From an uncultured Gemmatimonadales bacterium (GTDB lineage: Bacteria; Gemmatimonadota; Gemmatimonadetes; Longimicrobiales; RSA9): a stretch of 64,000 nucleotides of DNA. This document shows positions 1-64,000 of this stretch, in pieces. The stretch is taken from the NCBI GenBank assembly GCA_963708135.1, contig OY970192.1, positions 3,296,001-3,360,000 on the forward strand, given 5' to 3'. The translations under genes and the position numbers were made by a program. Positions within the stretch are counted from its first letter, which is position 1, and every line of letters begins with the position of its first letter. The notes under the pieces are model-generated. The model was not told the DNA's origin. It was given only the letters and a program-made list of their open reading frames with translations, and made no database searches.

Positions 1-327
1 GCCGATCCGGGCGACGCCGGTGCCGCCGTGGCCCCGGCCGACGCCGCCGGCCGGGGCACGCCGCAGGACGCCGAGCGGGCGGTACGACTGGCGGAGAGCC
101 GCTACATGCGGGCGCTCTCGCGCTACGCGGAGGTCGCGCCGCCACCCGCGGGCGGCGACCCGGTGGCGCGCGTCGCGGCGCTCGAGAGCATCGTCCTGAC
201 CACGCGGGCCGCGCTCAACCAGGCGCCCGCCGACCCGGTCATCAACGGCTATCACCTGACCGCCATCGCCCAGCGCGATGCCACCCTGAAGCAGATCGCC
301 CGAGCGGGCGGCGACACCTGGTACTGA
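1..327 (+). CDS. Hypothetical protein, 3' part only (open from the window edge)
   Basis: Frame is open from base 1 to TGA at 325-327, with high GC3. The stop overlaps the next ATG (TGATG). Confidence 0.7.
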   Translation, partial: ADPGDAGAAVAPADAAGRGTPQDAERAVRLAESRYMRALSRYAEVAPPPAGGDPVARVAALESIVLTTRAALNQAPADPVINGYHLTAIAQRDATLKQIARAGGDTWY

Positions 328-1382
328 TGCGGAGCATGACCATGCGGAACGAACTCACGCGCACGCGCCCCCTGATCCTCCTCGCCCTGCTGCTGGCGGC
401 CGGCAGCCTCCTGCCGGCGCGCGCGCTCGATGCACAGGCACGCACCCGGGTCGCCTCCGGCCGGGGCACCCCCGGCTGGCTCGGCTTCTCGATCAACAGC
501 TGGGCCTCCCCCGACGAAGCGCGCGGCATCCTGGTGCAGGGCGTGGTGGACGGCTCGCCCGCCGCCAGGGCCGGCCTCCTGCGTGGCGACACGATCATGC
601 GGCTCAACGGCCTCACGGCGACGCCCCGCCTCGTGGGCTCGGTCGCCCGCTCGCTCCAGGCCGGCGACACCGTCCGGCTCGACATCCGTCGCGCAGGCCG
701 CGAGCGGCGCCTCGTCGCCGTCTCGGAGCCCCGCCCCCTGGCCATGGGCCGCGGCGAGCCCGGACCGTGGAACGTCATCACCGTCGATGGCGACTCGATC
801 CGGCGCGCGCTGCGCGTCTACCTCGACTCCGCGCGCGTGCAGCTCGATTCGCTGCGACTGCCGCGCATCCGCGTCGAGACCGGCGACTCCGGCATGGTCA
901 TGCTCTTCCGCGACGGCCGGACGGGCGCGCTCCGCGCCGACACCATCGACTTCCACTGGAGCGACAGCCTGAACCACGCGCTCCAGGGCCTCCACTTCCG
1001 GCTGGACAGCCTGGGCGAGCACCTGAACGCGACGGTGCCAGACCTCTACCTCCGGAAGCTCGAAACCGAGCCCGGTGGCTTCGCCTTCGCCTTCGGGATC
1101 GGCGAGCACGCCGTCGCCGGGGCCGAGCTCTCACCGCTCAACGCCTCGCTCGGCCACTACTTCGGCACCAGCAGCGGCCTGCTCGTGCTGCGCGTCGCGC
1201 CCGGCACCCCCGCCGCCCGCGCGGGGCTCCGTCCCGGCGACGTGATCGTCCGCGCCGCTGACCACGCCGTCCGCGACATCCCCGACCTGCGCGGCATCGT
1301 CGCCTCCAAGCGCCACGACCGCCTGCCGCTGGAGGTGCTGCGCCAGGGTAAGCGGACCCGGCTCGAGATGCGCTGGGACTGA
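327..1382 (+). CDS. Exported PDZ-domain protein (two PDZ domains, no protease domain seen)
   Basis: Signal-like N-terminus; GWLGFSI...GSPAARAGLLRGD and GTPAARAGLRPGDVI PDZ motifs. Confidence 0.85.
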   Translation: MRSMTMRNELTRTRPLILLALLLAAGSLLPARALDAQARTRVASGRGTPGWLGFSINSWASPDEARGILVQGVVDGSPAARAGLLRGDTIMRLNGLTATPRLVGSVARSLQAGDTVRLDIRRAGRERRLVAVSEPRPLAMGRGEPGPWNVITVDGDSIRRALRVYLDSARVQLDSLRLPRIRVETGDSGMVMLFRDGRTGALRADTIDFHWSDSLNHALQGLHFRLDSLGEHLNATVPDLYLRKLETEPGGFAFAFGIGEHAVAGAELSPLNASLGHYFGTSSGLLVLRVAPGTPAARAGLRPGDVIVRAADHAVRDIPDLRGIVASKRHDRLPLEVLRQGKRTRLEMRWD

Positions 1383-1804
1383 GGCTCGTCGTTCCGCGCC
1401 CGCGGCTCCCGGAGGGGCCGTCGGCCCGGCCACCCTGCCGGGTGCGCACCCTGCGGGGCCCGCGCGCCTGGCCGGTTGCGTTTCGCGGCCCCGCCGGCTC
1501 CCGCAGCACCCGCAACTCCGCATCCGTGGCCCCCGTCCGCGGCCGGACGCGAGCTGGTGGCCTCATGCGCCCGCTTCTCCGCTCCCGTTCACCCGCTCGA
1601 CCCGCGCGAGCGGCGTTCGGGGTGCATGGCGCCCCTTTCTCCGCGCCACCTCCCGAAACGCGCCGCCAACGAGGAGTTCGGGACCGCCCCCCGCGCGACC
1701 CCGAGCCCCGAGCCCCGAGCCCCGCACCCCGCACCCCATCAGCATCCCGTTATATGGCTCCTTGCTGTCTCACGTGGGTTCCGCCGGCCGGTGGCGGCTC
1801 CGAA

Positions 1805-2031
1805 ACCCGTGTGCGGGTGCGTGTGCGTGTGCGAAGGTTCGTGCCCGCATCCCGCTTGCCGGATCCGCTTGCGCTTGCGGCCTGAGGCGGTGGTAGGAAG
1901 CACGGGGACGTAAGACGAAACCGCGTGAACCGCGGGCACGGGCCCGCGCCCGCAACAGCGGGAGGCGCGCAGGTGGCGCGCACACGCACACGCACACGAG
2001 GGCGGAGCCGCACCCGCACCCGCACACGGGT
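1805..2031. repeat. Intergenic element bounded by 23-bp inverted (GTGCGK)n arms
   Basis: ACCCGTGTGCGGGTGCGTGTGCG at 1805-1827 matches the reverse complement of 2009-2031 with 1 mismatch. Extra CGCACA copies lie at about 1978-1998. Confidence 0.7.
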
Positions 2032-2103
2032 CCAACCCTCACCCACTCGGAACAGCGAGCATCCTGCTATATTGAGCCGCACCTTTACCACTGGCTCGCC
2101 CGC

Positions 2104-3288
2104 ATGGCACCAACGCCCGACCCCAGGACCCACATCACGCCGGCCTCCTTCGCGGTGGCGCCGGAGCTGCTCGGCACGCCGCTGGCCGGGCCGTGGCGGC
2201 GCGCCGTCGCCATGGGGATCGACCTGCTGCTCATCGCGCTGCTGGTGAACGCCGGCGGCGTGCTGCTCGCGCTCGCGGCGGCGGGCGTGCTGCTGTGGGC
2301 GTCCTCGCGGGAGAAACGCGGGCGCCGGCGCCCGTGGGTGCGCAACTTCATCCGCTTCGGCGCGGCGTTCGTCGTCTTCGCGGTGATCGTGTCCAACTGG
2401 GGCCGGTGGCGGCGGGACCGGGCGGAGGAGGATGCCGCGTCCGCGGTCGATGAGGCGACGCAGGGGCAGAGCGTCCCCGGCGTGAACCTCACCGGCCTCG
2501 GCGCCATCGGCGCCGTGGGCGACGCGCTGGCGCTGAAGAAGGCGGACACGGAGCGGGAGGCGCAGCGCGCAGCGGACCGGCTGGTCGAGCGGCTGAAGCG
2601 GAGCGGCATGAGCGCCGACCAGATGGCGGATGCCCGCGCGGAGCTGCTGCAGCAGGACGGCAGCGGCCTGCCGCCGCGGGCGGTGGCGGCCCTGCGCCGG
2701 GCCTTCGCGGAGCGCGCCGGGATCGCGCCCGACACGGGCATGGCCGCCGGCGCCGCCGGCGCGCGCGACTCCCTCGCCCGCCGCTACGTGGCCCGGCTCG
2801 AGGCGCGCGACACGGCAGCCGCGAGCGCGCTCGCCCCCCGGCTCGGCTCCGCCTTCGCGGCCGAATCGCTCTCGCTCCTGCGCGGCCGGACGGCCCGGCT
2901 GGAGCGCAGCAACGCGGCGCTCGAGAAGCAGCTCGACGCCGAGAAGCAGAAGCCGAAGGGCGTCGGCCTCGTCAACACGCTGGCCGACATGGGCGCCGAG
3001 GTGGCGCGGCTGCTCAGGAAGGCGGGCCTGGGATTCGGCTTGACCGGCCTCTACTTCACGGCCTTCCTCGCGCTCATGAACGGGCAGACCCCCGGCAAGA
3101 AGCTGATGGGGATGCGCGTCCGCCGCCTGGACGGCGAGCCGATGGGCTGGTGGGCCTCCTTCGAGCGCTTCGGCGGCTACTCCGCCTCGATCATCACCGG
3201 GCTGGGCGGCTTCTTCCAGATCCTCTGGGACCGCAACCGCCAGGGCCTGCACGACAAGATCGCCGAGACGGTGGTGGTGCGGCTCTGA
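2104..3288 (+). CDS. RDD family membrane protein
   Basis: LAGPWRRAVAMGIDLL at the N-terminus; GQTPGKKLMGMRV and QGLHDKIAETVVV at the C-terminus. Confidence 0.9.
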   Translation: MAPTPDPRTHITPASFAVAPELLGTPLAGPWRRAVAMGIDLLLIALLVNAGGVLLALAAAGVLLWASSREKRGRRRPWVRNFIRFGAAFVVFAVIVSNWGRWRRDRAEEDAASAVDEATQGQSVPGVNLTGLGAIGAVGDALALKKADTEREAQRAADRLVERLKRSGMSADQMADARAELLQQDGSGLPPRAVAALRRAFAERAGIAPDTGMAAGAAGARDSLARRYVARLEARDTAAASALAPRLGSAFAAESLSLLRGRTARLERSNAALEKQLDAEKQKPKGVGLVNTLADMGAEVARLLRKAGLGFGLTGLYFTAFLALMNGQTPGKKLMGMRVRRLDGEPMGWWASFERFGGYSASIITGLGGFFQILWDRNRQGLHDKIAETVVVRL

Positions 3289-3394
3289 CGCCTCTCGCCA
3301 CAACCGCACACCACCCTCCCCCGGGATCCCCTCCCCACCACGCAGCGGGGTTTCCCCGCGTCGGGCGGGGCGGTGGGCGGGGGCAATCCCCGGG

Positions 3395-4738
3395 TCAGGG
3401 ACGGCCGCTGGCGGGCGGGACCGCGAGGACCCGGTCCGCGGCGGCGAGGCCGCTCCGGACGGCGCCTTCCACCGTGGGCGCGACCAGGTAGTCGCCGGCC
3501 AGGGCGAGGCGCTCGGGCAGGATCGAGGGGACGAACGCCCGCAGGCGCTCGAGGTAGCCCGGGTAGAACGTGACCGCATCGGCCATCCGGTAGAGCTTGG
3601 CGCGCCGGATCCGGCCGCCGATTCCCGGGAACGCCCGCTCCAGCGCGGGCCGCATCCGTTCCAGCGCGGCCTGGGGCTCGGCGTCCGACAGCGTGGCGGC
3701 GAGCGCCGGCGCGGGGAAGGCGACGATCACGCCCGACCCGCGCGGCACGAGCCCCGCCCCCTTCCGCTCCTCGACACACGCCGCCACCAGGGTCTCGCCG
3801 GGCGGCTCCGTGCGGGGAAAAGACAGGCCGAACCAGTCCACGGGCGTCTCGCCCTCCAGCACGAGCGCGAGCGAGACCGCCGGCGCGGTGTGCACGCCCT
3901 CCAGCCAGCGCGCCGCCGGCTCGGGCAGCCCGTCGAGGGCCGCGGCCGCCCGCGGCGGCAGGGCGAGCACGAGGGCGTCGTGGGTGACGTCGCCTTCCGG
4001 GGTCCGCACGCGAACGCCGTCCGGCGCGACCTCGACCCCCTCTACCGCGACCCCACCGCGGAAGCGCGTGCCGCGCCGCTCCAGCGCGCGCAGGAGCGCC
4101 GCCGGCAGCTCTCCCACACCACCCCTCACGGCGTGGAGCGACACGTCCATGCCGGCCCGGGCCAGGCCATGGTAGAAGCCGGCGCTCGCATCCTCCGGCA
4201 CCGCGCCGTAGTAGGCGGCCAGCAGCGGGTAGACCAGCAGCTCGACGAAGTCCGCGCCCATCTCGCGCCGCCCCCACGCCGCGATGGACTCGCGGTCCAG
4301 GCCGGCGGCGGCGGCGCGCGCCGGCGCGTTGGCATCGAGTTCCGCGGCGTGGCGCTGGAGGAAGGAGACGTAGCGGGTGCCGAGCCGGAGCTTGAGCCCC
4401 ATCGGCAGAGCGCCCGAGAGCGTCATGCTGGGCACGGAGCCGTAGGTCAGCGGGTGCGCCCGGCCGCCGCGCCAGAGGGCGTCGCGCCCCGGCGAGCGCA
4501 CGAGCAGATCGGCGGCGCCGGCCTCGCGGGCGAGACGGAAGGTCTCGGTGTAGTAGGAGCCCAGGAGCTGCACGGCGGGATCGAGGCGGACACCGTCGAG
4601 CGTGTCCGTCCGCATCCGCCCGCCGGGCGTCTCGCGCCGTTCATAGAGGGTCACGGCGGCGCCGGCCCCGGCGAGCCGCCAGGCGGCGGCCAGCCCGGCC
4701 GGGCCCCCGCCCACGATGGCGATGTCGCGCCCGCCCAC
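3395..4738 (-). CDS. FAD-dependent oxidoreductase, protoporphyrinogen oxidase/amine oxidase-like
   Basis: IAIVGGGPAGLAAA Rossmann motif, GGRMRT, and C-terminal LAGDY...VEGAVRSG. Confidence 0.85.
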   Translation of the reverse strand: MGGRDIAIVGGGPAGLAAAWRLAGAGAAVTLYERRETPGGRMRTDTLDGVRLDPAVQLLGSYYTETFRLAREAGAADLLVRSPGRDALWRGGRAHPLTYGSVPSMTLSGALPMGLKLRLGTRYVSFLQRHAAELDANAPARAAAAGLDRESIAAWGRREMGADFVELLVYPLLAAYYGAVPEDASAGFYHGLARAGMDVSLHAVRGGVGELPAALLRALERRGTRFRGGVAVEGVEVAPDGVRVRTPEGDVTHDALVLALPPRAAAALDGLPEPAARWLEGVHTAPAVSLALVLEGETPVDWFGLSFPRTEPPGETLVAACVEERKGAGLVPRGSGVIVAFPAPALAATLSDAEPQAALERMRPALERAFPGIGGRIRRAKLYRMADAVTFYPGYLERLRAFVPSILPERLALAGDYLVAPTVEGAVRSGLAAADRVLAVPPASGRP

Positions 4739-4739
4739 G

Positions 4740-5036
4740 TCAGTCCTCGGCGGCGGCGCCCGACGCGCCCGTCGGACCCCCGGCGGCGCCGCGCTGCCGC
4801 AGCCACTGGCGGAAGCTGGGGAGCTTGAGCCGCTTGAAGAGCAGGGCGTCCACGGCGTCGCGGAGAAGGATCTCGGTCAGGGGGTACTGCTCGTCGGGGG
4901 TCTCGAAGAGCTGCTGGACGGCGGCGTCCGCGATCTGCATCAGCTCGTCACGCGTGAGCGTGGCCTTGTAGTCCTCGATCTGCTCCTCGACCCAGGCCAG
5001 GTACAGCTGTCGCGGGGGGGAGGTGGGAGCCGTCAT
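4740..5036 (-). CDS. Small hypothetical helical protein
   Basis: ATG at 5036, 98 aa, typical codon usage, tightly packed against the oxidoreductase. Confidence 0.7.
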   Translation of the reverse strand: MTAPTSPPRQLYLAWVEEQIEDYKATLTRDELMQIADAAVQQLFETPDEQYPLTEILLRDAVDALLFKRLKLPSFRQWLRQRGAAGGPTGASGAAAED

Positions 5037-5079
5037 CGCACGAATGGTAAGCCGCCCGCCGCCCCGCACACAAGCCCGC

Positions 5080-5610
5080 CTAACCCTCTGTGGCGACCCT
5101 TCCGGCACGGCAGTCGGCGCAGAAGTCGAGCGCCTTCGCGTCCACCTCGGCCAGCGACCGCGAGAAGCTCATGACGCATGCCGGATCGGGGCAGTGGCCG
5201 AGCCCGGCCACGTGCCCGAGCTCGTGCACCGCCTCCTTCAGCACCCGCTCGAAGAAGCGCGCCTCATCCGCGTCCCGGCGGAGCCGCGGCAGCGCCACGA
5301 CGGCGCAGCAGCCGCCGAGCGTGGCCTGCCCGAAGACGAACGCGAGCCCGTCATCGAAGAGGTCCCAGCCCGCCACGCCGAGCCGCCACGCCGCGCCGCC
5401 CCGCGCCACCAGCAGGTCCACGAGCGCGGCGGCCGCGTGCTGCCCCCGCCCGGCGTCGAACGCCGCGTCGGCCCCCTCCAGCGCCTCGCCCACGCTCGCC
5501 TCCGTGCGGATGGCCTCCGCGAGCGCGCCGGCGAGGCGCGTGAGGAGCGGACGCTCGACCGCTCCGATCGGGATCAGCTCGATGGGGGGAACGGGCGGGG
5601 CAGGCGCCAC
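5080..5610 (-). CDS. Archaemetzincin (M54) family zinc metalloprotease
   Basis: KEAVHELGHVAGLGHC..CVMSFS..DFCADC metzincin motif plus the Cys zinc site. Confidence 0.9.
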   Translation of the reverse strand: MAPAPPVPPIELIPIGAVERPLLTRLAGALAEAIRTEASVGEALEGADAAFDAGRGQHAAAALVDLLVARGGAAWRLGVAGWDLFDDGLAFVFGQATLGGCCAVVALPRLRRDADEARFFERVLKEAVHELGHVAGLGHCPDPACVMSFSRSLAEVDAKALDFCADCRAGRVATEG

Positions 5611-6087
5611 TCAAGGCTCGCCGCGGAGCGAGCCGGCCAGCAGTCGCTTTCCGAGGCGCTCGGCGCTGCTCGGGTCCGCGCACCACTCGCGGAAGCGGGA
5701 CTCCGCCTCCTCGAGCGACTCCGCCAGGCGCTCCAGTGTGACCGGCTTGACGAGGTAGTCCACGACCGGGATCCGCGCCGCCTCCTCGATCAGCTCCGGG
5801 TCGTTGTAGCCGCTCAGCAGCACGATCGGCACCGGCCTGTCCGCGAAGATCCGCCGCGCCGCCGCCAGCCCCGAGAGGCGCGGCATGCCGACGTCCATGA
5901 GCACGATGTCCACGGGCTCGCGACCCGCGAGCTCGACCGCCTGCAGACCCTCGCGCACTGGACCCAGGACGCGGTGCCCCAGCGCCTCCAGCTGGGCCAC
6001 CAGCGCCATCGCACTCAGCGCTTCGTCTTCGGCAACGAGGATCGTCCGCGGCACCCGCACCCTCTCCGTGTCGGCTGGGAAGTCCAA
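5611..6087 (-). CDS. Response regulator receiver protein (PdtaR/NasT-like REC, no ANTAR domain)
   Basis: ILVAEDE, DIVLMDVGMP, PIVLLSGY, YLVKPV. Confidence 0.85.
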   Translation of the reverse strand: MDFPADTERVRVPRTILVAEDEALSAMALVAQLEALGHRVLGPVREGLQAVELAGREPVDIVLMDVGMPRLSGLAAARRIFADRPVPIVLLSGYNDPELIEEAARIPVVDYLVKPVTLERLAESLEEAESRFREWCADPSSAERLGKRLLAGSLRGEP

Positions 6088-6195
6088 TCAGCACTCCGCG
6101 AGTGCGGGGCGCAAGAGGCAAGCCAGCGCGATGGAGGCCGCGGGATACGGGATGCGGGACGCGCCGCAGCCCCCCGCGGCCCGTCGGGATCACCA

Positions 6196-7218
6196 TCACG
6201 ATGCCATGGCCGGCGTGCCCCGCACCTGCATGCGGAGCAGCAGCTCTTCCATGATCTGGCGGTCCGTCAGGGAGGCCGACTTGAGCAGGCGGTCCGCCCG
6301 CAGCAGGTCCTCGAGGGCCGCCTGCAGCGCACCGACGCTCCAGCGGCGCGCCTGCTTGAGGATCCGGCCGGCCAGCCAGCGCTGGTGGGGCGGCAGCGCC
6401 GACTCGAGCGCGCGCTGGCCGCCGCTGGCGGCGAGAGCGAGGCGGAGGAAATGGGTGCCGAGCCCGAGCACCAGCCCCACGCCGGACTCGCCGCTCGATT
6501 CGAGCAGCACGGGCAGGGCGTGCCTGGCGTCCGCGAAGCGCGCGTCGCCGACCAGGTCGAACCACTCCCAGCGATTCTGGCGCGGCACCACGCCCACGAC
6601 CGCCTCCACGTCCGCCACCGTGATGCGGCCGGCGTCACCCGCATACTCGCGCAGCTTGTCCAGCTCGCGGCCGAGCACGCCCAGCTCCGTGCCGATCGCC
6701 GCCGCCAGTGCCCGGGCCGCGGCCGTGTCCATCGGGGTCCCGCGCGCCTCCGCTTCCTGCATCAGCCAGCCGGGCACGTCCGCCGGGGACAGCGGCGCGA
6801 ACTCGGCCGACTGCGCCTGTTTCTTCAGGGTCTCGTAGAACCTGGCGCGCGAGCGGTCGGGGATCTGCGCCACCAGGATCAGCGCGAGCCCGGCCGGCGG
6901 CTTCGCCGCGGCGGCCTCCACGGCCGCGCGGGCGCGCGCCGACCCCGCGAGCGCCTGTACGTCGCGGAGCACGACGACGCGCCACTCGGCCATCATCGGC
7001 GGCGTGGCGAGCACGGACCCGATCGTCTCGGGATCGGCGTCGGACGCCCGCAGCTGGTCGAAGTTGAAGTCGCGCGTGCCCGGGTCGAGGTGCGCCGCCA
7101 CCAGCGCGGACACGGCCGCCTCCTTCAGGTACTCCTCGTCCCCGAAAAGGAAGAACACGCCGCCGCGTTTCCCCTTCTCCAGGGCGCGCAGCAGGGCATC
7201 GGGACGGACCAGCGGCAC
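6196..7218 (-). CDS. holA: DNA polymerase III subunit delta
   Basis: FFLFGDEEYLK, PPMMAEWRVVV, ELDKL, ADRLLKS; about 340 aa from GTG at 7218. Confidence 0.9.
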   Translation of the reverse strand: MPLVRPDALLRALEKGKRGGVFFLFGDEEYLKEAAVSALVAAHLDPGTRDFNFDQLRASDADPETIGSVLATPPMMAEWRVVVLRDVQALAGSARARAAVEAAAAKPPAGLALILVAQIPDRSRARFYETLKKQAQSAEFAPLSPADVPGWLMQEAEARGTPMDTAAARALAAAIGTELGVLGRELDKLREYAGDAGRITVADVEAVVGVVPRQNRWEWFDLVGDARFADARHALPVLLESSGESGVGLVLGLGTHFLRLALAASGGQRALESALPPHQRWLAGRILKQARRWSVGALQAALEDLLRADRLLKSASLTDRQIMEELLLRMQVRGTPAMAS

Positions 7219-7228
7219 CGGGGGAGCG

Positions 7229-7837
7229 CTACTCGATGGGGTGGGAGTACACGGCGGAGGCGTCGTGCAGGACGCTCGGCCGCCCGAAGTCCGGCGGCTC
7301 CAGCGGCAGCGGCGAGTACGGACCCGGCGCAACCGCGCCCAGGTCGGGAGCCGCCGCCTCGAACGGTTCGGCCGGGAAGGAGGAAGGCTGGAACGGCGTC
7401 GGATCCACGGGCCCATCGAGCAGCGCCCGTCCGCCCGGCACCGCAACGCGGCCGGTCGCGTCCGCGGCCTGCGCCGGCCGCTGGCTCACCCCGTCGCGCA
7501 CCGCGCCCAGGTCGGCGCGCAGATCCTGCAGGAGCGGGCTCCACGCGATGGCCGCCAGCACGCCCGCGATGGCCAGCGCGCCGAGCGCGCCGACGGCGGC
7601 CGCGCGCGGCACCGGCCGCGACTCCGCTTCCCGGATCACCTCCAGCAGCCGCGCCGGCCGGCCGGGCTCCACCGGCTCCAGCTCGCACAGGCACGACACG
7701 CCCCGCCGCACCACGTCATCGTAGCGGGCGCACGACGGACAGCCCTCCACGTGCCGGCGGAAGACCGCCTCGCCGGCAGAATCGAGCTCGCCGTCGAGGA
7801 ACTCCGAATAGCGATCCAGGAATTCGCGGCAGTTCAT
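7229..7837 (-). CDS. Zinc-binding (ZAS/zf-HC2) transmembrane anti-sigma factor
   Basis: MNCREFLDRYSEFLDGEL...HVEGCPSC (HxxxCxxC), followed by a TM helix. Confidence 0.85.
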   Translation of the reverse strand: MNCREFLDRYSEFLDGELDSAGEAVFRRHVEGCPSCARYDDVVRRGVSCLCELEPVEPGRPARLLEVIREAESRPVPRAAAVGALGALAIAGVLAAIAWSPLLQDLRADLGAVRDGVSQRPAQAADATGRVAVPGGRALLDGPVDPTPFQPSSFPAEPFEAAAPDLGAVAPGPYSPLPLEPPDFGRPSVLHDASAVYSHPIE

Positions 7838-7921
7838 CGCACTCCAATCTGCGCACCGTCCCGCCCCGCGTCCACCCGCGCGGCCGGGCATCCGTCCCGG
7901 TGCGATTCGTCCCGGCGTTTG

Positions 7922-7947
7922 TACTGGAGCACCCGCCGCGAGGTTCC
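7922..7947 (-). promoter_or_regulatory. Candidate ECF-sigma promoter for the anti-sigma gene
   Basis: Minus strand GGAACC-N16-AGTA, about 85 nt upstream of ATG 7837. Confidence 0.4.
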
Positions 7948-8145
7948 GCCGGCCCGGCACGGGCGAGGCCATCCGCCCGACGATGAGGGTGAGGGTGGCG
8001 GATCGGTGCTCACCGCGCCTCCCGCTCCGGGCCACTGGCCGGCGGTCCCGCACCGCCCCACTATGTCCCGTGACCGCACCCCGTCCGGCCGCGGCGCGAT
8101 CCCGTCGCGCGAGCGGGCCCGACCCTTTCGGACCGGGAGACGAAC

Positions 8146-8412
8146 ATGTGCCGCAACATCCGAACGCTCGCGAACTTCGACCCCCCGGCAACTGACGCCG
8201 AGATCCGCGCCTCCGCGCTGCAATTCGTACGCAAGCTGAGTGGCGCTCAGCAACCGTCGCGGGCCAACCAGGCGGTGTTCGAGCGTGCCGTGGACGAAGT
8301 GGCCGCTGCCGCGACGCGGCTCATCCGATCGCTCGAGACCCACGCGCCACCACGAAACCGCGAACAGGAGCGCCTGAAGGCCGCGGAGCGCGCCCGGAAA
8401 CGCTTCGCCTGA
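8146..8412 (+). CDS. DUF2277 family protein
   Basis: MCRNIRTLANFDPPATDAEIRASALQFVRKLSG signature; GGGAG RBS. Confidence 0.85.
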   Translation: MCRNIRTLANFDPPATDAEIRASALQFVRKLSGAQQPSRANQAVFERAVDEVAAAATRLIRSLETHAPPRNREQERLKAAERARKRFA

Positions 8413-8618
8413 GCGGCCCCGTCGGTCCCGGGACCCCCGACGCGCCCATCAGGGCTCCGCGCCGGCGGGCGGGACGCGTGGGGACTTGATGGCGCACAGC
8501 GCGCTCGACGCCCCACCATGAGGAAAGGCCTCGCCGGTCACGACTCCGACGAGGCCTGAGGACGGACCCGGTCTTTGGAAGGAACTGCTTCGGGCCCGTT
8601 GTCCTGCGGTGGCGCCGC

Positions 8619-9254
8619 TCAGTCCAGCATGGGCGCCACGATCTGGGCGAAGTTGTTGCGCGCCCGGTTCAGCCGGCTCTTGACGGTGCCGAGGTTGACC
8701 CCCGTGATCTCGGAGATCTCCTCGTACGTCTTGCCCTCCATCTCGCGCAGCACGAACACCACGCGGTGATGGTCGGGGAGCTGCGCCACGGCGCGGTCGA
8801 TCGTCTCCTTCAGGTGCCGCTTCCGGAACAGGTCGTCCGGGCGGTACGTGTTGTCCTCCCACTCCAGCGGCCGGTGGTCCGCGTCCCAGTTCTTCTTGAT
8901 CGTCTGGAACAGCACCAGCGGGTTGCGCGAGCGGTTCCGCAGCTCGTTCTTGGCCAGGTTGCCCGCGATCGTGTAGATCCACGTCGAGAACTTCTTCGAC
9001 TGGTCGAACCGGTGCAGGTGCCGGTACACCCGGATGAACGTCTCCTGCACCAGGTCCTCCGCCCGCTCCCGATCCCCGATCGTACGGTAGATGAAGTTCA
9101 CCAGCCGTACGTTGTAGCGCTTCATCAGCTCGCCGAACGTGCGCGTGTCGCCCGCCAGGAAACGCGCCACCAGCTCGCTGTCGCCCAGATCCGCCACCCG
9201 CTCCGAGTAGCTCTGGACGGTTCGCTTCGCGCGCATCGACAGGGCCTTCGCCAT
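8619..9254 (-). CDS. ECF-type sigma-70 factor (RpoE/SigW-like)
   Basis: AEDLVQETF, FSTWIYTIA, YEEISEI, GTVKSRLNRAR. Confidence 0.93.
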   Translation of the reverse strand: MAKALSMRAKRTVQSYSERVADLGDSELVARFLAGDTRTFGELMKRYNVRLVNFIYRTIGDRERAEDLVQETFIRVYRHLHRFDQSKKFSTWIYTIAGNLAKNELRNRSRNPLVLFQTIKKNWDADHRPLEWEDNTYRPDDLFRKRHLKETIDRAVAQLPDHHRVVFVLREMEGKTYEEISEITGVNLGTVKSRLNRARNNFAQIVAPMLD

Positions 9255-9312
9255 GACTTCCCCCGTTAGGGCTAGAGGGCGGCGGTGCATCCGGGGAGGG
9301 TCCGGCACCACC

Positions 9313-9338
9313 GACGCCCGAGCGAGGGAGCAGGTTCC
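9313..9338 (-). promoter_or_regulatory. Candidate autoregulatory ECF promoter
   Basis: Minus strand GGAACC-N16-CGTC, about 60 nt upstream of the sigma ATG. Confidence 0.55.
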
Positions 9339-9474
9339 ATTCCCTGCACGGCCCAACCGCCAGCCGCTCCCTAAGCTGTTCCAGTGCAATGTGTTGCATC
9401 GTCGCAGCCGGAGGCGGGCCCGCGCGCGCGGCGTCCACTCACGAGGACGGGACCGGGCTTATTGTGACCTCTTT

Positions 9475-10047
9475 TTAGCGCAGGGAGCTCAGCACGTAGC
9501 CGGCGGCGAAGAGGAGGGTGCAGATCGTCTTGGCATCGCGGATCTCACCATTGCGGATCATGTCGAGGGCCTCGGAGAGGCGCAGGCGGACGGGCTCGAC
9601 GAACTCGTCCTCGTCGAAGGCGGTGGTGCCGGCGGTGAGATCCGTGGCGAGGAAGAGGTGGATGGTCTCGTCGGTGAAGCCGGGGGTGGTGAGGATGGTG
9701 GTGAGGCGGGTGAGCGTGCCGGCGACGAGGCCCGTCTCCTCCTCGAGCTCCCTGCTCGCGCACGTCTCCCACGGCTCGCCGGGGCGGTCGGGGCGGCCGG
9801 CGGGGACCTCCAGCAGGTAGCCGTCGGCGGCGTAGCGGTACTGGCGGATGAGCAAGATGTGCGGATCCTCTCCCGCGGGATCGCTCAGGACCGGCAGCAC
9901 GGCGGCGGCGCCGGAGTGGCGGATCATCTCGAGCTCTCCGGTGGAGCCGTCGGGGAAGCGGACGGTGTCCACGGAGAGGTGAACGATGCGGCCGTCGTAG
10001 ACGGGCCGGCTGTCGATGCGGCCGGGCTCGCCGTTCGGTTCGGTCAC
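9475..10047 (-). CDS. NUDIX hydrolase (ADP-ribose pyrophosphatase-like)
   Basis: RQYRY, EVPAG...ASRELEEETG Nudix box, TPGFTDE; GTG overlaps the upstream stop. Confidence 0.9.
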   Translation of the reverse strand: MTEPNGEPGRIDSRPVYDGRIVHLSVDTVRFPDGSTGELEMIRHSGAAAVLPVLSDPAGEDPHILLIRQYRYAADGYLLEVPAGRPDRPGEPWETCASRELEEETGLVAGTLTRLTTILTTPGFTDETIHLFLATDLTAGTTAFDEDEFVEPVRLRLSEALDMIRNGEIRDAKTICTLLFAAGYVLSSLR

Positions 10048-11426
10048 GGTGCTGTTTCCGGGCGTTCGGGGGTGTGGACCTGGACGCTGCCGACGCCGAG
10101 CGCCTCGAGCTCGGGGCGGATGCGGCCGGCGTCGCCGACGACGACAATGGCGAGGCGGTCGGGCACGATGTGCTCGCGGGCCACGCGCACGACGTCCTCG
10201 GGGCTCACCGCGGCGATGCGCTGGCGGTACTCGGCGAAGTAGTCGTCGGGCAGGTCGTAGATGACGAGGTCGGCCAGGCGTGCGGCGAGCTGCTCGGTGG
10301 TCTGCAGCTCGAGCGGCATGATGCCGGTCAGATAGTCGCGGGCGGCGGCGACCTCGTCGTTGGAGGCGCCGTCGTCGCGAAGCCGCTTCACCTCGCGCAG
10401 CGCCTCCTCGACGGCGCGGGCGGTGACCTCGGTGGCGACGGCGGTCTGGATGACGAACGGGCCGGGGCGGCGGCGGAAGGCGAAGCCGCTGCGGACGCCG
10501 TAGGTGAAGCCGTGCTTCTCGCGCAGGCTGAGGTTGAGCCGGCTGGTGAAGGCGCCGCCGAGGATCGAGTTCATGACCAGGAGCGGGAAGTAGTCCTGGT
10601 GGTGGCGCTCGACGCCGAGATCGCCAATGCGGATCTCCGACTGCACGGAGCCGGGGCGGTCCACGATGAAGACGGTCGCGCCCTCGTGTGCGCGCGCGAC
10701 CTCGTACTCGGCGGGGGCGTGGGCGCCCGCGGCGCTCCACGCGCCGAAGCTGTCGGCGGCCAGGCGCTCGGCGGTGTCGGCGTCAATGTCGCCGACGAGG
10801 AGCAGGCTGGCCGCATCGGGGCGGTAGTGGGCACGGTAGAACGCCTCGACCTCGGCGCGGCCGAGGCGCTCGACGGCGGCGGGCGTGCCGAGCAGCGGGC
10901 GGCCGTACGGCAGGTCGCGGCCGAAGATGAAGCGGGCGGCCATGTCGCTGGCCAGGGCGCGCGGCTCCTTCGTGCGCTGGAGCAGGTCGGCCAGCTGCTC
11001 GTCGCGCAACCGCTGCACCTCGCCCTCGGGGAACGCCGGCCGCTGGAGGATCTCGGCGAAGAGGGCGAGCGCGGGCTCGAGCCGCTCGCGCGGCACGACG
11101 ATACGCACGACCGTGGCGTCCCAGCCGACCTCGACGCCGAACTGCACGCCGAGCAGCTCGAGCGCCCAGGCCAGCTGGTCCACGCTGCGCTCCAGCGTGC
11201 CCGCGTCCAGCGCGTTGGCGGTCAGGTGCGCCACGCCTCCCTGTCCCGCGGGCTCGGCGGCGGCGCCCACATCGAGCACGAGGGTGGCGGTGACGAGGGG
11301 GAGGCGGCCGTGGCGCGCGGCCAGGACGCCCATCCCGTTGTCCAGGCGGCGGCGCTCGATGGAGGGGAAGGAGAAGGGCCGCACGGCCGCGGGCGCGGGT
11401 GGCGCGGAACGGTCGAGGGCGCTCAC
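10044..11426 (-). CDS. M16B peptidase, non-catalytic subunit
   Basis: LDNGMGV, no HxxEH, ILGGAFTSRLNLSLREKHGFTYG. Confidence 0.9.
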   Translation of the reverse strand: MSALDRSAPPAPAAVRPFSFPSIERRRLDNGMGVLAARHGRLPLVTATLVLDVGAAAEPAGQGGVAHLTANALDAGTLERSVDQLAWALELLGVQFGVEVGWDATVVRIVVPRERLEPALALFAEILQRPAFPEGEVQRLRDEQLADLLQRTKEPRALASDMAARFIFGRDLPYGRPLLGTPAAVERLGRAEVEAFYRAHYRPDAASLLLVGDIDADTAERLAADSFGAWSAAGAHAPAEYEVARAHEGATVFIVDRPGSVQSEIRIGDLGVERHHQDYFPLLVMNSILGGAFTSRLNLSLREKHGFTYGVRSGFAFRRRPGPFVIQTAVATEVTARAVEEALREVKRLRDDGASNDEVAAARDYLTGIMPLELQTTEQLAARLADLVIYDLPDDYFAEYRQRIAAVSPEDVVRVAREHIVPDRLAIVVVGDAGRIRPELEALGVGSVQVHTPERPETAP

Positions 11427-12700
11427 GCGGCACCTCCGTTCTCGGGCAGGTAGCGGAGCACGGCGCGGTTGTCCGGGATGAGGAAGCGGGCGGCGAAGTC
11501 GCGCACGGCGTCGGTCGTGACGGCACGCACGCGGTCGAGCTCGGTGTTCACGCGCGCGGGATCGTCGAAGAGGCTGGTGTGCTGCGAGAGCTGGTCGGCG
11601 CGCTCGTCCACGCGCTGCAGGTCCGCGAGCTGGCGGGCCTCGATGAGGTTGACGGCGCGGGCGACGTCGTCGTCGGAGGCCTCGCGGAGCGAGTCGATCG
11701 ACTCGTGCAGCGCGTCCTCGAGCGCGTCCAGCTCCACGCCGGGGCGCGCCGTGGCCCAGAGCGCGAGCATGGCGGCGCCGACCACGATCGGGAACGCGAA
11801 CGCCTCCGCGTCCTGCGCCAGGCGCTTGCCGCGGATCAGGCGGCGCGAGAGCAGCGAGGCCTGGCCGGACGCCAGGATGTTCGCGGCGACCGTGGCCGGA
11901 TAGAAGCCGGCGTCGCCGTAGGCGGGGACCCGGTACGCCTCGTAGATGCGGGCGAGCGAGATGTCCTGGCGGACCTCGGCGCGCACCTCCTCGCCCATCG
12001 GCACGGGCACGGCGGTGGTGCCGGGGATCGGCGGCACGGGCGGGCCGGCGGGGATCTCGCCGAAGTAGCGCTCGATGAGCGAGAGAGCGCGCGCGGGCTC
12101 GATCTCGCCGCACAGCGTGAGGACCGCGTTGTTGGGGGCGTAGTAGGTGCGGAAGAACTGCTCGACGTCCTCGAGGCTGGCCGCGTCCAGGTCCTCCATG
12201 GAGCCGATGACGGAGTGGTGGTAGGGGTGCTCGGGCGGGTAGAGCATGGCCTGGAGCCGCTCGTCCCAGTCGCCGTAGGGCTGGTTGTCGACGCGCCAGC
12301 GGCGCTCGTTCTTCACCACGTCGCGCTGGTTGTCGAGCTTCTCCTGGGTCATGGCCGGCACCAGCCAGCCCATGCGGTCCGACTCGAGCCAGAGGCCGAG
12401 CTCGAGCTGGTTGGAGGGCAGCGTCTCGAAGTAGTTGGTCCGGTCCAGCCAGGTCGAGCCGTTCAGCGAACCGCCCGCCTTCTCGATGTGCGCGAAGTGC
12501 CCCGACTCCGCCACGTGCGCCGAGCCCTGGAACATCATGTGCTCGAACAGGTGCGCGAAGCCCGTGCGGCCGGGACGCTCGTTGCGCGAGCCGACTGCGT
12601 ACCAGAGGTTGATGGCCACCACCGGCGACGACGCCTCGCGCGAGAGCACCACGCGCAGGCCGTTGTCCAGCCGGTGCCGTTCGATCGGGATCTCGATCAC
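11423..12700 (-). CDS. M16B peptidase, catalytic subunit
   Basis: GFAHLFEHMMF (HxxEH), NERR. Confidence 0.93.
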   Translation of the reverse strand: MIEIPIERHRLDNGLRVVLSREASSPVVAINLWYAVGSRNERPGRTGFAHLFEHMMFQGSAHVAESGHFAHIEKAGGSLNGSTWLDRTNYFETLPSNQLELGLWLESDRMGWLVPAMTQEKLDNQRDVVKNERRWRVDNQPYGDWDERLQAMLYPPEHPYHHSVIGSMEDLDAASLEDVEQFFRTYYAPNNAVLTLCGEIEPARALSLIERYFGEIPAGPPVPPIPGTTAVPVPMGEEVRAEVRQDISLARIYEAYRVPAYGDAGFYPATVAANILASGQASLLSRRLIRGKRLAQDAEAFAFPIVVGAAMLALWATARPGVELDALEDALHESIDSLREASDDDVARAVNLIEARQLADLQRVDERADQLSQHTSLFDDPARVNTELDRVRAVTTDAVRDFAARFLIPDNRAVLRYLPENGGAA

Positions 12701-12736
12701 GCTCTGCCTCCCCTCCAGCTCACGACGCCTCCCGCT

Positions 12737-14104
12737 TCACCCCGTCTCCACCACCCGGACCGGACCGAGCCCCAGCCCCGCCAGCCCTCCCTCAACCTTC
12801 TGCAGGTCACCCGCCACCACAATGGCCAGATGCTCCGGATAGAGGTGAGAACCGGCCACCCGCGCCACATCAGCCTCCGTCACCGCCTCGACGGACTCAA
12901 CGTAGCATGCGAGATAGTCATCCTCCAGTCCGTACAGCCCGATCTCCGCGCAGCGCGCCGCCAGGTCGCCCGTCGTCTCGAGGCGCCGCGGCAGCCCCAG
13001 CGCCAGGTAGCGCCGCGCCCGCTCCAGCTCCTCGCCCGCCGGCGGCTCCTCCCTCAGGCGACGGATCTGCCGCGCGAACTCGCGCACCGCATCCTCCGTG
13101 GCGGCCGTGGACACCGCCGCGCCCGCCACGAACGGGCCGGCCCCCAGGCGGAGCTCCCAGCGAGAGTTCGCGCCGTAGGTGTAGCCCTTCTCCTCCCGCA
13201 GCACCCGGTTCAGCCGCGAGGTGAACGCGCCGCCCAGCACCGTGTTCGTCACCAGAAGCGGGAAGTAGTCCGGAGTGTTCCTCGGCACGCCGGCGTGCCC
13301 CACCCGGATCTCCGACTGCGGCGCGCCCGGGCGGTCCACCACGTATACGGCCGGGCCCCCGGGCGGCGGCGGCGGCGGGACCGGCGGCGCGGGGGCGCCG
13401 CCCCCGCGCCAGCCGCCGAACGCGCGCTCCAGCCGGGCGAGCAGGGTGTCCGGGCGGACATCCCCCGCCGCCACCAGGAAGGCGTCCTCCGGCCGGACGT
13501 GCGCGGACCAGAAGCCGTGGAGCGCCGCCCGGTCGAGGGCCGCCACGCTCTCCGGCGTCCCGTGCAGCGGCGCGCCGTACGGGTGCCGCTCGCCGTAGAT
13601 CACGCGCTGCAGCGCCTGGATGGCCAGGGTGCGCGGCTCCTCCCGCTCCTGCAGCAGCGCCGCCAGCCGCTCGTCGCGCTTGCGCGCCACGTCGGCCTCC
13701 GCGAAGGCGGGCGCGCGCACGACGTCCGCCATGAGCGCGAGCGCCGGGTCCAGCCGGCCGGCCAGGACGTGGATGGCCACGTGCGTGGCATCCCAGGAGG
13801 CGCCCGTCTCGAGCGTGGCGCCGAGCACGTCCACGGCGTCCGCGAGCTCGGTGGCCCCGCGCGCGCCGGCGCCCTCGTCGAGCAGGTCCGCGGCCAGGCT
13901 GGCGCGCCCCGCCACGCGCGGCTCGTCCGCGCCGGCCCCCACGCGCACGATCAGCTCGACGTCCACGACCGGCAGCTCGTGCCGCTCCGCCATCAGCACC
14001 TCGAGCCCGCTGGACAGGCGGTGTCGCGTGATGGCGGGCACGCGCGGCGGCGTCGCGGCGGGAGGCGGCGGGGCGGGGCGGCGGGGCGGACGGGTCGTGC
14101 TCAC
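12737..14104 (-). CDS. M16B peptidase, non-catalytic subunit
   Basis: No HxxEH; VLGGAFTSRLNRVLREEKGYTYG; GTG at 14104 overlaps the upstream stop. Confidence 0.9.
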   Translation of the reverse strand: MSTTRPPRRPAPPPPAATPPRVPAITRHRLSSGLEVLMAERHELPVVDVELIVRVGAGADEPRVAGRASLAADLLDEGAGARGATELADAVDVLGATLETGASWDATHVAIHVLAGRLDPALALMADVVRAPAFAEADVARKRDERLAALLQEREEPRTLAIQALQRVIYGERHPYGAPLHGTPESVAALDRAALHGFWSAHVRPEDAFLVAAGDVRPDTLLARLERAFGGWRGGGAPAPPVPPPPPPGGPAVYVVDRPGAPQSEIRVGHAGVPRNTPDYFPLLVTNTVLGGAFTSRLNRVLREEKGYTYGANSRWELRLGAGPFVAGAAVSTAATEDAVREFARQIRRLREEPPAGEELERARRYLALGLPRRLETTGDLAARCAEIGLYGLEDDYLACYVESVEAVTEADVARVAGSHLYPEHLAIVVAGDLQKVEGGLAGLGLGPVRVVETG

Positions 14105-15390
14105 GCGGCCGCCAGCTCCCGCCGCCCCTCGGGCACGACGCTCAGCGCCACGGCGGGCGCGGCCGCGACGTAGCGCGCCAGCGCAGCGCGCAGGTCGTCG
14201 GGCTCGAGGGCGAGGTAGCGGGCCAGGTCTCGCTCGGCGTACCCGGCGTCGCCCGTGTAGTAGGCGTAGTGGTTGAGCCGGTCGGCCTTGCCGCCGAAGC
14301 CGCCCACGTGCTGGAGCGCGTCCACGAACTCGGTCTCGATCCGGTTGCGCGCCCGCTCCAGCTCGCGCGCCGCGGGGCCCTCCTCCGCCAGCGCCGCGAG
14401 CGTGGCGCGCACCTCCGGCTCGATCCGCTCCAGCGGCACGTCCGGCCGGGCGGTGACGACCACCATGAAGCTCGAGCCGAGCAGCCCCGCGTCCTGGAAG
14501 GCGCTCACGTCCTGCGCCACCTGCCGCTCGTAGACGAGCGAGCGGTAGAGGCGGGAGGCCTTGCCCTGCGCCAGCACCGCGGCCGCCGCCTCGAGCGCCG
14601 CATCGCCCGGGGCGTACTGCGCGGGCGAGTGCCACGCCAGGTAGAGCCGCGGCAGCCGCACGCGGTCCTCCAGCACCAGCCGGCGCTCGGCGTCCAGCGC
14701 GGCGGCGGGGACGCTCACCCCGGGCACCGCGGGGCCACGCGGGATGTCCGCGAAGGCGGCCTCGACGAGCCGCTCGACGTCCGCGCCATCCACATCGCCG
14801 GCCACGGCCAGGCTGGCGTTGCTCGGGGCATAGTAGGTCCGGAAGAAGGCGCGCACATCGGCCAGGGTGGCGGCCTCGAGGTCGGCCATCCTGCCGATGG
14901 TCGGCCAGTGGTACGGGTGGTCGGGCGGGTAGAGCGCGGCCAGCAGCGTCTCGAAGGCGAGGCCGTAGGGGCGGTTCTCGTAGCTCTGGCGACGCTCGTT
15001 CATGACCACGTCGCGCTGCGCATCCAGCGTCTCCTGCGTCATGCTCAGCCAGCCCATGCGGTCCGACTCGAGCCAGAGCGCCAGCTCCAGCGCGCCCGGC
15101 GGCACCGTCTCCCAGTAGTTCGTCCGGTCCGGCGTGGTCGAGCCGTTGTTCACGCCGCCGGCCGCCTCCAGCAGCCGGTCGAAGACCCCCGGCGGCGCGT
15201 TGGCCGACCCCTCGAACATGAGGTGCTCGAACAGGTGCGCGAAGCCGGTCCGCCCGGGCCGCTCGTCCTTCGAGCCGACGTGGTACCAGAGGTTGACCGC
15301 GACCAGGGGCGCCGAGCGGTCCTCGTGCACCAGGAGCCGCAGCCCGTTGGCGAGCGTCCGCTCCGAGTGCGCGATCCCCGGGCCCGTCAT
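14101..15390 (-). CDS. M16B peptidase, catalytic subunit
   Basis: GFAHLFEHLMF, NERRQSYENRPYG. Confidence 0.93.
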   Translation of the reverse strand: MTGPGIAHSERTLANGLRLLVHEDRSAPLVAVNLWYHVGSKDERPGRTGFAHLFEHLMFEGSANAPPGVFDRLLEAAGGVNNGSTTPDRTNYWETVPPGALELALWLESDRMGWLSMTQETLDAQRDVVMNERRQSYENRPYGLAFETLLAALYPPDHPYHWPTIGRMADLEAATLADVRAFFRTYYAPSNASLAVAGDVDGADVERLVEAAFADIPRGPAVPGVSVPAAALDAERRLVLEDRVRLPRLYLAWHSPAQYAPGDAALEAAAAVLAQGKASRLYRSLVYERQVAQDVSAFQDAGLLGSSFMVVVTARPDVPLERIEPEVRATLAALAEEGPAARELERARNRIETEFVDALQHVGGFGGKADRLNHYAYYTGDAGYAERDLARYLALEPDDLRAALARYVAAAPAVALSVVPEGRRELAAA

Positions 15391-16001
15391 TTCCCCCCCA
15401 GCAGCGCGGTGGCCGGAAAGAGCAGGCTCTCGCGCAGCACGTACCGCCAGCGTATCCCCGGCGCCGCCTCGATCCGGCTCGTGGGCGTGGCCGCCGCGTA
15501 CGGCAGCAGCCCCGCCCGCAGCGCGAGCAGCTCGGCGCGGAGCATGTGGAACGGATCGCTCACCAGCAGCACCCGGCGCAGGCCGAGGGCCCGCAGGAGC
15601 GCCGCCGCGTCCACCACCGACTGCGCCGAGGTGACCCCGCGCCGCTCCACCAGGATCGCGCCCTCCGGCACGCCCGCCGCGCGCGCGTAGCGCCGGCCGA
15701 CCTCGGCTTCGCTCAGCGTGTCGTGGCGGCCGACGCCGCCGGTCAGGAGCAGGCGGGGCGCCCAGCCGGCGCGGTAGAGCGCGATGCCGTGGTCGAGCCG
15801 GGCCTTGAGCACCGGCGACGGGTGGCCGTTGTACTGCGCGGCGCCGAGGACGAGGATGGCGTCGGCCCGGCGGGGGGCGCGCGGCAGGCCGGCCAGCAGG
15901 ACGAGGCCCAGCGTCGCCAGCCAGAGCGTGGCCACGCAGGCCGCGGTCAGCAGCGCGATCCGCACGGCGGAGTGCCGGGCGCCGGGCGGCGCGGCGTGCA
16001 C
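15387..16001 (-). CDS. YdcF/DUF218 family protein
   Basis: ADAILVLGAA, LLLTGG, SEA, VSDPFHMLRA, RES. Confidence 0.88.
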   Translation of the reverse strand: MHAAPPGARHSAVRIALLTAACVATLWLATLGLVLLAGLPRAPRRADAILVLGAAQYNGHPSPVLKARLDHGIALYRAGWAPRLLLTGGVGRHDTLSEAEVGRRYARAAGVPEGAILVERRGVTSAQSVVDAAALLRALGLRRVLLVSDPFHMLRAELLALRAGLLPYAAATPTSRIEAAPGIRWRYVLRESLLFPATALLGGK

Positions 16002-16023
16002 GGATCCATTCCCCGGCCGGCCA

Positions 16024-16866
16024 TCAGAGCGGCTGCGTCAGCCGCTCGTGGAGGATGGACGGGCCGATCTCCTCGCGCAGCATGGCCGCGGCGGCCTCGG
16101 GCCCGGAGAGGATGCGCTCGTCCGCCTCGCGCCACATCTCGACATCGCTCCCCTCGACGGCGTACTCGGCGCGCGCGAGCGCGGTCTGCGCCGCCTCGTC
16201 CCATCCCTGCGCCGCGGCGGCCAGCGCGGCCAGGAGCTGCGCCTCCGCGTCGTCGGCGCGGGTCTCCGAGGCCTCCACGAGCATCTCGGCCGCCTCCTCC
16301 GCGCGGCCGAGGTCGACGTAGACGAGGCCGAGCAGCACGCGCGTCCACGAGTCGTCGGGCGCCAGCGCGAGCGTGGTTTCCATCTCGTCCGCCCCGCCGG
16401 CAAGGTCGCCCTTGAGCGCCAGCGCCACGGCCAGCTCGCCGTGCACCACCGGGTCGTCCGGCTCCAGCCTGACCGCCGCGCGCAGGTGCTCCAGCGCGTC
16501 GTCGAAGAGCCCCTCCCGCGCCAGGTACGCCCCGTACTGGAGGCGAGTGATGGCCAGCTCGGGCCCCGCGAGCGCCGCCGCCCGCAGCGTCGGCTCGGCA
16601 TCCGGGTCGTCGAAGGCCGCCAGCCCCGCGCCGGCCACCGCCAGCAGCTGCGGGTCCGCCGGAGCCTGCGCCACGGCGCTCTTGAAGTACTCGTACGCCG
16701 CGCCGTCGTTGCCGACCTCGCGCTCCGCCACGCCGAGCCAGACGAGCAGGTAGGGCTCGTCGGGATGGTTCTGGAGCTCGCCCGCGAGCAGGCGGGCCAT
16801 CTCCTCCCAGCGCCCCTCGTCGCCCAGCGCCAGCGCCTCCTTCAGTACGGCCTCGAGATCCGCCAT
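16024..16866 (-). CDS. Tetratricopeptide repeat protein
   Basis: Repeated helical TPR-like units ending in P-D-D. Confidence 0.8.
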   Translation of the reverse strand: MADLEAVLKEALALGDEGRWEEMARLLAGELQNHPDEPYLLVWLGVAEREVGNDGAAYEYFKSAVAQAPADPQLLAVAGAGLAAFDDPDAEPTLRAAALAGPELAITRLQYGAYLAREGLFDDALEHLRAAVRLEPDDPVVHGELAVALALKGDLAGGADEMETTLALAPDDSWTRVLLGLVYVDLGRAEEAAEMLVEASETRADDAEAQLLAALAAAAQGWDEAAQTALARAEYAVEGSDVEMWREADERILSGPEAAAAMLREEIGPSILHERLTQPL

Positions 16867-16876
16867 GGGCCGCTCC

Positions 16877-18085
16877 TCAGGCGCCGAACTTGGCCAGGCG
16901 GCCCGCGTGCGCGAGCGCCAGCGTCATGAGGTGCATGGAGCGGAAGATGCCGAGCTCCCCCCGCCGGCACGCGGTCTCGCCGAAGCCGTCCTGCCCGCGC
17001 GAGCGCGTCCAGCGCGAGGCGAGCAGCAGCGGCACCGGGTGCCACGAGTGCGAGCGCATCGGTGCCGGCGTCGAATGGTCGCCCGTCACCACCAGCACGT
17101 CCGGCTCGAGCGCCGTGATCCCCGGCAGCAGGGCGTCCACCCCCTCGATCGCCGCCGACTTCGCCGGCGCATCCCCGTCCTCGCCTCGCGAGTCGATCGC
17201 CTTGAAGTGCAGGAAGAAGAAGTCGTAGTCGTTCCAGCGCTCGGCGAGCGCCTCGACGATGGCCGCATCGGACGCCGGCGGCGGCTGGATGTCCATCCCG
17301 ACCAGCCGCGCCACGCCCCGGTACATCGGGTAGCGGGCGATGGCCAGCGAGCGCAGCTGGTAGCGCTCCGCGAAGAGCGGGTAGCGCTCGTACGCGGCGA
17401 ACCCGCGCGCGAGCAGCGCGTTCGCCCGCGGCTCGTCCTGGAGCACCCGGCGCGCCTCGTCCAGGATCGACTGCACGAGCCCGCCCGAGCGGACCGCGTC
17501 GCCCGAGAGCGCGCGCACCGGCAGCGGCGGCACCCCCGTCTCCTGCGGGTCCGTGTCCGCCAGCTCCGCCGACAGCCCCGGGCCGCGCACCACCAGCACC
17601 GCGCGGTGCTCCTTCTCCGGCTCGAAGAAGACCTCGACCCCCTCCGGCGCCTCGACCCCCTCGCTCAGCCTGGAGACCAGCCGCCGGTTCTCCGCGTCCG
17701 AGGGGCGACCGGCCCGCCGATCCACGATGTTTCCGTCCTCGTCCAGCGTGGCGAAGTTCAGCCGCACCGCGATGTCGCCGTGCCTGAGATCGAAGCCGAC
17801 GCCCAGCGCCGACAACACCCCCCGTCCGATGTTCCAGCGGATCGGATCGTAGCCGAAGAGCGCCAGGTGCCCCGGCCCGCTCCCGGGCGTGACCCCCGGC
17901 CCCACCGGCTCGATCAGCCCCAGCGCCGCGCGCTCCGCCAGCGCGTCCAGGTTCGGCGACTCCGCCGCCTCCAGCTCCGTCTTCCCGCTCGCCGGGTCCG
18001 GCAGTCCGCCGAGCCCATCCATCACCAGGTACACGATCTTCGTGGTCCCCCGCTCGACCAGATCGTCCGGTATCGTGATCGCCAT
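16877..18085 (-). CDS. apgM: 2,3-bisphosphoglycerate-independent phosphoglycerate mutase (archaeal type)
   Basis: DGLGG, PGSGPGHLALFGY, TGDHSTP, HSWHPVP. Confidence 0.9.
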   Translation of the reverse strand: MAITIPDDLVERGTTKIVYLVMDGLGGLPDPASGKTELEAAESPNLDALAERAALGLIEPVGPGVTPGSGPGHLALFGYDPIRWNIGRGVLSALGVGFDLRHGDIAVRLNFATLDEDGNIVDRRAGRPSDAENRRLVSRLSEGVEAPEGVEVFFEPEKEHRAVLVVRGPGLSAELADTDPQETGVPPLPVRALSGDAVRSGGLVQSILDEARRVLQDEPRANALLARGFAAYERYPLFAERYQLRSLAIARYPMYRGVARLVGMDIQPPPASDAAIVEALAERWNDYDFFFLHFKAIDSRGEDGDAPAKSAAIEGVDALLPGITALEPDVLVVTGDHSTPAPMRSHSWHPVPLLLASRWTRSRGQDGFGETACRRGELGIFRSMHLMTLALAHAGRLAKFGA

Positions 18086-18234
18086 GCGCTTGCCTCTCCC
18101 CTGCTGACTCTCTGCCACCCGTTGTGCGCGCAACCTACCCGGGCGACGGTGCGGCCGCTACTGGCCGGGTGATCGCGAGCGCACTCCCGCGCGGGGCTCT
18201 CTCGGGCGCGCGCACATCGCGCGCCGAGACGGCC

Positions 18235-18507
18235 GGAGTGGGGGCGTGGGAGAGTGGGGGACGGGGCGGCTCCGGAGGCGCACCGCGCGCCGCCCGGACC
18301 CGAAAGCGGTCCGCGGCGTACGCGCGTTCGGCGGACGGCGACGCTGGCGCGCGCGGGTTCCGCGGACGGCGGCGCGGCGCGCGTGTTCCGGACGATGCCG
18401 ACGCCGGCGCCGGACCCGCGCGCGCCGCGCACGGCGCCGCGCCCGGAAAAGCCCGAGGGACGCCGCGAAGCCGGCCGCATCCCCCACTCCCCCACTCTCC
18501 CACTCTC
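18235..18507. repeat. Intergenic element with inverted (GGGRGAGT)n arms
   Basis: G-rich left arm at 18235-18260 and complementary right arm at 18481-18507; related to 41612-41977. Confidence 0.65.
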
Positions 18508-18562
18508 GGGACAATCCCGCTACCTTCCCGCCAGCGACCACCTCCAGCCGGAGAATGCCGAC

Positions 18563-19681
18563 ATGGGTCCGTTCAAGCCCTTCGCCATGGAGCGCTGGCA
18601 GTCCACGCACGAGAACCGCGTGGGCTTCAACCTGTCCGAGAGCGGCGTGCATCCGCTCACGCTGCGCGAGCTCCTCGACCTGGCCGGCCAGGCGACCATC
18701 GACGACACGCCGATCGGCTACGGCCAGTCGAACGGCTCCGACACCCTGCGCGAGGAGATCGCGGCCCTCTACCAGGGCGCCACGGAGGCCAACGTCGTGG
18801 TCATGAACGGCAGCGCCGAAGCCAACTTCGCCGCGGTGTGGCAGCTCGTCGAGCCCGGCGACGACGTCGCCATGGTGCTGCCGGCGTACATGCAGACCCA
18901 CGGCCTGGCCGAGATGATCGGCGCCCACGTGCACCCGATCCGGCTGCGCGAGGAAGCCGGCTGGCAGCCGGCCGAGGAGGAGATCGCGGCCGCCATCGTC
19001 GCCGGGACGAAGCTCGTCATCGTGACCAACCCCAGCAATCCGACGGGGGCCGTGCTGTCGATGCAGGCGCGGCGGGCGCTGGTGCAGGCCGCCGCGCGTA
19101 CCGGCGCCTGGATCCTGGCCGACGAGGTCTACACGGGCGCCGAGCTGTCGGGCCCGGAGACGCCCTCGCTGTGGACGGAGTACGACCGCGTCGTCGCCAC
19201 CGGTTCGCTCTCGAAGGCCTACGGCCTCCCCGGGCTGCGGGTCGGCTGGGCCGTGGCCCCGGCCGACATGGCGGCCCGTCTCTGGGCGCGCTCCGATTAC
19301 ACGACCATCTCGACCGGCGCGCTCACCGACCGCCTCGCCACGCTCGCCCTCGACCCGCTCGTCCGCCCCAGGATCCTCGACCGCACGCGCTCCATCCTAA
19401 ACCGCAGCCTGGCCGTGCTCGAGCACTGGATGGAGGAGGCCGGCGTCTTCCGGTACCGCGCCCCCGACGCGGGCGCCATCTGCTGGACCCGCTACGCCCT
19501 GCCCGTGAGCTCCAGCGAGCTGGCCGAGCGGCTGCGCGTCGAGCAGTCCGTCCTGGTCGTGCCCGGCGAGCAGTTCGGCATGGACGGCTACCTGCGCATC
19601 GGCTACGGCCTGCTCGAGGACGACCTGCGCGCCGCGCTCGACCGCGTCCGCACGACCCTCGCCGCCGTTCCCGCGGGATAG
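18563..19681 (+). CDS. Class I/II PLP-dependent aminotransferase
   Basis: NPSNPTG, ADEVY, GSLSKAYGLPGLRVGW. Confidence 0.92.
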   Translation: MGPFKPFAMERWQSTHENRVGFNLSESGVHPLTLRELLDLAGQATIDDTPIGYGQSNGSDTLREEIAALYQGATEANVVVMNGSAEANFAAVWQLVEPGDDVAMVLPAYMQTHGLAEMIGAHVHPIRLREEAGWQPAEEEIAAAIVAGTKLVIVTNPSNPTGAVLSMQARRALVQAAARTGAWILADEVYTGAELSGPETPSLWTEYDRVVATGSLSKAYGLPGLRVGWAVAPADMAARLWARSDYTTISTGALTDRLATLALDPLVRPRILDRTRSILNRSLAVLEHWMEEAGVFRYRAPDAGAICWTRYALPVSSSELAERLRVEQSVLVVPGEQFGMDGYLRIGYGLLEDDLRAALDRVRTTLAAVPAG

Positions 19682-19707
19682 ATTCCCACCCCCCCCGCCC
19701 CCAAGCG

Positions 19708-19722
19708 AGGCACGTCGCTTGC
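19708..19722 (+). promoter_or_regulatory. Candidate sigma-54 promoter
   Basis: AGGCACGTCGCTTGC (GG-N10-GC), close to the TGGCACG-N4-TTGC consensus. Confidence 0.6.
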
Positions 19723-19754
19723 CACAGAAACGGGTGGCATCGAGGAGGGGGACA

Positions 19755-20618
19755 TTGCGGAGCAACCAACGACGACTCGCCATCCTCGCCGCGGCGCTCT
19801 CCATCGCGCTGGGCGGGGCGGGCGTGAACGCATCGCTGCACGGCGGCTTCCTGGGACGCGCGCTGCACCGCGCGACGCCCCGGCTGCGGCTCGTCGTCAA
19901 CGTGCCGGCGTATAGGCTGGACGTCTACCGGGACGGCAAGCTGGTGGAATTCTTCAACGTGACCATCGGCCGGCCCGGTCACGAGACCCCGCCGGGCAGC
20001 TATCGGATCCGGAAGATCGTGTGGAACCCCTGGTGGCACCCGCCGGACAGCAGGTGGGCGCGCGGGCAGCCGCCGGAACCGCCGGGGCCGCACAACCCGA
20101 TGGGGCGGGTCAAGATGTATTTCAGCGACCTGCTCTACGTGCACGGCACCGCGGATGTAGGCGACATCGCGGAGCCAGCCTCCCACGGCTGCGTCCGGAT
20201 GAAGAACGCGGATGCGATCCGCCTGGCGCGGCTGGTCGAGCGGGCTGGTGCGCCTGGCGCGGTGGACGTGGACCGGCTGCTGGCGCACCCGCAGATGACG
20301 CGGACCGTCCGGCTCGACACGCCGATCCCGCTGGAGGTCAGCTACCGGCTGGCGGAGGTGTGGAAGGGGCGGCTCCAGATCCATCCGGACGTGTACCACC
20401 GCCGCAAGGAGCCGGTGCGGGCGCAGGTGGCGGATGCGCTGGAGGCGCGCGGCTACTCGCTGGACGACATCGACGCGAACCGGCTCGATGCGCTGATCGA
20501 GCGCGCGCGCACGAGCGGTATCTCGGTCCCGCTGGACGAGCTCATCCCCGGGGCGGGGGTGGGCGCGGCGGGGGACGGCGAGCCCGCAGGACCGTCGGGC
20601 GGGCCGTCAGGCTCCTGA
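19755..20618 (+). CDS. L,D-transpeptidase (YkuD domain)
   Basis: HGT...SHGCVRM; TTG start chosen because it follows a GAGGAGG RBS. Confidence 0.88.
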   Translation: MRSNQRRLAILAAALSIALGGAGVNASLHGGFLGRALHRATPRLRLVVNVPAYRLDVYRDGKLVEFFNVTIGRPGHETPPGSYRIRKIVWNPWWHPPDSRWARGQPPEPPGPHNPMGRVKMYFSDLLYVHGTADVGDIAEPASHGCVRMKNADAIRLARLVERAGAPGAVDVDRLLAHPQMTRTVRLDTPIPLEVSYRLAEVWKGRLQIHPDVYHRRKEPVRAQVADALEARGYSLDDIDANRLDALIERARTSGISVPLDELIPGAGVGAAGDGEPAGPSGGPSGS

Positions 20619-20637
20619 GGAAGGGAGAGGAGGCCGG

Positions 20638-21018
20638 ATGGCGAAGATCCTGATCGTGGAGGACAACGCGGACCTGCTCGCGATCCTGCGCGAGCTGCTC
20701 TCGCAGGAGCACGAGGTGCTCGCGGCGCGGCGAGGCGAGGACGCGGTCGAGCTGGCGCGCGCGGAGTCGCCTGATGTGGTGATCCTGGACCTCCAGCTGC
20801 CCGGAATGGACGGCGTCCAGACGGGACGCTGGATCAAGCAGGAGGCGGCGCCCCGGCCGGTGCCGATCCTCGTCCTCACGGCGCTCGCCTCGGAAGGCGA
20901 CCCCGAGCGCGTCCTCGCCTCCGGCTGCTGCGACTCCTACATGGCCAAGCCGGCGTCGCTCCACGCCATCCGCGCGCGGGTGACCTCGCTGCTCGCGACC
21001 ATCGTGGAGGAGCCGTGA
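20638..21018 (+). CDS. Single-domain response regulator
   Basis: ILIVEDN, DVVILDLQLPGMDG, LTA, KP. Confidence 0.9.
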   Translation: MAKILIVEDNADLLAILRELLSQEHEVLAARRGEDAVELARAESPDVVILDLQLPGMDGVQTGRWIKQEAAPRPVPILVLTALASEGDPERVLASGCCDSYMAKPASLHAIRARVTSLLATIVEEP

Positions 21019-22007
21019 GCCTGCCGCGCACCGCGCGGCCACGGCGACTCGGCCTGCTCACGCCCCCCGAGACCACCGGCGGGCTGCAGCCGCGACGCCG
21101 CTACCCGTACGGCGTGGGCGACCGCATCGCCGGGGACCTCACCGTGATCGGCCATCTCGCGCCCGGCCGCCTCGGCCACCTCTACCAGGTGTGGAGCGCC
21201 AGGGACTGGTGCGCCTTCACGTGCAAGATCCTCGCGCCCGAGATGCACGGCGACCGGCCGGCCACCGCCGCCTTCCGCCGCGAGGCCCGGATCCTCTCCC
21301 GGATGCGCCACCCGAACCTGATCCGCAGCTTCGGGGGCGGCGACCACGAGGGGCTGCCCTACATCCTGATGGAGTACGTCGAGGGCCCCTCGCTGTTCGA
21401 GCTGCTCGAGGCACGCCCCGAACGGCGGCTCGGCACCGCGGATGCCGTCCGCATCGCCATCCACATCGGCGCCGGGCTCTACCACCTGCACCGGAACGGC
21501 TGGCTGCACCTCGACCTGAAGCCGGCCAACGTGCTGTTCCGCGATGCGCTGCCCGTTCTCGTCGACTTCGACGCCGCGCGCCCGATCGACCCGGACCGGC
21601 GGCCCAGCGGCCGGCACGGCACCGCGCCCTACATGGCGCCCGAGCAGATCCGCAAGGAGCCGCTCGGCCCCGCGGCCGACGTCTACGGCCTGGGCGCGCT
21701 CCTGTACGAGGCGACCACCGGCCGCTGGCCCTTCGAGGATGTCTACACGGAGAAGGAGCCCCGCTCGGGCGAGGAGCGGCAGCACCCGCAGCTCGCGGGG
21801 ACCGCGCCACCCGCGCCGCGCCGCTTCAACGAGGCGATCTCGCCCGCGCTCGAGGCCGCCATCATGCGCTGCCTCCAGGCCGACCCCGAGGCCCGCTTCC
21901 CCTCCATGCACCCGCTGCTGCTCGCGCTGGCCGACGAGCTCGACGAGCCCGTTGCCCTCTGGCCCGTCCACGTCCGCACCGAGCGCCGCGCCCAGCCACG
22001 GGATTAG
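21015..22007 (+). CDS. Soluble Hanks-type Ser/Thr protein kinase
   Basis: REA, HPNL, HLDLKPANV, DFD, GTAPYMAPEQ, DVYGLG. Confidence 0.9.
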   Translation: MSLPRTARPRRLGLLTPPETTGGLQPRRRYPYGVGDRIAGDLTVIGHLAPGRLGHLYQVWSARDWCAFTCKILAPEMHGDRPATAAFRREARILSRMRHPNLIRSFGGGDHEGLPYILMEYVEGPSLFELLEARPERRLGTADAVRIAIHIGAGLYHLHRNGWLHLDLKPANVLFRDALPVLVDFDAARPIDPDRRPSGRHGTAPYMAPEQIRKEPLGPAADVYGLGALLYEATTGRWPFEDVYTEKEPRSGEERQHPQLAGTAPPAPRRFNEAISPALEAAIMRCLQADPEARFPSMHPLLLALADELDEPVALWPVHVRTERRAQPRD

Positions 22008-22131
22008 TGTCGTGGCACCGAAGTCCCGGAACGGGGTGGGCCACCCGCCGCCCGTCCGGGGTATCACCGCGCATCCGGGCCCCGCGCCGTCCGCCCGGCC
22101 GGCGCCGACCCGCCGAATCGAACGAGGAACG

Positions 22132-23211
22132 ATGAACCGCAGCGCCCTTCTCCTGACCGCCTTCACCAGCACCCTGCTCTGCACCGCATGCTCGCGGAGC
22201 CCGCGCGCCGATGCTGCCAGCGCTGGCGCCGCCGCCGCGGCCACGCCGGCACCCGGGGCCGCCGACAGCCCGGCAGCCGCCCCGGCCACGACGCCCGCCG
22301 CCGCCGTGGCGGCACGCGGCGGGCGCGTCGCCTCGAGCGACTCCATCGGCCCGACGACCTCGCTGCCGCCGAACCGGATGGGCCGCATCCCCGTCCTCGA
22401 GTACCACATCATCCGCGACAGCGTGACCGGCCAGTGGGAGCGCCCGCCAGCGCGATTCCGGAAGGACCTCGAGACGCTCTATCAGGACGGCTTCCGGCCG
22501 GTGACGATGTCGGACGTGGTGGACCGCAGGATCGAGCTGCCCGCCGGCACCTCGCCCGTCGTCGTCACCTTCGACGATGCGCCGCCCTCGCAGTTCCGCT
22601 ACCTCGAGAAGGACGGCCGGCTCGTCATCGACCCGACGTCCGCGGTGGGGATCTGGCTCGACTTCTCCGCGTCGCACCCCGGTTGGGGCGACCACGCGGT
22701 GTTCTGCATGCTGCCCGCCGCCGCCGCCGGCCACGCCTTCTTCGGGGACAAGGGGATCCAGGGGCAGAAGAGCGCCTGGCGGCTCCAGAAGGTGCGCTTC
22801 CTGCACGAGAAGGGGTTCGAGCTGTGCAACCACACGCTCTGGCACGCGCAGCTGAACAGGTACTCCGATGCCGTCGTGCAGGAGCAGATCGCGCGCGGCC
22901 AGATGGCGATCGACTCAGCCGTGCCCGGCTACAAGGTGCGCACTTTCGCCCTGCCGCTCGGGGTTTGGCCGAAGAACCGCGCGCTGGCCTGGGCGGGCTC
23001 CTGGACCGACCCGAAGACCGGCCGGACCATCCACTACCACTACGATGCCGTGCTCGAGGTGGCCGGCTCGCCCGACCCCAGCCCATACGCCTCGGGCTTC
23101 GATCCGCACCGGATCCATCGCCAGATCATGACCGGCAACGCCCTCGAGCGCGTGCTCCAGATGCTCGACCGGCCCGGCCCCCAGGGGCGCTACGTGGCAG
23201 GCGACGAGTGA
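22132..23211 (+). CDS. Polysaccharide deacetylase family lipoprotein
   Basis: Lipobox-like CTAC, PVLEYH, TFDDA, NHTLWH, FALPLG. Confidence 0.85.
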   Translation: MNRSALLLTAFTSTLLCTACSRSPRADAASAGAAAAATPAPGAADSPAAAPATTPAAAVAARGGRVASSDSIGPTTSLPPNRMGRIPVLEYHIIRDSVTGQWERPPARFRKDLETLYQDGFRPVTMSDVVDRRIELPAGTSPVVVTFDDAPPSQFRYLEKDGRLVIDPTSAVGIWLDFSASHPGWGDHAVFCMLPAAAAGHAFFGDKGIQGQKSAWRLQKVRFLHEKGFELCNHTLWHAQLNRYSDAVVQEQIARGQMAIDSAVPGYKVRTFALPLGVWPKNRALAWAGSWTDPKTGRTIHYHYDAVLEVAGSPDPSPYASGFDPHRIHRQIMTGNALERVLQMLDRPGPQGRYVAGDE

Positions 23212-23430
23212 ACGGAGGATTCCGGGCACCGCCCACTGCCGGGCGTGCCTCGACTGCCCGGGTCAGCTTGACACCGGACGCGCTTCGACTGCCGGGCCTG
23301 TCGGATCCATAACAGCTTGTGACGCCTGCGTGCGGTTCCTCCAGGCGGCACCGCTCGCGCCGCAGGTCGCATGATCGGGCCGGCGGCGGCGCGCGCGATG
23401 CCGCCGGCGCCCGGTGCGCCCGCCGCGTGC

Positions 23431-23752
23431 GCGGCGCCGGGTGCACGACTCGCCACTCGTCACTCGGGCGCCTTTCCGCAGGGGGGTCCGACGCGACGAT
23501 CGGGCGGCGCCGGGTGCACGACTCGCCACTCGTCACTCGGGCGCCTTTCCGCAGGGGGGTCCGACGCGACGATCGGGCGGCGCCGGGTGCACGACTCGCC
23601 ACTCGTCACTTGGGCGCTCCGCTGGGGTCCGGCGCGACGTTCAGGCGGCGCCGGGTGCGCAACTCGCCACTCGTCAAACGGGCGTTCCGCTGGGGTCCGA
23701 CGCGACGTTCAGGCGGCGCCGGGTGCGCAACTCGCCACTCGTCAAACGGGCG
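23431..23752. repeat. Tandem array of 73/68-bp units (4 full + 1 partial)
   Basis: Units start at 23431, 23504, 23577, 23645 and 23713 with GCGGCGCCGGGTGCRCRACTCGCCACTCGTCA. Confidence 0.9.
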
Positions 23753-24097
23753 CGAGCGGCGGCCGGGTTCTGCACCCCTGGCCAGCAGAAGCCACCACTC
23801 GTCCGGGCGCCGGAAATCGAGCGGCGCCTCAGGCTCGTGGGCCCGTCCCAACCCACCACCCGCTTCCCGATCGGCCCCGAGTGGCGGGTTGTGCCGGCTC
23901 ACGCCGCTGATCCGGCGTACGCCGGGCGATGCGTGGGGACGTGCCAGCCCCTCGGCCTGCCGCCCGGCTCGAGCCTGTGCGCAGAATGCGCGCTCCTCGA
24001 TGCGCGCCTCGGCCTCGGCGGCAACGCCGTTCTCCGTTGCCTCCGTTCCCTTCGAGCCCTCGGTTTCAAGGCGGTTCTTGAACCCCGAATCGCCCGG

Positions 24098-24362
24098 CGG
24101 CCGGAAGACCCCCGCGGCCGGAGACCCCCGCGGCCGGAGACCCCCGCGGCCGGAGACCCCCGGCGGCCGGAAGACCCCTCGCGATCGGAAGGCCCCCGGC
24201 GGTCGGCCCCGGTGGTTGAAAGACCCCCGGCGGGCGGAAGACCCCCGCGATCGGAAGCCCCCCCGGCGCCGACGACCCCCGCGATCGGAAGCCGCCCCGG
24301 CGCCGACGACCCCCCGCGGCCGGAAGGCCCCGGCGGCCGGAAGCCCCCGGCGCCCGAGCGCC
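24098..24362. repeat. Degenerate 16-18-bp tandem repeat (CGGCCGGA(A)GACCCCCG)
   Basis: Near-exact copies at 24098-24180 that decay rightwards up to the uppP stop. Confidence 0.8.
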
Positions 24363-24365
24363 CCC

Positions 24366-25178
24366 TCAGAACCCCCCGACCACCCAGTAGTAGGCGAGGA
24401 TCACGACCCCGAAGGCGATGCGGTACCACGCGAACCCCCGGAAATCGTGGCTCGCGACGTAGCGGAGCAGCCAGCGCACGACGAAGAGCCCGGAGATGAA
24501 CGCCACGACGAAGCCGACGGCGAAGACGCCGGCGTCGCCGGGGTGCAGGCCGGCGCGGCCCTTGTAGAGGTCGTAGAGCGTGGCCGCGAACATGACGGGG
24601 ATGGCCAGGAAGAAGGAGAACTCGGTGGCGGCGACGCGGGAGCAGCGGAGCACGAGGGCGCCCATGATCGTCGCGCCGGAGCGGGAGACGCCGGGGAAGA
24701 GGGCGAGCACCTGGGCGATGCCGATGCCGAGCGCGGTGCGCGGCCGGATCTCGGCGACGGCCGTGATGGTGGGCGGCGGGCGGTAGCGCTCGACGAGCAG
24801 GATGCCGATCCCGCCCACGATGAGCGCGAGCGCGACGGTGACGGGGTTGAAGAGGTACTCCAGGATTAGGCTGTGGATGGCCAGCCCGACGATGGCAGCG
24901 GGGAGGAAGGCCAGGAACAGGTTCCACAGGAAGAGCCGGTCGCGGGCGCTCCGCATCCAGTGGAGCGCCACGTCCCACAGCATGCGGCGGTAGAACCAGA
25001 CCACGGCCAGGATCGCGCCCAGCTGGATGAAGATGGCGAACGTCTCCGCGCGTGCATCCTCCCAGCCCAGCAGGTGCTCGGCCAGGATCAGGTGCCCCGT
25101 CGAGGACACCGGGATGAACTCCGTGGCGCCCTCGATGAGGCCGAGGATCACGGCCTTCCCGTACAGAAACGGCTCCAT
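24366..25178 (-). CDS. uppP: Undecaprenyl-diphosphate phosphatase
   Basis: EGATEFIPVSSTGHL, IQLGAILAV, PGVSRSGATI, EFSFFLAIP. Confidence 0.95.
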   Translation of the reverse strand: MEPFLYGKAVILGLIEGATEFIPVSSTGHLILAEHLLGWEDARAETFAIFIQLGAILAVVWFYRRMLWDVALHWMRSARDRLFLWNLFLAFLPAAIVGLAIHSLILEYLFNPVTVALALIVGGIGILLVERYRPPPTITAVAEIRPRTALGIGIAQVLALFPGVSRSGATIMGALVLRCSRVAATEFSFFLAIPVMFAATLYDLYKGRAGLHPGDAGVFAVGFVVAFISGLFVVRWLLRYVASHDFRGFAWYRIAFGVVILAYYWVVGGF

Positions 25179-25342
25179 TCGCTCTCCCGTTCGGGGCTCG
25201 CGCCGGCGGCATGCAAGGGACCTGCCGCCGGGCGGTGGCGGCCGCAATGTCGCGGCCGTCCCGGCGTCGCGCCAGCGGGGCCGCCCTTGCACGCCGGCCC
25301 GGCTCCCGGCCATCTTGGCCGTATTCCCCGCGGGAGGTTCCC

Positions 25343-26167
25343 ATGACCAGACTCGTGCTGTCCCCGGCCGTCGCCGTGGCGCTCCTGGCGTGCGCCGGCC
25401 TCGCGGCGGCGCAGGAGCGGATCGTCAGCGGGAGGATCGTCGTCCAGGGGACGGATGCGCCGCTCGGAAATGCGGGCGTCCACGTCGTCGGGCGGGACGT
25501 GGGCGTGTGCACGACGCAGAACGGCGAGTTCGCGCTGGCGGCACCCGCCGGGGCCACGGAGCTCGAGTTGAGCGTGCCGGGGTGGACGGGGCGCGTGTGG
25601 CTCGCGCCGTCGCAGAGCGACGTGACGCTGAAGATCGACTCGCGGGTGGTGGCCACGCTCCCCGAGCTGGTCGTGACGGCGCAGGCGGCGCCGCCGATCG
25701 AGCGCTCCGAGGGCAACGCCGTCGCGCGGATCGAGGTGGCACGGCTGCGCCGGCCGCCCGCCGGCTCGATCGAGACCATGCTGGCGGGGCTCGTGCCGGG
25801 GCTCCGCGTCACGCGGCCGAACGTGGCGGGGCGTGGCTCGCAGATCCAGATCCGCGGCGTCAACAGCATCACCGGGAGCACCTCGCCCGTCTTCGTGATC
25901 GACGGCGTGATGATCGCCGAGCCGCCGACGACCGGAGCGGCAGACGCGCGCTTCGGCTCGCCGGCGCAGGAGCTGGCGGACCGCATCGCGGAGATCGACC
26001 CGAACGACGTCGAGAGCATCCGCGTGCTGCGCGGCGCCTCGGCGGCCGCCCGCTACGGCCCGCAGGCGGCCAACGGCGTCATCCTGATCACGACCAGGCG
26101 CGGGCTGGCGCTGCCCGAGCAGGTGCGCGCCGACCCGCTTCCCGTCTGCCCTCCGGCTCATCGCTGA
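25343..26167 (+). CDS. SusC-like N-terminal plus TonB plug-domain protein lacking a beta-barrel
   Basis: Signal peptide, ELVVTA, IQIRGVNS, PVFVIDG, IDPNDVESIRVLRGASAAARYG..ANGVILITT, then a stop about 20 aa later. Confidence 0.85.
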   Translation: MTRLVLSPAVAVALLACAGLAAAQERIVSGRIVVQGTDAPLGNAGVHVVGRDVGVCTTQNGEFALAAPAGATELELSVPGWTGRVWLAPSQSDVTLKIDSRVVATLPELVVTAQAAPPIERSEGNAVARIEVARLRRPPAGSIETMLAGLVPGLRVTRPNVAGRGSQIQIRGVNSITGSTSPVFVIDGVMIAEPPTTGAADARFGSPAQELADRIAEIDPNDVESIRVLRGASAAARYGPQAANGVILITTRRGLALPEQVRADPLPVCPPAHR

Positions 26168-26201
26168 GCCACCGATCCCGAGACCCCGACCCGGAGGAAC
26201 G

Positions 26202-28466
26202 ATGAAGCAATTCCGGCCGCATGCGGCGGTGCCGCGCCCGACCTTCCCCTCGATCCTGGCGCTCGGCGCCGCGTGCGTCCTGGCCGCCCCTCCCCGGGCC
26301 GCCGCGCAGCAGCCGATCCGCGGCTTCCCCACCGATGCCCTGGCCACGGAGGCGCAGCACGAGCAGCTCGCGCGCTCCATCCCCTCGCCCGACACGCTGA
26401 AGGACCAGCTGCGGATCCTGAGCGAGGACCCGCACGAGGCGGGCACCGAGCGCTCGAAGCACGTGGCCGAGCTGATCCTGGCGCGCCTGAAGTCCTACGG
26501 CCTGGACGCCCACATCGAGGAGCTCGAGGCGCTCATGCCGCGCCCGACCTCGCGCACGCTCGAGCTGATCGCGCCGGAGAAGTACACGGCCGTGCTCAAG
26601 GAGCCGGCGATCCCGGAGGACAAGGACTCGAACGACGCCAACCAGCTGCCCACGGCGAACTTCTACTCGCCCGACGGCGATGTGACCGGCGAGCTGGTCT
26701 TCGTCAACTACGGCGTGCCCGCGGATTACACGACGCTGGACTCGCTGGGCGTGAGCGTGAAGGGGAAGATCGTCATCGCGAAGTACGGCGGCTCGTGGCG
26801 CGGCATCAAGCCCAAGGTCGCGGCCGAGCACGGCGCCATCGGCTGCATCATCTATTCGGACCCGAAGGACGATGGCTACTGGGTGGACGACATCTACCCG
26901 AAGGGGCCGATGCGTCCCTGGCAGGGCGTGCAGCGCGGCAGCGTGATGGACATGCCCACCTACCCGGGCGACCCGCTCTCCCCCGGCTTCGCCTCCGAGC
27001 CCGGCATGCAGCCCGGCCAGGGCAGGATGCTCCAGATCTCGCAGGCGACGACGATCGAGAAGATCCCCGTGCTCCCGATCTCCTACGGCGACGCGCTGCC
27101 CCTCCTGAAAAACCTCGGCGGCCCGGTCGCGCCGGAATCGTGGCGCGGCGCGCTGCCGATCACCTACCACATCGGCGCCGGCCCCGCCAAGGTCCACCTG
27201 GCGCTCGCGTTCGACTGGCACGAGCGCCCGCTCTACGACGTCATCGCCCGCATCCCCGGCCGCGTTGCGCCCGACCAGTGGGTGGTCTACGGCAACCACC
27301 ACGACGCCTGGGTGAACGGGGCCGAGGACCCGCTCTCGGGGCAGGTCGCCCTCGACGAGACGGGCCGCGCGCTGGGCAGGCTCCTGAAGACCGGCTGGCG
27401 GCCCGAGCGCACCATCATCCTGGCCGCCTGGGACGGCGAAGAGTGGGGGCTGCTCGGCTCCACGGAGTGGGCCGAGAAGCACGCGCAGGAGCTCAGGGAC
27501 CACGCCGTGGTCTACTTCAACAGCGACACCAACTCGCGCGGCTGGCTCGGCGCCGCGGGCTCGCACTCGCTCGAGACCTTCGTGCGCCAGGTCGCCCGCG
27601 ACGTGAAGGATCCGAAGACCGGGAAGAGCGTGCTGGATGCCGCCATCGACCGCCGGCTCGAGCGCCGCGACCGCGGCCGCCGGGGCGAGGCCGCCGCGCA
27701 CGACACCGCCGCCACCCCCGTGGTCAACCGCGACACCATGTTCGCCGTCGGCGCGCTCGGCTCCGGCTCCGACTACACCGTCTTCATCGACCACCTCGGC
27801 ATCCCGTCGCTGAACATGGCCTACGGCGGCGGCGAGCACGCCGGGATCTACCACTCCATCTACGACAGCTACGACTTCTACACCCGCTTCCTCGACCCGA
27901 CCTTCGGCTACGAGACGGCCGAGGCCCGGACCATGGCGACGGCGCTGCTGCGGATGGCCGACGCACCCGTGCTCCCCTTCGACTTCACCCGCGCGGCGCA
28001 CTACTACCGGGGGTACGCCGACCAGATCGCGAAGGAGGCGAGGCGGGAGCCGAAGACGGCCGGCCTGGACCTCTCGGCCGTCCGCTCGGCGCTCGACCAC
28101 CTCGACCGCGCCGCCAGCGCCTACGAGGCGACGATGGCCCGCCTCGGCGGCGTCTCCTCGAAGACCCTCGCCTCCCGGGCGAAGCAGCTCGCCGCCGTGA
28201 ACCTCACCCTCGGCCAGGCCGAGCAGCGCCTCAGCGATGACGCCGGCCTGCCGAAGCGGCCCTGGTTCGAGCACCTCATCTACGCGCCCGGCTATTACAC
28301 GGGCTACGGCGTCAAGACGATGCCCGGCATCCGCGAGGCCGTCGAGGACGTGCCCGACCAGGCCGTCGCCCAGGCGCAGGCCGCGCGCGTCGCGAAGGCG
28401 CTCGATGCCTACGCCGCGCAGATCGAGGCGGCCAACGCCGGCCTGGAGAAGGTGCTCGGAGGCTAG
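26202..28466 (+). CDS. M28B glutamate carboxypeptidase II-like peptidase (PA and TfR dimerisation domains)
   Basis: GNHHDAW, DGEEWGLLGS, GSGSDY, YHSIYD, HLIYAPG. Confidence 0.92.
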   Translation: MKQFRPHAAVPRPTFPSILALGAACVLAAPPRAAAQQPIRGFPTDALATEAQHEQLARSIPSPDTLKDQLRILSEDPHEAGTERSKHVAELILARLKSYGLDAHIEELEALMPRPTSRTLELIAPEKYTAVLKEPAIPEDKDSNDANQLPTANFYSPDGDVTGELVFVNYGVPADYTTLDSLGVSVKGKIVIAKYGGSWRGIKPKVAAEHGAIGCIIYSDPKDDGYWVDDIYPKGPMRPWQGVQRGSVMDMPTYPGDPLSPGFASEPGMQPGQGRMLQISQATTIEKIPVLPISYGDALPLLKNLGGPVAPESWRGALPITYHIGAGPAKVHLALAFDWHERPLYDVIARIPGRVAPDQWVVYGNHHDAWVNGAEDPLSGQVALDETGRALGRLLKTGWRPERTIILAAWDGEEWGLLGSTEWAEKHAQELRDHAVVYFNSDTNSRGWLGAAGSHSLETFVRQVARDVKDPKTGKSVLDAAIDRRLERRDRGRRGEAAAHDTAATPVVNRDTMFAVGALGSGSDYTVFIDHLGIPSLNMAYGGGEHAGIYHSIYDSYDFYTRFLDPTFGYETAEARTMATALLRMADAPVLPFDFTRAAHYYRGYADQIAKEARREPKTAGLDLSAVRSALDHLDRAASAYEATMARLGGVSSKTLASRAKQLAAVNLTLGQAEQRLSDDAGLPKRPWFEHLIYAPGYYTGYGVKTMPGIREAVEDVPDQAVAQAQAARVAKALDAYAAQIEAANAGLEKVLGG

Positions 28467-28474
28467 CGCCGGCC

Positions 28475-30151
28475 ATGCACGGCCCGATCGGCGGCGCGGA
28501 GGCGAGAAAGGAGCCGAAGCGCCGCGGCGTGCACGCCGCGGCGCTTCGGCTCCTCCATCTGCGCCCCTCCGAGCGGCCGGCCGTGGTCAAGCGCATGTTC
28601 CTCGAGGACCGGCGCGACACGGTGGGCTTCTGGCTGCTCACCCTCGTCTCCACGGGAATCGCCACGCTCGGCCTCGCCCTCGGCAGCACGGCCGTGGTCA
28701 TCGGCGCCATGCTCATCGCGCCCGTGATGGGCCCCATCGTCGAGCTCGGGATGGCGCTCGTCGTGGGCTCCCCCGCTCTCACCGTCCGCTCCCTCTTCCG
28801 CGTGCTCGGCAGCTTCGTCGCCGTGGCCGGCGGCGCCGCGCTCCTCACGCTGGTGCTCCCGTTCCACCAGGTCACGGCCGAGATCGCAGCGCGCACCGCG
28901 CCCACGACGCTCGACCTGCTCATTGCCATTCTCGTCGCCGTCGCGGCCGCCTTCACCACCGTGCGCGGCAGCTCCGCCACCGCCAGCGCCGCGGCCGGCA
29001 CCGCCATCGGCATCGCGCTCGTGCCGCCGCTCTGCACCCTCGGCTTCGGCCTTGGCGTGCGCGACGCCTCCATCGCCAGCGGCGCCGCGCTCCTCTTCCT
29101 CACCGACTTCACCGCCATCCTCTTCGTCTCCGCCGCCTCGTTCTGGCTGCTCGGCTTCGAGACCATCGATGCGACGGAATGGGAGGACGCGGCGCTCGCC
29201 GAGGAGCGGCCGGGTGGGCCGATGCACCGCGCCATGGCCCGGGTGCGCACCATCTTCGCGTCGCGCTACGGCCGACTCCTGCGCATCTCGCTCCCGATCG
29301 TCCTCGTCGCCGCCCTCCTCTACCCGCTGGGGGCCGCCCTCGCGGAGGTGGCGTGGGAGGTCCGCTCGCGCGCCGCCATCACCAGCCTCATCGCCGAGGC
29401 CACCGGCCGCCACCCCGCCGTGCAGACCACCGTGGCCGTGAAGTCGCACCGCGTGACCGTGGACGTCTACGTCGTCGCCGCGCCCGGCCAGGCGCAGGCC
29501 ATGGAGGATTGGCTGGGGAGCCGGATCGCCGCGGCCACCCACGTCGTCCCCACCGTTACCGTGATGGCGGTGGCGGACGTGGACGCCCTGCGCGGCGCGG
29601 TCCAGGCCGCGGTCCCCGCGGCGGCGGGCGCGGCCGGCGCGGCGCCACTGGCCGAGCTGCGCCGGCGAGTGGATGGCGCGCTCCGCCAGCAGTGGCCCGT
29701 CCGCTCGCTCGGACGCGTGCAGGCGTGGACGCTCTCGGTGGATTCGGGGATGGTGCGGGTAGACGTCGCCTACTGGGGCCGAGCCGCGGATTCCGCCGCC
29801 GCCGAGGTGCTCGGCCGCGGCCTCTCCGCCCGCACCGGCGACAGCGTGGCGGTGGGGCTCCGCTCGCTCGACTCGACCGCCATCAGCGCCCCCTTCGGCT
29901 CGGGCGTGGACTGGCTGCCGGCGCTCGCCGGCGCCGCGGCGGTCGTGGCCGCCGTGCCCGGCACGGCGGCATGCGTCGGGCTGCCCGCCCGCGACACCGC
30001 CGGCCCGCTGCACCGCGCCGCGGGCACCATCCTGGCCTCCGCCCCGCCCACGCGCGTCACGGTCGCGACCGACACCGCCTGGACCGTCCGGCTGCTGCCC
30101 CACCCCTGCATCCCGCCGCCCTCCGACACCACCCAGGCCCCACCTCCGTAG
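28475..30151 (+). CDS. DUF389 family membrane protein with C-terminal extension
   Basis: STAVVIGAMLIAPVMGPI, EIAARTAPT, GTAIGIALVPPL. Confidence 0.88.
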   Translation: MHGPIGGAEARKEPKRRGVHAAALRLLHLRPSERPAVVKRMFLEDRRDTVGFWLLTLVSTGIATLGLALGSTAVVIGAMLIAPVMGPIVELGMALVVGSPALTVRSLFRVLGSFVAVAGGAALLTLVLPFHQVTAEIAARTAPTTLDLLIAILVAVAAAFTTVRGSSATASAAAGTAIGIALVPPLCTLGFGLGVRDASIASGAALLFLTDFTAILFVSAASFWLLGFETIDATEWEDAALAEERPGGPMHRAMARVRTIFASRYGRLLRISLPIVLVAALLYPLGAALAEVAWEVRSRAAITSLIAEATGRHPAVQTTVAVKSHRVTVDVYVVAAPGQAQAMEDWLGSRIAAATHVVPTVTVMAVADVDALRGAVQAAVPAAAGAAGAAPLAELRRRVDGALRQQWPVRSLGRVQAWTLSVDSGMVRVDVAYWGRAADSAAAEVLGRGLSARTGDSVAVGLRSLDSTAISAPFGSGVDWLPALAGAAAVVAAVPGTAACVGLPARDTAGPLHRAAGTILASAPPTRVTVATDTAWTVRLLPHPCIPPPSDTTQAPPP

Positions 30152-30187
30152 CCCCAGTGCGGGCCCGGGCCCGAGCGCCGAGCCCCC

Positions 30188-31222
30188 TCACGGCATCACC
30201 GTCGCCGCCAGCACCTCGTACGCCAGCATCGCGAACAGCGCGGCGGCGGGAATGGTCAGGATCCACGCCCAGACGATCCGCCCGGCAATGCCCCAGCGCA
30301 CGGCGGAGAGCCGGTTGGTGGCGCCCACGCCCACGATGGCGCCGGAGATGGTGTGGGTGGTGCTCACGGGGATGCCGAACACGGTGGCGAGCAGGATGCT
30401 CAGCGCGCCGCCGGTCTCGGCGCAGAAGCCGCCCACGGGGCGGAGCCTGGTGATGCGCGTGCCCATCGTGTGGATGATGCGCCAGCCGCCGAAGAGCGTG
30501 CCGAGCGAGATGGCGGTGTAGGCCATCACCTCGACCCAGAACGGGATGACGGCCGGATCCGGGTTGTAGAGCCGGGCGAGCGGCCCGGTCTGGTGGGCGA
30601 AGAACGTGCTGCTCGCGGCGAGCAGCCCGGCCACGACGCCCATGGTCTTCTGCGCGTCGTTGGCGCCGTGGGAGAACGAGAACAGCGCGGAGCTGGCCAG
30701 CTGCCCGTGGCGGAAGATGCGGTCCACGCCGCGCGGCGAGAAGCCGCGGAAGGTCCAGAACGTCCCCACCATCAGCGCGAAGCCGAGGACCATCCCGATG
30801 ACCGGCGAGAGCACGATGAAGAGCAGCGTCTTCGTCCAGCCGGCGGGGATGATCGCGCCGAAGCCGGCCTTCACGATGGCGGCGCCCGCGTAGCCGCCGA
30901 TCAGCGCGTGCGAGGAGCTCGACGGCAGGCCGAAGAACCAGGTGATGAGGTTCCAGATGATCGCGCCGATCAGCGCCGCCAGCACCACGCTCGGCGTCAC
31001 GATGCTGACGTCGATCATGCCGGAGCCGACCGTCCTGGCCACGGCGGTGCCGACCGTGAACGCCGCCGCGAAGTTGAACATCGCCGCCCAGCCGACGGCG
31101 GCGAGCGGGGACAGCACGCGCGTGCCGACCACCGTCGCGATCGAGTTGGCGGAGTCGTGGAAGCCGTTGATGAAGTCGAAGACGAACGCGACGGCGACGA
31201 TGACCAGGACGTAGGTGACCAC
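30188..31222 (-). CDS. pit: Inorganic phosphate transporter, PiT family
   Basis: NGFHDSANSIAT, GLPSSSSHA, HGANDAQK, PVSTTH. Confidence 0.93.
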   Translation of the reverse strand: MVTYVLVIVAVAFVFDFINGFHDSANSIATVVGTRVLSPLAAVGWAAMFNFAAAFTVGTAVARTVGSGMIDVSIVTPSVVLAALIGAIIWNLITWFFGLPSSSSHALIGGYAGAAIVKAGFGAIIPAGWTKTLLFIVLSPVIGMVLGFALMVGTFWTFRGFSPRGVDRIFRHGQLASSALFSFSHGANDAQKTMGVVAGLLAASSTFFAHQTGPLARLYNPDPAVIPFWVEVMAYTAISLGTLFGGWRIIHTMGTRITRLRPVGGFCAETGGALSILLATVFGIPVSTTHTISGAIVGVGATNRLSAVRWGIAGRIVWAWILTIPAAALFAMLAYEVLAATVMP

Positions 31223-31225
31223 GGC

Positions 31226-31837
31226 TCAGCTGTGCTTCAGCGCGATGCTCTCGAGCATGTTCGACACGTCCTCGCAGGCGTCGAGCGCGTCCTCCAGCTT
31301 GTCCAGCATCTCCTTCCACTTCATGACCTCGAGCGGGTCCGGCGAGCCCTCGAACAGCGCGGCGACGGCGTCCTGGTAGACCGTGTCGCCCTTCTCCTCC
31401 AGCCGCTTCACGCGACGGTTCTGCTCCACCACGATGCGCGGCTTGCGGATGTCGGCGACCGCCACCCCGATGCAGGCGGCCGCCTCCACCAGGATCTCCG
31501 TGATCTTCCCCGCCGCCGGCTTCGTCTCCGTGATCCGGAACATCGCGGCGCGCCGGGCGGCGCCGTCCAGCAGGTCGATCACGTTGTCCAGCCGCGAGGC
31601 GAGCAGGTGGATGTCCTCCCGGTCCAGCGGCGTGACGAACGTCTTGTTCAGGCGGGTGATGATCTCGTACGTCACCGTGTCCGCCTCGTGCTCGACCTCC
31701 TTGATCCGGGCCACGTGCTCCGCGAGCCGCGCGGGATCCTTGAACAGCTGGTCCAGCAGCGCGGCGGAGGAGGTCAGGCGCGCGGACAGCTCCGCGAACA
31801 TCGCGAAGAAGTGCTCGTCCCTCGGGAGCAGTCGCAT
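31226..31837 (-). CDS. DUF47 / PhoU-like Pit accessory protein
   Basis: EHEAD, TFVTPLDREDI, LEEKGD; directly upstream of pit. Confidence 0.92.
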   Translation of the reverse strand: MRLLPRDEHFFAMFAELSARLTSSAALLDQLFKDPARLAEHVARIKEVEHEADTVTYEIITRLNKTFVTPLDREDIHLLASRLDNVIDLLDGAARRAAMFRITETKPAAGKITEILVEAAACIGVAVADIRKPRIVVEQNRRVKRLEEKGDTVYQDAVAALFEGSPDPLEVMKWKEMLDKLEDALDACEDVSNMLESIALKHS

Positions 31838-31843
31838 GGGCGG

Positions 31844-33502
31844 TTATCGCTCGCTGGAAGTGGACGCCCGCTTGAACTCGGCCCCGGCCCTCCACGTGGG
31901 CATTCCGGGCGCGTCCGCCACGGTGTCCGCGAGCCGCAGCACGAGGCGCGAGAGCTGCACGGCGCCGGACAGGTCGAAGTCCGGGCGGTACTCGTCCGAC
32001 GGCTGGTGATAGCGGTGCGCCGTGTAGTCCTCGTCCTGCTGCTTCCCCCACCCGGCGGGGCGGCCCACGAAGTCGGTGCCCGCGCCGATCGAGACGCTCG
32101 GCACACCGACCTTCGCGCAGGAGAAGTGGTCGGAGCGGTAGAAGTGCCCCTGCTCGGGGTGCTCGTCGGGCGAAATGCGCATCCCCGCGGCGGCCAGCTG
32201 CTTGGCGAGCGTCGCCCCGAGCGAGCTCCTGTCCGCGCCCAGCACGGAGAGGTCATTCACGCGGCCGAGCAGGTTGCCGCCATCGATGTTCACGTCGGCC
32301 ACGAGCCCCGCCACGCCGAAGGGCGAGTGCCGCGCGAGGTACTCGGAGCCCAGCAGCCCCGACTCCTCCGCCGCAACGAACGCGAACAAGAGCGAGCGAC
32401 GCGGCGCCGGAGACGTCGCCGCCGCGCGCGCCATGGCCAGCAGGTCCGCGACGCCCGAGGCGTTGTCCAGCGCGCCGTTGTAGATCGAGTCGCCGTCCAC
32501 GGCGGGGCCGATCCCGAGGTGGTCCCAGTGCGCGCTGAGCACGACGCCCTCGTCGCGCACGCGCCTGTCGCTGCCGCGGACGATGCCGAGCACGTTGCGC
32601 GACTTCATGTGCGCCACGTCGCTCTCGAGGCTCAGCTCCATCGCGATCCCCGTGTCCACGGGCCGGAAGCCGCGCGTGCCGGCCTCGGAGCGCAACCGTG
32701 CCAGGTCGAGCCCCGCCTGCGCCAGCAGCGCCGTGGCCGCGCTGTCCGTGATCCAGCCGCGCACCCCCAGCGGCGGCGGCAGTGCTGGATCGCGCGGCAG
32801 CATCCGCTGCGGCGTGGACCACGAGCCGACCACCGTGTGCCACGGGTAGCCGGCCCGTTCCGTGGTGTGGACGATCAGCATCCCGGCCGCGCCCTGGCGC
32901 TCGGCCTCCTCGAACTTGTAGGTCCAGCGCCCGTAGTACGTCATTGCCCGCCCGCCGAAGAGGTCCGGCTCCGCCGCCGTGGCGGGCGGATCGTTGACCA
33001 GCACCAGCAGCACCTTGCCGGCGAGGTCGGCGCCCTTGAAGTCGTCCCAGCGGTACTCCGGCGCCCGGATCCCGTAGCCGACGAACACCAGCTCGCCCTT
33101 CGCCACGCCGCGCGGCGCCGCGGAGCCGGCCCACACGACCACGTCCTCGGGATCGCGCAGCGTGGCCGTCGCCTTGCCCGAGGCCGCGACCCGGATGCTC
33201 GCCGGCCGCTCCGTCACCACGTCGATCGGCACGTCCTGGAAGTAGCCGCCGTTCTCCCCCGCCGGCCTCACTCCGCAGGCCATGAGCTGGCTCGCGATGT
33301 ACTCGGAGGCGAGGCGGCCGCCGCGCGTGGCGGGCGCGCGGCCCTCCAGCAGGTCGGAGGAGAGGAAGCGCAGGTGGGCATCGATCTCGCGCGCCGAGAT
33401 CGGCGCGGCCGGCGCGGCCGCGGGCGCGCGCTGCGCCGCGAGCGGAGGCGCGGCAGCGGCGAGAGCGGCGGCGGCCAGCATGGCGGAGATGCGTCGTCGC
33501 AT
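31844..33502 (-). CDS. M28 family exported peptidase with PA domain
   Basis: SAHWDHLG, NGALDNASG, AEESGLLGS, RSDHF, YHQPSD. Confidence 0.92.
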   Translation of the reverse strand: MRRRISAMLAAAALAAAAPPLAAQRAPAAAPAAPISAREIDAHLRFLSSDLLEGRAPATRGGRLASEYIASQLMACGVRPAGENGGYFQDVPIDVVTERPASIRVAASGKATATLRDPEDVVVWAGSAAPRGVAKGELVFVGYGIRAPEYRWDDFKGADLAGKVLLVLVNDPPATAAEPDLFGGRAMTYYGRWTYKFEEAERQGAAGMLIVHTTERAGYPWHTVVGSWSTPQRMLPRDPALPPPLGVRGWITDSAATALLAQAGLDLARLRSEAGTRGFRPVDTGIAMELSLESDVAHMKSRNVLGIVRGSDRRVRDEGVVLSAHWDHLGIGPAVDGDSIYNGALDNASGVADLLAMARAAATSPAPRRSLLFAFVAAEESGLLGSEYLARHSPFGVAGLVADVNIDGGNLLGRVNDLSVLGADRSSLGATLAKQLAAAGMRISPDEHPEQGHFYRSDHFSCAKVGVPSVSIGAGTDFVGRPAGWGKQQDEDYTAHRYHQPSDEYRPDFDLSGAVQLSRLVLRLADTVADAPGMPTWRAGAEFKRASTSSER

Positions 33503-33575
33503 GCGGTCATCCTTTGTGTGGGGCGTCCGGCGGATGTTTACCTCGCCCGGCGCCCCGGCGCAAGCAGGCGCCGCC

Positions 33576-33953
33576 TCAGCTGCCGACCGTGACGAGGTTC
33601 GCCTGCATGTCCCACGTCGCGACCTCGCCCTCCCCGAGCGTGAACGGGTTCGAGTCGATGTCCGTGCCCGCGGTGGTCCGCGCCACCAGCCGATAGCGGC
33701 CGGTCGCGAGCGCGGGGTCGAAGGAGAAGCGCGCGGTCCCCGACGGCCCCACGCTGCCGAGCAGCGTGCCGACGCCGTTCTCCGGCACCACGCGCACGCT
33801 CACGGAGGTCGGCGGCGTCAGGTTGTTCCGCACGTCGACGGTCACGCTGCCCGCCGACGCGGCCCCGGCGCCGCCCCGGGCTGAGGCGCACGCGCCTGCC
33901 GCCAGGGTGAGCAGCAACCCGGCCGCCGCGCGCAGCAGTCGTCCCGATCTCAC
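33576..33953 (-). CDS. Small hypothetical lipoprotein
   Basis: GTG after a GGGAG RBS; lipobox AGAC; beta-rich mature region. Confidence 0.7.
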   Translation of the reverse strand: MRSGRLLRAAAGLLLTLAAGACASARGGAGAASAGSVTVDVRNNLTPPTSVSVRVVPENGVGTLLGSVGPSGTARFSFDPALATGRYRLVARTTAGTDIDSNPFTLGEGEVATWDMQANLVTVGS

Positions 33954-34040
33954 GATGTCTCCCTTCCCTGAACGATCCGACCGCGCCGGCGCCTGCCCGC
34001 GGCAGCCCGCGGTCGGCCTCGCGCCCCCACCGGCCATGGC

Positions 34041-34055
34041 GCACCATGCGTGCCG
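34041..34055 (-). promoter_or_regulatory. Candidate sigma-54 promoter
   Basis: Minus strand CGGCACGCATGGTGC (GG-N10-GC), about 90 nt upstream of the lipoprotein gene. Confidence 0.45.
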
Positions 34056-34231
34056 CGACCCCGGGCCGCAGCGCTGCGCCACCGGCCCGGCCGCATGGAC
34101 CTTTTCCGAAGCGCGGGAATGACATAGCTTGTTCGATGGTGGCCGGCCGCCGCGCCGTGCGAGGAAGCCGGCGGCCGCCCCGAATCCACGGCCGCCGACC
34201 CGCGATCCCCCAGGTGGCCCACTCAACGTAG

Positions 34232-35380
34232 GTGAGTGCCATGTCCGCTGATGGATCCCTGCGCGGCCGCGCCTTGCGTGGCTCGTCGGCGCTCGCGCTC
34301 GTGTATGCGCTCGCCACGGGCGCGTGCGCGGCCGGGAACGGCCCCGTCGTCTTCGGCGTCGCCGGCCCCTTCCAGACCGATTACGGCGCCTCGATGAAGC
34401 AGGGCGCGGAGCTGGCCGCCAACGAGCTGAACGCCGCCGGCGGGATCGGCGGCCGGCAGCTCGAGCTGCGCGAGAAGGACGACCAGGCCAACCCCGAGCA
34501 GGCCATCCAGGTCGCGTCCGACTTCCTGGCCGACCCGCAGGTCGTGGCCGTGGTCGGCCACGTGAACTCGAGCACCACGACGGCCGCCGGCGCCGTGTAC
34601 GCCGGCGGGCTGCCGGCCGTGGCCACGAGCGCGACCAGCCCGGTGATCTCCACGCTCGGGCCCTGGATCTTCCGCGTCGCCTCGAGCGACTCCTCCAACG
34701 CCGTGGCGCTCGCCGCCTACGCCACCCGCGTCAGCGGCGGCCGCACCGCCGTGCTCTACGAGAACGACGACTACGGCCGCGGCCTGGCCGGCGCCTTCGC
34801 GGCGGCGTTCCGCGCCCACGGCGGCGCGGTGCTCGAGCTCGATCCCTACCTCGAGACCACCGAGGACCTGACGCCGTACCTCGAGCGGCTGCACCGCGAG
34901 GGCCTGCCGCTCGTCTTCATCGCCGGCCTCCAGGACGGCGCCGCGCGCATCATCGAGCAGGCGCGCAAGGTGGGGCTCGAGGCGCGCTTCATCGGGGGCG
35001 ACGGCCTCGAGGGCCTCAAGACCATGGGCTCCGCGTTCGACGGCACCATGGTCGGGCTGCTCTATCATCCACAGGAATCCACCGAGGCGACGAAGTTCGC
35101 CGCCGCCTTCCAGGCGGCCTACGGCCGGCCTCCGGATTCCTTCGCGGCGCTCGGCTACGATGCGGTCCGCCTGCTCGCGCGCGCCGCCGCGGCCGCGGGG
35201 CCCGACCGCAAGGCGATCCGTGACTACCTGGCCGCCGTCGGCCGGCCCGGCGGCTCGCCGCCATACCTCGGCGCGGCCGGTGTCATCCGCTTCGACCAGA
35301 ACGGCGACCCGCAGGGGAAGCAGTTCGCGATCGGCGTGATCCGGGGCGGTGCCATGCAGCTCGCGGAGGGGGCACAATGA
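34232..35380 (+). CDS. LivJ/LivK-like (branched-chain amino acid type) substrate-binding lipoprotein
   Basis: Lipobox [37 protein letters not shown]. The start may be ATG 34241. Confidence 0.9.
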
Positions 35381-37101
35381 GCGCGCCCGAGCGAAGCAGG
35401 CGGATGCCGTTGTTCCTGGCAACGATCAAGGGCCGGTTGATCGCCGGCGCGGGCCTGCTCCTCGGCCTCCTCGCCACCGCGACGCTGATCGGGTACGTGA
35501 CGGTCGGGCAGCTCGTGCGCGAGCTGGACGCGAGCCTCGCGAGCCTCCAGCAGAGCAGCAGCATCGGCAGCGAGTTCGAGGCGCTGATCCTCGACCAGAT
35601 CGACGCCGCCGAGGGCTACCTCACGCGCCAGGACAGCGTGGCCGAGCGTGGCTTCAGCTCCTCCGGCCTGCGCGCCCAGGACATGCGCCGCCGCTACAAG
35701 GCCCTGCCCGGGCTCACCCCCAGCGAGCTGGCGCAGATCGAGTCCGTCGAGGACCTGCACTCGAAGATGGAGGTCGACTACGCGCTCGCCATGGCGCAGC
35801 TCGACAACGGCCACAGGGGCGCGGCCAACGCCATGGCCGTGACCGCCCGCGAGGAGGCCCAGCACGTCCGCCACGCCATTCTCGGCATCACACGCGGCCA
35901 GTCCGTCAAGGTTGCCACCGCCGCCGGGGCCCTGACCACCCGCGCCCACCACCGGCAGGCCGTGCTCGTCGGCATGCTGCTCGTGGCGCTGCTCACCGCC
36001 GCGCTCGTCATGTGGCTCACCATCCGCGGCATCGACGCCCCCCTCGCCGTCCTGCTGGACGGCGCCACCCGGCTCGGCCGCGGCGACCTGCGCATGCGCA
36101 TCGAGGGCCCCATGCCCGCCGAGCTCGGCTCCCTCGCCCACGCCTTCAACCTCACCGCCGAGCAGCTCCGCACCATTGTCAGCGAGACGATCGGCACCGC
36201 CGACCACATCGCCCGCTCCGCCTCCGACGTCTCCAGCATCAGTGAGCAGGTCTCCGCCTCCAGCCAGGAGGTCGCCGCCGCCATGCTCGAGATCACCCAC
36301 GGCGCCGAGGTGCAGTCGCAGGAGCTGCGCAGCACCCGCGAGGCCCTCGAGCAGATGACCATCGGCGCGGGCGAGATCGATCGCGCCGCCGGCAGCGTCG
36401 AGGCGCTCGGGGTCGAGATCCACGCCGTCGCCTCGCGCAGCCGTGAGCGCGTCTCCTCCGCCCTCGGCCTGCTCCTCGACCTGCGCCAGGTCGTCGAGAG
36501 CTCCGCCGGCGAGGTCGGCGAGCTGGAGCGCGCATCGGGACAGATCGACGAGTTCGTCGAGACCATCTCCGCCATCGCCGGCCAGACCAACCTGCTCGCC
36601 TTGAACGCCGCCATCGAGGCCGCCCGTGCCGGCGAGCACGGCCGCGGCTTCGCCGTCGTCGCCGCCGAGGTGCAGAAGCTCGCCGACGAGTCCGCCCGCG
36701 CCGCCCGCCAGGTCGCCCAGAACGTCCGCACCATCCGCTCCCGCATCGAGAGCGTCGTCGCCACCATGGGCCAGGGCACCCAGAAGGTGGCCGGCGTCGA
36801 GCAGGTCTCCCGCGACGCCGACACCGCCCTCGAGCAGATCATGACCGCCGTCGAGGGCGTGCGCGAGGCCGCCGCCCGCGTGGCCGCCGCCGCCGAGCGC
36901 AACCGGACCGGCATTGACGGCATCCAGACCGCCGTCGGCGCCGTGGCCGGCACCGCCGAGTCCCACGCCGCCAGCGCCGAGGAGGTCTCCGCCGCCGCCG
37001 AGGAGCAGTCCGCCTCCACCGAGGTGCTCTCCGCCGCCACGTCCCAGCTGCAGGCCGCCGCCGACCAGCTCAAGCAGCTCGTCGAGGGCTTCGAGACCTG
37101 A
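35377..37101 (+). CDS. Methyl-accepting chemotaxis protein
   Basis: Two TM helices, HAMP domain, [27 protein letters not shown]. Confidence 0.95.
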
Positions 37102-37188
37102 CAACTGCGACTGCGGGTAGCAAGGCACTCAGCCGCTCCAGGGCGGAACGCCTCGTGAGTCCCTCCTTCGCGATGGTGGGCGGCCGCG

Positions 37189-37453
37189 GTGAACTCCCCA
37201 CGCGCACCCCGGCGCGAAGACGGTTGGGGAGTTGACCGCGCTATTCGTTGTCAACTCCCCAGGCGCCGCAGGTCCATGGGAACGATTGGGGACTTTGCCG
37301 CGCTATTCGTTGTCAACTCCCCAACCGTCGATTCCACCACCAATGCGTGGGGACTTTCCTGCCTCACGGGCCCGATGCGTCGGCGCGCACGGCGGACCCC
37401 CCATGCTGGCGGGGATTTTCCTGCCCGCGCGGGCCCGATGCGCCGGCGCGCAC
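37189..37453. repeat. Palindromic ~62-bp-period element, copy 1
   Basis: TGGGGAGTTGACCGCGCTATTCGTTGTCAACTCCCCA at 37225-37261, a variant at 37287-37323, and half-copies either side; homologous to the reverse complement of 47630-47807. Confidence 0.85.
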
Positions 37454-37468
37454 CCCGCAAGTCCGCTC

Positions 37469-37484
37469 CGGCGTGGAAGTTGCT
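37469..37484 (+). promoter_or_regulatory. Candidate sigma-54 promoter (weak -24 element)
   Basis: CGGCGTGGAAGTTGCT (GG-N10-GC), about 60 nt upstream of ATG 37543. Confidence 0.35.
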
Positions 37485-37542
37485 CCGCGATCCGTGCCCG
37501 GGGAGCGTGCGCTCCCCGAAAGGGACGCACACGGGAGGGACG

Positions 37543-38310
37543 ATGAGGCTACGGTACCGCAGCGCCGTCACGGCGCTTTTCGTTTTTCTGCCCGCGCTGG
37601 CCGGGAGCGCGGTCGCGCAGGGGCGCGGCCACAGGTTCGAGGAGTCGGAGCGCCCGGCGCCGCTGCGCCGGGTGTCGGTCGGCGTCATGGGGGGGATGTT
37701 CACCTTCGGCCGCTTCCTCGAGCAGCACGTCACCGGCGGGGACCGCGAGCTCAAGGCCGGCGCGTCGCCCGGATTCGCCGGCAGCCTCGACCTGAACGTG
37801 GGCAAGCAGACCGCGGTGCGCGCGTCGTTCCTCTATGCGCCCGCGACGCTCGAGTTCCGCGATGACACCGGCACCGGCTCGACGCGGCTCGACCGGAACA
37901 ACCTGGCCGATCTGCACGCGGCGGTGGTGAGCGGGGACGTGCTGCAGTTCGTGGTGGACCAGCGGCGCCCGATCGCGCCCTACGCGGTGGCCGGCTTCGC
38001 CGCCGGGTTCTGGTCGCTCAACAACGCCGCGGACGAGATCGCCGGCGGGGCGTCCGGCAGCCGCGAGACGCGCTTCGGCTCCGTCGTCGGTGTGGGGGTC
38101 CAGCTCCGGGCCACCCCCGGCCTCGCCCTCCGCCTGGAGGCGACGTCGGACCGGCTGGGCAACCCCTTCGACGGCAACGACTCCTTCCGCGTCACGTCCG
38201 GCGATACCTTCGACGAGCCGTCCAAGAGCGACGTCAACCGCATCTCGCTCGCGCTCGTCTTCTCGCCCGCGCTGCACCACGGCCGGAGCCGCGCCCGCCG
38301 GCCCTACTAG
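37543..38310 (+). CDS. Outer membrane beta-barrel domain protein
   Basis: GGGAGG RBS, signal peptide, amphipathic strands (APYAVAGFAAG, VGVGVQLR, LRLE). Confidence 0.75.
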   Translation: MRLRYRSAVTALFVFLPALAGSAVAQGRGHRFEESERPAPLRRVSVGVMGGMFTFGRFLEQHVTGGDRELKAGASPGFAGSLDLNVGKQTAVRASFLYAPATLEFRDDTGTGSTRLDRNNLADLHAAVVSGDVLQFVVDQRRPIAPYAVAGFAAGFWSLNNAADEIAGGASGSRETRFGSVVGVGVQLRATPGLALRLEATSDRLGNPFDGNDSFRVTSGDTFDEPSKSDVNRISLALVFSPALHHGRSRARRPY

Positions 38311-38484
38311 CGGACCGCGTCCCTGGTGCGGTGAGCACCGGCGAATGCCATCGCTACTTCGGAGACGGTCGGCTGGCGTCGTGACACCGAAGCGCCGTTC
38401 CCACGGCGCGTCCGGATGACGAGGCTGGCGGCGCGAGGAAGCGGCCCGGCGCCCCGCAGGGCGCCGCGCGGTCGCCGCGTCGCC

Positions 38485-38691
38485 TCAGCGCAGCGCTATG
38501 CTGCCGTCGACGCGGATCTCCGGCGCGAGCCCGTCGAGCTCCAGCCGCGCGTGCACGCCCAGCGTCTCTCCGCCCTCGAGCGTGCCGGCCTCCAGCGCCT
38601 CGCGGACCGCCCGCTCGATCTCGCGCTGCGCCGTGATGCCGAACTTCTTCAGAAAGCGCCGCAGCTCCAGGTTGAAGACTTCCTCGTCCAT
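38485..38691 (-). CDS. Small conserved protein (DUF6494-like)
   Basis: MDEEVFNLELRRFLKKFGITAQREIERAV; GGGAGG RBS. Confidence 0.75.
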   Translation of the reverse strand: MDEEVFNLELRRFLKKFGITAQREIERAVREALEAGTLEGGETLGVHARLELDGLAPEIRVDGSIALR

Positions 38692-38706
38692 GGGGACCTC
38701 CCTTTT

Positions 38707-38900
38707 CGGGGCTCGAGGCCGGGGCTCGAGGCCGGGGCTCGGGGGCCAGGGCGCGGGGCTCGGGGCTCGGGGCTCGGCCGGCCCGGAGCGGCCGGCGGCA
38801 CGCGCGTCCGCCATGGAGCGCATGCGCCTGGCGCCGACCCGCCTCCGTGGTTCCGAGCTCCGAGCCACGCAGCCCGCACCCCGAGCCCCGCATCCCGAGC
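38707..38900. repeat. Intergenic element with inverted (GGGGCTC)n / (GAGCCCC)n arms
   Basis: Left arm at about 38707-38775 and degenerate right arm at about 38852-38900. The same heptamer occurs at about 1699-1737 and 48453-48506. Confidence 0.65.
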
Positions 38901-38902
38901 CG

Positions 38903-40549
38903 CTATCTCGTCCCTGTCTCCGCCGCGACCGGCAGTCCGTATGCCGCCACGGCGATCTCGCCCAGCGTCTGGCCGGCCATCTTCGTGATCGCGTCCAGCG
39001 CGTCCAGCGTGACCGGCATCCGGTTCAGGTAGAACGCGAAGGCCAGGTGGCGGCCGTTCGCCGTGGTCATGTAGCCCGCAAGCCCCTTGGCCGTCAACAT
39101 CGGCCGCTTGTTCAGCTTGTCCCAGGCGCTGAACGTGCCCGTCTTGGCGTGCACCTGCCCGACCGCGCTCGACTCCGTCTGGATGTTCCACAGCGTGCCG
39201 TCCCGCCCGAGCACCGGCAGCGCCGCGTGGAACGCGGGGAAGAGGTCCGGCTGCTTCGCCATGTAGGCCAGGTAGTGCACCATGAAGTCCGGTGCGAAGA
39301 ACGCCGACTGCGCGCCGCCCGCGCCGTCGCCCTGCGAGGCGCCCGTCAGGTCGAGCCCGGCGCTCGTCAGGAACTCCCGCTCCACGTCGAAGCCCGCCTG
39401 CTCCGCATCCTTGTGCTCCCCCTTCACCACCGCGCCCAGGATGTAGGGCATCGTGCTCGCGTGCAGGTTCTGGCTCACCTTGAGCGTGACCTTCACCTCC
39501 TCCGACAGCGGCGGCGAGACGTGCTCCGCGACGACGTTCCCCGCCGTGTACGAGCGCGACAGCGCCGCCGCGTCCACCGGCGCCGAAGCCACCCGCGGCG
39601 CCGCCTCGATACCCGCATCCCGCAGCGCCTCCGCGAACGTGACCTCCGCGTAGCGGCTCGGCTGCGGCACGGCGTAGCTGAACAGCCACGCGTGCTCCCC
39701 CGCCGGGAAGTGCCCCGTCACCGTCACCACCCGGCTGCCGTCCGGCTGCACCTCATCCTTCGACCACCGGATCTCGGGCCGCGTGCCCGCCGCCGCCGTC
39801 GTCGCCTCGTTCACGAACCGCACGTACGCCGTCTTCGGCGACGCCGACAGCGTCACCGGAGCTCCCTCCGAGCCGCCCGGTCCGATCGTCACGTCCACCA
39901 GGTTGTCGTTCACCGCCACCGGCGAGATCACCACCCCGCTGCCCAGCTCCCGCGCCCCCTCGGGGAACAGGCTGACGTCCACCACCACGTGCCCCGCCAC
40001 CTTCCTGATCCCCGCCGACCGCAGCTGCCCCGCCAGCTCCCGCAGCACCGCGAGCGGATCGCCCGGCACCGCCTTCGTGTCCGGGCTGCCGTCGTACGCG
40101 TGGTCCTCGTTCTCGAACGCCAGCGTGCCGTCCGGCTGGATCCGGTTCGACAGGTCCGGGTCCCCGCTCGCCACCAGCACCACGTCCCCCTTCACCACCC
40201 CGCCCGATACCGGGCCCGTCCGGTACACCTTCGTGTGGAACCGGTAGTCCGGCCCCAGCACCTTCAGCGCCGTCCCCATCGTCAGCAGCTTCGTCGTCGA
40301 TGCGGGCGTCATGAGCATCGGCCCGTTCAACGAGAAAACCGCCCGCCCGGCGTCCAGGTCGTACAGCTCGACCCCGAACAGCGAGTGCACGAACTCCGGC
40401 CGCGACGTGATCTCCCGCAGCCTCGCCTCGAACGTGGACTGTGCCGCCGCACGCAGCGGCGCGAGCGTGCCCACGACGAGCAGCAGCGCGACGAACGTGT
40501 GGACGCGTGGCCGTCCGGCCGCAGTTGTGGCACGATGGCGCAGTGGCAT
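38903..40549 (-). CDS. dacB: D-Ala-D-Ala carboxypeptidase/endopeptidase (PBP4, S13)
   Basis: PASTTKL (SxxK), SGDPDL, KVSQN (SxN), AKTGT. Confidence 0.92.
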   Translation of the reverse strand: MPLRHRATTAAGRPRVHTFVALLLVVGTLAPLRAAAQSTFEARLREITSRPEFVHSLFGVELYDLDAGRAVFSLNGPMLMTPASTTKLLTMGTALKVLGPDYRFHTKVYRTGPVSGGVVKGDVVLVASGDPDLSNRIQPDGTLAFENEDHAYDGSPDTKAVPGDPLAVLRELAGQLRSAGIRKVAGHVVVDVSLFPEGARELGSGVVISPVAVNDNLVDVTIGPGGSEGAPVTLSASPKTAYVRFVNEATTAAAGTRPEIRWSKDEVQPDGSRVVTVTGHFPAGEHAWLFSYAVPQPSRYAEVTFAEALRDAGIEAAPRVASAPVDAAALSRSYTAGNVVAEHVSPPLSEEVKVTLKVSQNLHASTMPYILGAVVKGEHKDAEQAGFDVEREFLTSAGLDLTGASQGDGAGGAQSAFFAPDFMVHYLAYMAKQPDLFPAFHAALPVLGRDGTLWNIQTESSAVGQVHAKTGTFSAWDKLNKRPMLTAKGLAGYMTTANGRHLAFAFYLNRMPVTLDALDAITKMAGQTLGEIAVAAYGLPVAAETGTR

Positions 40550-40724
40550 GGCGTCGACCCTCGGTGTACGTGTACGGGATTGTATACGACACAAGCTACC
40601 ACGCCGCAGTGCGCGCCGCGAGGGGATGGGCGCCGCACCCCGCGCCCGGTTGCCCGCACCCCTCGACCGGCCCTAAGATGAGCGCTGCCGGTCCCATCGC
40701 ATCACCCGGTGCCCCCCGGAGCCC

Positions 40725-41114
40725 ATGGGCAGGAAACTGAAGGTGTTGTACGACTGTGAGGCATGCACCGCCTACTGCTGCAGCTATCCCCGCATCATCG
40801 TCACGGAGTCCGACATCGCGCGGCTCGGCGAGCGGTTCGGCCTCTCGCCGGAGGAGGCGCGGCGCAAGTTGACGAAGGCCGGCTACGAGGACGGCGAGCG
40901 GGTGCTTCGCCACCGGCGGGACCGCATCTTCGGCAGCGCGTGCCAGTTCCTCGACCGCAAGACCCGCCGCTGCACCGTCTACGAGCACCGGCCCGAGGTG
41001 TGCCGGGACTTCCCGGGCCAGCGGCGCTGCGGCTACTACGATTTCCTGACGTTCGAGCGGCGGGTCCAGGAGGACCCTGACCTGGTCGTGCGGGCGAGCG
41101 TGGAGCTGAGCTGA
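40725..41114 (+). CDS. YkgJ family cysteine-cluster protein
   Basis: CEACTAYCC, CQFLD, CTVYEHRPEVCRDFP. Confidence 0.9.
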   Translation: MGRKLKVLYDCEACTAYCCSYPRIIVTESDIARLGERFGLSPEEARRKLTKAGYEDGERVLRHRRDRIFGSACQFLDRKTRRCTVYEHRPEVCRDFPGQRRCGYYDFLTFERRVQEDPDLVVRASVELS

Positions 41115-41155
41115 GCGCGGCCGCTGCACGGAACCGACAGGTGAAGGAGGCACGG

Positions 41156-41551
41156 ATGAGCGAGAGCGGCGAGCGGGCCCCGGGCGTGGTGCGGCCGGCG
41201 GCCGGGGTGCCCGGCCAGCAGGTGGCGGCGGGGCGGGACACGCGCATGCAGGTGCTGGTCGGCCCGGGCGAGGGCGCGCCGAACTTCGTGCTGCGGCGAT
41301 TCACCATGGAGCCGGGTGGCGGGATCCCGCTCCACACGAACGAGGTGGAGCACGAGCAGTACGTGCTGCGCGGCCGGGCCCGGATCACCATCGGCGCCGC
41401 CACCCACGACGTCGGCCCGGACGACACCCTCTACATCCCGGCCGGCGCGCCGCACAGCTACGAGGTGGTCGAGGGCCCGTTCGAGTTCCTGTGCGTGGTG
41501 CCGAACGCGCCCGACCGGCTCACCATCGTCGAGGGCGAGGGCCGCCGCTGA
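41156..41551 (+). CDS. Cupin domain protein
   Basis: PLHTNEVEHEQYVLRG, YIPAGAPH; AGGAGG RBS. Confidence 0.9.
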   Translation: MSESGERAPGVVRPAAGVPGQQVAAGRDTRMQVLVGPGEGAPNFVLRRFTMEPGGGIPLHTNEVEHEQYVLRGRARITIGAATHDVGPDDTLYIPAGAPHSYEVVEGPFEFLCVVPNAPDRLTIVEGEGRR

Positions 41552-41611
41552 GGCGGCGCCGCGGCGTCCGGCCGGGTGGTCGTCGCGTTTGGGTCCGGGC
41601 GCCGGGAGGGC

Positions 41612-41977
41612 GGAGAGTGGGGGAGTGGGGGAGTGGGGGATGCGGCTGGCCTGGGCGCGTCCCTCCGGCTGCCAGGCGCGGCGCCGATCCCGGCGCGCGC
41701 CGCGTTCAGGCGGCCGCCGCCCGGGCAGAGCGGACCGCGCCGGACAAGGGGCATCGCGCGCGACAGGCGGGACGGGCGGAATCGCGCGCTGCACCGGCGG
41801 AACGGCGCGGGACGGGCGGAACCGCGCGGGACAGGCGGAACCGCGCGGGACAGGCGGAACGGCGCGGGACGGGCGGAACGCGCGGATGCCGCCTGAAGGT
41901 GCGTCCGCCCGGTCCCGCTCTGGCCCGGCGACGCTCGGCCGCCGCCATCGTCGCCCGGTCTCCCACTCTCCCACTCT
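41612..41977. repeat. Element with inverted (GGGRGAGT)n arms enclosing a 19-bp tandem repeat
   Basis: Arms at 41612-41640 and 41960-41977; GGCGGAAC recurs at 41796, 41815, 41834, 41853 and 41872. Confidence 0.75.
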
Positions 41978-42046
41978 GGCGCGGAGCACACCCGCGCCTC
42001 GCCCGAACCTTCCCGCCGTGAAAAATCCTGAGCGCCGCGCCCTGCG

Positions 42047-42709
42047 TCAGAACGTGAAGCGCAGTCCCGCCGTCAGCGCCACGTTGTTCAGGTCCTTCGT
42101 CTTGGCGTCCAGCACGCCGAACGGACCCAGGTCGTACGTGCCGAAGTCGGCCTTCGCGATGTAGTCCTTGGCCAACAGCCGGAGCGCGAGGCTCTGCGTG
42201 AGCGGCACGTCCACCCCCAGGCCTCCGCTGACCATGAAATCGGTCGTGCGCGCGTGCAGCCCGGACACCGCGATGTCGCGATGGATGGCCCCGCCGCCCA
42301 GCTGGACGAGGGGGATCAGCCGCTTCCCCTGCGCGGCCCAGGAATCGGCGCGCAGCTGGACGGCGGCCTCGTAGATATAGGCCTTGCTCTGCCCGACGCC
42401 GATGCCGCCGACGAGCGGGATCCCGGCCTCCAGGTTGCCGCCGGAGTAGGCGAACCCGCCCAGCAGCGACGCGCTCGGCGCCAGCGGCAGCCCGGCCTGC
42501 ACGCCGTAGACGCCCGTGCTCGCCGGCCCCACCTCCGCGCCGGAGTAGTGCGCGAACTTCTGCGTCAGCATGACGCCGGCGAACGGCGCCACCTCGAACG
42601 AGCCGCGGTTGACCGACACCGTGGAGCCCGCCCGCTGCGCGAGCAGCGGGAGCGGAGACAGGAGCGCGCCGGCGCACAGCCCGGCGGCGGCAAGATTGAA
42701 GACGCGCAT
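42047..42709 (-). CDS. Outer membrane beta-barrel protein
   Basis: Signal peptide, amphipathic strands, C-terminal TAGLRFTF (BAM-type terminal Phe). Confidence 0.85.
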   Translation of the reverse strand: MRVFNLAAAGLCAGALLSPLPLLAQRAGSTVSVNRGSFEVAPFAGVMLTQKFAHYSGAEVGPASTGVYGVQAGLPLAPSASLLGGFAYSGGNLEAGIPLVGGIGVGQSKAYIYEAAVQLRADSWAAQGKRLIPLVQLGGGAIHRDIAVSGLHARTTDFMVSGGLGVDVPLTQSLALRLLAKDYIAKADFGTYDLGPFGVLDAKTKDLNNVALTAGLRFTF

Positions 42710-42758
42710 GATCACCTCTCGGCGCGGATGGATCTCGAGACTGCCCGCCCCATGGGGA

Positions 42759-42774
42759 AGCAGGCCGGGTGCCA
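42759..42774 (-). promoter_or_regulatory. Candidate sigma-54 promoter
   Basis: Minus strand TGGCACCCGGCCTGCT, 50 nt upstream of ATG 42709. Confidence 0.6.
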
Positions 42775-43008
42775 GACGCCTGGCGCTGCTGGGACTCCTT
42801 GCCGGGCAGCGGTTCCCGTCAATCGCGAGGATGGGGCCGCGCCGCGTGGGTGTCCCCGTGATGGGACGTATTCGCGTCCCACCGCGGCGCCAGGGCCGGT
42901 TGCGCGCGGCGGTCCGGGCACGTAGAACGAGGCACCCGTCGCGGCAGGACGGCGGAACGTGCTCCGGTCCGCCGCCGCGGACGGAGTCAACCAGGATGGA
43001 GAGCGGCG

Positions 43009-43395
43009 ATGAACACGGTGGTGACGGCGACGCGGATGCTGATCCGGCTGGACGGGCTGGCCCTGCTGGTGCTGGGCGTGCTGATCTGGACGGGCACGGC
43101 CGCGGGGCTGGTGGGGATCCACATCATGCTCGGCTTCCTGCTCGTGCTGCTCATGTGGACGCTGGCGGGGCTGGGCGCGTGGGCGGGGGTCGGCACGGGG
43201 CAGGTCCTGGTGCTGGCGGTCTGGGCGCTGGTGATGCCGGCGTTCGGCCTCGTGCAGCGGACGCTGCACCCCGGGCCGGGGCACTGGGTGATCGCGGTCG
43301 TCCACCTGCTGATCGGCCTGGCCGCGCTGGGCCTCGCGGAAGGGCTCGGCGCGCGCACCCGGCGGCGGGTGCTGCCGGGGTCGGCGGGTCCCTGA
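43009..43395 (+). CDS. Small four-TM membrane protein
   Basis: Four hydrophobic helices with intramembrane His residues (IHIMLG, VHLLIG); GGAG RBS. Confidence 0.8.
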   Translation: MNTVVTATRMLIRLDGLALLVLGVLIWTGTAAGLVGIHIMLGFLLVLLMWTLAGLGAWAGVGTGQVLVLAVWALVMPAFGLVQRTLHPGPGHWVIAVVHLLIGLAALGLAEGLGARTRRRVLPGSAGP

Positions 43396-43403
43396 GACGC
43401 GCG

Positions 43404-43433
43404 GCGGGCGGCGCCGGGTCAGGCGCCGCCCGC
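43404..43433. terminator. Hairpin between convergent genes
   Basis: GCGGGCGGCGCC-gggtca-GGCGCCGCCCGC forms a perfect 12-bp stem; no clear U-tract. Confidence 0.5.
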
Positions 43434-43441
43434 TTACCGCC

Positions 43442-44134
43442 TCAGCCGGCGAAGCAGTAGTTGGCGCCCTTTTCCTGGGCGAGCCCGACGGCGAGCACGC
43501 CCGACGGGACGAGCTGGACGCCCGGCAGCAGGTGGTCGACCCAGTCCTGGTGGATCTTGGCCGCGTCGCCGCCGGTCTTCTTGGCGACCGCCGCGGCGTC
43601 GACCGTGAGCGCCATGTTGCAGACGCCCACGAGCACGCCGGTGTCGATCAGGCGGGTGACGCCAATGTCGGGCAGCGGCAGCCCCTTGATGTCCGCGTAG
43701 ATATTGCGCCTGGCGGGCTTGCCGTTCTCCTCGATCTTCAGGTCCTCGCCGAACGGGTACTTGGCCCACATCGCGTCCTGGAGTCCGAGCGCGGCCGACT
43801 CGTGCCGCAGGACCAGCACGGCCGTGGCGTCCTTGGCGGCGCCCGGGTAGGTCTGGTCCAGCGTCAGCAGGTAGACGCGGGGCCAGACCGCGGGGAGCCC
43901 GCCGTGGGGCGCGGGCGAGTCGAAGACGATCTTGTGCGTGCCCTTGATGCGCTCGAGCCACGCATCCAGAGAGGGGTCGGCCGCGCCGCGCAGCGGACTC
44001 GTGACGCCCGGCTTCGTGCGCCCGTGGGTGGCGGGCGCGAAGCCGGCGAGTCCCGTGAAGCCGAGCGCGGCGGCGGCGCCGAGGCGCCCGATGAAGCCGC
44101 GCCGATGGGTCGTCGGGCGAGCGGGATCGGACAT
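43442..44134 (-). CDS. Tat-exported DsrE/F-like protein
   Basis: RRGFI twin-arginine signal; HKIVFD, GVCNMAL, VPSGVLAVGLAQEKG. Confidence 0.75.
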   Translation of the reverse strand: MSDPARPTTHRRGFIGRLGAAAALGFTGLAGFAPATHGRTKPGVTSPLRGAADPSLDAWLERIKGTHKIVFDSPAPHGGLPAVWPRVYLLTLDQTYPGAAKDATAVLVLRHESAALGLQDAMWAKYPFGEDLKIEENGKPARRNIYADIKGLPLPDIGVTRLIDTGVLVGVCNMALTVDAAAVAKKTGGDAAKIHQDWVDHLLPGVQLVPSGVLAVGLAQEKGANYCFAG

Positions 44135-44332
44135 TGTGCTCCTCCTTTGTGGGGGGACGCATTGGGGGGTCCGGTACGTCGTCGCAGGCTTTCAGGAATT
44201 ACACGCGCGGGCGTTCGTGTCAATGCGGACGATTTTCGGCAGGTGACGGCCCCTTTGCCCGCGCACCCGCCACGGCTTACGTTGGCGTGCGGCTGTCCCG
44301 CCGCGAACCCATCCGAACAACGGAAGGCCACG

Positions 44333-46834
44333 ATGCCCGAACGCCACGCCCTCCTGCGTCCCGTCCCGCTGCTCCTCCTGGCGACGTCTCTGCTCGCCGC
44401 GCCGCCGGCGCTCTCCGCGCAGGGCGCGGGGGCGAGTTCGTCGCCTCCCTCGATTGCGGACAAGACGCGCGGCATGGAGAAGCGCGACGGGCTGTTTCCG
44501 CTGTACTGGGACTCGGCCACGGGCAGGGTCTTCCTGGAGATCCCGCACCTGGACCGGCAGTACCTCTACGTGGAGGCGCTGCCGTGGGGCATGGGCTCCA
44601 ACGACATCGGGCTGGACCGCGGCCAGGAGGGGCAGGAGAAGCTGGTGGAGTTCCACCGCTCGGGGCCGAAGATCCTCATGGTGCAGCCGAACCTCGACTA
44701 CCGCGCCGAGACCGAGAATGCGGCGGAGCGGCGCGCGATCGAGCAGTCGTTCGCGCGCTCCGTCATCTGGGGCTTCAAGGTGGCGGCGGAGACGGACGGG
44801 CGGGTGCTCGTGGACGCCACGGACTTCGCCGTGCGCGACGTGCACGACGTGGTGGGCGCGCTCAAGCGCTCGAACCAGGGCGCCTACCACCTCGACCGCG
44901 ACCGCAGCGCCATCTACCTGCCCGACACGCGGGCGTTCCCCCGCAACACCGTCATCGAGGCGACGCTGACCTACGAGGGCGACGCGCCCGGGCGCTGGGT
45001 CCGCGACGTGACGCCGACGCCCACGGCCATCACGCTGCGCGAGCGCGTGGAGCTGGTCGAGCTGCCGGGCCCCGGCTTCCACGAGGTCAGGAACACCCCC
45101 GGCGCCGGCTATTTCGGGATCACCTACGACAACTACGCCGCGCCGCTCGGGCACCCGATGACGGAGCGCTTCATCACCAAGCACCGGCTCGAGAAGAAGG
45201 ACCCGGCGGCGGCCGTGAGCGAGCCCGTCCAGCCGATCGTCTATTACCTGGACCCGGGCGTGCCGGAGCCGATCCGCTCCGCGCTGCTGCGCGGCGTCGG
45301 CTGGTGGAACCAGGCCTTCGAGGCCGCCGGCTTCCGCAACGCCTTCCGCGTCGAGATGCTGCCCGACAGCGCCGACCCGCTCGACATCCGCTACAACGTC
45401 GTCGAGTGGGTGCACCGCGCCACGCGCGGCTGGAGCTACGGCGGCTCCATCGTGGATCCGCGCACGGGCGAGATCATCCAGGGCCACGTCACGCTCGGCT
45501 CGCTGCGCGCGCGCCAGGACTACCTGATCGGCCGCGGCCTCATCGGCCCCTACCACGGCGACGACGCCGACACCGCCCGCATCGCGCGCATGGTGCTCGC
45601 CCGCATGAGCCAGCTCGGCGCCCACGAGACCGGCCACACCCTCGGCCTGGCCCACAACTACATCGCCAGCACCGAGGGCCGCGCCTCCGTCATGGACTAC
45701 CCGTACATGGACGTGAAGCTGGCGCCCGACGGCTCGCTCGACCTCTCGGACGCCTACGCCAGCGGGATCGGCGCCTGGGACAAGGTCACCATCGCCTACG
45801 GCTACTCCGTCTTCCCGCCCGGCGTGAACGACGACTCCGCGCGCATGGCCATCCTGGCCGATGCGCGCGCGCACGGCATCACCTTCCTCACCGACCAGGA
45901 CGCCCGGCCGACCGGCTCCGTGCACCCCCGGGTCCACCTCTGGGACAACGGCACCGACGCCGCCGCCGAGCTCGAGCGGCTGATCCGCGTGCGCGCCGCG
46001 GCGCTCGACCGCTTCGGCGAGACCTCGATCCGCCAGGGCATGCCCGTCGCCACCATGGAGGAGGCCCTCGTACCGATCTACCTGTTCCACCGCTACCAGG
46101 TCGAGGCCGCCGCCAAGGTCGTGGGCGGCGAGTCCTACGACTACGCGCTCCGCGGCGACGGGCAGACGCCGATGCGGCGTGTCCCCGGCCCCGAGCAGCA
46201 CCAGGCGCTGGCCGCGCTCATGCACACCCTCTCGCCCGCCGTGCTGGCGCTGCCCCGCTCCATCGTGGACCGGCTCCCGCCCCGCCCGTTCCTCTATCCC
46301 GCGCACCGCGAGCTCTTCGAGCGCTACACCGGCCTCGCCTTCGACCCCGTCGCGCCGGCCCGCGTGGCCGCGGACCTGACCGTCTCCATGCTGCTCCAGC
46401 CGCAGCGGGCCGCCCGCCTGGTCGAGCAGCACGCGCTCGACGCCTCGCTGCCCGGGCTCGCCCAGGTGCTGGACACGCTCGTCCAGGCCACGTTCGGCGC
46501 CCGCACCCGCCCGGGCTACGACGGCGCCGTCCAGCGGACCGTCCGCGACGTCGTGCTCCACGACCTGCTCTCCCTCGGCGCGGGCGCCCCGATGCCCGAC
46601 GTGCGTGCCCAGGTCCTCTACCGCGTCCAGGCGCTCCGCCGCCGCCTGGCCGCCGCCGCCCCCGGCGCGCCCGAGCAGGACCGCGCCCAGGCCGCCCTCA
46701 TGGTGAACGAGATCGACCGCTTCGTGAAGGACCCGACCCCCTTCGCCAAGCCCGCGGCGGCGCTCGAGATCCCGCCCGGCAGCCCGATCGGGCAGGCAAT
46801 GCTCGATTATCTCCGGGAGTATGCCGGCTGGTAG
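44333..46834 (+). CDS. Exported zinc metalloprotease (DUF5117/DUF4953 type metzincin)
   Basis: HETGHTLGLAHN, SVMDYP Met-turn, PIVYYLD, DPRTGEI. Confidence 0.9.
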   Translation: MPERHALLRPVPLLLLATSLLAAPPALSAQGAGASSSPPSIADKTRGMEKRDGLFPLYWDSATGRVFLEIPHLDRQYLYVEALPWGMGSNDIGLDRGQEGQEKLVEFHRSGPKILMVQPNLDYRAETENAAERRAIEQSFARSVIWGFKVAAETDGRVLVDATDFAVRDVHDVVGALKRSNQGAYHLDRDRSAIYLPDTRAFPRNTVIEATLTYEGDAPGRWVRDVTPTPTAITLRERVELVELPGPGFHEVRNTPGAGYFGITYDNYAAPLGHPMTERFITKHRLEKKDPAAAVSEPVQPIVYYLDPGVPEPIRSALLRGVGWWNQAFEAAGFRNAFRVEMLPDSADPLDIRYNVVEWVHRATRGWSYGGSIVDPRTGEIIQGHVTLGSLRARQDYLIGRGLIGPYHGDDADTARIARMVLARMSQLGAHETGHTLGLAHNYIASTEGRASVMDYPYMDVKLAPDGSLDLSDAYASGIGAWDKVTIAYGYSVFPPGVNDDSARMAILADARAHGITFLTDQDARPTGSVHPRVHLWDNGTDAAAELERLIRVRAAALDRFGETSIRQGMPVATMEEALVPIYLFHRYQVEAAAKVVGGESYDYALRGDGQTPMRRVPGPEQHQALAALMHTLSPAVLALPRSIVDRLPPRPFLYPAHRELFERYTGLAFDPVAPARVAADLTVSMLLQPQRAARLVEQHALDASLPGLAQVLDTLVQATFGARTRPGYDGAVQRTVRDVVLHDLLSLGAGAPMPDVRAQVLYRVQALRRRLAAAAPGAPEQDRAQAALMVNEIDRFVKDPTPFAKPAAALEIPPGSPIGQAMLDYLREYAGW

Positions 46835-46935
46835 CGGGATGCGTGTTTGGGGGGGGCGGGATGCGGGAATGGGAGGGTGCCACCCGGTTGAGCGCAACCC
46901 CGCCGCCAGCCTCGGGGACCCTCCCCCCGCACCCC

Positions 46936-47095
46936 GTGCCGCAGTCCGTCGTGCCGCAGTTCCGTCGTGCCGCAGTCCGTCGTGCCGCAGTTCCGTCGTG
47001 CCGCAGTCCGTCGTGCCGCAGTCTGTCGTGCCGCAGTCCGTCGTGCCGCAGTCCGTCGTGCCGCAGTCCGTCGTGCCGCAGTCCGTCGTGCCGCA
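46936..47095. repeat. 15-bp tandem repeat GTGCCGCAGTCCGTC, 10 copies plus a partial
   Basis: Direct count; units 2 and 4 carry an extra T and unit 6 a C>T change. Confidence 0.95.
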
Positions 47096-47629
47096 CCGCC
47101 CCACCGCACCCTTGTACCGCCGCGTCTCCCCCTCCCTGGGGGGGGACTTCCGGGATGACGTGTGCCTGCGGCGCAACTCGGCTTGGGGACCGGCGTCCGG
47201 ATCGGCCTGGCGGCTGGCGTCATGGCGACGCCGGGTCCGCCCCCTGCGCCTGACGGCGCCGCCGTTGCCCCCTTCCACCGCCACCTCCGCTTTCGCGCCC
47301 CCGCCCCGTAGCATCCAGGGGTCCGGGGGAACTCAGGGGCGGCGCGAAAAGCACGGCGCGATTCGCGGGCGGGCTCGAGGACGGGCCGACCCGGGCCGGG
47401 GGGAGCGAGCAAGATCGGGGTGTGGACCTCTCCGTGAGGATCGGAACCCCTCTTCTTATCGGGATTCGAGAAGAAAGGCGCAGTGGCCGCCTCTCGGCGA
47501 CACCGCGACCGCCATCTTGCTCGATTTCCGGGATGATTCGGGATCTGGGCGGTTTGGCGCCCGTCCATTGGGCGATCTTGATCGCGCCGCGAGCGCTGTT
47601 GTGGGCCGATGAGCCGCTCTGCCGCCCGC

Positions 47630-47807
47630 GAGGGCAGGAAAGTCCCCACCCTTCCGTCGCGGAATGGACGCTTGGGGACTTGACTGCGAATAGCGCGGCA
47701 AAGTCCCCAATCGTTCCGATCGGCCTCCGACGCTTGGGGAGTTGACAACGAATAGCGCGGTCAACTCCCCAAACGCCTTCGCGGGGGGGTACGGCTGGGG
47801 AGTTCAC
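47630..47807. repeat. Palindromic ~62-bp-period element, copy 2 (inverted)
   Basis: TGGGGAGTTGACAACGAATAGCGCGGTCAACTCCCCA at 47735-47771 is the exact reverse complement of 37225-37261; a variant lies at 47673-47709. Confidence 0.85.
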
Positions 47808-47846
47808 GGCCGCCGCACGCAGCCGCCGCCCGCGCGAACCGCACCA

Positions 47847-48350
47847 GCCCCGGCTCCCACCCGCGCGCGGACGAGGGGCTGCCGGCCTGGATGACCGTGC
47901 CCGCGCCAGCCCCGGCTCCCACCCGCGCGCGGACGAGGGCTGCTCATCGCCGCGGCGGCCACCGTCCCCGCCCCGGCCCGCGCCCGCGCGCGGAAGAGTC
48001 TGCTGCGCCCGCGCGGCTTCGACGACGTCCACCCCGGTCCGCGGCCGCGCGGGGAAGAGGCGGCCGCAGTGTTGCGGGCAACCGAAACGACGCGCGCCCG
48101 CGCCCGCGCGGGGAAGAGCGGGTCCGCCCCCTGCGCCAGCAACGTCCGCACCCCGCGCCCGCGCCCGCGCGGGGAAGAGGTCAGCCGGATCGCCGCAGTG
48201 CGCGTCGGTGCGCCCGCGCCCGCGCCCGCGCGGGGAAGAGGGAGGAGGTCGTGAGCCGCGAGGACGCGCTAGACCCGCGCCCGCGCGGGGAAGAGGGAGG
48301 AGATGGTGAGCCGCGAGGACGCGCTGGACCCGCGCCCGCGCGGGGAAGAG
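47847..48350 (-). CRISPR. Degenerate orphan CRISPR-like array (9 repeats, type I-E-like geometry)
   Basis: Core CCCGCGCCCGCGCGGGGAAGAG ends at 47875, 47937, 47998, 48059, 48118, 48179, 48240, 48295 and 48350. Six spacers of 30-33 nt are distinct and two of 26 nt are near-identical. No cas genes in the window. Confidence 0.45.
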
Positions 48351-48592
48351 GGCGGGGGCGGCGGCGGGTCGGGCCCGGCGGGGAGTCGTGAGCCCGCGGC
48401 GCGCCGCGCGCCTCCGCCAACGGAAGCCGGCGCGGCCGGGCGGCAGCCCCCTCGAGCCCCGAGCCCCGAGCCCCCAGCCCCGAGCCCGAGCCCGAGCCCG
48501 AGCCCCGCCCCCGACCCGTCCGTTCAGTCCGGCCGGGCGCACCGATCGGCCCCGGCCGTCGCTGGCTCGGGCAGGCCGATGCGAGACGCACT

Positions 48593-50512
48593 TCAGTACT
48601 TCACCGTCCACCGGTCGTTCGACGTGTCGGCGTCCATCCAGATCCCGCCGTCGAGGGTGAGCGACTGGAGCGTCTTGCCGGTATGCACGGTGACGGTGGC
48701 CTTGGCCTGGTCGGGCGCCCAGATGGCGGGGGTCTCGTGCACGGTCTCGGTGGTGCCGTCGCCGTAGGTGAGGACGAGGTTCACGGGCGCGGGCATCCCG
48801 CCGACGTTCTCGAGGCTCACGGTATAGCCGCCGCTGGTCTTCTTCACCCCGCGGACGGCCAGGTCGATGTAGCCGTTGGAGAAGAACCAGTCGCGCCAGA
48901 ACCAGTCCAGGCCGCGGCTGGCCACGCCGTCGAACGTGTAGAAGAAGTCCCACGGCTGCGGGTGCTTGCCGTTCCAGCGCGCGATGTACGCCCGCAGGCA
49001 CTGCTTGAAGAGCCGGTCGCCGAGCAGGTCCTTCATGGCCAGGTAGCCGAGCGCCGCCTTGCCGTAGGCGTTGTCGCCGTAGGCGACCCCGCCCAGCACG
49101 TCCGCCGGCGTCACGATCGGCAGGTCGGATAGCGGCGAGGGGTTGTGGATCCAGCGGTTCACGCGGAAGCTCCGGAACAGCGACGTCGCCTTCGGCAGCC
49201 CCATGTCGGCGCTGTTGATGAGATACTCGAACGTCGTCGCCCAGCCCTCGTCCATGAACGCGTAGCGGGTCTCGTCGATGCCCATGTAGAACGGCATGTA
49301 GGTGTGCGCGATCTCGTGGTCGGCCACGAAGCGCGAGAAGCTGGTGTCCGGCACGGAGCCGTCGTTCACCATCATCGGATACTCCATGTCCGCGCTTCCC
49401 TGCACGATGGTGCTCTTCGGGTACGGGTACGGCACGCCCGGCCAGTTGTGGGAGAACCAGTCCAGCGCGTGCTCCCCGAAGCCGACCATGTAGTGGAAGT
49501 CCTCGGCGCTGTCGTCGTAGGCCGCCTGCACGCTCGCGCGCCGGTGCGCCGCCTCGTCCACCAGCACGCTGCCGGCGTCCCAGTCGTAGTGGTTCGACAG
49601 CGCGAAGGCCACGTCCGGCACGTAGCGCGACTCGAAGCGCCAGGCGTTGACGGAGTCCGGCTTCGTGACCTGCCCGCCGGCGAGCTGCGCCCCCGTCGCC
49701 ACGTGGATCGTGCCATCGGCGGTGAGCGAGCTCCGGTAGCGCGCGAGCGGCTCCGGCTGCAGCACGGCGGCCGCGTCGCCGAGCATCCCCGTCCCCCACA
49801 CCACGTAGTTCGCCGGCACGCGCACGGTGACGTCGTAGTCGTTGAAGTCGCTGTAGAACTCGTGCCCGGTGTGCTCCATGGTGTCCCACCCGTCCACGTC
49901 GTCGTAGACGGCGACGCGCGGGTAGAAGTACGCCAGGAAGTAGGTCGTGGAGTCGAGCATCCCCTCCCGCCCCGCCCGCTTCGAGACGTCGTAATGCCAG
50001 TCGAAGGCGAGGCGCACGGAGTCGTGGGGCGCAAGCGGCTGCGGCAGCTTCACGGACTGCCACGTCACCGACCGCCCGCTCTCCTTCCACTCCTGCGGCT
50101 GCCCGTTCACGGCGAAGCGGTCGATGTGCGTGCCGGACGTCAGGAAGTCGGGCGACGTCGCCCCCCCGCGCGCCGCGGTCGGGCGGTGGAAGTTCTCGAA
50201 CAGCTTGATCACGAGGCTCGGCAGCGTGTCCGGGCTGTCGTTCCGGTACACGATCTCCTCGCTCCCCGTGATCTGCCGGTCGGGCGGCATCGCGCTCACC
50301 GTGATCCGGTAGCGCGCGTGGTTCTCCCAGTACCGCGGCCCCGGCTCGCCGCTGAGCGTCCGGGTGCCCTTCGCCACCGCCTGCTTGAAGGTGCGCGGCA
50401 TGTAGAGGTGCTGCGCGGCGGCCGGCGCCGGCAGGAAGGCCAGGCCCAGCAGCGGCGGGAGCCAGCCTTGCCGGAAGCTGCGGCCCGCCGGCGCGGGGGA
50501 GGTGGTTGTCAT
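48593..50512 (-). CDS. M1 family (gluzincin) aminopeptidase, exported
   Basis: MEYP, HEIAH, FMDEG, NAYGK. Confidence 0.9.
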   Translation of the reverse strand: MTTTSPAPAGRSFRQGWLPPLLGLAFLPAPAAAQHLYMPRTFKQAVAKGTRTLSGEPGPRYWENHARYRITVSAMPPDRQITGSEEIVYRNDSPDTLPSLVIKLFENFHRPTAARGGATSPDFLTSGTHIDRFAVNGQPQEWKESGRSVTWQSVKLPQPLAPHDSVRLAFDWHYDVSKRAGREGMLDSTTYFLAYFYPRVAVYDDVDGWDTMEHTGHEFYSDFNDYDVTVRVPANYVVWGTGMLGDAAAVLQPEPLARYRSSLTADGTIHVATGAQLAGGQVTKPDSVNAWRFESRYVPDVAFALSNHYDWDAGSVLVDEAAHRRASVQAAYDDSAEDFHYMVGFGEHALDWFSHNWPGVPYPYPKSTIVQGSADMEYPMMVNDGSVPDTSFSRFVADHEIAHTYMPFYMGIDETRYAFMDEGWATTFEYLINSADMGLPKATSLFRSFRVNRWIHNPSPLSDLPIVTPADVLGGVAYGDNAYGKAALGYLAMKDLLGDRLFKQCLRAYIARWNGKHPQPWDFFYTFDGVASRGLDWFWRDWFFSNGYIDLAVRGVKKTSGGYTVSLENVGGMPAPVNLVLTYGDGTTETVHETPAIWAPDQAKATVTVHTGKTLQSLTLDGGIWMDADTSNDRWTVKY

Positions 50513-50773
50513 GGCGGGTCGTGCCTCTCCGTTCGCGGATCCCACTCGGTGCGATGGACGCCGGGCAACCTGGCCCGGGCCGGGCGTCCGCGCCAGCGGG
50601 CGCCGGCCCCCTATACGGCACCAGGCGCCGCGAGGATCCATGGCCGTCCGCGGCGGCGCGGAAGTCGGGGCGGGCGACGCGCGCCGGGCCGCGCCGTCGC
50701 TTGCCTCCCGCAGCCCGGAGCCCTACCCTCCGCCCCGGGCAACCCCGGAACCTCGCTGGTGGAGGGCAGGACC

Positions 50774-52465
50774 ATGCGCACCCCGCGGTGGAAGGCAGCG
50801 GCCCTCCTGGCCGGCCTGGTGATGCTGGCGACGTCGCCCGCGCACGTGCTCGCGCAGCGCCTGCCCCGGACGGTGCCGGAGCGCACCGGCTACGACAGCA
50901 CCTCGAGCACGCGCCAGGTGGCCGTCTTCCTCGACAGCCTGCTCGCCGCCGGCGCGCCGGTGACGCTCGGCAGCATGGGCCGCACGGCGGAGGGCCGTCC
51001 GCTCCTGCTGGCCATCGCCTCCGACCCGCGCGTGACGAGCCCCCGCGAGGCCGCCCGCTCCGGCAAGCTCGTGGTCTACATCCAGGCCAACATCCACGGC
51101 GGCGAGGTGGAGGGGAAGGAGGCGGTGCAGGAGCTGCTGCGCGAGATGGCGGGCCCGCGCCGCGAGCTGCTCTCGAAGCTGATCCTGCTCGTGGCGCCGG
51201 TCTACAACGCGGACGGCAACGACGCCCTCGGCCCCGTCGCCGAGAACCGGTCGGAGCAGGACGGGCCGCCGCTGGTGGGCCTCCGCCCCGACGGCCTGAA
51301 GCTGGACCTCAACCGCGACTACCTGAAGGCCGAGGCGCCCGAGACGCGCGCCTCCCTCGAGCGCATCTACGACACGTGGGATCCCGCGCTCATGATGGAC
51401 CTGCACACGACCGACGGCACGCTGCACGGCTACCTGCTCACCTACTCGCCGCCGCTCGAGCCGAACGGGCCGCCGGGGCCGATCGCCTTCGCGCAGGACA
51501 CGCTGCTCCCCGCCGTGCGCGCCACCATGCAGCGCCAGTACGGCGAGCCCGTCTTCCCCTACGGCAACGTGCGCGACCCGCTGCACCCGGAGGCGTGGAC
51601 GACCTACTCGCCGCTCGCGTGGTACGGCACCAACTACGTGGGCCTGCGCGGCCGCATCGCGATCCTCAGCGAGGCCTACTCGCACGCCGACTTCCGCACC
51701 CGCATCAAGGTCACCCACGACTTCGTCGTCACCGTGCTCGAGTACGCCGCGGCGCACGCGGACGAGATCCGTCGCCTGGAACAAGAGGCGGACCGGCGCA
51801 CCACCCTGGAGGGTGCAGGCGACGTCGCCCGCCCCGCGCTCGCGGTGGACTTCACGCCCGCCCGGCGTGGCACGGAGCCGGTGGTGCTGCGCCGCATGCG
51901 CGCTGCCGGCACGACACCCTCCGGGCGGCCCCGCCTCGAGCCGACGGACCGGCTGGACACGCTCCGCCTGCCGGTCTACGACCGCTTCGTGGCGTCGCGG
52001 ACGCAGACGTTGCCGGGCGGCTACATCCTGCCGCCCGCGGAAGGGCGCACGGCCGCCCTGCTCCGGCTGCACGGCATCCAGGTGCGGCGGCTGCTCGCCG
52101 CCTGGACCGGCGCCGGCCAGGTGTTCCGGATCGACAGCCTCGCGTGGGGCGGGGACGAGTTCCAGGGGCACCACCTGCTGGCCGTGCGCGGCGCCTGGGA
52201 CGCGGCCCGGCTGAGCGTGCCCGCCGGCGCCTACTACATCAGCACCGCGCAGCCGCTCGGCCGGCTCGTCTTCGCGCTGCTCGAGCCCGAGGCGTACGGC
52301 CTCCCCCGCTGGAACGTCTTCGACCGCCTGCTCGGCTCCGAGGAGGGCGCGCTCTCGGGGCTGGTCTACGGCTCGAACCCGCTCGGGACGTTCCCCGTCC
52401 AGCGCGTGGACCGCGACCCGCCGGTGCCGATGCGTACGCTCGGGCCGGGCGGACCCGAGCGCTGA
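50774..52465 (+). CDS. M14 family zinc carboxypeptidase, exported
   Basis: NIHGGEVEG (HxxE), YNADG, DLNRD, DLHT. Confidence 0.9.
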   Translation: MRTPRWKAAALLAGLVMLATSPAHVLAQRLPRTVPERTGYDSTSSTRQVAVFLDSLLAAGAPVTLGSMGRTAEGRPLLLAIASDPRVTSPREAARSGKLVVYIQANIHGGEVEGKEAVQELLREMAGPRRELLSKLILLVAPVYNADGNDALGPVAENRSEQDGPPLVGLRPDGLKLDLNRDYLKAEAPETRASLERIYDTWDPALMMDLHTTDGTLHGYLLTYSPPLEPNGPPGPIAFAQDTLLPAVRATMQRQYGEPVFPYGNVRDPLHPEAWTTYSPLAWYGTNYVGLRGRIAILSEAYSHADFRTRIKVTHDFVVTVLEYAAAHADEIRRLEQEADRRTTLEGAGDVARPALAVDFTPARRGTEPVVLRRMRAAGTTPSGRPRLEPTDRLDTLRLPVYDRFVASRTQTLPGGYILPPAEGRTAALLRLHGIQVRRLLAAWTGAGQVFRIDSLAWGGDEFQGHHLLAVRGAWDAARLSVPAGAYYISTAQPLGRLVFALLEPEAYGLPRWNVFDRLLGSEEGALSGLVYGSNPLGTFPVQRVDRDPPVPMRTLGPGGPER

Positions 52466-52537
52466 CGGGCGGACGCGGGCGCCGAGGGCCGGGCCCGGGC
52501 GCCGAGGGACCGGCCCGGGCGCCGAGCGAACCGCCCC

Positions 52538-53008
52538 TCAGGACCGCTCGTCCCCGACCACCTCCGCGAGCGCATCGAGCAGCGGCGTCTGACCGGCCAG
52601 GATCCGGCGGCGCGCCTCGGCCAGGTCGAACCATTCCGCCCGGTCAACTTCCGGGAAGGAGCGCATCCTGCCGGAGCGCGGCGGCCACTCGATCGTGAAC
52701 TCGTTGCTGCGGAGCGCCGCCGGGTCCACGTCGGCCTCGACCGCCCAGGCGTGCACGAGCTTGCCGGCCTTCTGCCTCACCGAGCCGAGCGGCAGCGCCG
52801 TGCCCTCCGGCGCGCAGCCCGTCTCCTCGGCGAGCTCCCGCCGCGCCGCCGCCAGCGGATCCTCTCCCGGCGCCACCTCGCCCTTCGGGATCGACCACGC
52901 GCCCGCATCCTTCCGGGCCCAGAACGGCCCGCCCGGGTGCACCAGCAGCACCTCGAGGCCCGCCGCGGCCCGCCGGAAGAGGAGCAGGCCCGCGCTCACC
53001 GCGGCCAC
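52538..53008 (-). CDS. NUDIX domain protein
   Basis: VHPGGPFW, WSIPKGE...AARRELAEETG, FPEVDRAEWF. Confidence 0.9.
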   Translation of the reverse strand: MAAVSAGLLLFRRAAAGLEVLLVHPGGPFWARKDAGAWSIPKGEVAPGEDPLAAARRELAEETGCAPEGTALPLGSVRQKAGKLVHAWAVEADVDPAALRSNEFTIEWPPRSGRMRSFPEVDRAEWFDLAEARRRILAGQTPLLDALAEVVGDERS

Positions 53009-53046
53009 TCAGGTCCTCCCTCGGTCCGACGCATCGCGCTGGTCCA

Positions 53047-55785
53047 TCACCTCGTTCCAACCTCCGCCACCCAAATGTCGCTCTCGCGATCGCCGAGGGT
53101 GAAGTAGAACCGCCCGTTGCGCACCCGGAAGCCGTAGCGGTGCCACGGTCGCGTGGGGTCGTCGAAGCGCACGGCCACCCGGGGAGGCGCGCCGGAGACC
53201 GGGGCCGCCACGATGCGCCCGATCCGTCCGGGGGCATCCGGCGAGATGTAGAAGACCGTGCGGCCATCCTCCGACCACTGCGGAAACGCCCACCCCGCCG
53301 TCGAGTACGGACTGCGCAGCCGGCGCGCCGGGCCCCCGCCGGCGGGCACGACCACAATGCCGCCGAGGCCGCACGCGCACGCGATCCAGCGTCCATCGGG
53401 CGACCAGGCGGAGAGCCCCGTCGGCGCGACGCCGTCCTTGCCGACGACCACCCGAAGCGGCCGCGGCGCCGACCAGCGGCCGTCGCGGAGCCGACTCACG
53501 ATGTCGATCTCGGGGTGCGTTCCCCAGCTCGCGAGGAGCATGAGCCGCGTGCCGTCCGGCGCCCACTCGGGGGAGCGCTCGTCCCGCGAGCCATCGGTCA
53601 CCGGGATGGCCGGCCCGCCGCCCTCGACCGGCATGGTGAAGACCTGGCGGCGGTCGCCGCGGAAGGCGTGGAAGGCGATCCGCCGGTCGTCGGGCGACCA
53701 GGACGGCCAGTAGGCGGGCGTGGTGTCGGTGGTGAGCTGCTGGGGTTCCGACGACAGCGGGTCGAGCCGCAGCCGGTACAGCTCGACCGTCCCCCTCAGG
53801 TCGGAGCTGAACGCGAGCCAGCGGCCGTCGTGGGACACGCCGATGTTCTCGATGATCTGGTCTCCCGTGGTCACGGGGCGGGCGCTGGAAACCGAGAGCC
53901 CGCCGCTCCGACTCCCCGGCACCGGCAGCGTCCACACGTTCAATGTCTCCCTGAAGCTCGCGTACGCCAGGTGGGAGCCGTCCAGCGACATGGCGATCCC
54001 CAGCGCGTTCAGGCCCGTCGTGAGGCGCACCGGCGCGCCGGCGGGGCTCCCCGATTTCGCCAGGCTCAGCTGATAGACATCCCGCGTTCCATCGCGATTG
54101 GAGACGAACAGGAGTGCCCCACCCGGCGTCCACGCGGGGCTCACGTTGGTGAAGTCGTTGCTCGTCACGCGGACCGGTCGTCCGCCGCTCGCGCGCACGA
54201 CCCAGACGCTGCTCGTTGCGCCGTTGCCCAGGTCCGCCGTGCTGATGTACTGCACGTTCCCCGACACGAACGCGATCCAGCGCCCGTCCGGCGACCACGC
54301 CGGCGAGTGCACCTCCCACCCGGTCGCGACCGCGCGCGGGGCGGCGCCATCCAGCGGCGCCGCGTAGATCGAGTCGTGGGAGACGTAGGCGAAGAACCGT
54401 CCGTCCGGGGCGGTGGTCACGCCCCGGTCGAGGTCCGTCCCGGCGACCAGCAGCCGGCGCGGACCGCCCAGTGCCGGGACGCTCTCGATGCCGCGACCGT
54501 CGATGAACACCAGCTGCTGCCCGTCCGGCACCCACGCGGGCCAGCGGCCCTTGCCATCGCCGTCGTGGACGACGCGGATCGGCTCCGCTCCGCCGAGCTG
54601 GCGGACCATCAGGACGCCACCCGCCCCGGAGTACGCCACGAGCCTGCCATCCGGCGAGAGCGCCGGGTCGAGCTCCAGGCCGGGGTCGTTCGTCACCTGC
54701 GAGACGCGCCCCAGCCGGAGTAGCGGCGCCGCGCGGCGCTTCAGCAGCTGGCTGCCCAGCACGGCAACGAGCACGACCGCAAGCACCGCCGCCGCCAATG
54801 CGACGCGGGGTACCAGCGACCTCCCGGCGCGCGGCCGATCCCCGGCGGAAGCCGGCGCTGCCGCGGGGCTCGGTTCGCCGGACCCGCTCTCGCGGGCGTT
54901 CCCCTCGGGCCTGCTCCCCTCGGCCTGCTCCGGCTCGACCGGCGGCGGCGCGACCGGTGGCGGCGCGACCGGTGGCGGCGCGCGGACGGGCGCGGCCGGC
55001 CCCGAGGGCACGGCGCCCGCGGCCGCCACGTCGCCGCGAGGTGGCGCCTCCGCCGCCCGCGGCCGCGCCCGCAGCTCCTCCACGAACGCCAGCAGCTCGG
55101 CGTCCGGCTCGAGCTCCAGCTCCCCCTCGAGCAGCAGCGCGTGAACCCGCGCGTGCCGCAGCGCCGCCGGGGCGTCTCCGCTCCGGTCGAGCGCCCGCAT
55201 GAGCCGCAGCGCCACGCGCGAGCTGTAGGGGTCCTGCGCCGCCAGCAGCCGCCACCAGCGGACCGCCTCGGCACCCTCGCCCGCCTGCTCCGCCGCCTCC
55301 GCCAGCGCCTCGAGCGCGCGCGCCCGCTCCCGCGCGAGCGTTTCCCGCTGCGCGTCCACCCACCGCTCGAGCTCGTCCGCCCCCGTCAGGAAGAAGCCGT
55401 CGAGGAACGGCGCCGCGTGCAGCACGACCGCGCGCCGCCAGTCCCGCGCCTCGAGCGCCTCGGCGAACTCCCAGGCATCGCTCGGCAGCCGCGCGGGATC
55501 CAGCCGCAGCTCGTCGCCCACGGCGACGATGCCCTCTCCACCCAGCGCCTGATTGATTCGGTACACGGAGTCCGACAGCAGCCGGCGCGCCCGCTCCGGG
55601 TCCGAGTCGGGCCACAGGTAGCCGATCAGCTTGTCGCGCGTGAGCCCGCGCTGGCGCGCCCGGGCGAGGAGCGCGAGCAGCGCCAGGCGCCGCCGCTGCA
55701 CCGCGCGACCGGTCAACGGACCGTCGGGACTCTCGATGGAGGCGCTGCCGAAGAGCTTGAGCCGGAACAATTCGCTGCGAAGCAA
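53047..55785 (-). CDS. SARP/BTAD transcriptional regulator fused via a TM helix to TolB-like (PD40) beta-propellers
   Basis: RLKLFG, TRDKLIGYLWP, FERW-like LERWV, DPYS (BTAD); TM VALAAAVLAVVLVAVLG; repeated PAWSPDG motifs. Start codon uncertain. Confidence 0.85.
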   Translation of the reverse strand: MLRSELFRLKLFGSASIESPDGPLTGRAVQRRRLALLALLARARQRGLTRDKLIGYLWPDSDPERARRLLSDSVYRINQALGGEGIVAVGDELRLDPARLPSDAWEFAEALEARDWRRAVVLHAAPFLDGFFLTGADELERWVDAQRETLARERARALEALAEAAEQAGEGAEAVRWWRLLAAQDPYSSRVALRLMRALDRSGDAPAALRHARVHALLLEGELELEPDAELLAFVEELRARPRAAEAPPRGDVAAAGAVPSGPAAPVRAPPPVAPPPVAPPPVEPEQAEGSRPEGNARESGSGEPSPAAAPASAGDRPRAGRSLVPRVALAAAVLAVVLVAVLGSQLLKRRAAPLLRLGRVSQVTNDPGLELDPALSPDGRLVAYSGAGGVLMVRQLGGAEPIRVVHDGDGKGRWPAWVPDGQQLVFIDGRGIESVPALGGPRRLLVAGTDLDRGVTTAPDGRFFAYVSHDSIYAAPLDGAAPRAVATGWEVHSPAWSPDGRWIAFVSGNVQYISTADLGNGATSSVWVVRASGGRPVRVTSNDFTNVSPAWTPGGALLFVSNRDGTRDVYQLSLAKSGSPAGAPVRLTTGLNALGIAMSLDGSHLAYASFRETLNVWTLPVPGSRSGGLSVSSARPVTTGDQIIENIGVSHDGRWLAFSSDLRGTVELYRLRLDPLSSEPQQLTTDTTPAYWPSWSPDDRRIAFHAFRGDRRQVFTMPVEGGGPAIPVTDGSRDERSPEWAPDGTRLMLLASWGTHPEIDIVSRLRDGRWSAPRPLRVVVGKDGVAPTGLSAWSPDGRWIACACGLGGIVVVPAGGGPARRLRSPYSTAGWAFPQWSEDGRTVFYISPDAPGRIGRIVAAPVSGAPPRVAVRFDDPTRPWHRYGFRVRNGRFYFTLGDRESDIWVAEVGTR

Positions 55786-55859
55786 GAGGGCATGGCGATG
55801 GCGACCACGGCCGGGCGATCACCTTGGGGCAATGTGGACGGCGGGAGATGTGACGGCAA

Positions 55860-55989
55860 GCGTGCAGCGGTTGTCCCAGAAGGCGATCGAGTTCGGCTCC
55901 CAGCGGAAGCGGCACTGGAGCCTGGGCCTCGAGCGCGACGAGCGCCGCCTCCACGTCGTCCGCCGGGACGCTGAAATGCTCCGCGACGC
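55860..55989 (-). pseudogene. Chimeric relic made of a tauD fragment and an lhr fragment
   Basis: 55860-55921 is identical to 56698-56759; 55921-55989 matches 58833-58901 with 5 mismatches. Confidence 0.85.
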
Positions 55990-56124
55990 AGTCGATCCCG
56001 CCGCGTCCCGTTCGTCGCATCACTGGAGCCGGGCCACGGCTCCGCACCCGACACGCGGACGCGGCGCCCTGACGACGCCTCGCCACGGGCCCGCGCGCTC
56101 CGCCCCACGCTGGAGGCGATCCCC

Positions 56125-56535
56125 ATGCGGCTCTTCACCTACTTGAACTACAACGGCAACTGCCGCGAGGCGTTCGAGTTCTACGCGGAACACCTCGGGG
56201 CGCGCATCGTCATGCTCACGACGCACGGCGAGGCGCCCGACCCGAGCCGGGTCCCGCCCGAGATGAAGGACGCCGTGCTTCACGCCCGCCTCGAGCTGGG
56301 CGACGGCGTGCTCCTCGGCGCCGACATCCCGAAGGCCGAGCCCATGCGCAGCGCCTATCTCACGCTCAGCCTGGACAGCAGCGAGGAGGCCGAGCGCGTC
56401 TACGCCCTGCTCTCCGACGGCGGCGAGGTCTTCATGCCCATGGAGGAGACCTTCTTCGCCCACCGCTTCGCCATGCTGCGCGACCGCTTCGGCACGTCGT
56501 GGATGCTGCTCCACGAGCGCGAGATGGGGGCGTAA
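56125..56535 (+). CDS. VOC family (PhnB-like) protein
   Basis: YLNYNGNCREAFEFY, HARL, GGEVFMPMEETFFA, DRFGTSW. Confidence 0.9.
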   Translation: MRLFTYLNYNGNCREAFEFYAEHLGARIVMLTTHGEAPDPSRVPPEMKDAVLHARLELGDGVLLGADIPKAEPMRSAYLTLSLDSSEEAERVYALLSDGGEVFMPMEETFFAHRFAMLRDRFGTSWMLLHEREMGA

Positions 56536-56608
56536 TGGCGGCCGCGCACGACCACGAGGCCGAACTGCTGCCGGTGCACTTCCTGCAGCACGCGGAAGGC
56601 GTGGCGCC

Positions 56609-57442
56609 TTACACCGCCCCCACCGGCCGCTCGCCGCGCACCGTCACCCGGTACCCCGAGCGCGTGTGCGGGAAGTAGTCCCACACCGCGAAGTGCTGCG
56701 TGCAGCGGTTGTCCCAGAAGGCGATCGAGTTCGGCTCCCAGCGGAAGCGGCACTGGAGCTCGGGGTCCTGCACGTGCCGGAACAGGAAGTCGAGCACGGC
56801 GTCGCTCTCGGCTTTCGGCACGCCCACGATGCGCGTCGTGAACATCGAGTTCACGAACAGGCACTTCCGCCCGGACACCGGGTGCACGCGCACGACCGGG
56901 TGCTCGGCGCGCGGGTAGGCGCGGCCGCCATCGTCGCGTCCGATGATGGCGTTCACCTCGCGGTAGTACGGCCCGCCGTCGTGGATCGCGGTGAGCCCCT
57001 CGAGGTACGCCTTCATCCGCTCCGACAGCGCGTCCCAGGCCGCGTACATGCTGGCGAAGAGCGTGTCTCCGCCGCTCGGCGGGACGCGGAACAGCCGCAG
57101 GATCGAGCCCATCGGCGGCTCGGGCGCGCACGAGACGTCGGAGTGCCAGGTCTGCCCCGCCACCCGCTTCGAGCGCTCGTCCGCGTGGATGACCATGACC
57201 TCGGGGTGGCCGTCCAGCCCGGGGTCGTTCGGGTGCACGTCCAGCGTGCCGAAGCGCGCGCCCAGCGCCTTGTGCGCCTCGATCGAGATGTCCTGGTCGC
57301 GGAAGAAGACCACCAGGTGCTCCGTCAGCGCATCCCGGATGAGCTCGGCCGTGGCGTCGTCGAGGTGCTCCAGCTCGACACCCAGGATCTCGGCGCCCAG
57401 CGTGGGCGTGAGCGGACGGATCTCGGGGCGGGAGGGGCTCAC
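56609..57442 (-). CDS. tauD: TauD/TfdA family Fe(II)/2-oxoglutarate dioxygenase
   Basis: WHSD, GGDTLFA, HPVVRVHP, FWDNRCTQH, R. The substrate cannot be determined from sequence. Confidence 0.88.
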   Translation of the reverse strand: MSPSRPEIRPLTPTLGAEILGVELEHLDDATAELIRDALTEHLVVFFRDQDISIEAHKALGARFGTLDVHPNDPGLDGHPEVMVIHADERSKRVAGQTWHSDVSCAPEPPMGSILRLFRVPPSGGDTLFASMYAAWDALSERMKAYLEGLTAIHDGGPYYREVNAIIGRDDGGRAYPRAEHPVVRVHPVSGRKCLFVNSMFTTRIVGVPKAESDAVLDFLFRHVQDPELQCRFRWEPNSIAFWDNRCTQHFAVWDYFPHTRSGYRVTVRGERPVGAV

Positions 57443-60400
57443 GGGCTCGTCTCCTGTTCGGCCAGCCAGCGCGGGCGGCGGCGGGGCCGACCCGCATAGG
57501 GGCGCAGGGTGGGCGGGACGCGGCGGGTCAGCGCGGGCGCGAGCAGGCGCGTCGCCGGCAGCTCCTGCGGCTGCAGGCGCTCGAGCTTGCCGGCCACGAG
57601 GGCCGCCACGGGGACGCCGTCGCGGTAGACGACGCGATTCGTCGCCAGAGCCGGCACGCGGCCCTCCGGCGTCGTGATGCCGGTGAGGTTGAGCGGATCC
57701 GCGGCGCTTATGCCGAGGAGCAGGCCGTCCGGCGGCTCGTCGCGGATCGAGCGGAGCAGCCCCACGGCCTCCGGGAGCGCGAACTGCTCGCCGGCAAAGC
57801 CGGCGACGAAGCGCCCGCCGCGCACCTCGCCGCGCGCCTCGAGCCGGCGCAGCGCCCGCACCAGCTCGCGCCACGGCAGCGCCGCGGACTCCCGCGCGGC
57901 CACCCGCCGGCACACCACCCCCCAGCGGCGCAGCAGCGCGCGCGCCTGCGCCTCCGCGCGCTCGGCGCGCAGCACCCCGGCGCGCGCGGGCTCCGCGCCG
58001 GCGCTCGGCCCTGCCTCGAGCGCGGAGGACGTCCGCGACCAGCGGCCGGCCGTCTCCACGGAGTACGGCGCCGCGTCCGCGCGTCGCGACCGCCTGCGCC
58101 GGGGCGGCAGGGCGGCGGCCCCGTCGCCTTCCACCACGCGCGCCGGCGACTCCAGGCGCGGGCGCTTCTGCGCCGGGGTGAGCAGCGCGCGCACGCCGGC
58201 GAAGCCGTCGGACGTGACATGCCCCGCGGCCACGAGCTCGGCGAGCGCGCTCTCGACGCGCGTGGGCAGCAGCCCCGCCGCCGCCACGAGCTCCGCGAAG
58301 AACGATGCGCCGCGCCCGCCCAGCGCCTCGAGCACGCGCATGGCGTCGGAGGACAGGGCCGCGCCCTCGCCTTCCGGATCGACGGCCTCGCGCCACGGCT
58401 CGGCCGCGCCGCGCGGCAGCAGCGCGAGAGGCGTGGAGCGCAGCGGGCCGCGCGGCCGGCCGTTGCCGTCGCCGGCCGGCGGACGGAGGCGCAGCCAGGC
58501 GACGCGCCCGCCGAACGTCAGCGCGTCCAGCGCCGCCGGCGAGTAGTCCTCCACGCGCGCGGCGAGCACGTCCGCCTCCCACGCGCCCGCCGGCACCTCG
58601 AAGCCGGCGAGCTGCTCGATCACGCCCGCCAGCCCCTCCGGCCCCGCGGCCTGGCTCCCGGGCTGCACCCGCTGCCAGCGGAACAGGAAGCGCATGTAGT
58701 CGGCCGGCTCGACGGGCCGGATCTCGGCCCTCAGCCGGTCCAGCGTGTAGCGGTGGATGCGCGCCAGCAGACGCCGGTCGCACCATTCCCGCCCGCTCGC
58801 TCCCGGCGTGAACGCGCCGCGCAGCACCGTCCCCTGGGCCTCGAGCGCGACGAGCGCCGCCTCCACGTCGCCCGCCACCACGCCGAAATGCTCCGCGACG
58901 CCGGCGGCCGTGGTCGGCCCGGCCACCTCCATCCAGCCCCGCACCAGCTCGCGCAGCGCCTCCTCCCGCTCGGGCGGCTCGGCCAACCCGCGCGCGATCT
59001 CGAGCACCCGCGCCGGCTCGACCACGGCGCCGGGGTGCACGGCGACGAGCTCCAGCACCCGCTCCGTCGCCGACAGCAGCGCCGCCCCGTCCACGGACAC
59101 GACCGCCGCGCGCCCCGAGCCGGCCAGCTCCTGGAACAGCGCCTCCGCGGCAGGATCCATGTCCGACCCGCGCAGCGCGCCCGCCAGCAGCAGGAAGTCG
59201 TGCAGCTCGTCGGCGTCCCGGGCGTCGAGCCCGGCCTCCGCCCGCACCCGCTCGATTGCCGCGGCGTCCAGCGCGCCGAGGTCCCGCGCGCCGGACGGCT
59301 CGAGCGCCCGGCGGGTGTAGACCGCCTGCGTCCGGCGCTCCTCGAGCGGCGCGTCGTCGAGGAACTCGTACGCCCGCGCGTTGAGGATCTGCGAGGAGAC
59401 CGGCGAGGGCTCCGGCACGTCCCGGGCAAGGCACTCGACGGTGCCGGCGCCGATCGCCTCTAGCACCGCGACCAGCCCGCGCAGATCCATCGCCTCCTCG
59501 AGGCAGTCGCGCAGCGTCTGGCGCACGAGCGGGTGGTCCGGGACCTCGCGGTCACCCGCGATGTTCTCGATGCACGCCGCGGCATCCGGGAACGCGGCGG
59601 CGAGCAGGTCCTCCGCCTGCATGCGCTGGATCGGCGGCGGCACGCGCCGCCCGCCGCGCTGGCGCGGCACGGCCAGCGAGATGGTCGTGTTCCAGCGCCA
59701 GCGCGTCTGGAAGAGCGGCGAGTCCAGCACCGCCTGCACGAGCACGTCGCGGACGCTCTTCGGATGCAGGTAGCGGAACACGTCCTCCAGCGGGAAGGAG
59801 TGCTGCGGCCCGAGCGAGAGCAGCACGCCCTCCTCGGTGGCGGCGGCCTGCAGCTCGAAGTTGAACGTGCGGCAGAACTTCTTGCGCAGCGCGAGCCCCC
59901 AGGCGCGGTTCACCCGCGCGCCGAACGGCGCGTGCAGCACGAGCTGCATCCCGCCCGCCTCATCGAAGAAGCGCTCGAGCACGAGGCGACGCTGCGTCGG
60001 CACCACCCCGAGCAGCCGCTTCGTCTCCGCCAGGTACGCGGCGAGCTGCTCGGCCGCGGCCGGCGGCACGCCGGTCTCCGCCGCGATGCGCGCGGCCACG
60101 GCCGCGATCGCCTGCTCCGTCCCCGCTCCGGCCTCCTCGAGCCACGCGTCGATGTCGGCCCTGAGCTCCGACACGGCGGCGCTCAGCTCATCGCTCCGCG
60201 ACGGCGCCTCGCCTAGCCAGAACGGGATGTTCGGCGGCGCGCCCTCGGCGTCCGCCACCCGGACCACGCCCTGCTGGATGCGCAGCACCCGCCACGACGT
60301 GTTGCCGAGCTGGAAGATGTCGCCGGCCATGCTCTCGACCGCGAAGTCCTCGTTCACCGTGCCGACGATCGTGCCCTCCGGCTCCACCACGACGCGGTAG

Positions 60401-61911
60401 TCCGCGTTGTCCGGGATCGCGCCGCCGGACGTGAGCGCCAGCAGCCGCGCCCCGCGCCGGCCGCGCAGCCGCCGGTTCACGGCGTCCCGGTGCAGCAGCG
60501 CCGCGCGGCGTCCCCGCCGCGTCGTGTAGCCGCTGCCGAGCATGGCGAGCACCGCGTCGAAGCGCGCGCGCTCGAGGTCGCGGTACGGCGTCGCGCGGCG
60601 CACCAACGCGTAGAGGTCGTCCTCGGCCCAGTCCGAGGCCGCCGTCTCCGCCACCACCTGCTGCGCCAGCACGTCGAGCGGCGCCTGCGGCATCACCATG
60701 CGGTCGAGCTCGCCGCGCCGGACCAGCCGGAAGAGCGCGGCCGACTCGAGCAGGTCGTCGCGCGAGAGTGGGAAGAGCCGCCCCTTCGGCGTGCCGGAGA
60801 CCGTGTGGCCCGACCGGCCGACCCGCTGCAGGAACGTGGCGACGCGGCGCGGCGAGCCGATCTGGCAGACCAGGTCCACGTGGCCGATGTCGATGCCGAG
60901 CTCGAGCGAGGCCGTCGCCACGAGCGCCCGCAGCCGCCCCGCCTTGAGCCGCTCCTCCGCGTCGAGCCGGACCTCCTTCGCCAGGCTGCCGTGGTGCGCC
61001 GCCACGGCCCCCTCGCCGAGCCGCTCGCCGAGATGGCGCGAGATGCGCTCCGCCAGCCGGCGCGTGTTCACGAACACGAGCGTCGTCCGGTGCCGGCGCA
61101 CCAGCGCCGCGAGCCGGTCGTAGACCTCGTCCCAGACCTCCCCCGACATCACCGCCTCGAGCGCGGACTCGGGCAGCTCGAGCGCCAGGTCCAGCTCCCG
61201 CGCGTGCCCCTCGTCGATCACCGAGCACGGCGCCGGCGCGGACGTGCCGGAGAGGAACTCGGCGACGCGCTCGATCGGCCGCTGCGTCGCCGACAGGCCG
61301 ATCCGCTGCAGCCGCCGGCCCGCCACGTGGTCGAGGCGCTCCAGCGAGAGGGCGAGGTGCGCGCCGCGCCGCGACTCGATGACCGCGTGGATCTCGTCCA
61401 CGATCACCGTGCGCGCCGTCCGCAACATCTCGCGGCCCCGCGCCGCCGTGAGGAGCAGGTACAGCGACTCCGGCGTGGTCACGAGGATGTGCGGCGGCGT
61501 GCGCAGCATCATCGCCCGCTCCGCCTGCGTCGTGTCGCCGCTCCGGACCGCGGCCGTGATGCGCACGTCGGGGAGCCCCGCCGCGCGCGCCAGCGCCCGG
61601 ATCTCGCGCCGCGGCTCGGCCAGGTTCCTGTGGATGTCGGCGCTCAGGGCCTTCAGCGGCGAGACGTAGACGACGCGCGTCTCGTCCGGAAGCCCGCCCG
61701 CCTCGAGCCCCTCGCGCAGCAGGTCGTCGATGGCGGTGAGGAACGCGGCCAGCGTCTTCCCCGAGCCGGTCGGCGCCGCGATCAGCGCGTCGCCGCCGCC
61801 CCGGATGGCCTCCCACCCGCGCGCCTGGGCGGGCGTGGGCTCGCCGAGCCGGTCGGCGAACCACTGGCCGACGACCGGATGGAAGCCGGAGAAAGCGCTG
61901 GATGGGGACAT
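57439..61911 (-). CDS. lhr: Lhr-family ATP-dependent SF2 helicase (about 1490 aa)
   Basis: APTGSGKT, DEIH, GLSAT, LELGIDIG, QRVGRSGH, IPFWLGE, GEVRGGRFVAGFAGEQFA. Confidence 0.93.
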   Translation of the reverse strand: MSPSSAFSGFHPVVGQWFADRLGEPTPAQARGWEAIRGGGDALIAAPTGSGKTLAAFLTAIDDLLREGLEAGGLPDETRVVYVSPLKALSADIHRNLAEPRREIRALARAAGLPDVRITAAVRSGDTTQAERAMMLRTPPHILVTTPESLYLLLTAARGREMLRTARTVIVDEIHAVIESRRGAHLALSLERLDHVAGRRLQRIGLSATQRPIERVAEFLSGTSAPAPCSVIDEGHARELDLALELPESALEAVMSGEVWDEVYDRLAALVRRHRTTLVFVNTRRLAERISRHLGERLGEGAVAAHHGSLAKEVRLDAEERLKAGRLRALVATASLELGIDIGHVDLVCQIGSPRRVATFLQRVGRSGHTVSGTPKGRLFPLSRDDLLESAALFRLVRRGELDRMVMPQAPLDVLAQQVVAETAASDWAEDDLYALVRRATPYRDLERARFDAVLAMLGSGYTTRRGRRAALLHRDAVNRRLRGRRGARLLALTSGGAIPDNADYRVVVEPEGTIVGTVNEDFAVESMAGDIFQLGNTSWRVLRIQQGVVRVADAEGAPPNIPFWLGEAPSRSDELSAAVSELRADIDAWLEEAGAGTEQAIAAVAARIAAETGVPPAAAEQLAAYLAETKRLLGVVPTQRRLVLERFFDEAGGMQLVLHAPFGARVNRAWGLALRKKFCRTFNFELQAAATEEGVLLSLGPQHSFPLEDVFRYLHPKSVRDVLVQAVLDSPLFQTRWRWNTTISLAVPRQRGGRRVPPPIQRMQAEDLLAAAFPDAAACIENIAGDREVPDHPLVRQTLRDCLEEAMDLRGLVAVLEAIGAGTVECLARDVPEPSPVSSQILNARAYEFLDDAPLEERRTQAVYTRRALEPSGARDLGALDAAAIERVRAEAGLDARDADELHDFLLLAGALRGSDMDPAAEALFQELAGSGRAAVVSVDGAALLSATERVLELVAVHPGAVVEPARVLEIARGLAEPPEREEALRELVRGWMEVAGPTTAAGVAEHFGVVAGDVEAALVALEAQGTVLRGAFTPGASGREWCDRRLLARIHRYTLDRLRAEIRPVEPADYMRFLFRWQRVQPGSQAAGPEGLAGVIEQLAGFEVPAGAWEADVLAARVEDYSPAALDALTFGGRVAWLRLRPPAGDGNGRPRGPLRSTPLALLPRGAAEPWREAVDPEGEGAALSSDAMRVLEALGGRGASFFAELVAAAGLLPTRVESALAELVAAGHVTSDGFAGVRALLTPAQKRPRLESPARVVEGDGAAALPPRRRRSRRADAAPYSVETAGRWSRTSSALEAGPSAGAEPARAGVLRAERAEAQARALLRRWGVVCRRVAARESAALPWRELVRALRRLEARGEVRGGRFVAGFAGEQFALPEAVGLLRSIRDEPPDGLLLGISAADPLNLTGITTPEGRVPALATNRVVYRDGVPVAALVAGKLERLQPQELPATRLLAPALTRRVPPTLRPYAGRPRRRPRWLAEQETSP

Positions 61912-62097
61912 GGCAGGGAGATACCCGTCTGGCGGGCCGGGGTTTCTGCGCGCCGCGGCCGCGCGGCCACGCGGGACGCGCGGGCGGGGACGTCGCCCGG
62001 GAGCCATGCGGCGGCCGGCCTCGACGTCGGGAACATTGCCCGCCCCCGGTGGCGTCCGCATCCTTGGCCAGCACGCCCCCCGCACGCGGAGCTCCCC

Positions 62098-63915
62098 ATG
62101 GCCGCCACCCGCCGAACGAAAGGCCCGCTCACCGTCACCGCCTACCGCGGCGACGCCAAGACGCTCCTCGCCTTCGACCTCGCCAAACAGGCGACGACGA
62201 ACCTGGCCGGCTTCACCATCCGCTCGGAGCCCGACGGGCGGCCGGCCTACTACCTCTACAACCAGCTCCAGTTCAGGACGCCGTCGCACCACGCGCAGGA
62301 CCCGACGGAGCCGCCCAACTCGAGCGTAAACGCGCCCCTCCACATCTTCCGCTGGGTGCACATCCCGGGGGTGGCGCACCAGGGGACCCGGCCGTTCCTC
62401 GGGCGCTACCGCTACACCGTCACGCCGCGCTACGTCGACGGCCACGGCTCCATGCTGCCGCTCGATCCGGGCCTCGGCTGCACGGTGCCGACCGACGTCG
62501 TGCCCTTCGAGAAGGGAAAGCTCGCCCTCGGCTTCGCGCGCGGGTTCACGCAGTCCCAGGCCTTCGTGAACCACTACGGCCGCAACGCCCGCATCCGCCC
62601 GCCGGGAAAGGAGCTCCTGTTCGACACCTCGCAGGAGTCGGGCGTGAACGCCGACGGCGAGCACTACACCTACGCCGACCAGTACGAGTGGCTCGGCTTC
62701 ACCGCGCGCGAGCGGGTGTTCCATCTGCTCCGCGAGGTGCTGTCCCGCAAGACGCTGCGGCTCGACATGTTCGCCTACGACCTGAACGAGCCGGACCTGC
62801 TGGAGATCGTGCTCGAGCTGGCCAGGCAGGGGCGCGCCCGGCTCATCCTCGACAACGCCGCGCTGCACCACAGCAAGTCGAAGCCGAAGCCCGAGGACCA
62901 GGTGGAGGCGAGGTTCACCGCCGTGGCCACGGCGCCGGCCGCGGTCCTGCGCGGCCACTTCGGCAGGTACGCGCACGACAAGGTGATGATCGTCTCCGGC
63001 AGGACCGGCCCGCTCAGGGTGCTCACCGGCTCCACCAACTTCTCCATCACCGGCCTGTACGTGAACTCCAACGACGTGATGGTCTTCGCCGACCATGCCG
63101 TGACCCGCCTCTACGCGCAGGTGTTCGAGGAGAGCTGGCGGGACGGCGTGAAGAGGGCGGCCTTCCGGGCCTCGCCCCTCTCCGCCGCGACGTATGCGTT
63201 CGACGGCCACGTCCCGAAGACCGAGATCACCTTCTCCCCGCACGAGGAGGAGCGGGCCGCGGAGATCCTCGACGCCGTGGCCGCTCGCATCGCGAAGGAG
63301 GAGGAGAAGCCGGACGGCAACGTGCTGTTCGCCGTCATGCAGGTGGACAACGGCACCAGCCCCGTCTACACCGCGCTCCGCAACCTGCACGCGAACGAGA
63401 CGATCTTCAGCTTCGGCATCTCCGACACGACCGAGGGCATCGCGCTCTACAAGCCCGGGCGGAAGACCGGCCTCCTGGTCACCGGCAAGCCCGCCTCCAC
63501 CATGCTGCCGCCCCCCTTCCACGAGGTGCACCGCATCGGCCTCGGCCACCAGGTCCACCACAAGTTCGTCGTGTGCGGCTTCCAGCGCGGCGACGCCGTC
63601 GTCTACTGCGGCTCCTCCAACCTCGCCAACGGCGGCGAAACCCTGAACGGCGACAACCTCCTCGCCATCCACGACCGCGACGTCGCCACCGCCTTCGCCA
63701 TCGAGGCCGTCACCCTCGTGGACCACTTCAACTTCCTCGACCGCTACACCACCAAGGGCAAGACGACGAAGCCCGCCGCCGAAACCACGAAGGCCGCCGC
63801 CGACGCCGGCTGGTTCCTCTCGACCACCGACCGCTGGGTCCGCCGCTACTACGACCCCGCCGACCTCAAGTACGCCGACCGGCGGCTGTTCGGGGGCGGG
63901 GCGGGGAGCGACTGA
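62098..63915 (+). CDS. Phospholipase D-like protein with two degenerate HKD motifs
   Basis: HDKVMIVS...GSTNFS and HHKFVVCG...GSSNLA; no signal peptide. Confidence 0.85.
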   Translation: MAATRRTKGPLTVTAYRGDAKTLLAFDLAKQATTNLAGFTIRSEPDGRPAYYLYNQLQFRTPSHHAQDPTEPPNSSVNAPLHIFRWVHIPGVAHQGTRPFLGRYRYTVTPRYVDGHGSMLPLDPGLGCTVPTDVVPFEKGKLALGFARGFTQSQAFVNHYGRNARIRPPGKELLFDTSQESGVNADGEHYTYADQYEWLGFTARERVFHLLREVLSRKTLRLDMFAYDLNEPDLLEIVLELARQGRARLILDNAALHHSKSKPKPEDQVEARFTAVATAPAAVLRGHFGRYAHDKVMIVSGRTGPLRVLTGSTNFSITGLYVNSNDVMVFADHAVTRLYAQVFEESWRDGVKRAAFRASPLSAATYAFDGHVPKTEITFSPHEEERAAEILDAVAARIAKEEEKPDGNVLFAVMQVDNGTSPVYTALRNLHANETIFSFGISDTTEGIALYKPGRKTGLLVTGKPASTMLPPPFHEVHRIGLGHQVHHKFVVCGFQRGDAVVYCGSSNLANGGETLNGDNLLAIHDRDVATAFAIEAVTLVDHFNFLDRYTTKGKTTKPAAETTKAAADAGWFLSTTDRWVRRYYDPADLKYADRRLFGGGAGSD

Positions 63916-63958
63916 GGGGGCGCGGGCCGCGGGGCGGTCGAGCGCGCGCGTGCTGGCT

Positions 63959-64000
63959 TCGGAAACAGATCCGGTACTGATCCTTGATCCAGATGCTGTG
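63959..64000 (-). pseudogene. HigB/RelE-like toxin fragment (runs off the window edge)
   Basis: Minus strand reads HSIWIKDQYRICFR, resembling the HigB motif SIRINDQ(W/Y)RICF; the expected C-terminus is missing. Confidence 0.5.

Follow-up and report, generated by a model that had tools for sequence, protein, structure and literature searches.

An intergenic cluster of nine homologous GC-rich repeats, lying in register between two protease genes at 47847-48350 of the 64,000-nt stretch of DNA that we analysed (the window), is best explained as a decaying orphan CRISPR array that was made by I-E-type spacer integration, whether as a relic or as an ectopic "neo" array, and that is probably inert; we assign this reading a probability of roughly 0.55. 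The window corresponds to C1:3296001-3360000 in a genome that consists of one contig (C1) of 5,445,952 bases at 72% GC. Among the three readings put forward in the initial annotation of this locus, a decayed I-E array emerged as the best supported, through its geometry, its unique central spacers, a hairpin offset by one nucleotide and a cline in the repeat sequence; marginal similarity to the resident repeat, a different 3' handle, and the lack of a leader and of a protospacer count against it.

To describe the array we follow the minus strand, on which the repeats run from U1 (47877..47847) to U9 (48350..48323), with positions numbered 5' to 3'. The in-register repeat starts fall at 47875, 47937, 47998, 48059, 48118, 48179, 48240, 48295 and 48350, and they reproduce the nine repeats and the spacings of 62, 61, 61, 59, 61, 61, 55 and 55 nt that had been read off originally. 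Homology among the nine repeats extends across all 28 nt, and their sequence shifts step by step from one end of the array to the other. Pairwise identities are 30/30 between U1 and U2, 24/28 (ungapped) between U2 and U3, 25/28 between U3 and U4, 27/28 between U5 and U6, and 28/28 between U6 and U7, while U8 and U9 have their first 22 nt in common with U5-U7 and continue into TCYAGC. These scores bear out the block pattern noticed earlier (R1=R2, R3-R7, R8-R9). The companion claim that the 3' handle is not conserved does not hold in that form: the 3' part of the repeat exists as three positional variants, CCGGGG in U1-U4, CGCG(G/C)G in U5-U7 and TCYAGC in U8-U9, so that in U1-U7 the repeat is 28 nt long.

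The CRISPR-like core of the array comprises U3-U7 (47940..48240, minus strand), in which 28-nt repeats alternate with spacers of 31, 33, 31, 33 and 33 nt to give units of 59-61 nt. On one side it is bounded by U8 and U9 (48241..48350, minus strand), two whole-unit tandem duplicates of 55 nt each that carry a 22-nt core followed by TCYAGC and are 96% alike as scored by TRF; the adjoining flank holds part of a third copy of their "spacer" at ~48380-48405. The 6-nt gap between the 61-nt and the 55-nt units corresponds to one CGCGGG hexamer. On the other side stand U1 and U2 (47847..47939, minus strand), whose repeat variant has diverged furthest; over 39 nt the two are 97% alike, and they would represent the trailer end. 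TRF gives the array 67% matches.

Between the repeats, only five of the eight spacers are unique, and both array ends are plain tandem duplications. The mean pairwise score among the U2-U7 spacers is 4.48, compared with 4.02 +/- 0.34 in shuffles; GC-rich spacers taken in pairs from the resident I-E array of this genome score 4.92. The 31-33-nt spacers of U3-U7 are thus similar to one another at the level of chance, those of U8 and U9 are near-identical and those of U1 and U2 are alike in part, in agreement with the original description of mutually different spacers followed by two near-identical ones. The 33-nt orphan spacers begin with C, G, T, T and C, never with A, and the spacers of the resident array begin with C (85), G (42) or T (13) and in no case with A; this shared avoidance of A as first base is weak evidence in support of a CRISPR origin. 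The GC content of the orphan spacers is 0.757 vs 0.680 for the resident spacers (Mann-Whitney p = 0.0045), and it equals that of the local intergenic DNA (0.757), a match in composition that favors a local satellite. In isolation, the U8 and U9 repeats form a hairpin (6-bp stem, 4-nt loop) at positions 7-22; compared with shuffles, the folding energy shows no excess for the array (z = -0.51) or for single repeats.

The 22-nt core of the repeat, CTCTTCCCCGCGCGGGCGCGGG, was used as a search pattern. At up to three mismatches it occurs 8 times in the window, where 100 shuffles lead one to expect 0.04, and seven of the eight occurrences lie within the array. The genome-wide count is 5 for exact copies, 6 at one mismatch or fewer, 8 at two or fewer and 11 at three or fewer; all five exact copies belong to the array, as do seven of the 11, the other four being scattered singletons. 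A second copy of the array (47838-48350) was not found elsewhere in the genome. The core is not a dispersed repeat, and it forms no second cluster in the 5.45 Mb. We also considered and rejected a coding reading, since codon-position GC signal is absent from 46850-48550 and neither period, 61 or 55, is divisible by 3; the open reading frame at 47891-48391 has no Pfam match.

Evidence on the origin of the array comes from its comparison with the I-E system that resides in the same genome. The initial annotation had stated that no cas gene is present in the window, and matches to Cas1, Cas2 (I-E type), Cas3-HD, Cas6e and Cas7e all fall outside it. The statement is true of the window for these five families and incomplete for the genome: a complete type I-E operon encoding Cas3, Cse1, Cse2, Cas7e, Cas5e, Cas6e, Cas1 and Cas2 occupies C1:3654075-3662600, ~300-310 kb from the orphan array, and contains the one Cas6e of the genome. 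Beside the operon lies the resident array (C1:3644149-3652744), with 141 identical 28-nt repeats and 140 spacers, all of which (140/140) are 33 nt long when the variable 29th base is counted, giving a period of 61 in 140/140 intervals. A second CRISPR locus, at 5.13 Mb, is unrelated. The orphan array resembles the resident one in its 28-nt repeat, 33-nt spacer and 61-nt unit, in the uniqueness of its central spacers, in a GC hairpin of 6-bp stem and 4-nt loop (positions 6-21 in the resident repeat, 7-22 in U8 and U9), and in the 5' part of the repeat, where xxCTxCCCCGC is common to both. It differs in its 3' end, which is variable (CGCGGG, CCGGGG or TCYAGC) and unlike the resident ATGGACC handle, in being without a leader, adjacent cas genes or a found protospacer, and in its small size of nine repeats, of which four belong to duplicated end units. 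By TRF, pieces of the resident array score 63-82% matches, a range that includes the 67% of the orphan array.

Overall, the two repeats are only marginally similar. Among GC-matched genome 30-mers, the fraction aligning to the resident repeat at least as well as the orphan repeat does is 0.010 for U7, 0.03-0.04 for U3, U6, U8 and U9, 0.10 for U1, U2 and U5, and 0.23 for U4; the likeness would therefore appear barely above chance (p about 0.01-0.2). The initial annotation had noted that the repeat of E. coli type I-E arrays contains TTCCCCGCGC. We considered whether a canonical TGGxACCG handle is kept in U1 and U2 and discarded the idea, their alignment to the resident repeat being at the level of chance (0.10-0.18). 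An Rfam scan of 46500-48900 returned no CRISPR family; it also missed the resident I-E array used as a control and is thus uninformative. Taken against the features by which we judged a type I-E array (28-29-nt repeats, a ~61-nt period, 32-33-nt unrelated spacers, a GC hairpin with a conserved 8-nt handle, and a leader promoter), the locus has the repeat length and the period, at 62, 61, 61, 59, 61 and 61 nt and then 55 and 55 nt; it has the hairpin, with a handle that is different and variable and a repeat alignment that is marginal; and at 48351-48592 it has no leader with a promoter.

We favor a CRISPR-derived origin on several grounds. The blocks of 28 conserved and 33 variable nucleotides equal the geometry of the resident I-E array, and five exact cores stand beside spacers of chance-level similarity, a combination that neutral divergence of a tandem duplication cannot give. 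Further points for it are the TRF score within the range of the resident array, the lack of a comparable structure at the other periodic loci inspected, the U8/U9 hairpin, the stepwise repeat variants, the complete I-E set in the genome and the metagenome copy of the repeat form described below. We propose that each Cas1-Cas2 integration would have duplicated the 28-bp repeat and inserted a 33-bp spacer, and that successive events of this kind would have produced the 61-nt units with unrelated spacers in U3-U7. The array would read on the minus strand, with U9 at the former leader end and U1/U2 at the trailer. Repeats at the trailer end of CRISPR arrays degenerate, and we place the trailer at U1/U2 and the leader at U9 because the most divergent repeats are at the U1/U2 end; the minus-strand orientation also puts the I-E-like 5' half of the repeat first. 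The repeat variants may then be seen as a cline from old, at the trailer, to new, at the leader end. Slippage of the CGCGGG hexamer within the 3' part of the repeat (U5-U7 vs U8-U9) would have come later, together with whole-unit tandem duplications at both ends (the alike 55-nt units U8 and U9, and U1 and U2, identical in their repeats, at 62 nt) and point changes. In its present state the array has neither a leader nor a canonical 5' handle, and any transcription would at most come from transcripts reading through from the peptidase gene. The one resident Cas6e might bind or cut the hairpins, and loading of the RNAs into the resident Cascade is unlikely. With leader and canonical 5' handle missing and Cascade loading unlikely, we take the array to be probably inert.

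The array sits in a 1.76-kb stretch that lacks codon-position GC signal, between two convergent genes: a Met-zincin gene (DUF5117 + DUF4953; 43532..46834, plus strand), whose 3' end faces the array and whose codon-position GC signal runs from near 44200, and an M1-like peptidase gene (48593..50641, minus strand), whose stop codon is 243 nt from U9. The would-be leader position for minus-strand transcription (48351..48592, minus strand) is 84% GC, rising to 89% in the last 100 nt, and includes a (CTCGGG)n microsatellite, which upholds the earlier remark that there is no AT-rich leader on this side. The same 48351-48592 segment has no similarity to the resident I-E leader (62-65% GC), and no promoter-like site was found in 46800-48800. 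The other intergenic DNA is a mosaic of repeats with copies elsewhere in the genome, among them a 15-nt tandem repeat (46934-47095) and a ~230-nt element (47362-47596). Among the sequencing runs, none of RNA is listed for this DNA; one DNA run has 47% of the words, and its contigs cover the flanks within 45500-50000 and not the array.

The alternative to be weighed most seriously, though we consider it distinctly less probable, is that the array is a non-CRISPR, GC-rich hairpin satellite, one more of the intergenic tandem repeats of this genome, many of which have a hairpin at the heart of a 61-nt unit. Slippage, gene conversion or selection would have held the hairpin uniform as the linker diverged beyond recognition, and the likeness to an I-E array would be a coincidental one of period and GC-rich palindromes. 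Several features of the genome speak for this. Counting tandem-repeat loci with a period of at least 30 and at least 2.5 copies, we obtained 106, of which the commonest period is 61 nt (9 loci); the nine include three pieces of the resident CRISPR array and the orphan array itself. When loci with a secondary 61-nt row are included, there are seven non-CRISPR 61-nt satellites in two unrelated sequence families: an H-type (C1:867371 and C1:5092682) and a type built on a GTGCGCC-N-GGCGCAC hairpin (C1:190418, 3109414, 3189156, 3190762 and 5158750). The orphan array itself adjoins, at its U1 end, a dispersed hairpin element of ~190 nt, H (47624..47812, plus strand), which is not part of the array, has 24 genome copies at 80% identity or more and is composed of internal units of 61-62 nt; GC-rich minisatellites (periods of 20-60 nt) come after about half of the other H copies. 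The period is weaker evidence than it looks, since 61 nt is common in this genome and H has units of 61-62 nt, and the chance of a coincidental period is perhaps raised from a few per cent to 5-10%. Because a 61-nt period is not peculiar to CRISPR here, the satellite reading keeps a real, if minor, share of the probability. As a caution for scans based on sequence only, a 61-nt period alone is no sign of CRISPR in this genome. We also examined element H as a possible leader and set it aside: conservation stops at 47812, the element is a dispersed repeat, and what follows its other copies is either unrelated DNA or plain minisatellites (20-60 nt).

The array itself contributes further points in favor of a satellite, namely the ordinary whole-unit duplications at both ends, the visible slippage of the CGCGGG hexamer within the repeat, the marginal similarity to the resident repeat, and the missing leader and protospacers. 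To these is added a stretch of 19 nt at 47232..47250 (no strand assigned), in the same intergenic region and 870 nt away, that is identical to the distal part of spacer U6 (48119-48137); it covers only 19 of the 33 nt of the spacer, and by a rough estimate its nearness is unlikely to be due to chance. The other satellites of the genome, however, do not have a conserved block of 22-28 nt beside unrelated stretches of 31-33 nt: all seven of the 61-nt satellites keep the whole unit between neighbors, with 86-97% TRF matches vs 67% for the orphan array, which keeps 28 nt only and preserves a whole unit in U8/U9 alone, at 55 nt. A short conserved repeat with unique spacers was not seen at any other non-cas periodic locus inspected in the genome. 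To arrive at five exact cores next to chance-level spacers, a satellite would need homogenisation confined to 28 nt, and we know of no such process for bacterial minisatellites; the division into 28 conserved and 33 variable nucleotides is, moreover, exactly that of the resident I-E array. A related proposal, that the whole array is a diverged minisatellite, is ruled out for U3-U7 by the chance-level spacers and accepted for the end units.

A decaying CRISPR array also accounts better for the locus than a functional one acting in trans, which we regard as improbable. Under that proposal, raised initially as a trans-acting guide array, a minus-strand transcript would be cut by the resident Cas6e, and the resulting RNAs would guide the I-E Cascade or serve as decoys or regulators. 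The complete I-E system with its one Cas6e ~300 kb away would supply the machinery, the U8/U9 hairpins are structured like those of the resident repeat, and the 22-nt core is exact in five repeats. Against it, the end of the repeat that would form the 5' handle is unlike its resident counterpart and not uniform along the array, one "spacer" is common to the two leader-side units, and there is neither a leader nor a promoter-like site in 46800-48800. No targets were found either: searches for protospacers gave no significant match among 50,697 phage records (best E 0.05) or 72,556 plasmid records (best E 0.01), and matches to the own genome stayed at the level of chance, with best partial matches of 18-25 identities compared with a mean of 18.0 for resident spacers (mostly 23 or fewer). 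The idea of guides acting in trans, possible in principle, is thus unsupported, given the different handle, a repeat only marginally similar to the resident one, and the lack of a leader, a promoter-like site and a found target.

Conservation argues in the same direction. The locus is conserved in no relative: the array was not found in 40 relatives, none of them from the same genus, and the orthologous M1-like peptidase loci of four other genera (60-65% protein identity) have no array by TRF and no alignable intergenic DNA. An array with the exact 22-mer core was not found among 185,579 species genomes; two single exact matches in Actinomycetota lie inside a common, unrelated conserved context of ~95 nt and were taken as chance. 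The exact core has 0 matches in IMG/VR. At up to three mismatches, singletons occur in 151/401 genomes in a search of 400 phylum genomes, which is the level of a reversed-pattern control, and no cluster appears outside the source genome. One metagenome contig (L029) carries a single copy that agrees with U8/U9 at 29 of 30 nt, a span made up of the core, the two bases before it and the six after it. This copy is separated from the contig end by 14 nt and sits 65 nt downstream of an S41 peptidase gene; that gene and its M23 peptidase neighbor, both housekeeping genes, are unrelated to the genes flanking the array in the window. Judged by its extent, the match is unlikely to be chance, and the presence of the 28-nt repeat form in a second organism could mean selection, as a functional array would lead one to expect; from this single observation, the position at the contig end would look like what an array, or any other repeat that breaks an assembly, would give.

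The last of the readings offered initially, a REP-like satellite, shares with the array (as do the hairpin repeats of this genome) a GC-rich palindrome, a site between convergent genes, a 61-nt period and tandem amplification, but REP/BIME sequences occur as many scattered singlets or inverted pairs, and the array core is scattered neither in the 5.45-Mb genome (four singletons at 3 mismatches) nor in 400 phylum genomes (counts at the control level), which is the observation by which the initial annotation itself had proposed to decide the matter.

Within the favored reading, a decaying array made by I-E-type integration, two origins are compatible with the data. One is that an I-E locus with a repeat type of its own, lost or acquired without cas genes, has left the array as a relic. 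Orphan and degenerate CRISPR arrays, with no adjacent cas genes, are common and widely reported, and the present one is like them in being short, far from cas genes and composed of mutated repeats; what sets it apart is that an intact system of matching geometry is present in the genome while the orphan repeat cannot be recognised as a copy of that system's repeat. On the likeliest reading, an orphan array of this common kind, the outcome is a routine annotation of a short, probably inert array, whose drifting repeat may lead automatic CRISPR finders to overlook or misjudge it.

The second origin, a natural ectopic array, seems to us rather doubtful: the resident I-E Cas1-Cas2 would have repeatedly used, as its integration site, a GC-rich intergenic hairpin unrelated to its own repeat, thereby building a 28+33 array de novo, and decay would have followed. 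Such an origin accounts for identical geometry together with poor sequence similarity, and it fits less well because of the three repeat variants and the lack of a spacer source. A bolder version would have off-target integrase events and unequal crossing-over also seed the over-represented 61-nt satellites. The simpler idea that these satellites are amplified single integration events is not supported, as their copy numbers (8.0, 6.2, 6.5, 6.0, 3.1, 8.2 and 5.2) misfit n + 0.46 and the families are dispersed over several loci. Were the array ectopic, a clear natural case with an intact parent system would bear on the birth of arrays and of repeat families. Nivala, Shipman and Church reportedly described "neo-CRISPR" loci that arise from off-target I-E Cas1-Cas2 integration (in 2018, in Nat Microbiol 3:310). 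Papers that cite this work report that in E. coli the I-E Cas1-Cas2 can give rise to new arrays through off-target integration, such that the birth of a CRISPR locus has a laboratory demonstration in that organism and natural cases are circumstantial only (PMC7054753; bioRxiv 10.1101/148544; PMC6698737). Compared with neo-CRISPR loci as those papers present them, the array is alike in its non-canonical site and repeat, which nevertheless have the repeat and spacer lengths of the resident integrase and adaptation module, and in the presence of a complete Cas1 and Cas2; it differs in its nine units and three repeat variants, which suggest more history than a recent ectopic event.

The orphan array, nine CRISPR-like repeats on the minus strand (window 47847-48350), is adjoined at its first repeat by a dispersed element of ~190 nt, which we call H (window 47624-47812); a second copy lies at window 37180-37371 and 22 more are found elsewhere, giving 24 copies in the genome at ≥80% identity. 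H carries conserved hairpins, GGGGAGTTGAC-N13-GTCAACTCCCC, as well as an internal period of 61-62 nt, and it is amplified in tandem at C1:5092682 (5.2 units, 97%), while a diverged form of 8.2 units occurs at C1:867371 on the same contig. An Rfam scan of window 46500-48900 returned no match for H; short matches to its second hairpin were observed in other genera of the same family. Five further loci (C1:190418, 3109414, 3189156, 3190762 and 5158750) hold a second tandem satellite family with a 61-nt unit, centred on a GTGCGCC-N-GGCGCAC hairpin and present as 3-8 units per locus at 86-96% identity. This family and H combined make 61 nt the most frequent period among the genome's minisatellites.

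The intergenic region of the array contains other repeats. A 15-nt tandem repeat (unit CGTGCCGCAGTCCGT, 10.6 copies) occupies window 46934-47095, and its unit is seen again as tandem arrays at ~20 further places in the genome; a dispersed element of ~230 nt at window 47362-47596 has ~7 copies at 81-90% identity, along with weaker ones. Within the same region, 19 nt of an orphan-array spacer (window 48119-48137) recur exactly at window 47232-47250, 870 nt away, with no further similarity outside the match.

The exact 22-nt core of the orphan-array repeat has chance matches in two different Actinomycetota genomes, and these have in common a conserved context of ~95 nt (L027:1470-1565, and the reverse strand of L028). 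This shared sequence context suggests a conserved non-coding element in those two genomes, unrelated to the orphan array.

Between the resident type I-E array and cas2/cas1 lies a minus-strand ORF (L032:564-1031, the resident cas region; C1:3653563-3654030) with transposase-like helix-turn-helix domains (HTH_32, HTH_29, HTH_23 and HTH_28). The resident spacer res_16 (indexed from 0 at the leader end) is identical over 33/33 nt to C1:5133066-5133098, which falls within the array of a second, unrelated CRISPR locus; a single invader was apparently sampled by both the I-E and the second CRISPR system.
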